Assembly: GCA_002269645.1 (NCBI GenBank)
Contig: NIVC01003469.1
Coordinates: 1 to 64,000, forward strand
DNA: 64,000 nucleotides
Source: Macrostomum lignano
Lineage: Eukaryota
Reading direction: 5' to 3'
This document shows positions 1-64,000 of this stretch, in pieces. The translations under genes were made by a program, and so were the position numbers. Position 1 is the first letter of the stretch, and each line of letters opens with the position of its first letter. The notes below the pieces were generated by a model. It was given only the letters and a program-made list of their open reading frames with translations. It did not search any database and had not been told where the DNA came from.

Positions 1-510
1 TCAGACTCGCACTGTCCGCCTGACCGACTCCGGAAGCTTCGAACCGTCCGAGATCTTCGTTCCAGCCCGGAGACTCCCTGCTGTGCAGCTGGCAGACCGG
101 CAGGCGGACCCTGCAGTTCGCCGACACAATCGGCGAAGTCGATGAATCATCTACCGACACCGACAGCCAGCAGAAACTCGACAGTCCATCGATGGACCTG
201 CGTGCTGTCGTTTCCACCTGCCGGAGCTCAGCGACCGCAGCGATGCTGCAGCGACAATCGAGTGCATCGAAGCAGATTCGACCTGACCAGCGACTCCGGC
301 AGCCAGCTTCGGGTACATCGCCGATCAACCGCAGGGCAGAGACAAATCCGACTGATGGATCTGACCACCAAGTCCGTAAGCCGAACGACAGTTCTCGCTC
401 AGCTTGGCGACCTGGCCGTCTGGATGTTCAACAGTCCGCGATGACGCCGTGAAAGCGGTGCAATCTCTGAACGCCAAGTCTTTGGATGTTAAAAGCCGCA
501 TTGTCGAGCA

Positions 511-3500
511 GTGTCTCGACAGTCCAGGACCTGTCACGCGTGTCCAATGTCAGCTTGTTCGTGGCGCAAGATGCTGACAGGTCAATGCAAGAGCTGGACT
601 TTGATGCCACAGTGGGAATGTGCGGTTAGCACAGGGAAGGTCCGTCCCAGCCTGGTCACCGTACGCGAGAGGAGCTGCGTCCTCATCAGTCTCACCGGTT
701 CCATCAACTCTGAACAACCGAATTCCGAACTGCATAAGATCGACAATGATGGAAAAAAGTCGGCAAATAAACAAAATAACGAGGACGGCGTAAAAATTGA
801 CAAAATCAATCCGAAAAAATTTCGTTGCATCTTCAATCGGTGCGGTATCTACCGGTTCGCGATAATGACGGAGTCTGGAAGCACAGGCGGCGGACTAGCC
901 TGCGTCATTGTCCTGTGGCGACCCGAGCTGACGCCGAAGCCTCAGCTGGATTGGTCGGCTGGAAAGCCACAGTTCCGCTGCAGTCGGGCTGGAGGACGCG
1001 GGGAACCGGTAGACGTGTACTTCACCACCGATGGGTCCTGTCCGTGCCGCACAGAGAGTCTGTTCGAGTGAGCAATTTGAACATTCGCAAGAGATGTAGA
1101 ACTAAGGGATCATGAAGACAGCTCTAAAGATAGAAAGATAATATTGACATCAGGGTAGACTGTGGGAAACACTAAAGGATAGACAATAAGACAGCTGAGA
1201 CAGACATTGAGACAGACACTGAGACAGAAACTGAGACAGACACTGAGACAGACACTGAGACAGACACTGAGACAGAACTGAGACAGACACTGAGACAGAC
1301 ACTGAGACAGACACTGAGACAGACACTGAGACAGACACTGAGACAGACACTGAGGCACATGAGACAGACACTGAAACAGACAGAGACAGACACTGAAACA
1401 GACACTCAGACACTGAGACAGGCACTGAGACAGGCACTGAGACAGACACTGAGACAGAAACTGAGACAGACACTGAGACAGACACTGAGACAGACACTGA
1501 GACAGACACTGAGACAGACACTGAGACAGACACTGAGGCACTGAGACAGACACTGAAACAGACAGAGACAGACACTGAAACAGACACTCAGACACTGAGA
1601 CAGGCACTGAGACAGGCACTGAGACAGACACTGAGACAGAAACTGAGACAGACACTGAGACAGACACTGAGACAGACACTGAGACAGACACTGAGACAGA
1701 AACTGAGACAGACACTGAGACAGACACTGAGACAGACACTGAGACAGACACTGAGACAGACACTAAGACACTGAGACAGACACTGAGACAGACACTGAGA
1801 CAGACACTGAGACAGACACTGAGACAGACACTGAGACAGACACTGAGACAGACACTGAGACAGACACTGAGACAGACACTTGAGACAGACACTGAGGCAC
1901 TGAGACAGACACTGAAACAGACACTCAGACACTGAGACAGGCACTGAGACAGGCACTGAGACAGACACTGAGACAGGCACTGAGACAGGCACTGAGACAG
2001 ACACTGAGACAGACACTGAGACAGACACTGAGACAGACACTGAGACAGACACTGAGACAGACACTGAGACAGACACTGAGACAGACACTGAGACAGACAC
2101 TGAGACAGACACTGCGACAGACACTGAGACAGACACTGAGACAGACACTGAGACAGACACTGAGACAGGCACTGAGACAGACACCGAGACAGACACTGAG
2201 ACAGGCACTGAGACAGACACTGAGACAGACACCGAGACAGACACTGAGACAGACACTGAGACAGACACTGAGACAGACATTCCGCAAACCTCGACCCCAC
2301 AGGTCGCCCGCGCCGGCCAGCCCATCAACTACCTCCATCTACGAGCCTGGATCAAACAATCTGCATTCGAGCTGTGGCCATCAGCCAGCACCGACTGGCG
2401 TCTCAGCTGCTCACGGAGTTCTGTCAGATTGACTCATCTATAAATGGTGCCAATGATGATGGAGAACCGGAGCAAGCTGACTCAGCTCAGCTTACGGTCA
2501 CGGCTCCCATGGGTGTTTTGGTAAATACAATTTCACATCGCTTTGTCTAGGGGCTGCACAACCCCCAAATCTGCACATTCCCAGAAATGCACATTCCCAA
2601 AAACTGCACTTTCCCCAAAACTGCACATTCCTGAAAACTGCACATTCCCCAAAACTGCACATTCCCCAAAACTGCACATTCCCCAAAACTGCACATTCCC
2701 CAAAACTGCACATTCCCCAAAACTGCAATTCCCCAAAACTGCACATTCCCAAAACTGCACATTCCCCAAAACTGCACATTCCCAAAACTGCACATTCCCC
2801 AAACTGCACATTCCCCAAAACTGCACATTCCCCAAAACTGCACATTCCCCAAAACTACACATTCCCCGAACTACACATTCCCCAAACTGCCACATTCCCC
2901 AAACTGCACATTCCCCAATTTGCACATTCCCCAAACTTAGAAATTCATTGAAATTGGTTAAAAAGCGGTCTGGCGAAAGCAAAAACCGACACAAATTACC
3001 AACTGGCAGACAAACCAGTGGCTGTGGTTCAACTCCATCGCAACAATTCGCCTCGTCGAAGTCGCCGACGGCACAATCGAGGTCTTCTGGAGGAAGTCAG
3101 CTGTTCCCGTTTCCATTCAGTTTATCACCTGCTTGTCAACGGAGCTCGGTGGGCTTCAGGGGAGCCTAGCAACTGTTGCTACCGACTCGGAGGCCTGGCA
3201 GCAGGCAGAGAGTACACCATCCAAGTGGTGGCCGCCATTGCTGATTCAGCTACAAATTCAACTCAGACTGGTTGCTACCCGGATCTGCTTTCAAACGAGC
3301 TGGTAAGAACTTCTCCTTTTTAAGACTAAGGCGATTAGAAAGTCAGGAAAGTTAGAAAGTCACACCCCGTGTGAGCGCGCGCATGAGTGCGTGTCTGCTA
3401 CAGTATTGCGCGCTTTGTGTGCTCAGGATTGCTCAGGTTGGTTGTGAAACGATGTCGCCGAAGACGTGGCATAAAATCAATTTTCGATACATATCGCTCA

Positions 3501-5312
3501 AAAACCGTTCATTTGCTTTGTGCTCAAGCGCTACAACTGTCCAAGTTGGAGCACCGAGCGAGGTCCGCTGATATCCATGGAGCTGCTGGCTGATGCTGAG
3601 GACAGCGCGGCGGTCGTGTGGGCGGCCCTGCCGCTGTCGCGCACCTCAGCGCTGATTGGCTACAAGGTGTCGCTCAACGGTCTGCAGTGCGGCCGTCTCG
3701 TCACCCCGGAAGCTGACGGCCAGCGCTGTCGGGTTGTCATCGAAGGATGCGAGTTGAATCGAAAGCACAGCCTGATGGTCAACGCCGTGTGGACGGATCA
3801 GACTGGTGAGAGAATGAGGCGGGGGTGACTCATGAGGGGCAGAGTGACTCATGAGGGGGGATAGTGAATCATGAAAATAAGAGTGACTCGTGACGGAAAG
3901 AATGACTGGTGATGAGTAGAGGGACTATAAAGGGAAGAGTGACTCATGAATACAAGAGTGACTCATAATGAGAACAATGACTCGAGAGGAGGAGAGTGAC
4001 GCAGGCGGAGTCTGAATCAAGAGAAAAGTGACTCATGAGGAGAGAGTGACTTATGAAAAGCAGAGTGACTCATGAGAGGCAGAGTGACTCATGAGAGGCA
4101 GAGTGACTCATGAGAGGCAGAGTGACTCATGAGAGGCAGAGTGACTCATGAGGGGTAGAGTGACTCATGAGAGCAGAGTGACTCATGAGAGGCAGAGTGA
4201 CTCATGAGAGGCAGAGTGACTCATGAGGGGTAGAGTGACTTATGAGAGGCAGAGTGACTCTTGAGGGGCAGAGTGACTCATGAAAAGCAGAGTGACTCAT
4301 GAGAGGCAGAGTGACTCATGAGAGGCAGAGTGACTCTTGAAGGGAGAGTGACTCCAGAGGGTAAAACAATCATAAAAATTAGAGTGACTAATGCCGGGAA
4401 GAATGACTGATGATAGAGGAACAATGAAGGGAAGAAATACTCATGGGAAAAAGTGTGACTCATGAGGATAAGTGTGACTCATGAGGATAAGAGTGACTCA
4501 TGAGGATAAGTGTGACTCATGAGGATAAGAGTGACTCATGAGGATAAGAGTGACTCATGAGGATAAGAGTGACTCATGAGGATAAGTGCCTCATCAGTAG
4601 GAGAGTGACTAAAGATAAAAGTACTCAGGTGACGGTATGACAGTAACTAATTAAGAAACTGATTGTAAATGCTCTAAACTTACCGATGGCGCAATCCGCA
4701 GGCGAAACCTTCGAGCTGCCTCCAACCGGCTGCAGTTCCGCCTTCCCTGCCAAAACCGCTGACGGCCGCCTCTGAAGTCGACGCCGCCGCTGCCGCCGCA
4801 CCAGCGAGTCGCTGCTGCTGTTTGAAGGCGTCTGCGAGCACCAGCAGGTGCTGGCCGCTGCTCAAGCGGAGGCTGCGGCAGACAAAATTGCTGCAGAAGA
4901 AAGGGAGTCAGAAGCAAAGCAGGAGCAGGAAAAGCAAAATCAGGAGGAGGATCGGAGCAAACAGAACGGCGAAAAGCTGGCAAAGAAGACAGACGAGCAA
5001 AATAAAAGTGAAGCAAAGAATAAGAAGGAAAAGCCAAAGCAAAAAAATCAACAGAAGCAGAAAAAAGAAAATGAAGACAAGAAAACTGAAGCAAAAGAAG
5101 TGGCGAAGACTGAGGAAGGAAGAAGCAACAATGGAAAAGAGAGAAAGGGTGAGTCTGGGGCAGCTGTGAGTACCGACTGCTGAATGACCCGCAAACAGAC
5201 AGACAGCCAGACAGACAGACAGACAGCCAGACAGACAGACAGACAGACAGACAGATAGACAGACAGATAGACAGACAGACACACACACACTCTGACACAC
5301 AGACAGACACTA

Positions 5313-5381
<69 letters not shown>

Positions 5382-5404
5382 GCCAGACAGACAGACAGAC
5401 AGCC

Positions 5405-5473
<69 letters not shown>

Positions 5474-5496
5474 GCCAGACAGACAGACAGACAGAC

Positions 5497-5549
<53 letters not shown>

Positions 5550-5553
5550 CCAT

Positions 5554-5593
<40 letters not shown>

Positions 5594-5596
5594 CCA

Positions 5597-5637
<41 letters not shown>

Positions 5638-5640
5638 CCA

Positions 5641-5709
<69 letters not shown>

Positions 5710-8700
5710 GCAGACAGACAGACAGACAGACAGGCAGGCAGGCAGTCTGTAACTGTTTGCTTAATCTCCTTCCCATGAGCAAGATCATTATTTTAAAAAT
5801 TTTTGCTCGTAGTTAAAATTTTATCGCATCATCAAACAAACTCTGCAACTAGCAAAAGCAGAAGACTCCCAGACTGAGCTGGCAGCAGCAGCAGCAGTTG
5901 CCAGTGACTCAGCTGACAACAACAAAGACTCCAACAAAGACACAGCCGACATTGCATGTCAATACGAGGACGACTTCGAAGACGAATATCGCGCCGCAAC
6001 AGCCTTAGCAACTGTTGCTAACGGTGATGAAGATAAATCAGAAGACCGATGGTCCATTTCCGAGTCTTCCGACGCTGGAGAGAATGGTACCCAGCTAGAC
6101 TGGAGTTTTCGTAGAGCTTCTAAAAGAATTTCTACCTTCCTTGTTTTTATATCTGCAGACTAACTGAAAGAAAAACTGAAATTTCATATTGTACTTTTTA
6201 GCAGGCAGTTTTGATGACTTTCTGTCAAATTTGCTTTTTTTCTATTCGCTTCTAGCTTTGTTCTTTCTAAGAAGTGTTTTACTATTGAGTGAATCAAATT
6301 CCCTTTTAGCTGACTGCTCGTTCTGTATTTTTAATCTTAAAAGAAGAGATGCAAGTAGGTTCAGGGCTGAGATTGAAGCAGGGATGCAGGGAGATTCAAG
6401 ACTGAGAATGAAAGGAAAAGAGATGTAGGGAGATTCAAGACTGAGAATGAAAGGAGAGATGTAGGGAGATTCAAGACTGATGAAAGGAAAAGAGATGTAG
6501 GGAGATTCAAGACTGAGAATGAAAGGAAAAGAGATGTAGGGAGATTCAAGACTGAGAATGAAAGGAAAAGAGATGTAGGGAGATTCAAGACTGAGAATGA
6601 AAAGGAAAAGAGATGTAGGGAGATTCAAGACTGAGAATGAAAGGAAAAGAGATGTAGGGAGATTCAAGACTGAGAATGAAAGGAAAAGAGATGTAGGGAG
6701 ATTCAAGACTGAGAATGAAGGGATCAGATAGATGTGGGGAGATTCAAGACTGAGACTGAAGGGAGAGATACAGGGAGATTCAATCATAATAATCTAGCAA
6801 ATTATTGCTATTTTTTCATTGTTTATCTGTAGTTTTTAATGTAGTTTAGAAGATTCAAAGAAAAACTCGGTTCAAATCATGGAACTACAAAAAATCCTCC
6901 ACAGAATCAGCTGACAAATCGAGGAAGATTTCTAAGAAAGGCGGCCGGTCAGGCGCCGGCGCGAGCGCCAGCCGATTGGACTCAATTTTCGAGCCAGTGG
7001 AGGGCGAGTCTGAGACGGACCTGGCTTTGCCTGGAGCCGCCATGCTGCTGCTTCCGGCGCCTCTGTCGCAGCAGCAGTCGAACGACAGCGAGCTGCAGCA
7101 GCAGCAGCAGATCAGCGACAAGACATCCTTCGACAAACCTCCGACACCTCGAGTTCGAGTCATGCCAGTAGGATCAGATCGAGTTCGGGTAGCCTGGGAG
7201 TTTGACTCGATGTCGGCGAATCTTTGGCGTCATCTGCGGTCGACAGTTAGCGTGGCGGGGCGTCGGTTCCGGCAAGAAGGAGGCGGCGGCGGCGGGAGGC
7301 GGCAGGCAGCGGCGGAGAGGCGGAGAGTCAGGGAGCTGCTCGGAGAAGCTGGAGCTGCGGCCCAGCGGCACGGGAACTGGTCTGCGGCGGCTTGGAGACT
7401 GGCTGCGACTATATGTGAGGGTGGGGTGGAGCTGGGGGTTGGGGTGGCTGTGCAAGGGGATGGTGGGGTGGCTGTACAAGGGAGGATGGGGTGGCTGTGC
7501 AAGGACAGGGTAGGGTGGCTGTGCAAGGGAGGGTGGGGTGGCTGTACAAGGGGAGGATGAATTGGCTGTGCAAGGGGAGGGTGAGATGGCTGTGCAAGGG
7601 AGGGTGAGGTGGCTGTGCAAGGGAAGGGTGGGGTGGCTGTGCAAGGAGAGGGTAGGGTGGCTGTGCAAGGGGAGGGTGGGTGGCTGTTCAAGGGGAGGGT
7701 GAGGTGGCTGTGCAAGGGAAGGGTGGGGTGGCTGTGCAAGGAGAGGGTAGGGTGGCTGTGCAAGGGGAGGGTGGGTGGCTGTTCAAGGGGAGGGTGAGGT
7801 GGCTGTGCAAGGGAAGGGTGGGGTGGCTGTGCAATGGTGAGAGTTGGGTATAAAGTAGTAGGTATATATTCCAAAGTAAAATTCCAATCATTCCATTAAT
7901 TCTCCATCATTTTCCAGCATCCACGTGATCTCAGCCTTCGCAGCCGTCGAAAACTCCAGCTCGCTGGGCGAGCGCATCAGCCGCTCGGCGCCTGTAGCCT
8001 TCAAAGCGGGTTCCACTGCCAGTGTTCCGTTGACTTCAGCTGGCAACGATGTCGATGCGTCCCAGAAAGCATCATCCTCCAAGCAGAAGGTCCAGATGTT
8101 GCAGAAGGAGCAGCAGCAGCCGCCGCCGATTCCGCAGCCCCGACTGTTCGCGGTGTCCTCCGGTCCCAATCGGGTCGCCGTCCGCTGGGCATTCGACGAA
8201 TCGGCGGCGACAAGCGGCGTGGAGCTGGCCGGCTACCAGCTGCTGATCAACGGCGCCCGTCGTGGCGGCCTCCTACCGTCGCAGACCTCGCAGACAACGT
8301 TGGAGCCGCTGCGACCGGGTCGGACGATTCGAGTGGCCGTCCAGGCCGCGGCCTTCGTCAGCTCGAGCTCCGGTGAGGACGGCCGCGTTGGCGAGAACGA
8401 GGATGACGATTTCCGGCTGGGCCCGGCGTCGGCGACTCTCCGGGTCGCCTGTCCGCGGAGGCCGTCGGCGCCGGAGCCATCCGTGTCGCCCGCCCCGGCG
8501 TCGGCTGGCGTCGCGGGCGGCGCGGCCGCCACCGTGTCCTGGCGGGCGCCCCAGACGATGCCGGAGTCAGCCGATATCGGTGGGTTCCGTTTGCTTTTTG
8601 GGAGCGTTGATTTTTTTGAAGAGTACGTTCGATCGTCACTGGCTTCCGAAAATTACAGTAGCTAATTGTTTGATTGTGAAGAAGTTGGCCTTCGTCAGTC

Positions 8701-11700
8701 AGTCATCCAGACGCTGGTCTCAGTTGTGCACAGGATGCTTCTTTTATAGCGACACTTCTCGGGCTATGTGTGAAATTTTACGATTAAAATCTCTATTACT
8801 CTACTTCTCTGAGTAGCCTAAATTAAATCTGTCACAAATGGATTTTAAAAAAACTAAATAGGCACCTTAGCGTTCTAATTCTAAGCTAAGTGCGTCTTCC
8901 TGAATGAACGGATACTAATTAATGTCTTTAACTAACCCCAAGTCCTCTCCTTTACCAATTCAACAGCGTCTACGTCGACGGTCAGTGGCACGGCGATTTG
9001 AAGGCGTCGCCAAGTCGTGGAAACTATTTTTATTACCTATCGGATCTGCAGCCAGGTCTGGCTTGCGAAGTTCAGGTCAAGGCTATCGCTGGTAGCGACG
9101 AGGTAAGAGAGATTTAACTGTCGAATTCCATATATTGGAAACGATCAATAAATCAACGATTTTGCACAGGTGGATCCGCAATCTGACACGGTGACTTGCC
9201 TCTGCGAGAGCGAGCTCAGTCAGCCGCCTCTGCGCGTCACGGGCGCTTCAGTCACGCAGAGTCCCGAGCTCAAACTGGAGGCCCTGGACTCTGACGGTCT
9301 GACCGTGGCCTGGGATCCGCTGACACCGGAGTCCGGCATCTCCGTGAGTCTTGCGTTGCATTTTTAGCTTAACACCCCTCCTGAATTATGATTGGCTGAG
9401 GGATATGACGTCATCCTCTCTATCCCCATATGAACATCCCACCCCACGCCTGTCTTGATCATTCCTGAAATCTGATTGGCTGACGTACACGACGTCACGT
9501 CTGATCCCAGCTCTACTTCTCATTGGCTCTGGATGCTCATCTAAATTTAATTTAAATTCGACTTGAATATTCACAGTTTCATAAATATGAAATTTTCACA
9601 GTTACAAATAAAGCTTTCATTGAGGAACTAGAAAAACTTTCAAAGGCTTTGATTGCCATAGACTCGAAAATTGATGTTAAAACGATGTGTCGTGCATTTC
9701 TGCAGTTCCTCTGGTTAATCCAAGCAAAAGCATGTTGTTAAATTGCTCAGCTTTTGGCCAGCTCAAACAAAGCTCCATTCTCAACTGTGTCCGCAAATGA
9801 GAAGTCTTAGTTCGTACGCGTGAGTCACGCGGACACAGGAAACATGCCACTCGGTACTGCTCAGCTCTCCGACCGAACCAATGACGACGCGAAACTGGAC
9901 GAGTTTTTAAACCAATCAGCCGCTCCAAATGCAACAACTCGATTCCTTGACGAGGAGGAAGAGGAGGAAGACGTCTATGACGAGGATGACACCTGCAGCG
10001 AGGTGGCGGGTCAGTGCGGCAGCAAGCCTTACCTGGACAGGTTCGCCTTTGTTACCCACGCGGAGGTGCACCCGGTAGCTTACTGCGAGTACGAGGTGAC
10101 GGGTGACGCCGGGCTGCCATTCTTGCGAGCCATGGTTCAACGACGATCCACCGGGTGCTGCGGCGGCTCCACCAACCAGGGCTTCAATCTGTTCATCTCG
10201 GACATCAGCAGCAAGCAGACTGTTGTGAAGCTGACCTGCGACCAGCACTGGGCTGTAACGGTCGAGTCGCCACCAACAGAGGTCATTGGCTACGTGAGCG
10301 TTGAACGAGTTCTATGCAGCCTGCGGTTCACCATCAAAGACATTCACGGCACCGCCCGTATCCTCGTACGCATGCCGAAGTACTGCCAGGCCAGCTGCAA
10401 ACGGCACCGCTTCCGGGTGCTGCTACCCGACGAGTCCGAGGAGGTCGCCAGCATCACGCGCCGCCTCATCACAGCGGTCGAAATCGATGAAAAAGGCCCA
10501 GTGTACACCCTGCAAGTGGGGGAGATGATGAGCACAGATATGAAAGCGATGCTGATTGGCGTTATGCTCATGTTTGACCGGAAGCTGTTCGATAGTCACT
10601 AGTGGATTAGCAGCGCAAACTTTTCCTGGCAAACTTTTGGTTTCTTTTGTTTTGTTTTGATTGATTTCTTTCAACTATACAAGCTTGAACGTAAATGATA
10701 TTTTATTGATTTTGAATCTTTGCAATTCTGTTGCTTTTAGAAACCAACAATTTGATCGGGGTACCTCTTCCGGGATACCTCTTCCGGTAATTCATCCTCG
10801 AGTATCGTTCACTCGATACCGCATTCAAATTAAATTCATTTTTAGGCTCGTACGTGCACCAAGAGCGCGTGGCCTGAACTTTTCATTGGGAGGGGATCGA
10901 ACGTCTGAACGTCAGTTTCAGAGGCGCCACCTCAATTAGGAGTTTTCGAAGAGAATATCATGAGCTCGCTAGTACCAAGGGGTGCTAACACTTGGAGCTT
11001 GTGACATCAAAAATACCCCCCTCAAACTGCAGAATTCACACAGCGCTTTAGGTACTAGTCTCTTAGAAAATATTTACGAATTAAACCGATTTAAACATTA
11101 AATCACGCCTGCAGGGGTTCTAGCCTAGTGGTTATGAGCGTAGGTAATTGAGGGTGTGTGTATGGCAACCCCCCCCCCCCCCCCCCTAGTGCTTGTACGG
11201 AGCAGCCGTACGCAGCCTTCAGATGCGCATAGCTGCGGCTAAGCTGTCGGTTGCACATCTGGCCAATAAAGCAGTAATCATTTATTATTATTATTATTAT
11301 GCCCGCAAAGTCTACTATAAGTAGCACAAAAAACCACCAACCGACAGGGCTATCAAATATTGCGCGACGGTCGGCCCTACGGCCAGCCAATTCCGGCCAA
11401 TCAGCTTCGATTTCGCGTCGACGATTTGCCGGCTGGTGGTCGAGTATCGTTGCAGCTGGTTGCCATGACAACCGGAGCAGAACGCTGCGCCCCCGGACCC
11501 GTGCTGTTGGTGAACTGCGCCGCTGCTGGGAGCGGCGCCAACGGCGGCAGTAATGCAGGCCGTCGAAGTAGCAGCGCGTCCAGTCGACCGCCAAGCGAAG
11601 CCCAGCCAGCTGGAGTGACGTTCCGGCCAACCACTGCAGCAAGTGAGTAGTGGCCTTGTAGATAATTTGTTGATCGTGTCATTTGTCTTTGTATGAATAA

Positions 11701-12065
11701 TATAATTCCTAATCACTCGTGCAATGTAAGAATTAGTAGATTTTTGATTATTAGCAATTTAGATTTCTTTTTAACAATTGTACGGCGTTCAGAACAAACG
11801 TTATTAATTTCTAATAATTCTCGACGTAGTTACATAACAATGTAATATTTCACCTGAAACGTTGCTTCATATAAAAACAATATTAAAAATAAATTTTTCC
11901 CTGTTACTTGACATGGTATCACTTTATAATTTTGTACTAACATAAAACCTTTTAAATTAGATATTTTACAGTTCACAATCAATATCTAACAAATTTTCAA
12001 GTAACACTTTCATATATTGATTCCTCCCTTTTGCAGACAGACTCAAAACTGCTAAAAGACGTTAA
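511..12065 (+). CDS. Multi-exon gene for a large protein with about 6 FN3-like repeats and a central charged low-complexity region. Exons approx 511?-1067, ~2303-2520, 3010-3302, 3529-3805, 4702-5148, ~5860-6086, ~6850-7414, 7918-~8585, 8967-9102, 9170-9343, 11348-11642, 12037-12065. 5' end unresolved; contains indels.
   Basis: FN3-type strands in successive exons ([28 protein letters not shown]; [12 protein letters not shown]; [15 protein letters not shown]|IHVISA; [29 protein letters not shown]; [21 protein letters not shown]; LTVAW..ESGIS|GYQILRDG). Many GT-AG junctions are phase-compatible (2520/3010, 3302/3529, 3805/4702, 7414/7918, 9102/9170, 9343/11348, 11642/12037). Confidence 0.75.
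1190..2278. repeat. 12-bp minisatellite (GAGACAGACACT)n, intronic
   Basis: Direct tandem repetition read from the sequence. Confidence 0.95.
2563..2935. repeat. ~17-bp minisatellite (CCCCAAAACTGCACATT)n, intronic
   Basis: Direct tandem repetition. Confidence 0.9.
3820..4590. repeat. 18-19-bp minisatellite (GAGTGACTCATGAGAGGCA)n and variants, intronic
   Basis: Direct tandem repetition; most units contain TGACTCA. Confidence 0.9.
5192..5745. repeat. (AGAC)n microsatellite
   Basis: Direct tandem repetition. Confidence 0.95.
6375..6785. repeat. 39-bp minisatellite (GATTCAAGACTGAGAATGAAAGGAAAAGAGATGTAGGGA)n
   Basis: About 10 tandem units. Confidence 0.9.
7420..7835. repeat. ~22-bp G-rich minisatellite (GGTGGCTGTGCAAGGGGAGGGT)n
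   Basis: Direct tandem repetition starting right after the 7414 splice donor. Confidence 0.9.
9385..9530 (+). promoter_or_regulatory. Candidate promoter of the nested scramblase-like gene: three reverse CCAAT boxes and a CRE palindrome
   Basis: ATTGG at 9391, 9475 and 9522; TGACGTCA at 9406-9413; about 320-450 bp upstream of the ATG at 9844. Confidence 0.35.
9844..10602 (+). CDS. Phospholipid scramblase (PLSCR)-like protein, intronless, nested in an intron of the FN3 gene
   Basis: Open frame from ATG 9844; [12 protein letters not shown] resembles PLSCR 'APPGxxIGYV'; Cys-rich segments (GCCGG, YCQASCK); C-terminal [17 protein letters not shown] matches PLSCR 'KAxLLGAxFLIDxxFF'. Confidence 0.75.
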   Translation: MPLGTAQLSDRTNDDAKLDEFLNQSAAPNATTRFLDEEEEEEDVYDEDDTCSEVAGQCGSKPYLDRFAFVTHAEVHPVAYCEYEVTGDAGLPFLRAMVQRRSTGCCGGSTNQGFNLFISDISSKQTVVKLTCDQHWAVTVESPPTEVIGYVSVERVLCSLRFTIKDIHGTARILVRMPKYCQASCKRHRFRVLLPDESEEVASITRRLITAVEIDEKGPVYTLQVGEMMSTDMKAMLIGVMLMFDRKLFDSH

Positions 12066-14555
12066 AACTGAACGAAAAATTTTTGAATTTATTTAAAGTG
12101 ACTTTTTGCACAAAAGAGAAGATAATCTTGCCAAGGCACGAATGCGCTTCAGTTTTTTAGATTGTCTTTATAAGCTTCGCAATAGCTAGCCTCTATAGCT
12201 TGCTTTAATTTTGGCACGTGGGAAAATATTATTCCAAGCACTTCCGTTTTGCACTAGGATTTTTACGAGAGTATTGACAATAATTAGACAAAGAAGTTGT
12301 TTATGAATTCCAACAAATTAAATTAAGCTAATGCTCACTACAGGCGGTATTTATAAATGCAGCGTAGTCTAAAAGTTTTAGACGGTCTCTGACTGTTTTT
12401 ACCCTGGCTGCCTTCTGGCGGCATTTCTCGGGTTGTGCACAATATCCAATTGACCTGCCCGTCGGGTAGCTCCATCCCAAAGTGCCCTCACCGGAGGTGA
12501 TGTGCATTCCAAAAAAAACTTTTCTAAGTACTCGTATTTAAATACTTAATACTCACCAGGGTTCTGGTGACTCCTGATAGGAGCCTCGCCCTTGGTAAAT
12601 AAGCTGCCCAGACTCTCCAATCTAAAGAACTATTTCCGTAGACTTTGGGGTTTCCCTACTCTCGGTCTCGGACCGCTTTCCAATTTTTTTCCAAAATTTT
12701 TCGCGCGCACACTCGGGTTTTTGTCATCGACTTACAATTATATTGATGCGACTATATTTTTATTTAAAATTAAATTTACACAAATAGAGTAAGGGGCGGC
12801 GGTTAGTCTCAAAAAACTTAAAGACTAGCTGAAATGAAAGATTTAGACCATTTAAAAAACTTTTTTACATTAGAGACTACCGAAGGAATAGCTGCTATGG
12901 ATGCAAAATAAATAAACTAGTTCTTCGTCGTCTGACAAATCTGAAAATTTCGATATGAAAAACTGTAAAAAAGATAATTTTTAAATACCCACGACTAAAA
13001 AGTCTGTCTTTTTCCTCAAAATTTTTCTTCCGCTGAAAATACGAGCCGTATGCCCAAATTAAAAAACTTTTTCGCTTGCATTATTTGCTTAGTTTGTTTT
13101 TCGAATGTCGAAAAATGAAAATCGAACACAATTATACAATTGGGAGCAATAGAATTGTAAACATGAAAAACTTAAGCTCTCATGAAATTTTTGAAGGCTT
13201 TGATAGTTTCCGGAAACATCAGTACCGCAAATTTAAGGACATGTTATATTAATTATTACCCAATTCGATAAACTTTAAATCAATGTCCGGTACTGATATC
13301 GTTCGAAAACTTTAAGCCCTTAAAATCTTCAAAAACGTAATAGTGCTGTACTTGTACTTACAAAAATAAAGCCTTTAAATTTACTCTAAAAATCTAACAT
13401 CCAGTTTTTGTTATAAATGCACAGTGCAACAACAGACCGAAATATTTTATTTCGTAAAACACATTCTGCTTTTTATAAACAATTCTATTGATTTTTTGTA
13501 ATTTTTGTGAAACCCATATTTTATTTTGTTCTCGGCACCAAAAGAAAGGATCGCACGATGAAAACGATTTTCATTGCTCAGAGTTTCTTATTTCTAAAAA
13601 AACTTAATGGGTGCACAAATTTTAGAAATACATATTAGCTAATGAGAGTATTTGCGCTATGAAATTTGCCCGGAGAGCAAAGCAACTTAGAGAAGTTTGC
13701 ATCTTCATCTTTTTTCTTTCTTTTTTATTCAAAATTAAACTTTAAAACAGCAAATCAAATAAAAAACTGTACTTGAGCTTGTGGTGTCGCTATAACTGGT
13801 TTAATTTTTCACTTTCAGACTTGAACGCATTTGTTGACCTCTTCGCCAAGATTTGCGATCGACTACTTACGAGCGTACTTACTGGGCAGTAGTCTAGCAA
13901 GCTAAATTTGAAGCTAGATTGTGAAAAGGGTAAGCTGCTCATACTGCATAGTAGCCGCACATATATGTATTTAATATTAATAAGCAGACCGACGCGTACA
14001 GGCAGACAGAAAGACATGAAAATGCAAATAAAATATAAATTTCTTTTTCAGCACACCCTTACGGAAATCAGCTCATCAACTTGGGAGGAGCCATCAACTG
14101 GAGCTAATACTTAAAATAGTGTCTACCGGTAGCGAGTCAAATATAAACGCAAAAAATCCCATATTCTGAGGTGCCAAAACTCATTCAAACTCCCATGCCA
14201 GCTGCATGTGGCGAGCTGCAATACGTAAAATCAAAATTCCTTTTTTCATTTATAGAGCTGCAATACGTAAAATCAAAATTCCTTTTTTCATTTAAAGCAT
14301 TTTTCGTCTGTTTTCAAATGAAATTGCATTTGTTTTAACGTGATTTTCTGAAGAAAAAAAGTTTGTTGTCATGCAATTAATTGAAAATCGTTAAACTCTT
14401 TTTTCATTTAAAACGGAGCCTGTCATGTATACAGTATTTGCTAACAAACTTGCATTTTATGAAGTTTATAATAAAGGTTTTTACCTTGCAGTTGGCCTTT
14501 GATCTGCGGGCAAAAATTTAAACGAAAATTCTTACATTTATTGAATGTGTCCGCC

Positions 14556-15043
<488 letters not shown>

Positions 15044-15582
15044 GGTGCGGGTCAACTGTCGCCTTTTTTGCGGCACTTTGTTATTATGCACTAATTTGAT
15101 TTTGTTATACGAGCTATAAATTCAACTGATGTGGTGGGCCTCATACGAGCTATAATGAAACAACGATATGTATCGAAAGAAATGTTGAAATTTCTTAGAA
15201 ATCTTTTTAAAAAGTGTCTACCCAAAATGGAAATTTCCAAGCCTCTGAAATTAGAGAAAAGTAAAAGTTTAAAATTTCACAGTTCTTCAAAATATCTGCT
15301 TTATTTTTTTAGTTGAATCTCGGCGAATTCATAAATTTTATCGAAGGAGGGCCCCAGACAGATAAAATATTGATAGACTGCAATAAATTTAAAACCGTTC
15401 AGAGGCTATGAAAATCAAGGATGAGTTTGTATTTGTATCCTTTGCCAGAACTGTAGTAGCAAATCTTCGTGATAGAAATTAAAATTCTCGGCTAGGAAAG
15501 TTTTATGCTCAGTTCTCGTATCGAAGTTGAAAAAATGGTAAATCTGAATATTTTCGACTGGCATCCGCGGGCATCAGTGGCG

Positions 15583-15616
15583 CAAGGACCACTAGAAGTA
15601 ACTTCTAGTGGTCCTT
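15583..15616. repeat. Near-perfect short palindrome flanked by 8-bp direct repeats CAGTGGCG
   Basis: AAGGACCACTAGAAG-TAA-CTTCTAGTGGTCCTT at 15584-15616; CAGTGGCG at 15575-15582 and 15617-15624. Confidence 0.8.
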
Positions 15617-15689
15617 CAGTGGCGTAGCCAGGAATTTCAATTGGGAGGGGCCGGGTTGGCCTGGCTGACCATGCCTTATGCCATTGCCA

Positions 15690-16410
15690 CTTTTGGCGCC
15701 GCAGGCACTCATTTTGGCGCCGCAGGCACTCATTTTGGCGCCGCAGGCACTCATTTTGGCGCCGCAGGCACTCATTTTGGCGCCGCAGGCACTCATTTTG
15801 GCGCCGCAGGCACACATTTTGGCGCTGCAGGCACTCATTTTAGCGCCGCAGGCACTCATTTTGGCGCCGAAGGCACACTCATTATGGCGCTGCAGGCACT
15901 CATTTTGGCGCCGCAGGCACTCATTTTGGCACCGCAGACACTCATTTTGGCGCTGCAGGCACTCATTTTGGCGCCGCAGGCACTCATTTTGGCGCCGCAG
16001 GCACACTCATTATGGCGCCGCAGGCACACATTTTGGCGCTGCAGGCACTCATTTTGGCGCCGCAGGCACTCATTTTGGCGCCGCAGGCACACTCATTATG
16101 GCGCCGCAGGCACACATTTTGGCGCTGCAGGCACTCATTTTAGCACCGCAGGCACTCATTTTGGCGCCGCAGGCACACTCATTATGGCGCTGCAGGCACT
16201 CATTTTGGCGCCGCAGGCACACTCATTATGGCGCCGCAGGCACACATTTTGGCGCTGCAGGCACTCATTTTAGCGCCGCAGGCACTCATTTTGGCGCCGC
16301 AGGCACACTCATTATGGCGCTGCAGGCACTCATTTTGGCGCCGCAGGCACACTCATTTTGGCGCCGCAGGCACTCATTTTGGCGCCGCAGGCACTCATGT
16401 TAGCGCCGCA
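15690..16410. repeat. 21-bp minisatellite (TTTTGGCGCCGCAGGCACTCA)n
   Basis: Direct tandem repetition with 23-bp variants. Confidence 0.95.
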
Positions 16411-17039
16411 GGCACTCAGTTTTTGGTACCCGCCGCGCCCAACCCCACCCCCCAGGCGATTGGGGGGGGGGGCATTATGAAGAGAAATTTGCATTCTAAG
16501 GAGGAAAATTGTGAGGATTTTTTCGGAAATCCCTCATGAGGATTTGGGGAGTGAGAGGGAGAGTTTGCCCTTTCTTAAGATTCTATATTTAATCCTGGAA
16601 TTTGGATGCATGCACTGCATTGATCCGCGATTCTCGCCACATGTATCATTTTTGTTTAGTAGCGGCAAATTTGCTTTTTAGATTTGGGTCAGAAGCTTTG
16701 GCCTCTGCAGTTGGGGGGGGGGGACTTTGGCGCTGAATCGGAGGAACCAAAAGTTCCTTGTAGGTTCAGATTTAAAATCTGATTATAGGATCGTAGGAGT
16801 TTTCGTTATATTTACAACGAGAGTATAGCGGTGCTCGATCACAACAATAACAAAAGTATGTTAAATTTATACGAATAATGAATTAACAATTTGCATTTTA
16901 ACTGGTTCTTTAGACAAATTTACTAGTGTCAGATTTATTAGTTTATCTACGGTGCTATAATACTAAAGCAGAAGTGGCCCAAGAGCTTCACTTGTGGATT
17001 TTTTTTTTAATTCAGGAAAACATTGGTTCGTTCCATACG

Positions 17040-17560
17040 AACTTTGGGAGAGATTTAGGAGATTTGTGACATCCAGGAGGATTTGAGGAGGTTTAGGAAA
17101 ATTCTGAAAGATTCGGGGAGATTTAAGGGGATTCGGAGCGATTCGGGGAGATTTGGGGAGTTTTAAGGGGATTCGGGGAGATTCGGGGAGTTTTGGGGAG
17201 TTTTGAGGGGATTCGGGGAGATTCGGGGAGATTTGGGGAGTTTTGAGGGGATTCGGGGAGATTCAGGGAGATTTGGGGAGTTTTGAGGGGATTCGGGGAG
17301 ATTCGGGGAGATTCGGGGAGATTTTGGGAGATTCGGGGAGATTCTGCATGGGAGATGCGAGGAGATTCGGGGAGATTTGGGGAGATTCGGGGAGATTTGG
17401 GAAGATTCGGAGAGATTTCGGGAGATTGCGAGAGATTTGGGGAGATTCGAAAGGATTTGGGTAGATTTGAGGGGATTCAAGGAGATTCGGGAGGATTAGG
17501 GGAGATTCAGGTAGACTTGATGGGATTCGGAGATATTCGGTGAGATTGGGGGAGATTTGA
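17040..17560. repeat. 10-bp repeat (GGAGATTCGG)n
   Basis: Degenerate tandem repetition. Confidence 0.85.
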
Positions 17561-17670
17561 ATACCGTGATCGCTAGATTAGTTGTTTTTTTACAAAAAAA
17601 ATTTTCAGATACAGTATTTGGGAGACAGGCTGAGGAATCTCTGAGGCGATTGCCACCACCAGCTGACCAG

Positions 17671-19290
17671 TCAGTGCCTGCCTCGTCCAGTCTTGTGCGT
17701 GTAGAACTTGTTGAAGTTCTCCGTGATGATCGGCACGGGAATGGCCAGAGTCAACACCCCGGCCACTGCGCACACGGAGCCCACCAGTTTGCCCAGCGGG
17801 CCCTTCGGCACCTTGTCGCCGTAGCCCACAGTGCACATGGTGATCACCGCCCACCAGAACGCGTCCGGGATGCTCTCGATCTGCGAGCCCTTTACCTCGC
17901 TCTCCACATAATAGATGGTGGATGAGAACAGCAAGATGCAGACAACCAGAGCCACTAGGAATAACCCCAGGCCTTCAATGCTGGCCCGGAAGGTGAGCAC
18001 GAGAACCTGCAGGCCGTCGAAGTGCTTGGTGAGCTTGAACACCCGGATGAGGCGGACAACTCGCAGGAAGGCGAGCGAAGCACTGGACTTAGCGCCTTCG
18101 CAGCTCATGGTGATGAGCACGTTTGTCAGGGTAACGTAATAGGGAACTATGGCCGAGAAGTCCACGGCGTTCTTCATGTCCTTGATGAAGGCCTGCTTGG
18201 ACGGGCAGACGCTGAACCTGACCAGCAGCTCCAGGGTGAACCATGCGGTGCACGCAGTTTCAATGATGAAGAACGGATCCAGGAAGTTCGGCATCTCGTC
18301 GCCGACACAGTGCGAATCTTTGAACTCTTTGAGCGTCTCAACGCAGAATAGGATGATGGACACCACGGTGAAGAGCACCGACACGATGGCGACAAAGAAC
18401 GCCGGGGTGCTGGTCTCCGGGTACTCGAACAGCATCCAGATGCGCCTCTTCACCGGGTGATCCGGGAGGACGACAGTCTCCGAGATGTAGCCCTCGTCCT
18501 TCTTGTAGGCGTCCACCACCTCGCGCTCGATCTCGTAGAACTCCAACTCGGACAGGAAGATGTCGTCCGTGACAGTCGGTGGTCGCTTCAGCTTGCCGCC
18601 GTAGAGATAATAATTAAATATGGCTTCGAAGGTGGGCCGGTGCCTGTCCAAGAAGTACTCCCGGTGTTTGGCATCGTAGTACGGGGCCCGCTTTTGCGGA
18701 TTGCCCAGCAGGGTCCTGGGGTGCTGGTTGAGCACGCCCAGGCGGGTCTCGAAGTGCATGCCGGACACATTGAGCCGGACTCGCTCGCAGCCTAGCAGGT
18801 GGCAGTCGTGGAAGCTCCTGACGGGAGGCGCGACGCATTTGGCCGCTGATGAAGCTCGAACGGACGCTACTGGCTCAACGTCCTCGTCCGACTGTTCTGC
18901 CTCTTCGCCTCCCTGCAAGTCTTTGTTATCATCAACGGAGTCTTTGTTGCTGCCGGACCTGCAAAGCCGCGGCCTCCGCTGCGGCAGGTGCGACAGCGTC
19001 GGCTCGAATCGCACCTGATGACCTCCGCCGCCTCCAGCGACCGAGGCCCAGCTGTTCTTCCCGCGCCTCCTGACGCCGCCGCCGCCGCTGCGAAAGCTCG
19101 ACCGGCTGAGCAGCCCCGCCGACTGCTGCGCGCTCTGCTGCCAGCCGATCATGCCGCCTCCGCCGCCTCCGCCGCCACCGCCGCCGCCGCCGCCGTAGCC
19201 GCTGTTTCTCCTGTCATCGTCCAGATGATGATGGTGACCGCCGCCGCCCCCGCCGAAGCTCGGGCTCATGTAGGACGGCACGTACAGCAT
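17671..19290 (-). CDS. Shaker: Shaker/Kv1-family voltage-gated potassium channel, single coding exon, 539 aa
   Basis: T1 domain (CERVRLNVSGMHFET..EYFLDRHRPTFEAI), S1-S6, pore WWAVITMCTVGYGD, S6 PVP motif; Gly/His-rich N-terminus; acceptor TTTCCAG near 19447 suggests upstream non-coding exons. Confidence 0.95.
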   Translation of the reverse strand: MLYVPSYMSPSFGGGGGGHHHHLDDDRRNSGYGGGGGGGGGGGGGGMIGWQQSAQQSAGLLSRSSFRSGGGGVRRRGKNSWASVAGGGGGHQVRFEPTLSHLPQRRPRLCRSGSNKDSVDDNKDLQGGEEAEQSDEDVEPVASVRASSAAKCVAPPVRSFHDCHLLGCERVRLNVSGMHFETRLGVLNQHPRTLLGNPQKRAPYYDAKHREYFLDRHRPTFEAIFNYYLYGGKLKRPPTVTDDIFLSELEFYEIEREVVDAYKKDEGYISETVVLPDHPVKRRIWMLFEYPETSTPAFFVAIVSVLFTVVSIILFCVETLKEFKDSHCVGDEMPNFLDPFFIIETACTAWFTLELLVRFSVCPSKQAFIKDMKNAVDFSAIVPYYVTLTNVLITMSCEGAKSSASLAFLRVVRLIRVFKLTKHFDGLQVLVLTFRASIEGLGLFLVALVVCILLFSSTIYYVESEVKGSQIESIPDAFWWAVITMCTVGYGDKVPKGPLGKLVGSVCAVAGVLTLAIPVPIITENFNKFYTHKTGRGRH

Positions 19291-19479
19291 GGCGGATCAG
19301 CCTGTGTGTAGGAGGAGCAGAGAGGTTGAGAAGGCTGGAAGCTCCGATTTGTTGGGGAGATTTCTCCCACTGTTTCCTGATTTGCTCTGCATCAGTTTGT
19401 TTGGCTTTTAGAGGCTTCTTCAGGGCACTTTTGGGACTCACATTTCCTGGAAATTAAGACGAAATGTGAATGGGAATCT

Positions 19480-19765
19480 AAGTGATCAGTTAAAGAGCGG
19501 AAATGGATCTGAGTGATCAGGTAGACAGCGGAAGTGGATCTGAGTGATCAGGCAGAGAGCGGAAGTGAATCTGAGGGATCAGGTAGAAAGCGGAAGTGGA
19601 TCTGAGTGATCAGGTAGAAAGCGGAAGTGGATCTGAGGGATCAGGTAGAAAGCGGAAGTGAATCTGAGAATCAGGTAGAAAGCGGAAGAGGATATAACTG
19701 ATAGAGAGGAGAGAGGAGGTAGAGAGCGGAAATGAGAGAGAAATGAATCTCAGTGATCAGTTAAA
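19480..19765. repeat. 31-bp minisatellite (GATCTGAGTGATCAGGTAGAAAGCGGAAGTG)n
   Basis: About 7 tandem units. Confidence 0.85.
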
Positions 19766-20299
19766 GAGGACAATATATGTTCTTAACTGGGTCCGGTAGT
19801 TAGTTTGTAAAAGTCGACTTTAAATTCTTTGTATACTACTATATATGTATGTATTCTAAGTAGTGTAGTCAGAATAAAAATTCACAAATAAAAAAAATAG
19901 GAGCATAAAGCTTTTTAATCTCTGGATTAGCGCATCGTACCCGGATTAAACGATTACGAAATCCGGAAGGTTAAAATAGGATTCGCGGCTACGGACATTA
20001 TTTTGGTGCAGGCATAACTCAAAGGCAAACGGCGATGCCCGATGAAGAAGCTGAGTCTATCTCACCGTGATGAGGTAGGTCTGCTTCTCTTTGCGCATAG
20101 CAATGAAAACAGCATGCGAGCGTGTAATGCCTGAAGACTTCCTTCCAACTGTCTGTCTGACTGTTTTGACTCGGCTGGCTTCCACATGCCATGCGGGTGG
20201 GAGATGGCATTATTGTTTCTAAGAAAGCCCTACGCTTGTTTAGTAGAACAGCAAATGCTCTAGCACTGAATTTTTGTAAATTTAAAGAAATTTGATTCA

Positions 20300-20740
20300 C
20301 GATTGGCGCCAACTTTTAGTCAGAATTGGCGTCGAATTTGAGTCAGGATTGGCGCCAAATTTGAGTCAGGATTGGCGCTAAATTTGAGTCAGGATTGGCA
20401 CCAACTTTGAATCAGGATTGGCACCAAATTTGAGTCAGGATTGGAGCCGAATTTGAGTCAGGATTAGCACCAAATTTGAATCAGGATTGACGCCAAATTT
20501 GAGCCAGGATTGGCGTCAAATTTGAGTCAGGATTGACGCCAAATTCGAGTCAGGATTGGAGCTAAATTTGAGTCAGGATTGGCGTCAAATTTGAGTCAGG
20601 ATTGGCGTCAAATTTGAGTCAGGATTGGAGCCACATATGAGTCAGGGTTGGCGCAGAAAATGAGTCAGGTTTAGCACCAAAACTACGTTAGGGTTGGCGC
20701 CTAAGTTGAGACAAGATTAGCGCCACTTTTGACGCCAAAA
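20300..20740. repeat. 23-bp minisatellite (TTGGCGCCAAATTTGAGTCAGGA)n
   Basis: Degenerate tandem units. Confidence 0.85.
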
Positions 20741-21155
20741 GTTTTTGTACAGATCGTCAGTTCTGTCAGACAAAAGTCAGACGGCTTTACTGGGGGGTGG
20801 GTCAAAGCTTTCTAGCGCAATGCAAGCGGACTCCTTAGCTGCGTACTAACCGTTGCCAACTGTGCTTAACTTTTTGCACAGAAACAATAGAGTGTATTGA
20901 TTTTACAGAACCTAAATTGACTAAAAGTACTAAAAGTACTTATCATGGATGAAGCGTCAAGGACTGAACACACCACGGTACACCAGGCCCAAGTGTACCA
21001 CGAGCTGAGATTCACTGACAGTTGAAAGGAAATGACAGACAGCATCCACTTAGGGGTGAGGGTCAGCTTAAAGGTCGGCCCATAGAATGGAGCAAAAACC
21101 TTGAAAATAAGATGAAACTGGCAGAAGCGAAACACAACATATTACAGACTGAAGT

Positions 21156-21705
<550 letters not shown>

Positions 21706-22144
21706 AGGCAGAATCTTCTATGCAACAGACTTGATCAGTTCCAGTTATATATAGTCTTATCAGCTCGTTCTCTCCGATACGCTCCTAAAATGAAATGGGG
21801 CAAGCTGTTGTCAAACAGCCCTCGGGGAAATGAATTTGATGCAGGGGCCACTCATGCATGCGGTGTGCACTCTGTACTAAAAACAGTGAATCCCACCAAA
21901 TCAAAAGCCGCACGGCAATCATCCCACGAAGGAATAAACTAGTTGAACTTTTTGTCAATAATCTGTTAGAAATTTTTCTGAAATTGGTCGAAAATTAACT
22001 GGGAAGAAATGAATTGACCACTGTGACCCAGCTATCAATCAAATTAGGATGAAATATTTTTAATTAAAAGAGCAAAAAAGTTCTAGTTGCTTATATGGAT
22101 CAACAGTGTCTTTTTCTGTCTAACACTGGTTGTTTGTGCCAGCT

Positions 22145-23300
22145 CTTGTCTAACATACAGGTGACACTGCTGTAGCTGCCTAACACACAGGTGACACTGC
22201 TGTCTAACACACAGGTGACACTGCTGTAGCTGCCTAACACACAGGTGACACTGCTGTCTAACACACAGGTGACACTGCTGTCTAACACACAGGTGACACT
22301 GCTGTCTAACACACAGGTGACACTGCTGTCTAACACACAGGTGACACTGCTGTCTAACACACACAGGTGACACTGCTGTCTAACACACACAGGTGACACT
22401 GCTTTCTAACACACAGGTGACACTGCTGTCTAACACACAGGTGACACTGCTGTCTAACACACAGGTGACACTGCTGTAGCTGCCTAACACACAGGTGACA
22501 CTGCTGTCTAACACACAGGTGACACTGCTGTCTAACACACACAGGTGACACTGCTGTCTAACACACACAGGTGACACTGCTGTCTAACACACACAGGTGA
22601 CACTGCTGTCTAACACACACAGGTGACACTGCTGTCTAACACACACAGGTGACACTGCTGTCTAACACACAGGTGACACTGCTGTCTAACACACACAGGT
22701 GACACTGCTGTCTAACACACACAGGTGACACTGCTGTCTAACACACAGGTGACACTGCTGTCTAACACACAGGTGACACTGCTGTCTAACACACAGGTGA
22801 CACTGCTGTCTAACACACACAGGTGACACTGCTGTCTAACACACACAGGTGACACTGCTGTCTAACACACAGGTGACACTGCTGTCTAACACACAGGTGA
22901 CACTGCTGTCTAACACACAGGTGACACTGCTGTCTAACACACAGGTGACACTGCTGTCTAACACACAGGTGACACTGCTGTCTAACACACAGGTGACACT
23001 GCTGTCTAACACACAGGTGACACTGCTGTCTAACACACAGGTGACACTGCTGTCTAACACACAGGTGACACTGCTGTCTAACACACAGGTGACACTGCTG
23101 TCTAACACACAGGTGACACTACTGTTTAACACACAGGTGACACTGCTGTCTAACACACAGGTGACACTGCTGTTTAACACACAGGTGACACTGCTGTCTA
23201 ACACACAGGTGACACTGCTGTCTAACACACAGGTGACACTGCTGTCTAACACACAGGTAACACTGCTGTCTAACACACAGGTGACACTGCTGTCTAACAG
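22145..23300. repeat. 24-bp minisatellite (GTGACACTGCTGTCTAACACACAG)n with 26-bp variants
   Basis: Direct tandem repetition. Confidence 0.95.
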
Positions 23301-25307
23301 GTAATTAACAGATGGCAGTTTGTGAATATATAGTCAGATGTGATTGCATCGTTGCACTATTAAAGTTAGCAGAGCACGGCAGTCACTCACCTGCACTGAA
23401 GCGCAATTGTTCTGCAAACAATCTGCTTGGAAAGTTCTTGTCTTCAACAGGCAGACAGGCCACAGAAAATGACTGGGTAGAGAGATCAGTCGTGGCCCGC
23501 ACTTGGCTGACTGGAGGGGGAAACCTTCAAGTTGAGGAACTTTGCCTCTCCTGTCCTCTATTTGCGTTTCTTAGAAGGCGCCCCCCGCGGACTTTCTGGC
23601 AGCGCCCTGCCGCCTCTCACAATCTATCTCTTATTCTCTGCATTTCTTACTCCCGTGCAGCAGGCTATTCTATCATCCTCCACACGCATTCACTCGCGAG
23701 ATCGCCCCCCCCCCTATTCTTCATCCCATCAAGAACTGGCGCCCGGCCATTCTTCAAGTCGCTCACGGCCAACCATTGGTCCCTGCATTTTCACCTCTCG
23801 TCACCGGCCCGCCACCCAGTTACACTGCTTCTGCTGCTGCAAGTCGGCCTTCTTTTGCATTGTGCTGGCAATGTTGGATTGCTGCTTTTCCACTAGTTTT
23901 TTTAGTAGTTTTTTGTGTGTGTGGGTGCGTCGGGCTGAATATAGAAGTATATGAGGAACTTAATACACTTAACCAGCGATCAGACCGACTCATAACCCGC
24001 AATAATCCATCTTCTCTCTCTCCAAAGTCTCTCATTCACTCTGCCTCATTTCCGTCAACGGAAGAAATAAACGAGACCGGTTGAAAAGGAACCGCTGATT
24101 TCAGAGAAATCGGTAAAGAATTGAACTTCTCAAGTGTATTGCAGAGCCACAATCCAGATTATTGGGCTCATATGGTTTTTCCGACTATAGTAAAGTCAAG
24201 GCTGGGCCGAGAAGTGTGTGTAAATTTAATGCCAGGCTGAGTTTGAATGGCGGTTGAGCCAGTAAGAGGGGAGGTGAACTGGGAGTCAGAGAGAGAGAGA
24301 GAGAGAGAGGGAGATGAGAGGAGAAAAGAGGGGGAGAGGAGATGATGGGAAAGAAGATGAAGAGAGAGAGGAGAGGGTGACAAAGGAGGGGAAGAGAAAG
24401 GGATGAGAGAGGATAACTGGTATTCCAGACGATTCTCGAGAACTCCAAAGCAGAAATCAAACAGAAGGCAGTGTTATCAAAGAGCACAAAAGTGCACATG
24501 CAGTTTCCAGATAAGTCAAGCCGTCGTATCAATCACTTTCTTTGATAACTGAGCTCTATATACCCTCACACTGTTTATCAAACAGTCAGAATGCAGAGGG
24601 GCTGCTCAGACACTGCGGGCACTGAGCACAAGGTCTCTGTTTTTACTGCAGAATGTACTGGCGAGATACACAGTATTTAAAGGGATTTGTTCGAGATAGA
24701 GATAGAGTTAAATGGGGTTTTACCATAGATGTCGCCGAGGAGGTTGTGCCGAGGTCCCCACACGAATATTCCTGCGAAAATCGGCCTTCAAAAAATATCT
24801 TGGGCCTTGGGCTAATGAATCGATATGTGCTAATTAATTAGCCAAGTCTCTTTAAGATTCCGAGTTTGAATCAAAGCTGACAGCGGTCTAGATCTGCATA
24901 CAGCAACAGCAACCCAGGACACTCGTGCCAGCTAACACACTCTCGCATTTCTTGCATTAGTGTACGTGTTTCAGCCATTATTAAACTAACCAGCAGTTTC
25001 GGTCTGTGGAGTTTATTTAATTTTCCCCAAACCGGCGGTTGCAGTATCCCTGTCCAATTCAATATTTGTATAATATCTACAAGGACCCTCTCCAAGGAAT
25101 TGCCAAAACCTAGCTGTGATCCCAGTCCACACAGTTGGTGAGTCCTGCTGAAACTCAGATAAAATTATTGCGGGGATCTGCAACAGATGAGATGAAAAAT
25201 AGAATTGATAGGTGTAACAGAACTAACTATAAACACATTGCATGTTGTATGTAAGTTCAGTAATCTATAATAAAACTTAGACAGTTTTCAAATTTAATAC
25301 AAAAATA

Positions 25308-26400
25308 TAGACACCTGACTAGGACATCTGACACCCTAATAAGACACCTGAGACCCTAATTAGACACCTGAGACCCTAATTAGACACCTGAGACCCTAAT
25401 TAGACACCTGAGACCCTAATTAGACACCTGACACCCTAATAAGACACCTGAGACCCTAATTAGACACCTGACACCCTAATTAGACACCTGAGACCCTAAT
25501 TAGACACCTGACACCCTAATAAGACACCTGACACCCTAATTAGACACCTGAGACCCCAATTAGACACCTGACACCCTAATAAGACACCTGACACCCTAAT
25601 TAGACACCTGAGACCCTAATTAGACACCTGAGACCCTAATTAGACATCTGACACCCTAATAAGACACCTGAGACCCTAATAAGACACCTGACACCCTAAT
25701 TAGACACCTGAGACCCCAATTAGACACCTGACACCCTAATAAGACACCTGACACCCTAATTAGACACCTGAGACCCTAATTAGACACCTGAGACCCTAAT
25801 TAGACATCTGACACCCTAATAAGACACCTGAGACCCTAATTAGACACCTGACACCCTAATTAGACACCTGAGACCCTAATTAGACACCTGACACCCTAAT
25901 AAGACACCTGACACCCTAATTAGACACCTGAGACCCCAATTAGACACCTGACACCCTAATAAGACACCTGACACCCTAATTAGACACCTGAGACCCTAAT
26001 TAGACTCCTGAGACCCTAATTAGACACCTGAGACCCTAATTAAGACACCTGACACACTAATTAGACACCCGATACTCTTATTAGATACCTGAAACCCTAA
26101 CTGAGACACCTGAAACCCTAACTGAGACACCTGACACCCTAATTGAGAAACCTGACACCCCGATTTGGGCACCTGACACCCTAATTTGACGCCTGACACC
26201 CTAATTAAGGCTTACCTGACACCCTAATTTGACGCCTGACACCCTAATTAAGGCTTACCTGACACTCCGAGACATCTGACTCCCTAATTGAGACACCTGA
26301 CACCCTGATTTGGACACCTGACACCCTAATTAAGACGTACCTGACACTCTGAGACATCTGACACCCTAATCAGACATATCTAACACCCTAATCTAGACAC
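25308..26400. repeat. 20-bp minisatellite (AGACACCTGAGACCCTAATT)n, degenerating to the right
   Basis: Direct tandem repetition. Confidence 0.95.
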
Positions 26401-26834
26401 CTTACGCGCCAGATACTGATTGATACACCCCAGACACCTGAACTGTCAGAAGGATCTTGCATACAGTAATCTGCATGCAAGAAATGAGCTCACAGACCTT
26501 AAAATTGAATGCAGTGACCCCTAAATCTTGATAAGCAGAGTAGTCAAGCATGAAGATATCTTATCAGCCGTAGAGTTCGAGAGTGAATTAATTTCAGCAT
26601 CATCCATATACCTTATTATAGCTATATAGCTAAGCCCGCTCAATTTAGACTCTCTGCCAAGAAATCTGCACTCGGCTGAACAAAAATAAATCAATTACGA
26701 TATTCGCAGTAGGCAATGCCAATATTCATAAATTATATGATCGGAATTTACATTTAAGCCCGACCACTAATACGGTCGTCAGTTATTCAGCCTGCTGCGA
26801 AAGGATAGATGAAAATATTGAGATGAAAATACGT

Positions 26835-27265
26835 TAGCACCAGCACCAAGGGGCGCCAGCACCAGGGGGCGCAATTATCAAGTGGCGCCAGCACCAAGGG
26901 GCGCCAGCACCAAGTGGCGCCAGCACCAAGTGGCGCCAGCACCAAGTGGCGCCAGCACCAAGGGGCGCCAGCACCAAGTGGCGCCAGCACCAAGGGGCGC
27001 CAGCACCAAGTGGCGCCAGCACCAAGTGGCGCCAGCACCAAGTGGCGCCAGCACCAAGTGGCGCCAGCACCAAGGGGCGCCAGCACCAGGGGGCGCCAGC
27101 ACCAGGGGGCGTCATTATCGAGTGGCGCCAGCACCAAGTGGCGCAAGTACCAAGGGGCGCCAGCACCAAGGGGCGCCAGCACCAGGGGGCGCCAGCACCA
27201 AGGGGCGCCAGCACCAGGGGGCGCCATTATCAAGTGGCGCCAGCACCAAGTGGCGCCAGCACCAA
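26835..27265. repeat. 16-bp minisatellite (GGCGCCAGCACCAAGT/G)n
   Basis: Direct tandem repetition. Confidence 0.95.
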
Positions 27266-27884
27266 GCTGTGCTCAGATTTCAGCGGAATGAGGGCATTTC
27301 AAAGTTCAAAAATTTAAGAAGTCCACAAGTCTTGCTGCTTTGCTTGACTTGCACTTCCGGCATGTAAATCAATAATCAATTTAAATTATATTCAACTACC
27401 ATTTTCTGCACAAATTCATATCATGAAAGATGAGATTCTTGTTCAGATCGGTGACTTCAGGTTTCCATTTGAACCGAAAAAATATGCACAGTCTAGAGTA
27501 ACAAAGATTCTCTAATCAGATTGAAAATTAAAATTAGAATCAGCAGGCCAAGCATACGATTATTTACATCCTTTGTAGCTACTACTCACTACAAGAAAGT
27601 AGTGCAAAGCGTTTGTTACCGTTATATTTTATAAAATAAAATAATTTTAAAACAAAAATATTAGTATCAATTTTACTAGAAAAGCCAAACATGATTGAAT
27701 TTAAATTATAACAAACGAAATAGTATATAACTGTCAATTAAAAATATAAATTATCTACTTTCAGTTAATTGATGTCATTATAAAAATGCCAATCGCGACA
27801 CTTGACGCTTCAGACTAAGGGGAAAAAGTAGATTTTTTGAACAAGTTTCCCGGAAAATTACTAGAAAGTCTTGATCCAAATCTG

Positions 27885-28250
27885 AAGAGGGGAGAGGAGA
27901 GAGGAGAGGAGAGAGGAAAGAAGGAAGAGAGGGGGAGAGAGGAGAGGAGAGTGAAGAGGGAGGAGAGGTGAGAGAAAAGAGAGAAGAGGAGATGGGAGAG
28001 AGGGGAAGAGAGGGGAGAGGGGGGAGAGAGGGGAGAGGAGAGGCAAGAGAGAGGAGATGAGAGGAGAAGAGAGGAGAGGGGAAAGAAGGTAGGATAGGGG
28101 AGAGAGAAGAGATAAGATAAGAGGAGTTGAGGAGAGAGGAAATAAGAGGTGAGGAGAGGAGATGGGAGGAGATGAGAAGAGATGAGAGGAGATGAGAGGA
28201 GAGGGGAGAGGGCAAAGAGGGGGAGAGGGAAGAGACAAGGAGAGAGATCT
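27885..28250. repeat. Polypurine GA-rich low-complexity tract
   Basis: Almost pure A/G on the + strand. Confidence 0.9.
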
Positions 28251-28405
28251 TATAGAACTAAATGAGTGTCACCGTTAACAGGGTCCTGTGGGATATGAGT
28301 ATAACAGTGAATTTGAGAGAGAGAGCAAGGTGAAGCGAGGATTAAGAGGCAGAGGCAGTCAAAGAAGAGCCGAACCGGCCACCGCAACAGCCGAGCATTG
28401 CCTCA

Positions 28406-31156
28406 TCACCTACCAGAGCCTTTCTCAGCTCGGTGCTTTGCACCCACAGCATCCGCAACACTGCGATAGCCTTTAGCCTTCAGCAGTGCCTCCAGCTCCC
28501 GGTTGATCCTGTTCACCACGGGTGGGCCTTCATAGACCAGTGCGGTGTACAGCTGCAGCAGGCAGGCTCCGGACTCCAGCTTCTCCAGTGCGTCGGCTCC
28601 GCTGCACAAGCCGCCAACTCCAATGATTGGCATTCGGCCTCCAGTGAGCCGGTAAGCTGAGCTGATGGCTCGATTAGCCAGGGCAGCCAATGGCTGACCG
28701 CTCAGGCCGCCAGCTTGACCTGTCAGATCTGATGAAGCCGAGAGGCTGGATGGTCGAGTAACCGTAGTATTGGAGATGATCAGACCGTCCGCTCCAACTG
28801 ATTCGGCCACGGCGCAAATGTCTGCCAACTCTTGATCTGAGCAGTCTGGCGAGATCTGCGGAGACAGCGGAGGCGGGGTTGCCATGGTAACTAGGAATGC
28901 ATGTAGCATTATGCTATATGCATGCTAGGAGAGGAGAAAGGAGAGAAGAGGAGAGAGGAGAGGAAAGAAAGGAGAGGAGAGAGGAGAGAGGAGAGGGGAG
29001 GGGAGAGAGGAGAGGGGAGGGGAGAGAGGAGAGGAGAGGGGAGAGAGGAGAGGGGATGGGAGAGAGGAGAGGAGAGGGGAGAGAGGAGAGGAGAGGGGAG
29101 AGAGGAGAGGAGAGAGAGGGGAGAGAAGAGAGGGGAGAGAGGAGAGGGTGGAGAGGGAGAGGAGAGGATAGAGGAGATGAGCGGGGAGAAAGGAGAGAGG
29201 CGGCGAGAGATGGGAGAGTGGAGAGAATAGAGAGGAGAGAGGGGAGAGGGAAGAGAGGGGAGAGGGGAGAGGGAGAGAGGGGAGAGGGGAGAGAGGGGAG
29301 AGGGGAGAGAGGAGAGAGGGGAGAGGGGAGAGAGGGGAGAGAGGAGAGAGGGGAGAGGGGAGAGAGGGGAGAGGGGAGAGAGAAGAAAGAGAGGGACAAA
29401 GGAGAGAAAGCAGTAAGCAGTCAAGAAGGCGGGATCAAATAGATGGGCACTGAGCGCCACAGATGCATTCAGCACCATCTGCAGAACACTATTCATAGAG
29501 TCTGCATTTTTGCAACTGTAACAGCCAGCAGAAAACTCCTAATGCCCCCCATCTGTGACATGCAGTCTTTAGACTACATTGATAGATTGAATTGATAGCT
29601 ACGCATGGAGTCAATGCTAAATACTGTTTATAGAATTAACTTCAAAACTGACCTTCAATAGTACGGGCGGCCTACCGACTCCCCGCTTGCCTTTCCAGCC
29701 ATCCAGCTTCACAGCCTCATCTGCGGCAGCCAGCACACCGGCCAGAAGGTTTTGCAATTTCTGACGTCGCTGAAGATCACGCAGGCCGGGAGTGTTGGGA
29801 CTGCTCACGTTTATGACCAGATAGTCTGCTGTGGAAGCAAACTTGCGGGCTCCCAACGCGTAGTCACCAGCCGGGTCTGAGCTGCTTTTATTGGCGCCAA
29901 GATTCACTCCAACCCAACCGCTAGCTGACGCTGAGCGCAGGTTAACCAGAGCCTGTTCGTGGCCGCAGCTGTTGAATCCGTAGCGATTGATGATGGCGGA
30001 GTCTGCCGACAGCCGGAACACCCTCGGCTTGGGGTTGCCAGGCTGCGGCAGAGGCGTCACGCTGCCAACTTCAACGAAACTGAAGCCGAGCCGAAACAGG
30101 CTGTCCACGGCCTGGGCGTCCTTGTCGAATCCGGCTGCCAGGCCCACGGGGTGCGGGAAGTCGCGGTTGAAGGCTTTGATTGACAGCTGGGGAGCCGCTT
30201 GGGTTGCTGTGCTGTAGAGTGAGGAGGTTTTGGGAATAAGTTCCTGTTGGTTGAATGAGAATCTTCCAAGACTCAACACAGTACCTGAGGATTTGGGAGG
30301 CTGGCCCAGCAACTCATGATCTGGGAGGCTGGCCCAGCAACTGAGGATCTGGGAGGCTGGCCCAGCAACTGAGGATCTGGGAGGCTGGCCCAGCAACTGG
30401 GGATCTGGGAGGCTGGCCCAGCAACTGAAAATCTGGGAGGCTGGCCCAGCAACTGGGGATCTGGGAGGCTGGCCCAGCAACTGAAAATCTGGGAGGCTGG
30501 CCCAGCAACTGGGGATCTGGGAGGCTGGCCCAGCAACTGAGGATTTGGGAGGCTGGCCCAGCAAATGGGAGTCTGGGAGGCTGGCCCAGCAACTGAGAAT
30601 CTGGGAGGCTGGCCCAGCAACTGGGGATCTGGGAGGCTGGCCCAGCAACTGGGGATCTGGGAGGCTGGCCCAGCAACTGAAAATCTGGGAGGCTGGCTCA
30701 GCAACTGGGAGTCTGGGAGGCTGGCCCAGCAACTGAGAATCTGGGAGGCTGGCCCAGCAACTGGGGATCTGGGAGGCTGGCCCAGCAACTGAGAATCTGG
30801 GAGGCTGGCTCAGCAACTGGGGATCTGGGAGGCTGGCCCAGCAACTGGGGATCTGGGAGGCTGGCCCAGCAACTGAGGATCTGGGAGGCTGGCCCAGCAA
30901 CTGAGGATCGGGCAGGGAGGCTCTGGCAATCAGTCAGTCACCCAGAATAATGCTACCTGGTCAGAAGCCAGGATGGAGCCCGGGCCAGACCCCAGATAGC
31001 CAAGCGGTGAGCAGTCTCCGGGTCCAGCAAGCGGTGAACAGTTGGCATGGCAACATCCCGATAAAATTTCTCGCTGCCACTGAAAGCAGCAGCGGCTGTG
31101 CCGATGGCCAGGCCGCCTGACCAAACCAGCAGCAGGTTGCCAAGGCGACGAGTTGA
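28406..31156 (-). CDS. DHODH: Dihydroorotate dehydrogenase (quinone), class 2. Exons 31156-30957, 30211-29653, 28855-28406; start-codon exon lies further upstream and was not identified.
   Basis: LLDPETAHRLAI, PVGLAAGFDK, GFSFVEVGSVTPLPQPGNPKPRVFRL, INRYGFNS, INVSSPNTPGLR, LLK|ISPD, SNTT, GGLSG, IIGVGG, QLYTALVYEGP; phase-compatible GT-AG junctions. Confidence 0.95.
28925..29405. repeat. Polypurine GA-rich tract in a DHODH intron
   Basis: Almost pure A/G on the + strand. Confidence 0.9.
30290..30905. repeat. 28-bp minisatellite (CTGGCCCAGCAACTGGGGATCTGGGAGG)n in a DHODH intron
   Basis: About 22 tandem units. Confidence 0.95.
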
Positions 31157-33429
31157 CTGCAATTATTTAAGGAATATTATGCACTTTAAACTAGTTTTTT
31201 GGTTAAGTAAGCAGCTAAAATGTGAAAAAATAAATATATGAAAAACAATTAACTAAAAATAGGTCTAGCAACATTACAAAATAAAACAAATAAAATCATA
31301 AAACTTTTTTGGCTTTCTAAAACTTCAAGTCTGTCAGACAATTTTACAATTACTATTTAGTTTTTGTTTCATAATTGATTATTGCAGGTTCATATTCAGA
31401 GCTGAAAAATAAAAGGTTTAAATAAAACTTCTAATGCATATTGCAGTTCATTCAAAAGACCATAATTTTTCTATAAGAAATGTTTTAAAACTAAAAAACA
31501 GCTAAATTTATGTACAATGAAAATCAAATAAATATGCAAAATAGTTTTCTACATAACAGGATATTTTTTCTCATTTTCTCTTCTAGTCTGTCCCTGATTT
31601 GACTTATTTATTTTAGCAAATTTGCAATTTTGCAGACTTTAAGATTCAAATATAGACATATTGTAGTTTTAAGAATCTAGGCCTATCTATGTACAAAATT
31701 CTGTTTTTATAAAATAAAAATATTAAAATTAGTATGATTAGGTATTAATTAAAGATGACTAGGCCTAGCATATACAAAAGAAAGCCTTATATATAATTCT
31801 AGATGGCATAAGATCTAGCCAATTTAAAGGCACATTGTTGTACAAAAAAATTGAGCAAGCTTCCCATAGGTAATTAGCTGTTTATGTCATAGTAAAGAAG
31901 GTAATACTAATTATATAATTTTCAAATGCTAGACTTTGTAACCAGCATTTTGCTTCCCTCTTTTAGCTATTTCACTAATGCCACCAAGTTGTCTACTCTA
32001 AGTAGCATTAGCTGCCCCAAACTATGATTCTTTCCTAGAAATTCCTAGTTCATGTGGGTTTCTTAGAAGCCTTGTGATAGTGTTTAGTGCCCGAGTGGTA
32101 AGACACCTGTTCCAGATCCCTAGTTCTGGGTCTCCACAACCTTGAGTTTTCCCTATTCAGTAAAGAAATAGCGAAACAAGTCTTAGCAGAAGTTTAGAGT
32201 TGAACCTGGAATTCTAAGAGTTATTAAGCAGTAAAATGGTTTAAGCAAGAGAGAGAATTTATTTTCTATTCCAAATTGCTTCCTTTTATAGTAGATTACA
32301 AGAGGAGGGGGTGGGCACCACACATTGAAACAAAAATTAATGAAATTTATAAATTAGAATTTAAACAAAATTTTTTACAAGATTAAAACAATAGAGAAGA
32401 ATTTTTCTGATTGGTAGGAATAAAATACACATGGTTAATTACTATTAGTAGAATAATTAGATTACTTATACAACCCTGCCTCAAATTTTTAAAACTAAAA
32501 GCAGGCCTATTTTGTATGGCACATAAGTAGGCATTCCAATCCTTTTATTTTTTAGGGACTTGAAATTTTGGGATTTATGATCCTCGGGATTACAACAGTG
32601 CGGGATTGGGATCCCGGGATTCAAACTGATTTTAATTCTCTTTTTTCAACTAAAATAATCATGTAAAATTTGAAAAAAAAGATTCAACTTTAAAAAATAT
32701 GAAATAATACAACTGCAGCCTGCATGTCTGTATCGAAATCACACATAAAAAGTAGCAAAATTTGTTAGAGCACTTTGTTAAGCAGAAATTTAATTTTTTT
32801 TTCATTTTCATAAAGTGTAATTTAATTTCACATGTTCATCTGTTGCGTGATGTCTAACACTGTAATGTGGCATTAAACATGACATTCACTTAGATAATTT
32901 ACATTGATATTGCATAGCTAGCTATATAATCTATATTAAAACAAGTTATTATTGTTGTAATCAATTATTTTCAATTATCTTTTATGGATAAATATTATTA
33001 ATAATTATCAAACAATTTTCTATTTCTAATTGTACAATAACTAAGCAAAGAGAAGTTTATTGCATAAATATACCAGTTTAGACCATTAGCTATCATTATA
33101 AATATCATAATTATACTTTGTGGTCGTGGTGGAAGCTGGATGTAGATGTTTCAATACATTTGATATCGAGATCCTGGGATTTTTTGAACTTCGAAGCAGG
33201 ATCCCAGGATTACTCTCAGTCAGGATTTTCTAGGATCAATGATCCTGGGATTTTAGAGATTTCAGGATTTTCAAATTTTAGGATTGTAAATTGTTGGGAT
33301 TTTTGAATCCCTACACATAAGTTTCCATAGGTAGTTCTATGTCATAAAAAGCACAAAAAGCTTTTGAAGACAAGCTATATATTATCTGTGTATTAGTTCT
33401 ATAGATATCTTATCAAAAGACTATATAAA

Positions 33430-34700
33430 AGATAGATAGGATTAAAGTTGTCTCTGCATTGTACAAGATAGTCTTGGTCACTGCCTGTAACAATGCCACT
33501 CTCTAGTAGTCAGGTAGGGCTTTAGACTGTAAGACTGCCTTCACAGAATGAAAGGCAACCCAAGCAAGCCTGTGGCAATGCAGCAAATTCTTGCAAATGC
33601 CAAGAACCAGACCACCTAGTCACACAAACTGCTGACAATGGGGAAGCTTTGTCGCCAGTCCATTAGCACTTCAACACAAGATTGCAGCCTCACAGTTGTC
33701 TAGCATATAGAGCATGATGGTTTTCTGTGTGTTGACCTTGACCACCAGGTTGACACTTGCTGCAATAGCAATTAGCATATCTAGTTAGCAGGGCAAGATA
33801 AGCCAAGCATACTGAGCCACCTCTCTAGTTAATATATTCTATGCATTAACACAATAGAGAGCCATTATTGTTGGTAAGAAAAGCAGTCCATACCACACAG
33901 TCAAGCACAAGAAAGAACAGGATTGGTATAAGAATATCTCCCTGAAGCACCCCAGAATATTTTCCAAATTATAATAGGCTGTCTAATGTTGAAATGGCAG
34001 CTTTTGTATTGAAGTACATTGCCATGATGGTAGAAATCAACTGCTCTGGCAGATTGTATTTACAGAGCACCTTTGGAAGCACAGACCTAACAACCAAGCT
34101 AAGTGCCTTCTTGAAATTATGAAGATGACAATCAGGATTGGCTGGCATGTCCGCGCCTCCTTGATGACTCAGCAAAGAGATCTACAATTTGCATCACTAT
34201 GTCACAATGGGGCCAAAAGCCATTCTCTTCAGGACATAGGCATAGATCTAGCAACAGCTGCAACCACAATTATAGCATCTAGTTGAACAACTTTGCAACG
34301 TAGGAGTCAAGACTAAAGGTAGATACTTCAATGATCCTCAAGCCTTGTGGTGTCTAGCTTCTTAGGAATTGTGATAATATGTATATAGTGGTCCATTTTT
34401 TGGGTTGGATGCCTTTTTACTAAAGAACAATTCATCATTGGCCACTTCATTGGCCATACAATGGATAGGCCTATATAGCACTTCAATAAGCATCTTGTCT
34501 AGACCCAGTGCTTTCCTGTCTGGTGACTATTAGGCAAGCCTCATAATGTCAACTATGCTAACTGGTGCTAAACTGAAACTTTTCTCTATTTGCAAAGGTA
34601 GGCCTATCTCTTGTAATAGCATTAGACTGTTTGCCAATGAGGTAGTAGTGCATATTGACACAAACTAATACTATATAATAGGCATCAAGCAACAATATAA
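33430..34700 (-). mobile_element. Heavily decayed non-LTR retrotransposon (LINE) reverse transcriptase remnant
   Basis: Minus-strand fragments RKALGLDKM (~34500), FKKA..VLPKVLCKYNLPEQLISTIMAMYFNTKAAI (34120-33980) and GVLQGDILIPILFFLVLD (~33950-33900) occur in RT order with many stops; boundaries approximate. Confidence 0.7.
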
Positions 34701-36669
34701 TATGCTTGTATTTCATATTGTACAATCTATAGGGGCTTAGTCATCCATAGAATATTATACTTATTTATGCAATAGACCATAGATAGGCCTAGGCCCTATG
34801 GCTATTTGTTTTGTCTAGAGGCTAGAGGCTAGAGCTAGGTCTAACATTAACAATATTACTTTTTCTTTTCTTTCTATCAAAATAGGCCTAGGCCAGGCTT
34901 ATACCCATAATTTATAATTAGGCCCTGCCCCTAGCCTAGACCCTCGGAGTCTAGGACTTAGGACTAGGGGCCTAGGCCTAAGCGTAACCTAGGATTGCTG
35001 CTCTGCATTCTATTATATGGCCAATATGGTAAATATATATAACTTTGGCCAATTTGTTTTTTACCAATGTTAAACCAGTTTCAAAAAGTACATAAAGGGA
35101 CTGGGGTGGCTGTACACTGATGACAAGTAGAATTATATACATATTATTTGCAGCCATTTGTTAGGCCTAATGTTAGCATTACTACCATTAGGCCTATATT
35201 TAAAGAATAAATTGACTTTGGACATAGCCATAAAGCCCATAAGTATAAATATTGTTGTGTGGCTGGCTTAAAACGTCTATAAAAATACAAGGCACAAGTC
35301 AAATGATATTAAGTCTGCAGATTATGCAGAGAAAAATGCAAGTGGTATGCCTAGCTGTTAAATACAATCGCAATCCTATTAGTTGCTGAATTCTAAAAAT
35401 AGGCCCCCTATTTAACTCATACAAGCAATTATAAAGGCTTAACTACATCCCTCCACTAGTATCTATTGAACCCTATATATTACTTTGTATAAACGCCGTC
35501 GCCATCGATACGAGATACGAAGAAATATCGGAAAACTGCACTGGTCACGTGTTGAAAGACGAACGCAGCGCCGCGCAAGTAAAATAAAAACATTTTAAAC
35601 AAATATTTTATTGGAAGTAAAAAATAACGCAGTAAATGCCTACAAACGATCAAGTACATATATATGCGTTACAAGTAAGGCAAAATAGCATTTTTTTAAA
35701 AAGAATTATTAATTTAGTAAAAATCGATAATAAAACTTATCGAAATTCAAAATAGCTTCGCATGTACGCTCGGATTTGTTTTGACTCTGACTTTCTGGGC
35801 CTCAAAAAAGCAATTTTAACGTTTTAATTTCTTTTATAGCAAGTTGAATATAGATTTAGCTATGAATTTTCTTATCCATGTATCAGAGTGGAATAAAAAT
35901 TCTTTGCGAGGATAATCAATATTTTAATTTGCGTGCTAAAACCAAATAGTACTTTTGCGTTCTATAAGTTGTAGTAGTTATAGCACTATACAGAAAAAAA
36001 ACAGATTGTCAATAAGTAAATCAAAGTCAATGAAAGCATCGATATTTGATGGTTTATGCATAGGATTATGTTTATTAAAGAGAAGTGTATCAAATACCAA
36101 AAAATACAGTATCTTACAAAACTTCTCTTCGCATGACGACTGAACAAAAATTAAGCCAGTAAGGCGGAAATACGGTAATAAAATAATGTTCATAAGGTTG
36201 CATTTGCATTAGATGAGTAATTAGAAAAAATCTACTCAAATTCGTAGTACGAGCGTATAAGTAGGCTAAAATGAGCTTCAAATTAAAAAAAGATATCGCT
36301 GAAAGTGCTACTCCTCACAATGGCTTGCACTGAAAAGTTTAAATAAATTAACAAGCATGTGTACTAGCGTACTATTCAAGGCTCACAGTCACAGTTATTG
36401 TCTTCATTGAGCAGAAATGTTCATGTGTTTATTTAACTCCGAGCTCTCCCTATTGACATTCGGACTACTCGGGGAAGTATTACCTGTTGGTTCCGGCCTT
36501 TTTGAGTCTCTGCTAATGCTACCGATTTTCTCTTGTATTTTTGCCACGGCGCGGTCAACTAAAGGCTTGGTGGTGGTCCGGGCAACTGAAAGTTAATAAA
36601 TAAATTTCAGTTGTTCAGCTACAAAGCTTTCAAATGGGATTAAGAATGTGGGTCTCTTAAAGTTAATAA

Positions 36670-37885
36670 ACTGGGCGCCTGTTGCTGGCGCCTCTGGTAC
36701 TAAAAGCCCTGTTGCTAAAGCCTCTGGCGCTGCATAGTGCCCCTGGTGCTGGCGCCTCTGGTGCTGGTGCGCCTGGTGCTGGCGCCCCTGGTGCTGGCGC
36801 CTCTGGTGCTGGTGCGCCTGGTGCTGGCGCCCCTGGCGCTGCATAGTGCCCCTGGTGCTGGCGCCTCTGGTGCTGGTGCGCCTGGTGCTGGCGCCCCTGG
36901 CGCTGCATAGTGCCCCTGGTGCTGGCGCCTCTGGTGCTGGTGCGCCTGGTGCTGGCGCCCCTGGTGCTGGCGCCTCTGGTGCTGGCGCCCCTGGTGCTGG
37001 CGCCCCTAGTGCTGGCGCCCCTGGTGCTGGCGCCCCTGGTGCTGGCGCCTCTGGTGCTGGTGCGCCTGGTGCTGGCGCCCCTGGTGCTGGCGCCCCTGGT
37101 GCTGGCGCCCCTGGTGCTGGCGCCTCTGGTGCTGGTGCGCCTGGTGCTAAAGCCCCTGGTGCTAAAGCCCCTGGTGCTAAAGCCCCTGGTGCTAAAGCCC
37201 CTGGTGCTAAAGCCCCTGGTGCTAAAGCCCCTGGTGCTGGTGCGCCTGGTGCTAAAGCCCCTGGTGCTAAAGCCCCTGGTGCTAAAGCCCCTGGTGCTAA
37301 AGCCCCTGGTGCTAAAGCCCCTGGTGCTAAAGCCCCTGGTGCTAAAGCCCCTGGTGCTAAAGCCCCTGGTGCTAAAGCCCCTGGTGCTAAAGCCCCTGGT
37401 GCTAAAGCCCCTGGTGCTAAAGCCCCTGGTGCTAAAGCCCCTGGTGCTAAAGCCCCTGGTGCTAAAGCCCCTGGTGCTAAAGCCCCTGGTGCTAAAGCCC
37501 CTGGTGCTAAAGCCCCTGGTGCTAAAGCCCCTGGTGCTAAAGCCCCTGGTGCTAAAGCCCCTGGTGCTAAAGCCCCTGGTGCTAAAGCCCCTGGTGCTAA
37601 AGCCCCTGGTGCTAAAGCCCCTGGTGCTAAAGCCCCTGGTGCTAAAGCCCCTGGTGCTAAAGCCCCTGGTGCTAAAGCCCCTGGTGCTAAAGCCCCTGGT
37701 GCTAAAGCCCCTGGTGCTAAAGCCCCTGGTGCTAAAGCCCCTGGTGCTAAAGCCCCTGGTGCTAAAGCCCCTGGTGCTAAAGCCCCTGGTGCTAAAGCCC
37801 CTGGTGCTAAAGCCCCTGGTGCTAAAGCCCCTGGTGCTAAAGCCCCTGGTGCTAAAGCCCCTGGTGCTAAAGCCCCTGGTGCTAC
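36670..37885. repeat. 15-bp minisatellite: (GCTGGCGCCCCTGGT)n grading into homogeneous (GCTAAAGCCCCTGGT)n
   Basis: Direct tandem repetition; ~64-bp higher-order units at the left end. Confidence 0.95.
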
Positions 37886-39633
37886 AGCAGCGCGCATAAG
37901 AGGAAATTTTGGTCAAAAATGCTTACCATAAGCACAAGTGTCTCCGGTCTCGATTAACAGTGCCAAAACCAGCAGTGTTGCAAGCGACAGAACGATCTGG
38001 CCAATCTGCATTACTTCGGTGTTTTTAGTTAACACTAATGCAGCTTAGAGGTACTGTAGCTACTACTAAAAGCATTACTAATTTTATTTATTTAATGCGT
38101 CTTGAAACACGCTTTTATAAGCTTTGAAAGCAGATTCGGCAAGGTGACTCATTGCAAGATTTCCCATAGACAGCCATAGGAATCTTTGAGCATAAGTTCG
38201 AATTCTATATTGCGAATGTTCTCTAATTATTAAAAACTCAAATAATTTTATGATTAATGAACATATTTCTGAGCCTTGCAAAACTAGACGCCCAAAATTG
38301 ACAGTTCAATGTGTAGCTTATCTCTAGTTCCCTTTCCGCAGCTCAGTGCTGCAGCCAGGGAACCAGGCTGTAACCCTACTAGCACTACTGCAACCCTACT
38401 AGCACTACTGCAACCCTACTAGCACTACTGCAACCCTACTTAGCACTACTGTAACCCTACTAGCACTACTGCAACCCTACTAGCACTACTGCAACCCTAC
38501 TTAGCATTACTGCAACCCTACTAGCACTACTGCAACCCTACTAGCACTACTGCAACCCTACTAGCACTACTGCAACCCTACTAGCACTACTGCAACCCTA
38601 CTAGCACTACTGCAACCCTACTAGCACTACTGCAACCCTACTAGCACTACTGTAACCCTACTAGCACTACTGTAACCCTACTAGCACTACTGTAACCCTA
38701 CTAGCACTACTGCAACCCTACTAGCACTACTGCAACCCTACTAGCACTACTGTAACCCTACTAGCACTACTGTAACCCTACTAGCACTACTGCAACCCTA
38801 CTAGCACTACTGCAACCCTACTAGCACTACTGCAACCCTACTAGCACTACTGCAACCCTACTAGCACTACTGCAACCCTACTAGCACTACTGCAAACGTA
38901 CTCGTACACTGTAACCCTACTAGCACTACTGCAAACGTACTCGTACACTGTAACCCTACTAGCACTACTGCAAACGTACTCGTACACTGCAACCCTACTA
39001 GCACTACTGCAACCCTACTTAGCATTACTGCAACCCTACTAGCACTACTGCAACCCTACTAGCACTACTGCAACCCTACTAGCACTACTGCAACCCTACT
39101 AGCACTACTGCAACCCTACTAGCACTACTGCAACCCTACTAGCACTACTGCAACCCTACTAGCACTACTGTAACCCTACTAGCACTACTGTAACCCTACT
39201 AGCACTACTGTAACCCTACTAGCACTACTGCAACCCTACTAGCACTACTGCAACCCTACTAGCACTACTGTAACCCTACTAGCACTACTGTAACCCTACT
39301 AGCACTACTGCAACCCTACTAGCACTACTGCAACCCTACTAGCACTACTGCAACCCTACTAGCACTACTGCAACCCTACTAGCACTACTGTAACCCTACT
39401 AGCACTACTGTAACCCTACTAGCACTACTGCAACCCTACTAGCACTACTGCAACCCTACTAGCACTACTGCAACCCTACTAGCACTACTGCAACCCTACT
39501 AGCACTACTGCAACCCTACTAGCACTACTGCAACCCTACTAGCACTACTGCAAACGTACTCGTACACTGTAACCCTACTAGCACTACTGCAAACGTACTC
39601 GTACACTGTAACCCTACTAGCACTACTGCAACC

Positions 39634-42600
39634 TGCTGCGGGCTGGCTTCTGCCCGAGCAGATTGAACTTTAATTTGTAATTGCCATAGACAAGTTTATT
39701 TGCCTGTACTGCGATTAGTTGGCGCAAGTGTCAAAGAGCCTTCGTGACAAAAAATAGAAACACATAAGTATTCAAGAAGACTCTGATAAGAGCAACGGCT
39801 GCAAGAGCCGAGAGTGCACGGCACACAACTTGCGTAAATATAACGCAATACAAAAGACAGACTTGTAACAGTGGCGTCGCAAGCAGTATGAAGAGCGGTG
39901 TGAAACAACCGTCGGCTACTGACAAGTCTCCTGCTTCGCCGCTCAAACACGCCAAAATGGTGGTGATGGCGGATGCTGAAGCACAAAGTCAGCCAATAAA
40001 AGGCTCGGATGGACCAGCGCGTGCGGTAGCTGGAGCTATGGAAATCGAGCGCCTGGAGTTAGGAAACAACTACTCCCGGTGGCTGGACAGATTTACAATC
40101 GTCGCGAAGTTCTACAGATGGGACTCGACGGCGAAGGCTCAGATGCTTCTGATGCGTCTCTCGACAGCATTGTACGACACGCTCGCAGATCAAGCTTCTC
40201 CGAAGAAACCAAGTGAGTTGTCTTACTCGGAGATAGAAACAGCTCTGACAAGCATCCTGGTCCCAGCTACGTTTGTTCTGGCGGAAAGATACTCTTTCCA
40301 GCTGTGCTCTCGAAAGTCAGGGGAAAGCGTTCGCACATATGCGGAGCGAGTCCTCAAGGCTGCGGAGAAGTGCGAATTTATAAACAAGGACGAGCGTCTG
40401 AGAGACCAATTTATTTGCGGACTGGCTGACCAAAACGTCATCGGCAAGCTGCTGGTCAAGGACCATCTGAGGCTCAGCTTCAAGGAGGCAGTTGCTGAGG
40501 CTGAAGCACATTCAGCATTAGTCTCAACGGACATCATGAAGAGTGCCCCGAAATCTGAAAATTCTGGGATAATGAGCATTGGAATGTTAAAATCGTCATC
40601 AAAACCGCGGATCAAGGGAGTGAATCGACAACAGTCACAGACTCAAAGCTCATCAAAATGCTCGCGCTGTGGAACAAGCCACGGAAAAGACGCGTGTCCA
40701 GCTTATGGAAAGACATGTCGTAAGTGTGGGAAGCAGAACCATTTTCAGAAAATGTGCCGCTCAAAGTTTGTTGTCCCGAACCAGAAAAACACAGCTGCAG
40801 TTCAGCACTTAGACGAGCACTCGCAGTCAGATCATGTCTTCATGGTTGGTGCAACTTCAAGGCAACCTTTGTCTACGGATGCAGTCACAGTGACCCTTGA
40901 CTTCATATCATCAAGTGATAAGGTATCAATTCCGTGCCAGGTGGATACTGGGGCAGCAGTTTCAGTTATGTCTGACCGGGTCTGGAAGCAAATCGGCACC
41001 CCTGAACTGCAGCCTAGCAGCATCACTTTGACAGGATATACCGACGCGCATCAATTCAAAATGTTGGGCCATTTCATCAGCAAAGTGAGTTACCAAAGAA
41101 AAGTGCACCGAATACCATTCAAAGTGGTTCGTTCTGATCGACCGTTTGCTCTACTCGGCAGGGACATTTTGACCATAGAAATAGATTTCAGCAAGGCTGA
41201 TGGAAGCGAAGCGACTAGAGTATTCAGAGCGAGACTAGAATTGATTCCGGATGCTCAGCCAAAGTACATCAAGGCACGGTCGATCCCTTTTGCCTATAAA
41301 GATCGACTGAAAGATGAGATTGACAAGTTGCTAGCTGAGGGAATCATTGAGCCAGTGACTTTTTCTCAATGGGCCTCACCCATTGTCATCGTTCCTAAGG
41401 CTGATGGTAGGCTGAGACTCTGTGTGGACTACAAGCAAACATTGAATCCACAGCTCATGAAGGACAGTCATCCAACACCGACCCCGGAAGAAGCTTTCAG
41501 TACAGTAGCAGGATGCCGAATGTACACCATCTTGGACTTAAAAGCAGCGTACAACCAGGTGGAATTGGAGGAGGACTCAAAGCCTCTCACGGTCATGTCT
41601 ACACCTTTCGGCAACTACCAGTACAACCGTTTGGTGTTTGGGATACGGACTGCTCCGAGTATTTTCCAGCGCTACATCAGTCAGGTCATACAGGATGTTG
41701 ATGGTGCAATTGCCTACGTCGATGACATTTTAATTGGTGGTGAGTCAGAGAAGCAGCTTAAGGATCGTGAGAGTCAAGTGCGAGAGCGTCTGGAACAACA
41801 TGGCCTCAAGGTCAACGAAGAGAAATGCCAGATTTGTCAGTCTCGGGTTCGCTTTCTCGGGTTTATCCTGGACAATGGCATGATCCTGCCCGACCCGGAG
41901 AAAGTGAGAGCCCTGCAAGAAATGGAGACTCCCAAGACGATGGCAGAACTAGAATCGCTCATCGGACTCGTCAGGTTCAGTGGCCGGTTTGTGCCCAATC
42001 TGTCGCACTACCTGGAGCCGTTGACTCGATTAATGCGCGGCAGAAGAGAATTCCAATGGGATTCTGAGCAAGATGAAGCTTTTCAGCGTATCAAGTCCTT
42101 GCTGACAGAAGATTCAGCTCTGGCTAATTACGACCCCAAGAAACCTGTGGCTCTGGAGTGTGATGCTTCCCAAAAAGGACTGGGCGGAGTTCTGATTCAA
42201 GACAACAGACCGGTTTTGTACATCAGCAAGAGGTTATCAGAAGCCGAGAAGAAGTATTCTCAGATCGAAAGGGAGGCCCTTGCAATTGTCTGGTCAACTC
42301 AGAGGTGTCAGCGGTTCTTAGCGGGACGTCATTTCAAGCTGATCACGGATCACAGACCATTAACCTACATCTTTGGGCCGAACGAGGGCTTGCCTACGCG
42401 CGTATCAGCACGCCTTCAAAGATGGGCCATATCGCTAATGGCTTTTGACTACACCATCGAGTATCAACGGTCGCAGCTTATGAAATCAGACGCTCTGTCC
42501 CGGTTGCTTAACAACGAGACGGCTCGGACGTATACAATCGGGAGCATCCAACTACCCTCAACGATCATATCCATTCAAGAGGTTAGAGACCAATCACAGG

Positions 42601-43981
42601 ATTGCCCAGAGATTGTTCTGTTAAAAAAAGCCATCCGGACGAGCAACTTTAACGACCCGAGAATCCGCCCCTACAAGGCAGTGGCGGACGAACTGACGAT
42701 CGAGTCGGACGTGGTACTCCGGGAGATGCGAGTCATTCTTCCAAAGACGTTGCGGTTATCGGCAGTCCAAACGGCACACAGCACACATCTAGGCATTGAC
42801 CAAACCAAGTCACTGTTAAGAGCACAATTTTGGTGGCCCGGCTTGGATCGAGATGTAAAACAACTCATCGGAAATTGCAAGACGTGCAAAATGGTCAAGG
42901 CTAGCAATCGAAACTACCTAAAATCTTGGCCGACAGCAATGGACGCTGGAGAGCGCGTTCATGCGGATTTTGCGGGTCCAATAGATGGCCAATATTTGTT
43001 GGTGCTGGTGGACGCCATGTCGAACTACCCTGAGGTGCATCTGACCGCCAACATGGAGTCATCTACAGTCATCTCTAGGCTACGGAGAACTTTTTCGCAG
43101 TGGGGTGTGCCAAGGACACTTGTCACCGACAACGGCCCAAGCTTCGTCTCAGCTGAAACAACACAGTGGCTGAAAGCAATCGGGTGCAGCCATGTGACCA
43201 CACCTCCATATCACCCTCAGAGCAACGGACTCGCAGAGAGATTTGTCCGCACAATGAAAGAATCTGTGTCAGCGTTGGGTCTGAGTCAACACAACATTGA
43301 CAAGTTCCTACTGTTCTACCGATCATCCAAAGGAAACGATGGTCGCACACCGTCGGAGAAGTTTCTAGGTCGAAACATCCGGACTCCTTTGATGACAGAG
43401 TTTTCTGGAGATGACAATGTGGTGTACAGGACACAAGGAGCTACGTCACTAGCCAGAATCGTCCTGCCTACAGGCCGCAACACGGCAATCATCAAGCTTG
43501 AGAACGGCTTGTACAAGAAGGCTCACAGAGACCAGATACAGAGCTTCAAGGGCAGCGATGACAAGGACGTTGGCCCGGAACAAGCTACCACTGGTGCTGC
43601 TGGTGAGGTCGATCACCCTCCAGCTATGCGCCCTGGAGAAGAGGAGCGGGAGCAGCAGCAGCAGCAACCCAGAAGAAGTGAAAGACTGATGAACAGACCG
43701 ACTGTGAATTATAAGGAGTGAACTGTAATTTTGAAGCAGGGAGGTGCTGCGGGCTGGCTTCTGCCCGAGCAGATTGAACTTTAATTTGTAATTGCCATAG
43801 ACAAGTTTATTTGCCTGTACTGCGATTAGTTGGCGCAAGTGTCAAAGAGCCTTCGTGACAAAAAATAGAAACACATAAGTATTCAAGAAGACTCTGATAA
43901 GAGCAACGGCTGCAAGAGCCGAGAGTGCACGGCACACAACTTGCGTAAATATAACGCAATACAAAAGACAGACTTGTAACA
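39634..43981 (+). mobile_element. Full-length Ty3/gypsy LTR retrotransposon, 4348 bp
   Basis: LTRs 39634-39870 and 43745-43981 (237 bp, TG...CA, no difference seen by eye); 5-bp TSD CAACC at 39629-39633 and 43982-43986; primer-binding site TGGCGTCGCAAGCAG at 39872; polypurine tract GAAGCAGGGAGG before the 3' LTR. Confidence 0.97.
39888..43721 (+). CDS. Gag-Pol polyprotein (1277 aa): gag with Zn knuckles, aspartic protease, RT, RNase H, integrase
   Basis: CSRCG..H..C and CRKCGKQNHFQKMC; VDTGA; YVDDILI; CDAS..G; AH..H..C..C; HADFAGP..DNG..SNGLAER; PR-RT-RH-IN order is the gypsy order. Confidence 0.97.
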   Translation: MKSGVKQPSATDKSPASPLKHAKMVVMADAEAQSQPIKGSDGPARAVAGAMEIERLELGNNYSRWLDRFTIVAKFYRWDSTAKAQMLLMRLSTALYDTLADQASPKKPSELSYSEIETALTSILVPATFVLAERYSFQLCSRKSGESVRTYAERVLKAAEKCEFINKDERLRDQFICGLADQNVIGKLLVKDHLRLSFKEAVAEAEAHSALVSTDIMKSAPKSENSGIMSIGMLKSSSKPRIKGVNRQQSQTQSSSKCSRCGTSHGKDACPAYGKTCRKCGKQNHFQKMCRSKFVVPNQKNTAAVQHLDEHSQSDHVFMVGATSRQPLSTDAVTVTLDFISSSDKVSIPCQVDTGAAVSVMSDRVWKQIGTPELQPSSITLTGYTDAHQFKMLGHFISKVSYQRKVHRIPFKVVRSDRPFALLGRDILTIEIDFSKADGSEATRVFRARLELIPDAQPKYIKARSIPFAYKDRLKDEIDKLLAEGIIEPVTFSQWASPIVIVPKADGRLRLCVDYKQTLNPQLMKDSHPTPTPEEAFSTVAGCRMYTILDLKAAYNQVELEEDSKPLTVMSTPFGNYQYNRLVFGIRTAPSIFQRYISQVIQDVDGAIAYVDDILIGGESEKQLKDRESQVRERLEQHGLKVNEEKCQICQSRVRFLGFILDNGMILPDPEKVRALQEMETPKTMAELESLIGLVRFSGRFVPNLSHYLEPLTRLMRGRREFQWDSEQDEAFQRIKSLLTEDSALANYDPKKPVALECDASQKGLGGVLIQDNRPVLYISKRLSEAEKKYSQIEREALAIVWSTQRCQRFLAGRHFKLITDHRPLTYIFGPNEGLPTRVSARLQRWAISLMAFDYTIEYQRSQLMKSDALSRLLNNETARTYTIGSIQLPSTIISIQEVRDQSQDCPEIVLLKKAIRTSNFNDPRIRPYKAVADELTIESDVVLREMRVILPKTLRLSAVQTAHSTHLGIDQTKSLLRAQFWWPGLDRDVKQLIGNCKTCKMVKASNRNYLKSWPTAMDAGERVHADFAGPIDGQYLLVLVDAMSNYPEVHLTANMESSTVISRLRRTFSQWGVPRTLVTDNGPSFVSAETTQWLKAIGCSHVTTPPYHPQSNGLAERFVRTMKESVSALGLSQHNIDKFLLFYRSSKGNDGRTPSEKFLGRNIRTPLMTEFSGDDNVVYRTQGATSLARIVLPTGRNTAIIKLENGLYKKAHRDQIQSFKGSDDKDVGPEQATTGAAGEVDHPPAMRPGEEEREQQQQQPRRSERLMNRPTVNYKE

Positions 43982-44809
43982 CAACCCTACTTAGCACTAC
44001 TGTAACCCTACTAGCACTATTGCAACCCTACTAGCACTACTGCAACCCTACTAGCACTACTGCAAACCTACTAGCACCACTGTAATCCTATTATAGCGCC
44101 ACTGTAGGTCTACTATGGCGCCATAAATATGATGCTTCCATCGCCACTAGAGTTTTGAATTTAATTCCTGTCCAGTGCCTGTCTATCGGGGCAAATTGAA
44201 TAAAAGTCAGCAGATTCTGCGTTTCCTGCAGTTTCAGAGCTGTCCCAGAGTGTATTAGATAGGCTCAGATAAGCACTGTGCAAGCATAATTGATTGCTAG
44301 TTCTAACCCAAAACACCGGATCAATCATAAAGTGGTATGGTTCCAGGGAGACAGAGTCAGTTCTGTCACGAGTATGCGAGCGTATTCAATAGTCTGTCAA
44401 TAGTTTATATCAATATAAAATTGCAACATTAAAGAATAGAGATTATGTTTGGTCGCTTTTTACGAGGAGAAGCCAGAAACACTGTTCTAGATTATTATAG
44501 TTTAGGAGCATGTAACTAAAGCTAGACATAATCAGTAAAATAAAAGTTCAATTAAGTGTAGACTTACACTCAACGTATTGTAATACATTTAATATAAAGT
44601 TTGACGTCAATGCACAATAATCGTAATGGTTATTAAAGCTTATGACGAGTTTTGTCTTCCAACTTGATCAACAAATACGGCTCGTAGTCTATATATGAAT
44701 AAGCAAGATTGCCCAACCTGACATGGTCAGGCTGTTCAGAAGAAGCCAGTGCAAACCAATCATATTTGAGAGTCATTCGTCGTTCTGTAGTCGATATTCG
44801 CCATCCCCA

Positions 44810-46513
44810 TCAGCTCCTAAGTTCGATTTCCTCAGCATTTTCTCCACCCAGCGCTTGTTTCTCTCCGACATCGCATTCTGCAGTCTCTTGATCGCCGGTC
44901 CTTGAGCTGCTTCTCTTGGCCGACCTACGCTTGAGCAGCAGGGACACGCAGATGTAGACGAGTTCGAACATTTCGCAAACGGTGAGCACGCTGCAGCCGA
45001 TGTACAGACCCAGCAAACCTCCGGTGTCAGCCAGAAGGTCAGCGAATGTGTAAGACCAGGCTAGCATGACTTGTGGCGAGAGAAGCGAGTCGATAGTAAT
45101 TTGGACACTGAGCATCGACTCGGACACGTAGGAGTGGAAGATACCCTCCAGGTGGGCTGAGTGGTCACCCATTTGAAGCTGCTTTGCAATATCGGACACC
45201 CTAGCCAAAGCTGGCGCCTCAGCCTTGCTTACAGAGGTGCGGTTGAAGTATTCGGCGAAGTACCTTAAAATCGAACTGCCGGCGCTTGGCCACTTGCCAA
45301 ACGAGTAACTGGTGGAATAAATCGGATACGAGCAGGGGATTCTAGTTTTGCAGTACTTTTGGGCAAGAGTCTCAAGCTCGATTCGTCGTCCAGAGCCAGC
45401 TTTTCTCATTCTTTTGACAGTAGCTGCTGTCATCTCAGACATGTTGTTGCAGTGCGGATAGTCGCGAAATTCCCAAAACGACGGCCGCTGACTCAGCTGA
45501 CATCCAATCTCGTCAACTACCTGTACGTTAACATTTCTATAGTAGCAGGCAGCATTGCTGTAGTTGAATCGTTCCCGCTTGCCTGATAGCGAGTTCATGA
45601 ACTCGACTGGCGGAGTTTCCAACAGGCAGAACTTATCGTGCAGCTCCTCACTGCAGGTGCTTTCTGTCATCTTGAGCTGAACCGAGTACTCAAAGCCTGG
45701 AGACATGTGGAAGCTCTCCTCGAACCTTAGCGACGGATAAGCTCCTGGTGGCACAATCAGCATAGTAAAGCCGGATGTTCTCAACTGTTCATGATAGCGG
45801 TATGGGTGCCACTCAAGAAACGGAACCGAATTTCCATTGCTGTCAGCAATGGGCTGAATCGGATGCCCAGTGAAGTTGAGCTCAGCCAAGTAAGGGTCAG
45901 TTGACAGTCGCAACTTCAGCGTGCTACCTGGATTCATGATCATCTTTTTTAGTTTGTCACTGAGAATCAGCCGAAAGCAAACTAGATTCTCGTAGTTGTA
46001 AAACGCTTCCACATCAACATTATGCGCTACAAAATCATCGGTGATGGCCGCGAATTGAACTGATTCCTCCTTTCGAACCAGCAAATACTTTGCCAGCAGA
46101 TCAAATGGAAGCGACAACTGCACTAGAGGCGTCCACAAGAAGGCATGAAATAAAATGCTTTTCGGAACATCATACAGTTCTCCGAAGCGGTCAATCAGCT
46201 GTTTGATGCGGCTGTTTACCAAATCAGCCTCTTCCTTTGTCAGTGTGAAGGGATAGCTGCCCGAGTACGGGTTGATGGGACAAAAGTACAGATCTGGGAG
46301 CACGAAAGTTGCCTGATCCAATTGGTATTTCTTTGTCATCTCGCTCTTTTGCAGTTTGAGCACAAGGTTGATGCCGCTTTTCAGAAAAACGGCCAGGCAA
46401 ATGAGGAATAGCAGAATCCACATCACTCGAAGCAGTTTGTTCTCCGAGGCAGCTGCTCGACTGATGCCGTGAGCCGAGCTGGAGGCGATTGTCTCCGCTA
46501 ACTTTTTCGCCAT
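44810..46513 (-). CDS. DEG/ENaC (amiloride-sensitive channel family) subunit, intronless, about 567 aa from ATG 46513
   Basis: Pre-TM1 SSAHGISR motif, TM1 RVMWILLF, post-TM1 LPDLYFCPINPY, Cys-rich ectodomain, TM2 LLADTGGLLGLYIGCSVLTVCE with GxS filter. Confidence 0.92.
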   Translation of the reverse strand: MAKKLAETIASSSAHGISRAAASENKLLRVMWILLFLICLAVFLKSGINLVLKLQKSEMTKKYQLDQATFVLPDLYFCPINPYSGSYPFTLTKEEADLVNSRIKQLIDRFGELYDVPKSILFHAFLWTPLVQLSLPFDLLAKYLLVRKEESVQFAAITDDFVAHNVDVEAFYNYENLVCFRLILSDKLKKMIMNPGSTLKLRLSTDPYLAELNFTGHPIQPIADSNGNSVPFLEWHPYRYHEQLRTSGFTMLIVPPGAYPSLRFEESFHMSPGFEYSVQLKMTESTCSEELHDKFCLLETPPVEFMNSLSGKRERFNYSNAACYYRNVNVQVVDEIGCQLSQRPSFWEFRDYPHCNNMSEMTAATVKRMRKAGSGRRIELETLAQKYCKTRIPCSYPIYSTSYSFGKWPSAGSSILRYFAEYFNRTSVSKAEAPALARVSDIAKQLQMGDHSAHLEGIFHSYVSESMLSVQITIDSLLSPQVMLAWSYTFADLLADTGGLLGLYIGCSVLTVCEMFELVYICVSLLLKRRSAKRSSSRTGDQETAECDVGEKQALGGENAEEIELRS

Positions 46514-47664
46514 GAGCAGGTATTCAATCTGAAAAAGTGCCACAGGTTTGCTTGCTGTAGGCAATTTCAAACAAATAAAGGCGTTACGTTTGTGGCTTGT
46601 TTGTTGTATTATTAGGCAGTGTATATACATATGATACGATTCGCTCGTGTGCGCCTTGGGACTGACTCTCATGAGTCTAAATCGCCAGAGAGAAAGTCTA
46701 ATATTACCTGATGTGCACACAGACGCCAGATTTAAATTTGAGTTCAGCTAAACCTGAATTCGGATTTGCTTTAAAGGAGCTTAAAAAGTTCAGAAATAGC
46801 CTAAAAAGCTACCAACTAAAAACTTGCAACTGGTGGGGGCAGGGACTATGTGCATAAAGCAGACGCATGGTCAATTATATAGCTGTTTTCCGGTATGCCG
46901 TCTAGTGCAGCATCCATCAGATCATCTGATTCCCTATCCCAGTTGTCGGCTGTTGCTGCCTTGCTAAAATGCTAAAGCTCCCATTGACTGCCCGCTGCGC
47001 CTGTGTGGAGCGACGAGAGAGGAGGTACAGAAAAATTCGGTGGCCGTCTGGCCCACTGGCATGCACTGTGAGTGCAGCAATGTTCAGCAGAATACTATGT
47101 GGGTTCCTGTATTGATTTTTTACTGCACAACACGCGGCGCGCTTCTTCCTGCTGGATGCCGGAACTTACTGAAGCAAGCAGTTTGCGACAATATTTTGTG
47201 ACGAATATTGTGGTGGCCTCGAAAATAATCGACAAGACAAATACGGCAGAGCCAAATTTGTAGGCGGTAGCACTTGGCAATAATGGCGACTGATGCGGGC
47301 AATGGCCGCAGATTTTGTTTATTGTAACGGAGACAGACCAAAGTACTACTGAATTCGCAAACGATGCACTGGCGGCTACACAACAATAAGTTAGATGGTA
47401 GGAGGCAGAGGGGGTCGATGAGTGTGAGGCAACGGTGACGAAGTGATGGCGGTGAACGTACGGTGGCGGTGCTCGTAGTAAGAGCTCGAACTGACAGTAG
47501 AAGTGGCGTGACTGAGGCTGGCGAAGGCGTAGCTAGAACCGTGGCGGAGAGAGAAGGCAAGTAAAGAAGGAGTGAGAGCCCAAGGGCGGGCAGAGCAGCG
47601 CGGGGCAGGGTAGGGCTTGACGCGGGAGAACGGGTCTAACCCCGAGCGCTCAGCCAGACAGGAC

Positions 47665-48355
47665 GGGGGCGCTTCATAAGACCTAAATTTCACAACGCCT
47701 AAAGCACATGACTTCACATCACCTAAATTTCATAACGCCTAAATTTCATAACGCCTAAAACCGAAAATGCATCCTACTTCATTTCACCTAAATTTCATAT
47801 CGCCTAAATTTCATAACGCCTAAAACCGAAAATGCATCCTACTTCATTTCGCCTAAATTTCATATCGCCTAAATTTCATAACGCCTAAAACCGAAAATGC
47901 ATCCTACTTCATTTCGCCTAAATTTCATATCGCCTAAATTTCATAACGCCTAAAACCGAAAATGCATCCTACTTCATTTCGCCTAAATTTCATATCGCCT
48001 AAATTTCACAATGCCTAAAAATCTGCATGCTCTTTCATATCGCCTAAACTTCATATCGCCTAAATTTCATATCGCCTAAATTTCACAACACCTAAAACTG
48101 AATGTGAAGGAGAGAAGCAAAGATTTTAGGCGTTGTGAAATTTAGGCGATATGAAATTTAGGCGATGTGAAGGATGCTGCATTTTCGGTTTTAGGCGTTG
48201 TGAAATTTAGGCGATATGAAATTTAGGCGATGTGAAGGAGGCTGCACTTTTGATTTTAGGCGTTGTGAAATTTAGGCGATATGAAATTTAGGTGATGTGA
48301 AAGAGCGTGCAAATATTTTAGGCGTTGTGAAATTTAGGTCTTATTAAAGCGTCCC
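47665..48355. mobile_element. Non-autonomous foldback/MITE-like DNA transposon, 691 bp, 8-bp TSD GACAGGAC
   Basis: TSD at 47657-47664 and 48356-48363; termini GGGGGCGCTTCATAAGACCTAAATTTCACAACGCCTAAA and the reverse complement of GGGACGCTTTAATAAGACCTAAATTTCACAACGCCTAAA; arms built of inverted CCTAAATTTCAT subrepeats. Confidence 0.85.
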
Positions 48356-49364
48356 GACAGGACAGATAAAGAGCGGGCTGGGGGTGGTCGCGCGAGGAGA
48401 ACTTAACATAATCAATGCGCGGCTTTTCTATTGGCCGGCTGGAAAAAAACAGTAAACAGAAATTATCGATCGCGCACTGTACGCATGCTTTACAAATGTA
48501 CGCAAGCTGATTAAAATTCTTTGGACACTATTTTAAGCAGACGTGACAGTACGAAACCAACAATATTATAGATTGGTACCGTATGCTAAAACGGCCCTTG
48601 GCGGGGCTACTTAGACTGACAACGTCACAGTTTGACTGCCAGAGGCTTATAGTTCAGCAATATTATAACTGCCAACTAAGAAATTACCAAGCTACTCAGT
48701 CATCCACCACCTTTTAATTTTAAAAAGTGCTTTTAGGCCAAAGGAAATAGTATTCTTCACAGATACTATATACTAGATACTATATACTCGTAGCCAAACC
48801 TTCGAGAGCACGAATGCCTGTAGCTGTCGTGATCTCTGTCGAATGTGCTGACCTCTTCTCTTTGTGGTAGAGAAACTCGTTGCCCAGTGCTGACCGGCCG
48901 ACCTGCTGTCCGACGCGCAGGCGGTACTGCTGCTCAGGACCGAGCACTTGGAACATTCTGAACTCGGCTTTGTACTTCTTGCCTCTTAAGCTCTGGACCT
49001 CGATTCTCAACCGGCACCGCGAAGTCAAGGCGTAGCCGTTCTTTTCACCAGTTTTTGTCATCTCGGACAGACGAGCCAAGCCTGTGGGTTTGAAATACCA
49101 CAAATACTATATAGTGGTATCTGTGGTATTCTTCTGCGAATCATAGCTCGGACTAGCAATCTAGTGCCCCCCTTCGGGGCAAAGTTCAAGAAGAAGTTCA
49201 AGATTCAGGAAAGAGCAAAATATATTTATTTAAATTCTGGTAGCGATTAATATGGGGTCACTGGTAAAAATAAGCGTGGTTTCTTAAAGTATGAATACAC
49301 TTCGAAAACTTTTGAAACATTTATAAAATTGCTAATCCACATTGCAGAATCAGTTTCTAAGAAT

Positions 49365-49845
49365 CTACCAACAATCCCCCAATCAGGATTGCAATAATCC
49401 CCAGTCAGGCTTGCAATGATCCCAGTCAGGTTTGCAATGATCTACCTGTCAGGTGTGAAAAGATCCCAGTCAGATTTGCAATGATCCCCCCCAGTCAGGT
49501 TTGCAATAATCACAGTCAGGTTTGCAATAATCACAGTCAGGTTTGAAATGATCGCCCAGTCAGGTTTGCAATGATCTAGGCCTACCTGTCAGGTGTGAAT
49601 GATCGCCCAGTCAGGTTTGCAATGATCTAGGCCTACCTGTCAGGTGTGCAAAGATCCCAGTCAGGTTTGCAATGATGAGTCAGGTTTTCTCATCTCGTGC
49701 AGTGTTGTCTAATCTAGTGCAATAACTGTTTTCTAATCTAGTGCAATAATAGATGTCTAATCTAGTGCAATAATTGTTTTCTAATCTAGTGCAATTATAG
49801 ATTTCACATCTAGTGCAGTAATGGTTTTGTCATCGAGTACAATAT
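49365..49845. repeat. Degenerate tandem repeats (CAGTCAGGTTTGCAATGATC-like, then TCTAATCTAGTGCAATAA-like)
   Basis: Imperfect tandem units. Confidence 0.75.
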
Positions 49846-49894
49846 TTTTTAAATTGCATGATTTAAATATTTTATTTATAACTTTTAATAAAAA

Positions 49895-49968
49895 AGTTTA
49901 CACTACAAAGATTCGAACCCTGGCCACTGCAGAAGCACTCCAATCTGTTCACATCTAGGCTAGCCCTC
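49895..49968 (-). mobile_element. Possible degenerate tRNA-derived SINE head or tRNA pseudogene
   Basis: Minus strand has B-box-like GGGTTCGAATC about 35 nt after a weak A-box-like GCTAGCCTAGAT; no complete cloverleaf. Confidence 0.3.
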
Positions 49969-51204
49969 ATTGAATTAATAGAATGAATTGTAGCAGTTAT
50001 ATAATTCAACACTCACACGAAACAGTTTATGACATAATCAGTTTCTCAGCCAGTCAATATCAGCCTCAGTTAAATTTAACCATATGTTAACCATATGTAA
50101 AGTTAACAATTACACAAGTGATGCGTTTTGTACAAGACATGAAGTTTTGTTGACTACTCCGTGACTATTAGCTGCGTTTTGTACTCGTAGGCTAAGCAAA
50201 GGTCGGCAGTTCGAGTCTGCATTGAAGCAGATAACTTCGGTGAAATATTTGTGACATTTATTACTGTCTCCCATACATATTCAATATTTTAACAATCTGC
50301 TGTGAGTAATTGCTTATCTGGCGGGAACCTGATGGTAGTCGTGTCATAGCTATCACACGCAATGGTAGGGAAATTTATAGTTGCTTAACAAGACAAGACT
50401 GGACTTATTAATTTAAGCAATAAATGTTAATACGAATTAAGAGGATTGTAACAAAAATTTACGAGCGTGGAAGTGGCCTAAAAATAAATAGGAAATTCAA
50501 AATCACAGTAGTTAAAAACTTCTTTTGATTCTACTGAATGCGGGTGGTAAAGGGGACATTAAGCAATGTACTTTGTGTTGGCGTTGCCATCTGAATCCGC
50601 AACAGCCCTAGCAGTCTGGTTCTTGTACATCCGCCTGTAGTTGTCGATATCCGTCTGAGATATGCCGACATCACCACCAACTGATCCGTCATCCTTGATG
50701 CCGAGTGCATTTCGCAACTGCGCAACGAAGGCGCGCAAAGCCGGGCTGGCTTGAGTTTTGCTAACTGAAATGAATTCAGAATTGCGCTCTCATTTATTTT
50801 ATAATACTCATTTCTAGGAATTCTATTGATTTTTATCTTCTTCAATCTTCGTTTTTCTTTGTATTTAAAAAGCTCGATCGTCTTTTGAAGGCCCAGCAAA
50901 TAAGTGGTATCAACATTCAGCAAAGTCGTAAGCCAGATACTTTTTTATGCTTGTCTGTCATTGTTTACAAAAACTCTTGTCTTCCTAAAAACTGACAGAA
51001 AGGAATTGTGCACGTGGAAAAAATTTATTAGAACCACCCTTTGAACCGGCGTATTGTTAATAAAACTGACTACTTCAATCCAGGGGGATCGCCACGGCTT
51101 TTATGGTGGGGCGACAAAACCAAGAGTTTTGAGATCATTTAACCAATGATTAAATAAAATTCGTTCTAAATTTTGGGAATAGGTGTTGTTAGCACTAGGA
51201 GTTA

Positions 51205-51975
51205 CGCACTCATTTTGGCGCCACAGACACTCATTTTGGCGCCACAGACACTCATTTTGGCGCTACATACACTCATTTTGGCGCTACAGACACTCATTTT
51301 GGCGCCACAGACACTCATTTTGGCGCCACAGACACTCATTTTGGCGCCACAGACACTCATTTTGGCGCCACAGACACTCATTTTGGCACCACAGACACTC
51401 ATTTTGGCGCCACAGACACTCATTTTGGCGCTACATACACTCATTTTGGCGCTACAGACACTCATTTTGGCGCCACAGACACTCATTTTGGCGCTACATA
51501 CACTCATTTTGGCGCTACAGACACTCATTTTGGCGCCACAGACACTCATTTTGGCGCCACAGACACTCATTTTGGCGCTAAATACACTCATTTTGGCGCC
51601 ACAGACACTCATTTTGGCGCTAAATACACTCATTTTGGCACCACAGACACTCATTTTGGCGCCATAGACACTCATTTTGGCACCACAGACACTCATTTTT
51701 GCACCACAGACACTCATTTTGGCGCCACAGACACTCATTTTGGCGCCACAGACACTCATTTTGGCGCCACAGACACTCATTTTGGCGCCACAGACACTCA
51801 TTTTGGCGCTAAATACACTCATTTTGGCGCCACAGACACTCATTTTTGCACCACAGACACTCATTTTGGCGCTAAATACACTCATTTTGGCGCCACAGAC
51901 ACTCATTTTGGCGCTACATACACTCATTTTGGCGCCACAGACACTCATTTTGGCACCACAGACACTCATTTTGGC
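51205..51975. repeat. 21-bp minisatellite (TTTTGGCGCCACAGACACTCA)n, same family as 15690-16410
   Basis: Direct tandem repetition; differs from the 15.7-kb unit by two G>A changes. Confidence 0.95.
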
Positions 51976-52777
51976 GTCTGGAAGCTAAAATTATTGATTT
52001 ATATAACGGGTCACGAGGTAGGGTGGGGAGGGTAAAGCATTGGCGTGTTTCAGCCCGGTTTTGAATAGCTATCAGTATTTTAGCAAAAATTATAGTATGT
52101 TTATATAAGGCCCAGTCGATGTTCAACTTACCGTTAAATCTCGAAAAGCAACCCTGGGAGCTGTGAATGGTAGACAGCATCAGCACAAACAGCGACCACG
52201 TGACTAGTAAATTTTTTCCAATCATTGAAACGTAGGCTACATTTGTTCAAGTTTGTACTTACTTAGTTATTTATCATAAATTTGTTAAAAGCGATTCCTA
52301 CCTTATCATAAATGGGTCCTGACCAGAGCCCATAGAACAAGATAATGGCATCTAGGCATGAAAAAGAAAGTCAACAAATATTTTTGTCTGCATGTAGACT
52401 AAAAATACTGGCCCCTTGAATAGCCAGTCCCTATAAATAAAACTTATATCGTCCACACACAGTGTCGTTATATTTGCAAAGAAATAAATTAATTACATAA
52501 AGTGCGTCAGTAAAGCAGCGCATTTTGTTGGGGGCAAAGAAACTTACAGAATTGTACAGATCCAGTTTTGCGCAATCGGTTTTTGATTAAATAAAAAATC
52601 AAATTTATCCGTGCGAAAAGCATATCGACGTATTGTTAACTAAAAAAGTAACTAGAGTACATAGAGTAAGCTGAAGTAGGGCCACTATCATTGCTCTTAG
52701 TTATAAAAACAATATTTGCAAGTTTGTTTACTAAATTTGTGTTTGAGTTTTAGTGCGGCTCCCACCTGACAGCTGCG

Positions 52778-54982
52778 TCACTGCCTGACAGATGGTTTTC
52801 TTTCACGCCTCTGCTGCTTGCCCGGCTTCTCGTCCAAAGTTTTGCTGCCGCTGCCCAGTTCGTCAGCCGTGGGCTCTTTGGTCTCCAACAGTCGAGGCGG
52901 TCGCGGACCCGTCCGACGGATGAGCACGGGGATTTGGCTGCCACCCGCTGGGTTGCTGCCCGCATTGGCGATTCGAACTCTGGCACTGCGGGTGCTCCTC
53001 TTCACTGACCGCTGGCCCGCCAGTGCCGGCTGCGGCAGCGGCGGCAGAAGCCGAGGCAGCTGCTCCGGTGACGGAGTGGTCGAAACGGGCTGCTCAGGCA
53101 CCACCTCGGCGGTCAGGAGGTACTCGCTCAGGTTCTGCCTGTGCAAATCGTCACTGCTGCAGCTGCTGTTGCTGGCCGTGTCCGTGGCAGCACTGTGGTC
53201 GCCCTTGTTGCTGAGATTCTGAAAAGCTTCAGCTTCCTTAGCCATTTTGTGAACGAAAAAGTCAGAGTCAGAGTCGGAAGAGGAGCCGGCACCGGTGCCG
53301 CTGGACTCCTCAGTGTTGGCGGTGTTGGTCATGACGGTCTTGGTAGATTCTCTGGGGAACTCCAGCCGGTCCATGTAGTATTTGTTCTTGGGGTCGTCGC
53401 GTCCAACGCCGCGAGTTCGTTTGCCACCGATGATTGTCCCTGCGGCTTTGAGCTCCTCGCCCTTGTCCAAGATCACGTAGTTAGTAATGTTCTCGTCGTT
53501 GCACATCAGCATCCGGGTTAGCACGGCCGGGTCCTGCACATCGTTCAGGGCGTGCAGCTCGCGGTCCAGGCGCTCCTCGGTGAAGAAGCGAGCCAGCTCG
53601 TGCCGCTGGTCGATGACGGTGATCCGAGCGCATTCGCGGACGAACGAGAACACCTCAGGTTGGAAGCGAACCTTTTCGGCGTCATCCAGTCCCATGAAGT
53701 AGTCTTTGAACTCCAGATCGCTGATGATGTCGAAATAATTCAGCCAGCCGGCATCAGCCAGAGTTTTGACGATCGTCTTGATGATCACGGCGAAGGTTGG
53801 CATCTTGGCTAGACGGTAGCACTTCGCCAGGAGACCAACCATGAGAGCGATGCAGCAGTCTGCATCGAACTCAAAGAGAGCCTGCGGCCATTCAATGTTG
53901 ATTCCGCGGCTTCGTTCTCTGTAGACTGGGATGGTCTCGAGACGCTTGCGCCGGCCGGGGCGGGGTACGAATGGCATAGCGGGATCGCCCACGAGTTTAA
54001 AGATGCCCATGTTGATAAACTGACTGGCCGCTCGAACCAAATTAGCCGTCGATTTCAGCTTCTTGTCTGCGTAGAAGGCGCATCGTAGCAGCCGTCGCGG
54101 ATAGGTTTTGCAATTGTTGATGATGCGCTCAGCGTCCCGAAGCAAAGTCATGGGATTTGCTCGGCTCGGCTGGCTCATGTAGTTGAAGCGAAAATGCTCA
54201 GTCGGGCATTTGAGCACAGCGGAGCACAGGCTGGGAATGTCTATCGAGCTGCGCTTCGTGAACATCACGTAGAACGCGTAGTCAAGAAAGTCGTCAAAGT
54301 TCAGGTAGGTCTCAACGAAGCGCTTCCGGTAGACGAGGGCGTATGGCTCCATTGGGAACCAGTTTTCGTGCTGCAGCATGGCCTGAAGAATGTCGTAGGT
54401 CTCATTCAGCATTGCCAGATTGTGGTCGTACAGGCACATCAGGTCGCCGAATCGCTCGTTGATGAAGGTGATGAACTGCGGCTGTCGTGCCATAATGTGC
54501 TTCTTGTTGGTGTCGCGGTCGATGCATCGCACCAGCATGGTTGCCGCTTTGGGCTTTCGCAGGTAAATAGCCAGGCCTAGAGGCGTCAGGTACATCACAG
54601 CGTGCCGGTTAAACAGCGAAGATCGATCCAGAGAATAGAATTCCGGCCTGTCAATCACCTGGAAGTACTTCGCCTTGGTGATGATAAATTCTTTCTTGCC
54701 GCCAATTACAGTCTTCTTGGCCTGCAAAGCTCGCGGGTCCGGCTCGAACTTGAGCAGGCCTTTTGATTCTTTGTCCATGAGCACGCGGTTCAGCTCCTTC
54801 TCGTTCTCAGTCCTGATGGCGTTCACCAGCCACGATGTGGTCGGATGGTACAGATCGAAGAATCTCGGCACCATGTGGTAAAAGTTTTGCGACTTTTTCT
54901 CCGCTTTGCTGAACTTTCGGCCGCTGTGGGGCTTCTGCCGGAAGAACATGGGGTCCGGCAGGCGAATCGTGCCCTTAGTCAT
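52778..54982 (-). CDS. Hypothetical 734-aa intronless protein with a possible degenerate ankyrin-like repeat and a low-complexity Ser/Pro-rich tail
   Basis: 2.2-kb open frame in GC-rich, host-like sequence; YLTPLGLAIYLRKPKAATMLV resembles an ankyrin TPLxxA motif; no other family recognised. Confidence 0.75.
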   Translation of the reverse strand: MTKGTIRLPDPMFFRQKPHSGRKFSKAEKKSQNFYHMVPRFFDLYHPTTSWLVNAIRTENEKELNRVLMDKESKGLLKFEPDPRALQAKKTVIGGKKEFIITKAKYFQVIDRPEFYSLDRSSLFNRHAVMYLTPLGLAIYLRKPKAATMLVRCIDRDTNKKHIMARQPQFITFINERFGDLMCLYDHNLAMLNETYDILQAMLQHENWFPMEPYALVYRKRFVETYLNFDDFLDYAFYVMFTKRSSIDIPSLCSAVLKCPTEHFRFNYMSQPSRANPMTLLRDAERIINNCKTYPRRLLRCAFYADKKLKSTANLVRAASQFINMGIFKLVGDPAMPFVPRPGRRKRLETIPVYRERSRGINIEWPQALFEFDADCCIALMVGLLAKCYRLAKMPTFAVIIKTIVKTLADAGWLNYFDIISDLEFKDYFMGLDDAEKVRFQPEVFSFVRECARITVIDQRHELARFFTEERLDRELHALNDVQDPAVLTRMLMCNDENITNYVILDKGEELKAAGTIIGGKRTRGVGRDDPKNKYYMDRLEFPRESTKTVMTNTANTEESSGTGAGSSSDSDSDFFVHKMAKEAEAFQNLSNKGDHSAATDTASNSSCSSDDLHRQNLSEYLLTAEVVPEQPVSTTPSPEQLPRLLPPLPQPALAGQRSVKRSTRSARVRIANAGSNPAGGSQIPVLIRRTGPRPPRLLETKEPTADELGSGSKTLDEKPGKQQRRERKPSVRQ

Positions 54983-55708
54983 GGCTGCTGGTTGAAGGCT
55001 GGCGGTGTTGCAAGTTGAAATGCAGCAGTCGAAAAGACCGAACTAGTAACTTTTGTCTGGAATATGGAAGCTGCTGATACAAATCAAATTTATATGTTCA
55101 TTACAATATGGTTTCTAAGCCTTTTATTAGGCGAGCTAAAACCTTTCATAAAGAATGCTACAGTTCTTGAATTTGCCATAGACTAACGGGATGTTGACAG
55201 CGGAAATGTGAATGTTAACTTGGTAGGCTGGCAGGCTTTAACTCGAATTGAAAATCTATAATTTATTTTATTTTTTTATGAAACAATACTGAGCAAATGT
55301 GAAACGCAAAGCGAAATGGGCTGGTATCTGATGTAAACACGCTCTGGTCGCGGGATAGGGCAGGGAGAACTTTTTCGAGAAGTGCCGCCCATCACCGCGC
55401 ACCTCCTGCGCAGAGCCGTCGAGACTGGGCCAAGTCTTCGACCAGGCCTGCAGACTCTCGCTCTGCTGCACCCCCTGCTGCCTTGGCTTCGTCTCCCCTG
55501 CCGCCACACTTGCCTTTCCGGAGCTCCCTGTCCCTCTCTGTACCTCCCCCTCTACCCTATCTCCTCTGCGCTCCACCCTATTTTCTCTGTACCTCCCCTG
55601 TCTCCCCTCTTTTTGCCCCTTTTCACACTATTTTCCTGCGCTGTCCCCCCTTTTTCTGCGTCTACTTACAGTATTTTGCGCGCTCACCGTGCCATCATCA
55701 GTAGTATT

Positions 55709-55949
55709 TACGGTACAAAATTGCCAGCAAACCGCTCTCATAATTCAAAGAGAATTAACCCTTTATCAGTGTGAAATGGCTCGTTTTCCCTTCATTATCG
55801 CTCGTCTTCACTTCGCTTAACTCGCTTCTCTCATCCTCGCTTCATTTCGGTCAATCTCCTCATTTCACACTTACAACGATTAATTCTCTTTGAATTATGA
55901 GAATACGCCCTCGTCGTTCGCTTTGGTTTGCTGGCAATTTTGTACCGTA
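55709..55949. repeat. Subterminal inverted repeat (hairpin) of the Polinton
   Basis: 55709-55733 pairs perfectly with 55925-55949 (25 bp); 55736-55758 pairs perfectly with 55880-55902 (23 bp). Confidence 0.9.
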
Positions 55950-56043
55950 CCCAACACTTCTAACACTTCCAAATCTCTATAACCCCTCGCACGCGCCGCA
56001 GGCGCGAAGGGTCTTTTTCTGTTACTAAAAATAGAACAAAAAA

Positions 56044-56442
56044 ATGACACACGTTACTTATATGCAAAATCTGAATGAATTGCAGGTAGGAGACCCAGTT
56101 GAATACCGAGGTGAGGGGCTTTTTGATGTGGTTGGAACAGCAGCGAATTTTGTTAAAGACAATATGGGTCTTATAGGGCAAGCAGGCTCCGCAGCAGGTT
56201 CTATAACAAATGCTGTAAAAGGAGGAATTGAAGCAGCTAGAGCGGCAGAAGAACTAAAGAAATTGAGAGATTTTAACGACACCCTCTCACAAATAAATGC
56301 AATAAAAGATTTAAAGCTGGCACAAGCCGCACAACCAACAGAAACCCCCACGAAAAGCGCGCCAATAAGTAATAAAGATATTCAGGATTTTAATAAAATG
56401 TTAACCACAATTAAAGGCGGAAAAGGATTAAAGAAATTTTAA
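56044..56442 (+). CDS. Polinton small Gly/Ala-rich protein, putative virion core or membrane-active protein, 132 aa
   Basis: Intact ORF; YRGEG|LFDVVG..amphipathic helix, VKGG, IKGGKG resemble adenain-type cleavage sites. Confidence 0.7.
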   Translation: MTHVTYMQNLNELQVGDPVEYRGEGLFDVVGTAANFVKDNMGLIGQAGSAAGSITNAVKGGIEAARAAEELKKLRDFNDTLSQINAIKDLKLAQAAQPTETPTKSAPISNKDIQDFNKMLTTIKGGKGLKKF

Positions 56443-56452
56443 CAATATAAAA

Positions 56453-57427
56453 ATGGACACAGATAATAACCGCTTATATTTTATAGGAGAAATTGTAGAT
56501 ACTTTAGATCTAGATGATAATAAACATAGCCACACAATGTTAAAAAGATTGGATCGTTTAGGTAAAAAACTTGACTACGATATCGATACATTTAAACTTG
56601 CTGCAAAATATGCACAAGAAGGAAGGCCAATATCCTTTAAGAATCATGGTAGAAATTATAGGTTGACAGACTCCGATGTAAAATTTTTATTGGAGACTCA
56701 CACTAAAAAAGACGGTGGGTTGTTACCTATTTTACCAATTCTTTTAGGCCTCGGAGCAGCCGGAGCAGCCGGTTTAGCAGGTAAAAGAATTCATGATAAC
56801 CGAAAACAGTTAGCAGAATTAAAAGCAAAACAAGGAGGAATATTGCCATTAGCAACTTTATTACCAATAATTTTTGCAGGAATAGGAGCAGCTGGTGGAA
56901 TAGCAGGGGGCGCAGCCGGAATCACAAAAGCAGTAAATGATAAAAAAGCTGCGGATGAAAAAGCTAAACGAGATGCAGAATTTCAAAGACAGCAAATAAC
57001 ACAGGACGCACAATTCAAACAGAAACTTATTGATACCATTAATAGTAGTTCAGCAACAGCAGAGCAAAAAAGAAATGCAGAAGCTAGGTTAGCAGCCGGA
57101 AAAGGTTTACTGTTAAATGGCAACGGTTTGGTACTAAAAGGAACGACCCAAGGAAGCGGAGTTGTCGCAGATAAACTACAGGAATTTGGTCAAACTTTAG
57201 AAAAAACGGGTGAGAAAGCTAAAGGATTTTTTGATAATATTGGAGCTAATTTTAGGCCAGCAGTTCAGAAGATTTTTAATAAGTTAGGAAAAGATTTTAA
57301 CATAATTGAAAAACACGATGGAAGCGGATTATATCTCGAAATGAGACCAAAAGCAGGTTCAGGAATTTTCTTAAATTCAAATGTTATGGGAAATGGATTG
57401 CTATTACCAAAAGCAGATCTCGAATAG
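56453..57427 (+). CDS. Polinton putative core protein with two adenovirus pX(mu)-like hydrophobic motifs, 324 aa
   Basis: KKDGG|LLPILPILLGLGAAG and AKQGG|ILPLATLLPIIFAGIGAAGGIA; repeated GxG-[LIV] motifs in the C-terminal half. Confidence 0.8.
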   Translation: MDTDNNRLYFIGEIVDTLDLDDNKHSHTMLKRLDRLGKKLDYDIDTFKLAAKYAQEGRPISFKNHGRNYRLTDSDVKFLLETHTKKDGGLLPILPILLGLGAAGAAGLAGKRIHDNRKQLAELKAKQGGILPLATLLPIIFAGIGAAGGIAGGAAGITKAVNDKKAADEKAKRDAEFQRQQITQDAQFKQKLIDTINSSSATAEQKRNAEARLAAGKGLLLNGNGLVLKGTTQGSGVVADKLQEFGQTLEKTGEKAKGFFDNIGANFRPAVQKIFNKLGKDFNIIEKHDGSGLYLEMRPKAGSGIFLNSNVMGNGLLLPKADLE

Positions 57428-57511
57428 GCTCCTGGGGGGAGGGTCTGGACACCAAAAACCCAAAATTAAAAAATCAATAATTCAAACATTATATAAATTT
57501 TATTCTATAAA

Positions 57512-60500
57512 ATGGAACAAAGAATGACCCCAGATCAGATTCGACAACTTCTTGCAAATGAGCGCCAACAGTTCAATCGATTACAAAGACAGATTGAACA
57601 AATTGAACAGCGCCAAAGACAACAACGCCGCCAAAGAGCAAGAGAAAGACAGAGAGAAAGGCAGAGAGAAAGAGAAATACAAGAACAGCAAATAAATGCA
57701 TTAGCAAATAATATAAGGGCAGAATATGAAATGAAGCGATTAATAGAAAAGGCTGAATATGAAAAAAGAATAGCAGAATTAGAAAAAAACCAAAAGAAAC
57801 CCACACGTCGGAAACCTCGGAATAAATCGGATGAAAAACCATTAGATGAGTTTATTAGGGTTTATCGATTTGAACCAATGCAGAATGTCCTAGATTTTAT
57901 TGAAACCCAGCTTTCAAACGGATATAGTGTTGAAATTACTAATGCGAGGGTACAATATTTTTATAATAAAACCGGAGATGATCGCGAAGAGATTAATCAA
58001 TACTTAGCAACATTTTATAATATAAGCCAATTTCAAGCTTGGTTTAAGCATTTGGTAGAAAACTACGACATGAATTTAAGTGTGTTTTCTGGAAGACTTA
58101 AAATGACACCAAACGAAATTACACTTAAACACGAAAGGTCAAAGCAGGGTATGGGAACAAATGTCATGTGTGAAATTGCAGAGTATAAAGATGAGTACTG
58201 TTACATACCTAGTGATGGAAATTGTTTCTACAAGTGTGTTCAGTTTATTTATGGTGATAAAGCCCCATCCAAAGACGAATATGGTGCTTGGTTGTACGAC
58301 TCAAGAACCCAAAGAGGATTAATGACAAATTCAAGAATTGGAAAATTCAATGAATATTTTAATCTTAATATAGGGCTGTATAACCCTAATAATCGTGGAA
58401 TTGAACCAAAGTCTCAAAGAGGGATTCACCACGACTGGTTATTAATAAATTACTATCACACAGCCGACTATCACATTGGTCATTATTGCCTTATATCCAA
58501 TAAACAACGAGGAATCGCCCTCGAACGGATAAAAGACAATTATAAAGTAGTATTTAAAAACCCAACGCCCGAAAATGTTAAAGAGCTAAAAATGTTCACC
58601 ACATCCACAAATCCCAAAAAATCAAATGTATACATATTTGATTTTGAAACATATTTAAATTATAATCAACAAGCATGTCCGTATGCAGTTGGTCTTTTAA
58701 ACTATAACGACTTTTCTAATAATTGTAACGAAACCCCAGAGACAATAAAGAAACTAACTAAGATCTTGATATCAGATCGCGGTTGTGATTTTCAAACTGG
58801 TGGAGATAAAATGGACTGTGTTAGAAAAATGTTTAAATACCTTGGTACAGTTAGGTCAAAAAAGATTGTTTTGATCGCACACAACTCATCCCGCTTCGAT
58901 TCATACATACCACTATTTTGTAATATAAAACCAATTAAAATTCTTAAAACCCCAAGAGGAATATTATCAATCACTTTTGTAAACGATTATATGTCAAAAG
59001 AGGTTAGAGCGTTTATAAACAAAGATAAGAAGAAGAATCATAAGGATTCGAAACAAACCATTACGATGCTTTGTTCATATCAACACGCATCAATGAGTTT
59101 AAAAAAGTTTTGCTCATCAATGACAATTAGAGAGGATTTGCGCAAGACCTCAATGGTTCACGACATTACTGAGGACGACTACCTAGAGCGCACGGATGAA
59201 TGGTATGAATATTTACAATTTGATCTTATTTCTTTATGTGCCTGTATTCATAAGTATAATGAAATAGCATATGAAATTGGAGGAATGACAATGTTCGATA
59301 CTCTTACCTGTTCAAGTTTAACATTAAAATGTTGGTTTAAAGATTTTGTTAGAGTTGAAGACAAAATGAAACAATACCTAAAGACAAAAGAAAAAAGTAA
59401 TTACATTAAAAAAGTTGAAGAAATAATATCTCCGTTAAAAATCGAAGATTATTTTGACTTGAGCAAACTTGATAAAGCGAAATATCAAACACTATTAAGA
59501 AAAGAATTTTCGGTTCACTCTCATACCAACCCTTATATAAGAAGGTTTATGAGGGACGCAGTCAAAGGAGGCAGAGTATTTGCACTAATAAATAAATACG
59601 AAAGTGACTGTTTTCAAACAATTGTAGACGTTGTAAAAGGCCATTTAAAAATACCAACAAGCGACCCATGCGAGGTTATATCAACTTATCTCAAAAGCGA
59701 TATGGAAGAAAAAAAGAAAATCGCAATTAAACTAAAAAACCAATTGGGTACCGTATCAGATTGTTTAATGAATTTTGATGGAGTCTCGTTGTACCCATCT
59801 GCTATGTCTGATAAGGATAGTGAATATCCAAGAGCAGAAACAGCCAGAGTTTTTGATATAAGCGAGGAAAAAGATTTTTTGACACAATTTAATTCACAAA
59901 CCTTTCGACCAAAAACAGCGGTTTTAAAGATTATGTATGAGAACCCTACCAGCGTTTTTCTTCAACATCTCCCATCGAAAGATAAAGAGAAATTTTATAA
60001 TCCGGAAACAAAAGCAAACGAAACAAAAACATTAAATAGGTTTAGAAATGGAAAGGTAATCGACACCTTAAGTTCCGTAGACATACAAGAAATTGTAAGA
60101 ATGGGTGGAAAAATATTTAAGATATATAGTGGAATTGTATATGAAAAAAATTACGATTTCTCTCCGTTTCAGAATTATATTACAAACCTTTTTGAAATGA
60201 GAAAAGTATTTAAAAAAGAAAATAACGAGGCGGGTTCTGAATTAGTAAAAACATTGTTAAATTCCTTATATGGTAAAACGGTTCAAAGAGACATTACTTT
60301 CACAACGCATCTCTGGAATTTGAATACATTAAAAACAGAATACGACGACACAATTAAGTCATATGAGAAAATATGTGACGATTTATTTTATGTTGAAAAA
60401 AAGAAAGACACACAAGAATATTTAGATGAGGATGATAATCCTACAACAGGTCTTTGTCCGGCACAATTAGGAATATTTATCTTAGCTCATTCAAGAAGGA

Positions 60501-60982
60501 TCATGAATAATTTTATCACCTCTATAGACGGTTCAAAGACTCCAGAAATTTATTACGGTGATACGGATTCGTTATATATACATAAAAAACATTGGGACAC
60601 ATTAAATAAAAACGGGCATGTTGGAAATAATTTAAGTCAAGGAAAAAACGATTATGGAGAGGGCGGAATTATATTCGGATATTTTATTGCTCCTGAAATT
60701 AAATATTGTCTGTTATTGAAAGACGATTTTATTATGGAAGAGAAAAAAACATTTAAAGGATGTGCAAACGATAAGATTAATTTTGCATCGTTTAAAACTT
60801 TATATGATGGACAGTCAATAAAAGTAAATAATAATGCTCCGTGGAAACGATCGTTTGAAGGCGGTATAAAAATTCCTCAAAGCGGATCGACCATATCAAA
60901 AACATATACTTCTACGATAAACACATTTAAAAGAGAAAAACCGGATAAAAACGGAGTTATGAAATCAATAGCCTTTTTGTAA
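57512..60982 (+). CDS. polB: Protein-primed family B DNA polymerase (pPolB), 1156 aa, with an N-terminal coiled coil and OTU-like segment
   Basis: Exo I FDFET, Exo II HNSSRFD, Exo III YLQFD, GGRV, DGVSLYPSAM, KTLLNSLYGK, YGDTDS. Confidence 0.97.
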   Translation: MEQRMTPDQIRQLLANERQQFNRLQRQIEQIEQRQRQQRRQRARERQRERQREREIQEQQINALANNIRAEYEMKRLIEKAEYEKRIAELEKNQKKPTRRKPRNKSDEKPLDEFIRVYRFEPMQNVLDFIETQLSNGYSVEITNARVQYFYNKTGDDREEINQYLATFYNISQFQAWFKHLVENYDMNLSVFSGRLKMTPNEITLKHERSKQGMGTNVMCEIAEYKDEYCYIPSDGNCFYKCVQFIYGDKAPSKDEYGAWLYDSRTQRGLMTNSRIGKFNEYFNLNIGLYNPNNRGIEPKSQRGIHHDWLLINYYHTADYHIGHYCLISNKQRGIALERIKDNYKVVFKNPTPENVKELKMFTTSTNPKKSNVYIFDFETYLNYNQQACPYAVGLLNYNDFSNNCNETPETIKKLTKILISDRGCDFQTGGDKMDCVRKMFKYLGTVRSKKIVLIAHNSSRFDSYIPLFCNIKPIKILKTPRGILSITFVNDYMSKEVRAFINKDKKKNHKDSKQTITMLCSYQHASMSLKKFCSSMTIREDLRKTSMVHDITEDDYLERTDEWYEYLQFDLISLCACIHKYNEIAYEIGGMTMFDTLTCSSLTLKCWFKDFVRVEDKMKQYLKTKEKSNYIKKVEEIISPLKIEDYFDLSKLDKAKYQTLLRKEFSVHSHTNPYIRRFMRDAVKGGRVFALINKYESDCFQTIVDVVKGHLKIPTSDPCEVISTYLKSDMEEKKKIAIKLKNQLGTVSDCLMNFDGVSLYPSAMSDKDSEYPRAETARVFDISEEKDFLTQFNSQTFRPKTAVLKIMYENPTSVFLQHLPSKDKEKFYNPETKANETKTLNRFRNGKVIDTLSSVDIQEIVRMGGKIFKIYSGIVYEKNYDFSPFQNYITNLFEMRKVFKKENNEAGSELVKTLLNSLYGKTVQRDITFTTHLWNLNTLKTEYDDTIKSYEKICDDLFYVEKKKDTQEYLDEDDNPTTGLCPAQLGIFILAHSRRIMNNFITSIDGSKTPEIYYGDTDSLYIHKKHWDTLNKNGHVGNNLSQGKNDYGEGGIIFGYFIAPEIKYCLLLKDDFIMEEKKTFKGCANDKINFASFKTLYDGQSIKVNNNAPWKRSFEGGIKIPQSGSTISKTYTSTINTFKREKPDKNGVMKSIAFL

Positions 60983-60984
60983 TA

Positions 60985-61329
60985 GAGATCACATGCTCTG
61001 CCTATTAGAAGCCCTGTACATTAAGACCAAACAGCCCACGTTAAATAACCAACTTGCGATGGGTGGGGCTAGCCGTCAACTCAGAATTTTTTAGCTGATT
61101 TGTCAATGACCGGACTGGCTTGAAACTGATATGCACTTTACCCAACCAATACTGTATCAAAAATTGATTACTATGTACAAGTTTTAAACCATCAATTAAA
61201 AACTCAATTCAACTACTCTTGTTACTCTCAACTATCTATATATACTGAATATTCGTTCAAATTGTTTCTCAATAAAAAGACCCTGACGATGTCCTAATGC
61301 AAATGGACGAAATGCATCGGCAACTCAAA
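60985..61329 (+). mobile_element. 5'-truncated Penelope-like element fragment (GIY-YIG C-terminus plus 3' UTR/pseudo-LTR) inserted in the Polinton
   Basis: Frame reads RDHMLCLLEALYIKTKQPTLNNQLAMGGASRQLRIF*, matching the PLE end 'ILEALxIxxxxPxLNxQ...LxIF'; hammerhead motif at the 3' end; possible TAATA duplication at 60980-60984 and 61330-61334. Confidence 0.7.
61278..61322 (+). ncRNA. Minimal hammerhead ribozyme motif of the Penelope type
   Basis: CTGACGA-T-GTCC(TAATGCAAAT)GGAC-GAAA-TGCA-TC-GG: core, stem II, palindromic stem III loop, AUC cleavage triplet; stem I only about 2 bp. Confidence 0.6.
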
Positions 61330-61358
61330 TAATACTTCATGTTGATATTTACCTTTAT

Positions 61359-64000: not shown

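Follow-up and report, generated by a model that had tools for sequence, protein, structure and literature searches.

Genomic Setting of the Element

The window, i.e. the whole 64,000-nt stretch analysed here (positions 1 to 64,000 of contig NIVC01003469.1 from Macrostomum lignano, assembly GCA_002269645.1), includes the left end of a Polinton (adintovirus), of which ORF1 and ORF2 are the first genes (Table 1). The putative left terminus reads AGTAGT, which we take to be the usual Polinton end, and the G+C content falls at this point from 0.58 outside to 0.42 and then 0.33–0.37 inside. The hairpin just inside the terminus consists of nested inverted repeats extending over 240 nt. The window covers 8.3 kb of the element from its left end, the right end and the genes for protease, capsid, ATPase and integrase lie beyond it, and no protease motif of the element was found within these 8.3 kb.

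The gene located 3′ of ORF2 encodes a protein-primed DNA polymerase B (pPolB) with a Pfam match to PF03175, the PolB type that Starrett et al. (PMC8502044) assign to their Alpha class, and its closest relative is an M. lignano protein with 95% sequence identity. This bears out the Polinton context proposed in an earlier note on this DNA. The M. lignano relative sits in a cluster of 10 members spread over several contigs, and the family is thus multi-copy. Downstream of pPolB and on the opposite strand follow a SLATT-like gene with two transmembrane helices and then a fibre-like gene. A gene similar to the SLATT-like one was seen in a related locus (L158), with a SLATT_fungal match at E 0.007, and SLATT genes are described from such viruses (10.64898/2026.10.13.758929). 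Relatives with an ORF2-family gene (L053 and L158) possess integrase, ATPase, hexon, penton and protease.

Table 1. Features of the window, ordered by position. The arrow marks the bond at which a candidate site would be cut; Φ, hydrophobic residue.
Feature	Positions	Strand	Remarks
Host gene: scramblase	9844-10602	+	
Host gene: voltage-gated potassium channel	17671-19290	-	
Host gene: dihydroorotate dehydrogenase piece	28406-28909	-	
Gypsy-type gag-pol ORF, intact, 1277 aa	39888-43721	+	protease, RT, RNase H, integrase
Host gene: DEG/ENaC channel	44810-46672	-	
734-aa ORF just outside the element	52778-54982	-	no Pfam match
Putative left terminus of Polinton, AGTAGT	55700-55705	+	G+C drop at same point
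Long imperfect hairpin within the element, next to its end	55709-55949	.	25-nt arms 100%, 28-nt arms 93% complementary
ORF1, 132 aa, putatively PW/Cupiennin-like	56044-56442	+	pVI-like layout
ORF1 N-terminal candidate site YRGE↓GLF	56104-56124	+	helix after site, hydrophobic moment 0.34
ORF1 C-terminal candidate site KGGK↓GLKKF	56413-56439	+	overlaps canonical adenain IKGG↓K
ORF2, 324 aa, putative pX-like (Macc-class) core precursor	56453-57427	+	module duplicated
ORF2 N-terminal domain, residues 1-89	56453-56719	+	helices and β-hairpin-helix; no fold match
pX-like module 1, KDGG↓LLP and hydrophobic Gly/Ala helix	56708-56788	+	alone: no Pfam match
pX-like module 2, KQGG↓ILP	56828-56926	+	Adeno_PX 27.5 bits (cut-off 25)
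Gx↓G-Φ motifs 217 and 224, within an insertion seen only in this copy	57092-57133	+	gap in 6/6 other orthologues
Amphipathic helical segment, 56 aa (236-291)	57158-57325	+	between two conserved Gx↓G sites
C-terminal ladder, three Gx↓G-Φ-Φ-L units	57314-57424	+	predicted pieces of 12, 11, 10 aa
Protein-primed DNA polymerase B, PF03175 (Alpha class)	57512-60982	+	Pfam E 8e-20
Two-helix membrane protein, 138 aa	61359-61775	-	weak SLATT_1 match, E 0.17
Fibre-like gene, F5/8 type C domain	62107-63999	-	at least 8 repeats of 19 aa (57 nt); cut by window end

ORF2 Carries a Duplicated pX-like Module

Two kinds of glycine motif are found in the two ORFs. GG-ΦΦP occurs after residues 89 and 129 of ORF2, and GxG-Φ occurs eight times, at residues 24 and 127 of ORF1 and 217, 224, 235, 291, 303 and 314 of ORF2. 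The ORFs and all ten motifs are present where the earlier note had placed them. That note saw a likeness to adenovirus pX in both GG copies, of which only the second matches the Pfam profile. Module 2, when excised, matches Adeno_PX (PF05829) with 27.5 bits (E 2.8e-6), above the curated cut-off of 25, while excised module 1 has no match in Pfam, Adeno_PX included. The match spans the region of the known pX cut site. ORF2 as a whole scores 22.1 bits, which is under the cut-off. Among 26 relatives of ORF2 that were scanned, 16 match Adeno_PX at E values up to 0.1, two of them above the cut-off. A pVI profile had been proposed for the same check, and no Pfam match to pVI was obtained for ORF1.

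The part of pX that ORF2 matches is the hydrophobic C-terminal piece. In adenovirus pX, mu is described as the Arg-rich middle piece (residues 32–50), followed by a hydrophobic piece (51–79; PMC7998265). The Arg-rich peptide is absent from ORF2, where the pieces before and between the modules contain 5–7% Arg and no predicted fragment contains more than 8%. ORF2 thus has the hydrophobic pX piece without the Arg-rich one, and the term “mu-like” used earlier is a misnomer.

The predicted structure of ORF2 is largely disordered or helical (mean pLDDT 46.6), and only residues 1–89 were modelled with pLDDT above 70. Fold searches with this poor model returned generic helices only. A sequence search of the PDB gave adenovirus PX at no better than E 1.4–3.2, and the Atlas matches (0.90–0.91, one cluster with 20% Adeno_PX) can serve as leads only. 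No match to the PLA2 domain (PF08398) was found in ORF2 at E values up to 1; the family does match separate PLA2 genes in relatives. A gasdermin C-terminal-like domain was likewise not seen in ORF2, either in Pfam or as a clear fold match to the low-confidence model. The segment 236–291 has a hydrophobic moment of 0.43 at its start and 0.60 at best, and an amphipathic helix is predicted after the main Gx↓G site. In all three sets compared, the 18 residues past the first helix-type site have a hydrophobic moment of 0.30–0.35, vs 0.19–0.21 in shuffles.

ORF1 Has a pVI-like Layout

ORF1 consists of a 24-aa leader, a Gx↓G site, a predicted amphipathic helix and a C-terminal Gx↓G-L-K-K-F. No Pfam match, no homologue in word searches and no useful Atlas match were found for it. 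The same layout is seen in related elements in the gene that separates penton from hexon: a short leader is followed by Gx↓G and then by an amphipathic helix, and the C-terminus reads Gx↓G-(I/L)-K-(K/R)-F. Against a profile of this penton-hexon gene built from seven seeds, the extra ones of which were picked after they had been seen, ORF1 scores 18.6 bits, as high as none of 2000 shuffles. With five seeds the score is 7.5 bits (6 of 2000 shuffles as high), and with the four strict seeds it is 4.7 bits, inside the decoy range. The link between ORF1 and this gene is weak.

The gene between penton and hexon is equated by its position with PW or Cupiennin (PMC8097293, PMC8502044). ORF1 itself is not found between penton and hexon, but is the first gene after the terminus; one related locus (L091) likewise has an ORF1 homologue beside its pX-like gene. 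In two further loci (L059:51-962 and L080:1016-1927) a pX-like and an ORF1-like (PW/Cupiennin-like) module are fused into a 303-aa ORF with a Gx↓G junction.

The Glycine Motifs Are Enriched and Conserved

The motif counts in the window were tested against 20,000 shuffles. ORF2 has two GG-ΦΦP motifs vs 0.057 expected (p 0.0017) and six GxG-Φ motifs vs 1.11 expected (p 0.0006), and ORF1 has two GxG-Φ motifs vs 0.30 expected (p 0.034). As the pattern was set after the sequence had been seen, these p-values are post hoc and the weight falls on the relatives. A phmmer search with ORF2 gave 155 relatives, 150 of which were listed. With the pX module masked out, 328 GxG-Φ motifs were counted across 153 family proteins, vs 36 in shuffles (maximum 56). 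The variants GxxG-Φ, GxA-Φ, AxG-Φ and SxG-Φ are at or under chance in the same set, and the reverse order Φ-GxG shows a weaker enrichment (89 vs 35). A chance origin of the motifs is ruled out by these shuffle tests in the window and in the family. The gap between successive Gx↓G-Φ sites peaks at 9–12 residues in the family. By a strict pattern, a single pX-like module is present in 125 of the 153 proteins and two to four in 13, while 15 lack it; tandem copies hence recur but are a minority.

Seven full-length proteins, the window protein and six others, made up the orthologue set. Both pX-like modules are kept in all seven, 38–43 residues apart and always with Lys at P4. The conservation in relatives on which the earlier note had staked its reading is therefore seen for the GG sites, and also for the Gx↓G sites 235, 291 and 303 (7/7) and 314 (6/7), but not for 217 and 224, which are missing from all six other orthologues.

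Searches outside this set gave the following. A search with the ORF2 alignment confirmed nothing in viral or metagenome contigs, and a pPolB search of viral contigs also confirmed nothing. A first degenerate DNA pattern returned 11 viral loci, none of which encodes the ORF2 family on inspection of their ORFs. With a second DNA pattern 178 loci were fetched; 83 have a family match and the other 95 were dropped.

The Motif Is Confined to Core-type Genes

Four of the related loci (L053, L158, L185 and L049) span a large part of an element. In L053 and L158, Pfam named the ATPase, hexon, PLA2 gene and integrase; penton and the remaining classes were identified from their position, and proteins were assigned to classes by BLASTP to these two references. 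Three proteases in relatives have weak Peptidase_C5 matches. A protease gene with an N-x7-G-x-H-W motif is found in 22 of the fetched loci, mostly adjoining the pX-like gene.

The Gx↓G-Φ motif is confined to small core-type genes and nearly absent from hexon, ATPase, protease and integrase. Per 100 aa, the observed and shuffled densities are 1.70 and 0.41 for the pX-like gene, 1.16 and 0.39 for the penton-hexon gene, 0.68 and 0.15 for the PLA2 gene, 0.27 and 0.05 for the ATPase-adjacent gene and 0.21 and 0.06 for penton. They are 0.05 and 0.08 for hexon (two motifs in 4096 aa of hexons from related elements), 0.05 and 0.07 for pPolB, 0.04 and 0.08 for integrase, 0.04 and 0.09 for protease, 0.03 and 0.15 for the fibre-like gene and 0 and 0.08 for ATPase. 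The window pPolB, which serves as an internal negative control, has none in 1156 aa. In a larger set of 120 pPolB relatives there is a mild excess (0.19 vs 0.08 per 100 aa), and this, like the value for penton, argues that the division between core and non-core genes is not entirely clean. The distribution over genes resembles the substrate list of adenain, which comprises internal and minor proteins (PMC4246237).

Lys and Gln Replace the Adenain P4 Residue

Adenain is described as cutting (M/I/L)XGG↓X or (M/I/L)XGX↓G, with M, I or L needed at P4 and Gln or Asn tolerated (PMC4246237). The match to adenain patterns claimed earlier breaks down at this position. Only one of the ten window sites fits the consensus (LNGN↓G, in the private insertion), and across the family the consensus occurs 65 times, vs 49 in shuffles (maximum 64). 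P4 is instead Lys in 82% of the family GG sites and M, I or L in 0/155. Among 334 family Gx↓G sites, 36% have Lys and 8% M, I or L. The Lys background is 12%, with 6–16% at the positions flanking P4, and K.GxG-Φ is found 118 times vs 4.7 in shuffles. In the window, four of the ten sites have Lys at P4.

A second lineage is formed by short Arg-rich pX-like proteins, which have Gln at P4 in 14 of 15 cases and account for 15 of 83 ORFs. Such pX-like ORFs, seen at 62–115 aa in L024, L028, L055, L060, L079, L082, L163 and L180, have an Arg-rich N-terminus directly before QxGG↓ΦΦP and are far nearer to adenovirus pX/mu than ORF2 is. The P4 residue extends to other genes. In the other ORFs of Gln-type loci (n=19; the list includes shadow ORFs), 13 of 52 Gx↓G sites have Gln and none Lys, while in those of Lys-type loci (n=54) 8 of 32 have Lys and none Gln (Fisher p 0.001 and 0.0002 for the contrast, which comes from two lineages and amounts to one independent comparison). 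That one P4 residue is common to both registers and to unrelated genes points to one reader, as would be imposed by a single protease pocket.

The preference for Lys in this lineage is permissive and not strict. Even in Lys-type elements, P4 is Ile or Val at the N-terminal site of the penton-hexon gene. Pro, Thr or Ser is frequent at this position in the short C-terminal repeats. The Asp of the protease N-x-D motif was considered as the cause of the Lys preference and rejected: 18 of 19 Lys-type proteases have it, but so do the Gln-type protease and ASFV S273R. A single-sequence model of a relative’s protease was poor (51.1).

Comparison with Known Systems

ORF2 has the same order of elements as adenovirus pX (pre-mu, PF05829): GG, then ΦΦP, then a hydrophobic Gly/Ala helix. 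It differs from it in the lacking Arg-rich mu and in having a duplicated module embedded in a 324-aa protein. The window sites have the two registers of adenain (MEROPS C5, clan CE), XGG↓X and XGX↓G, but adenain substrates have M, I or L at P4 and Polinton sites have Lys or Gln. ORF1 resembles adenovirus pVI in having a leader, then an amphipathic helix, and at the C-terminus a short basic peptide with Phe as its last residue. The C-terminal Gly-Φ...Phe peptide of pVI is the adenain cofactor, pVIc (PMC4246237, PMC7998265). Unlike this 11-aa peptide, the ORF1 tail is 5 aa long and has no Cys, and ORF1 has no Pfam pVI match.

Genes with a pX-like domain are described from adintoviruses as PLA2X and GasderminX, along with Cupiennin (Starrett, 2021, PMC8502044), the Macc class has been named (Buck, 2024, PMC11071296), and PW, PM and PZ are known from vertebrate Mavericks (PMC8097293). 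ORF2 is like PLA2X, GasderminX and Macc in placing a pX-like domain in a gene of the Polinton virion module, the products of which are proposed to be membrane-active core proteins. It is unlike PLA2X and GasderminX in having no PLA2 or gasdermin match in Pfam, a pX module that is central and doubled, and a location with ORF1 at the left end. In adomaviruses, LO6/Macc is proposed to be a fused pVI and pX homologue, with low-mass bands in virions and adenain motifs (Welch, 2020, 10.1101/341131). This is another virus group, and its reported motifs obey the adenain rule, being (MIL)XGXG or L(LR)GG.

The closest demonstrated case to the ORF2 ladder is mavirus. Its protease MVP cuts the tail of the major capsid protein (MCP) at three GG↓X sites and one GY↓G site into pieces of 51, 13, 12 and 14 aa, the 51-aa piece containing a predicted amphipathic helix, and such cleavage motifs are reported for 10 of 12 virophage capsids (Born, 2018, PMC6048507). 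The predicted tail pieces of ORF2 are 56, 12, 11 and 10 aa. As for the mavirus MCP tail/MV13, a clan-CE protease would go together with a ladder of GG↓X and GX↓G, although the sites here are candidates only. The mavirus ladder is on the tail of the major capsid protein, whereas here it is on separate core genes and the hexons are without it.

Proposed Maturation and Alternative Explanations

We consider it probable that ORF1 and ORF2 are internal virion (core) precursors of the Polinton (adintovirus), which would be packaged and then cut by the element’s own clan-CE protease, freeing pX-like, amphipathic and 10–12-aa peptides. The adenain-like enzyme, presumably encoded by this copy, would act after assembly at xGG↓Φ and xGx↓G-Φ, i.e. 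in the registers used by adenain and the mavirus protease, with Lys instead of M, I or L at P4. ORF2 would thereby release its N-terminal domain and two hydrophobic peptides of the pX-C type (40 aa, and 88 aa or more), while its tail would yield the 56-aa amphipathic helix and three peptides of 12, 11 and 10 aa. ORF1 would lose its 24-aa leader, exposing the amphipathic helix, and its 5-aa basic tail. During entry the freed helices could target endosomal membranes, and cleavage could loosen the core.

Not all of these sites need be cut. If only KxGG and the helix-preceding Gx↓G sites were cleaved, the 9–12-aa Gx-G-Φ-[YF]-L repeats would be uncut binding units, e.g. short strands docking on the inner face of hexon or on the protease. 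Repeat-type sites do have a conserved Φ-[YF]-L-x-P tail and a copy number ranging from 0 to 6, and in the fetched loci 22% of 68 have Lys at P4 (19% Pro), vs 63% of 82 helix-type sites. In the phmmer family, however, P4 is Lys in 35% of both site types (158 and 172 sites), and the real cuts in mavirus are spaced by 12–14 aa (PMC6048507). Moreover, pVIc is itself an 11-aa Gly-Φ peptide freed by a Gx↓G cut (PMC4246237, PMC7998265), so binding and cutting are compatible, and we regard uncut repeats as unlikely. There is rather less to be said for purely structural glycines, which would serve as hinges or cap helices in membrane-active proteins rich in Gly, none of the motifs being a protease site. 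GxG is a common turn, the ORF2 model is largely disordered or helical (mean pLDDT 46.6) and the reverse order Φ-GxG is enriched too. Yet Gly is strictly needed at both positions with exact spacing, the P4 identity is lineage-wide across unrelated genes and both registers, and there is homology to a site cut by adenain, which together make this explanation quite improbable.

OTU and SUMO/ubiquitin proteases cut after GG. The vOTU domain of the element’s pPolB, or a host SUMO/ubiquitin protease, might accordingly be the enzyme in question; Polinton pPolBs are reported to carry an active-looking vOTU (PMC11161782), and one member of the window pPolB cluster is named an OTU-domain protein. We give this very little credence, since the majority of sites are in the Gx↓G register, which is typical of clan-CE viral maturation proteases (PMC4246237, PMC6048507), a clan-CE protease gene adjoins the pX-like gene in relatives, and the role proposed for the vOTU is release of the terminal protein (PMC11161782).

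Cleavage by the clan-CE protease could be taken one step further. Polintons might run a full adenovirus-style maturation, with a lineage-specific P4 code (Lys in one clade and Gln in another, as against M/I/L in adenoviruses) common to all core proteins of an element and with ORF1-type proteins as the pVI counterpart. Forerunners of pVIc might then be seen either in the Gly-Φ peptides of 9–12 aa from the ORF2 tail or in the ORF1 ending G-L-K-K-F. We put this forward tentatively, as a possibility that is open to considerable doubt.

Relation to Published Work

The pX-like domains of adintovirus genes, the Macc class and the adenain motifs of adomavirus LO6 are already in print. No cleavage-site map and no Lys/Gln P4 rule for Polinton core proteins were found in a literature search in which subscription papers are thinly covered. 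The string “cleav” is absent from the main text of PMC8502044, PMC8097293 and PMC4028283, and the search also took in 10.1101/2025.02.07.637071 and PMC13696692; the sequence files of PMC8502044 may name these genes. Relative to the literature found, the site ladder and the P4 code appear new, and pX-like Polinton genes are known.

Polinton virions are described as not observed (PMC8097293, 10.1101/2023.08.22.554363), and PW and PZ as uncharacterised (PMC8097293). For the Polinton protease the ladder suggests which proteins may be substrates, at exactly which bonds they may be cut and which residue is preferred at P4. It also connects adenovirus pX and pVI with the virophage capsid-tail ladder via the Polintons, the presumed ancestral group of adenoviruses (PMC11161782).

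Polinton Contigs in Bacterial Genome Bins

Several of the fetched loci come from Polinton contigs binned in GTDB bacterial genomes. Four (L163, L167, L179 and L180) belong to one Endozoicomonas MAG, and two (L158 and L185) to bacterial MAGs. These contigs are probably eukaryote-derived contamination.
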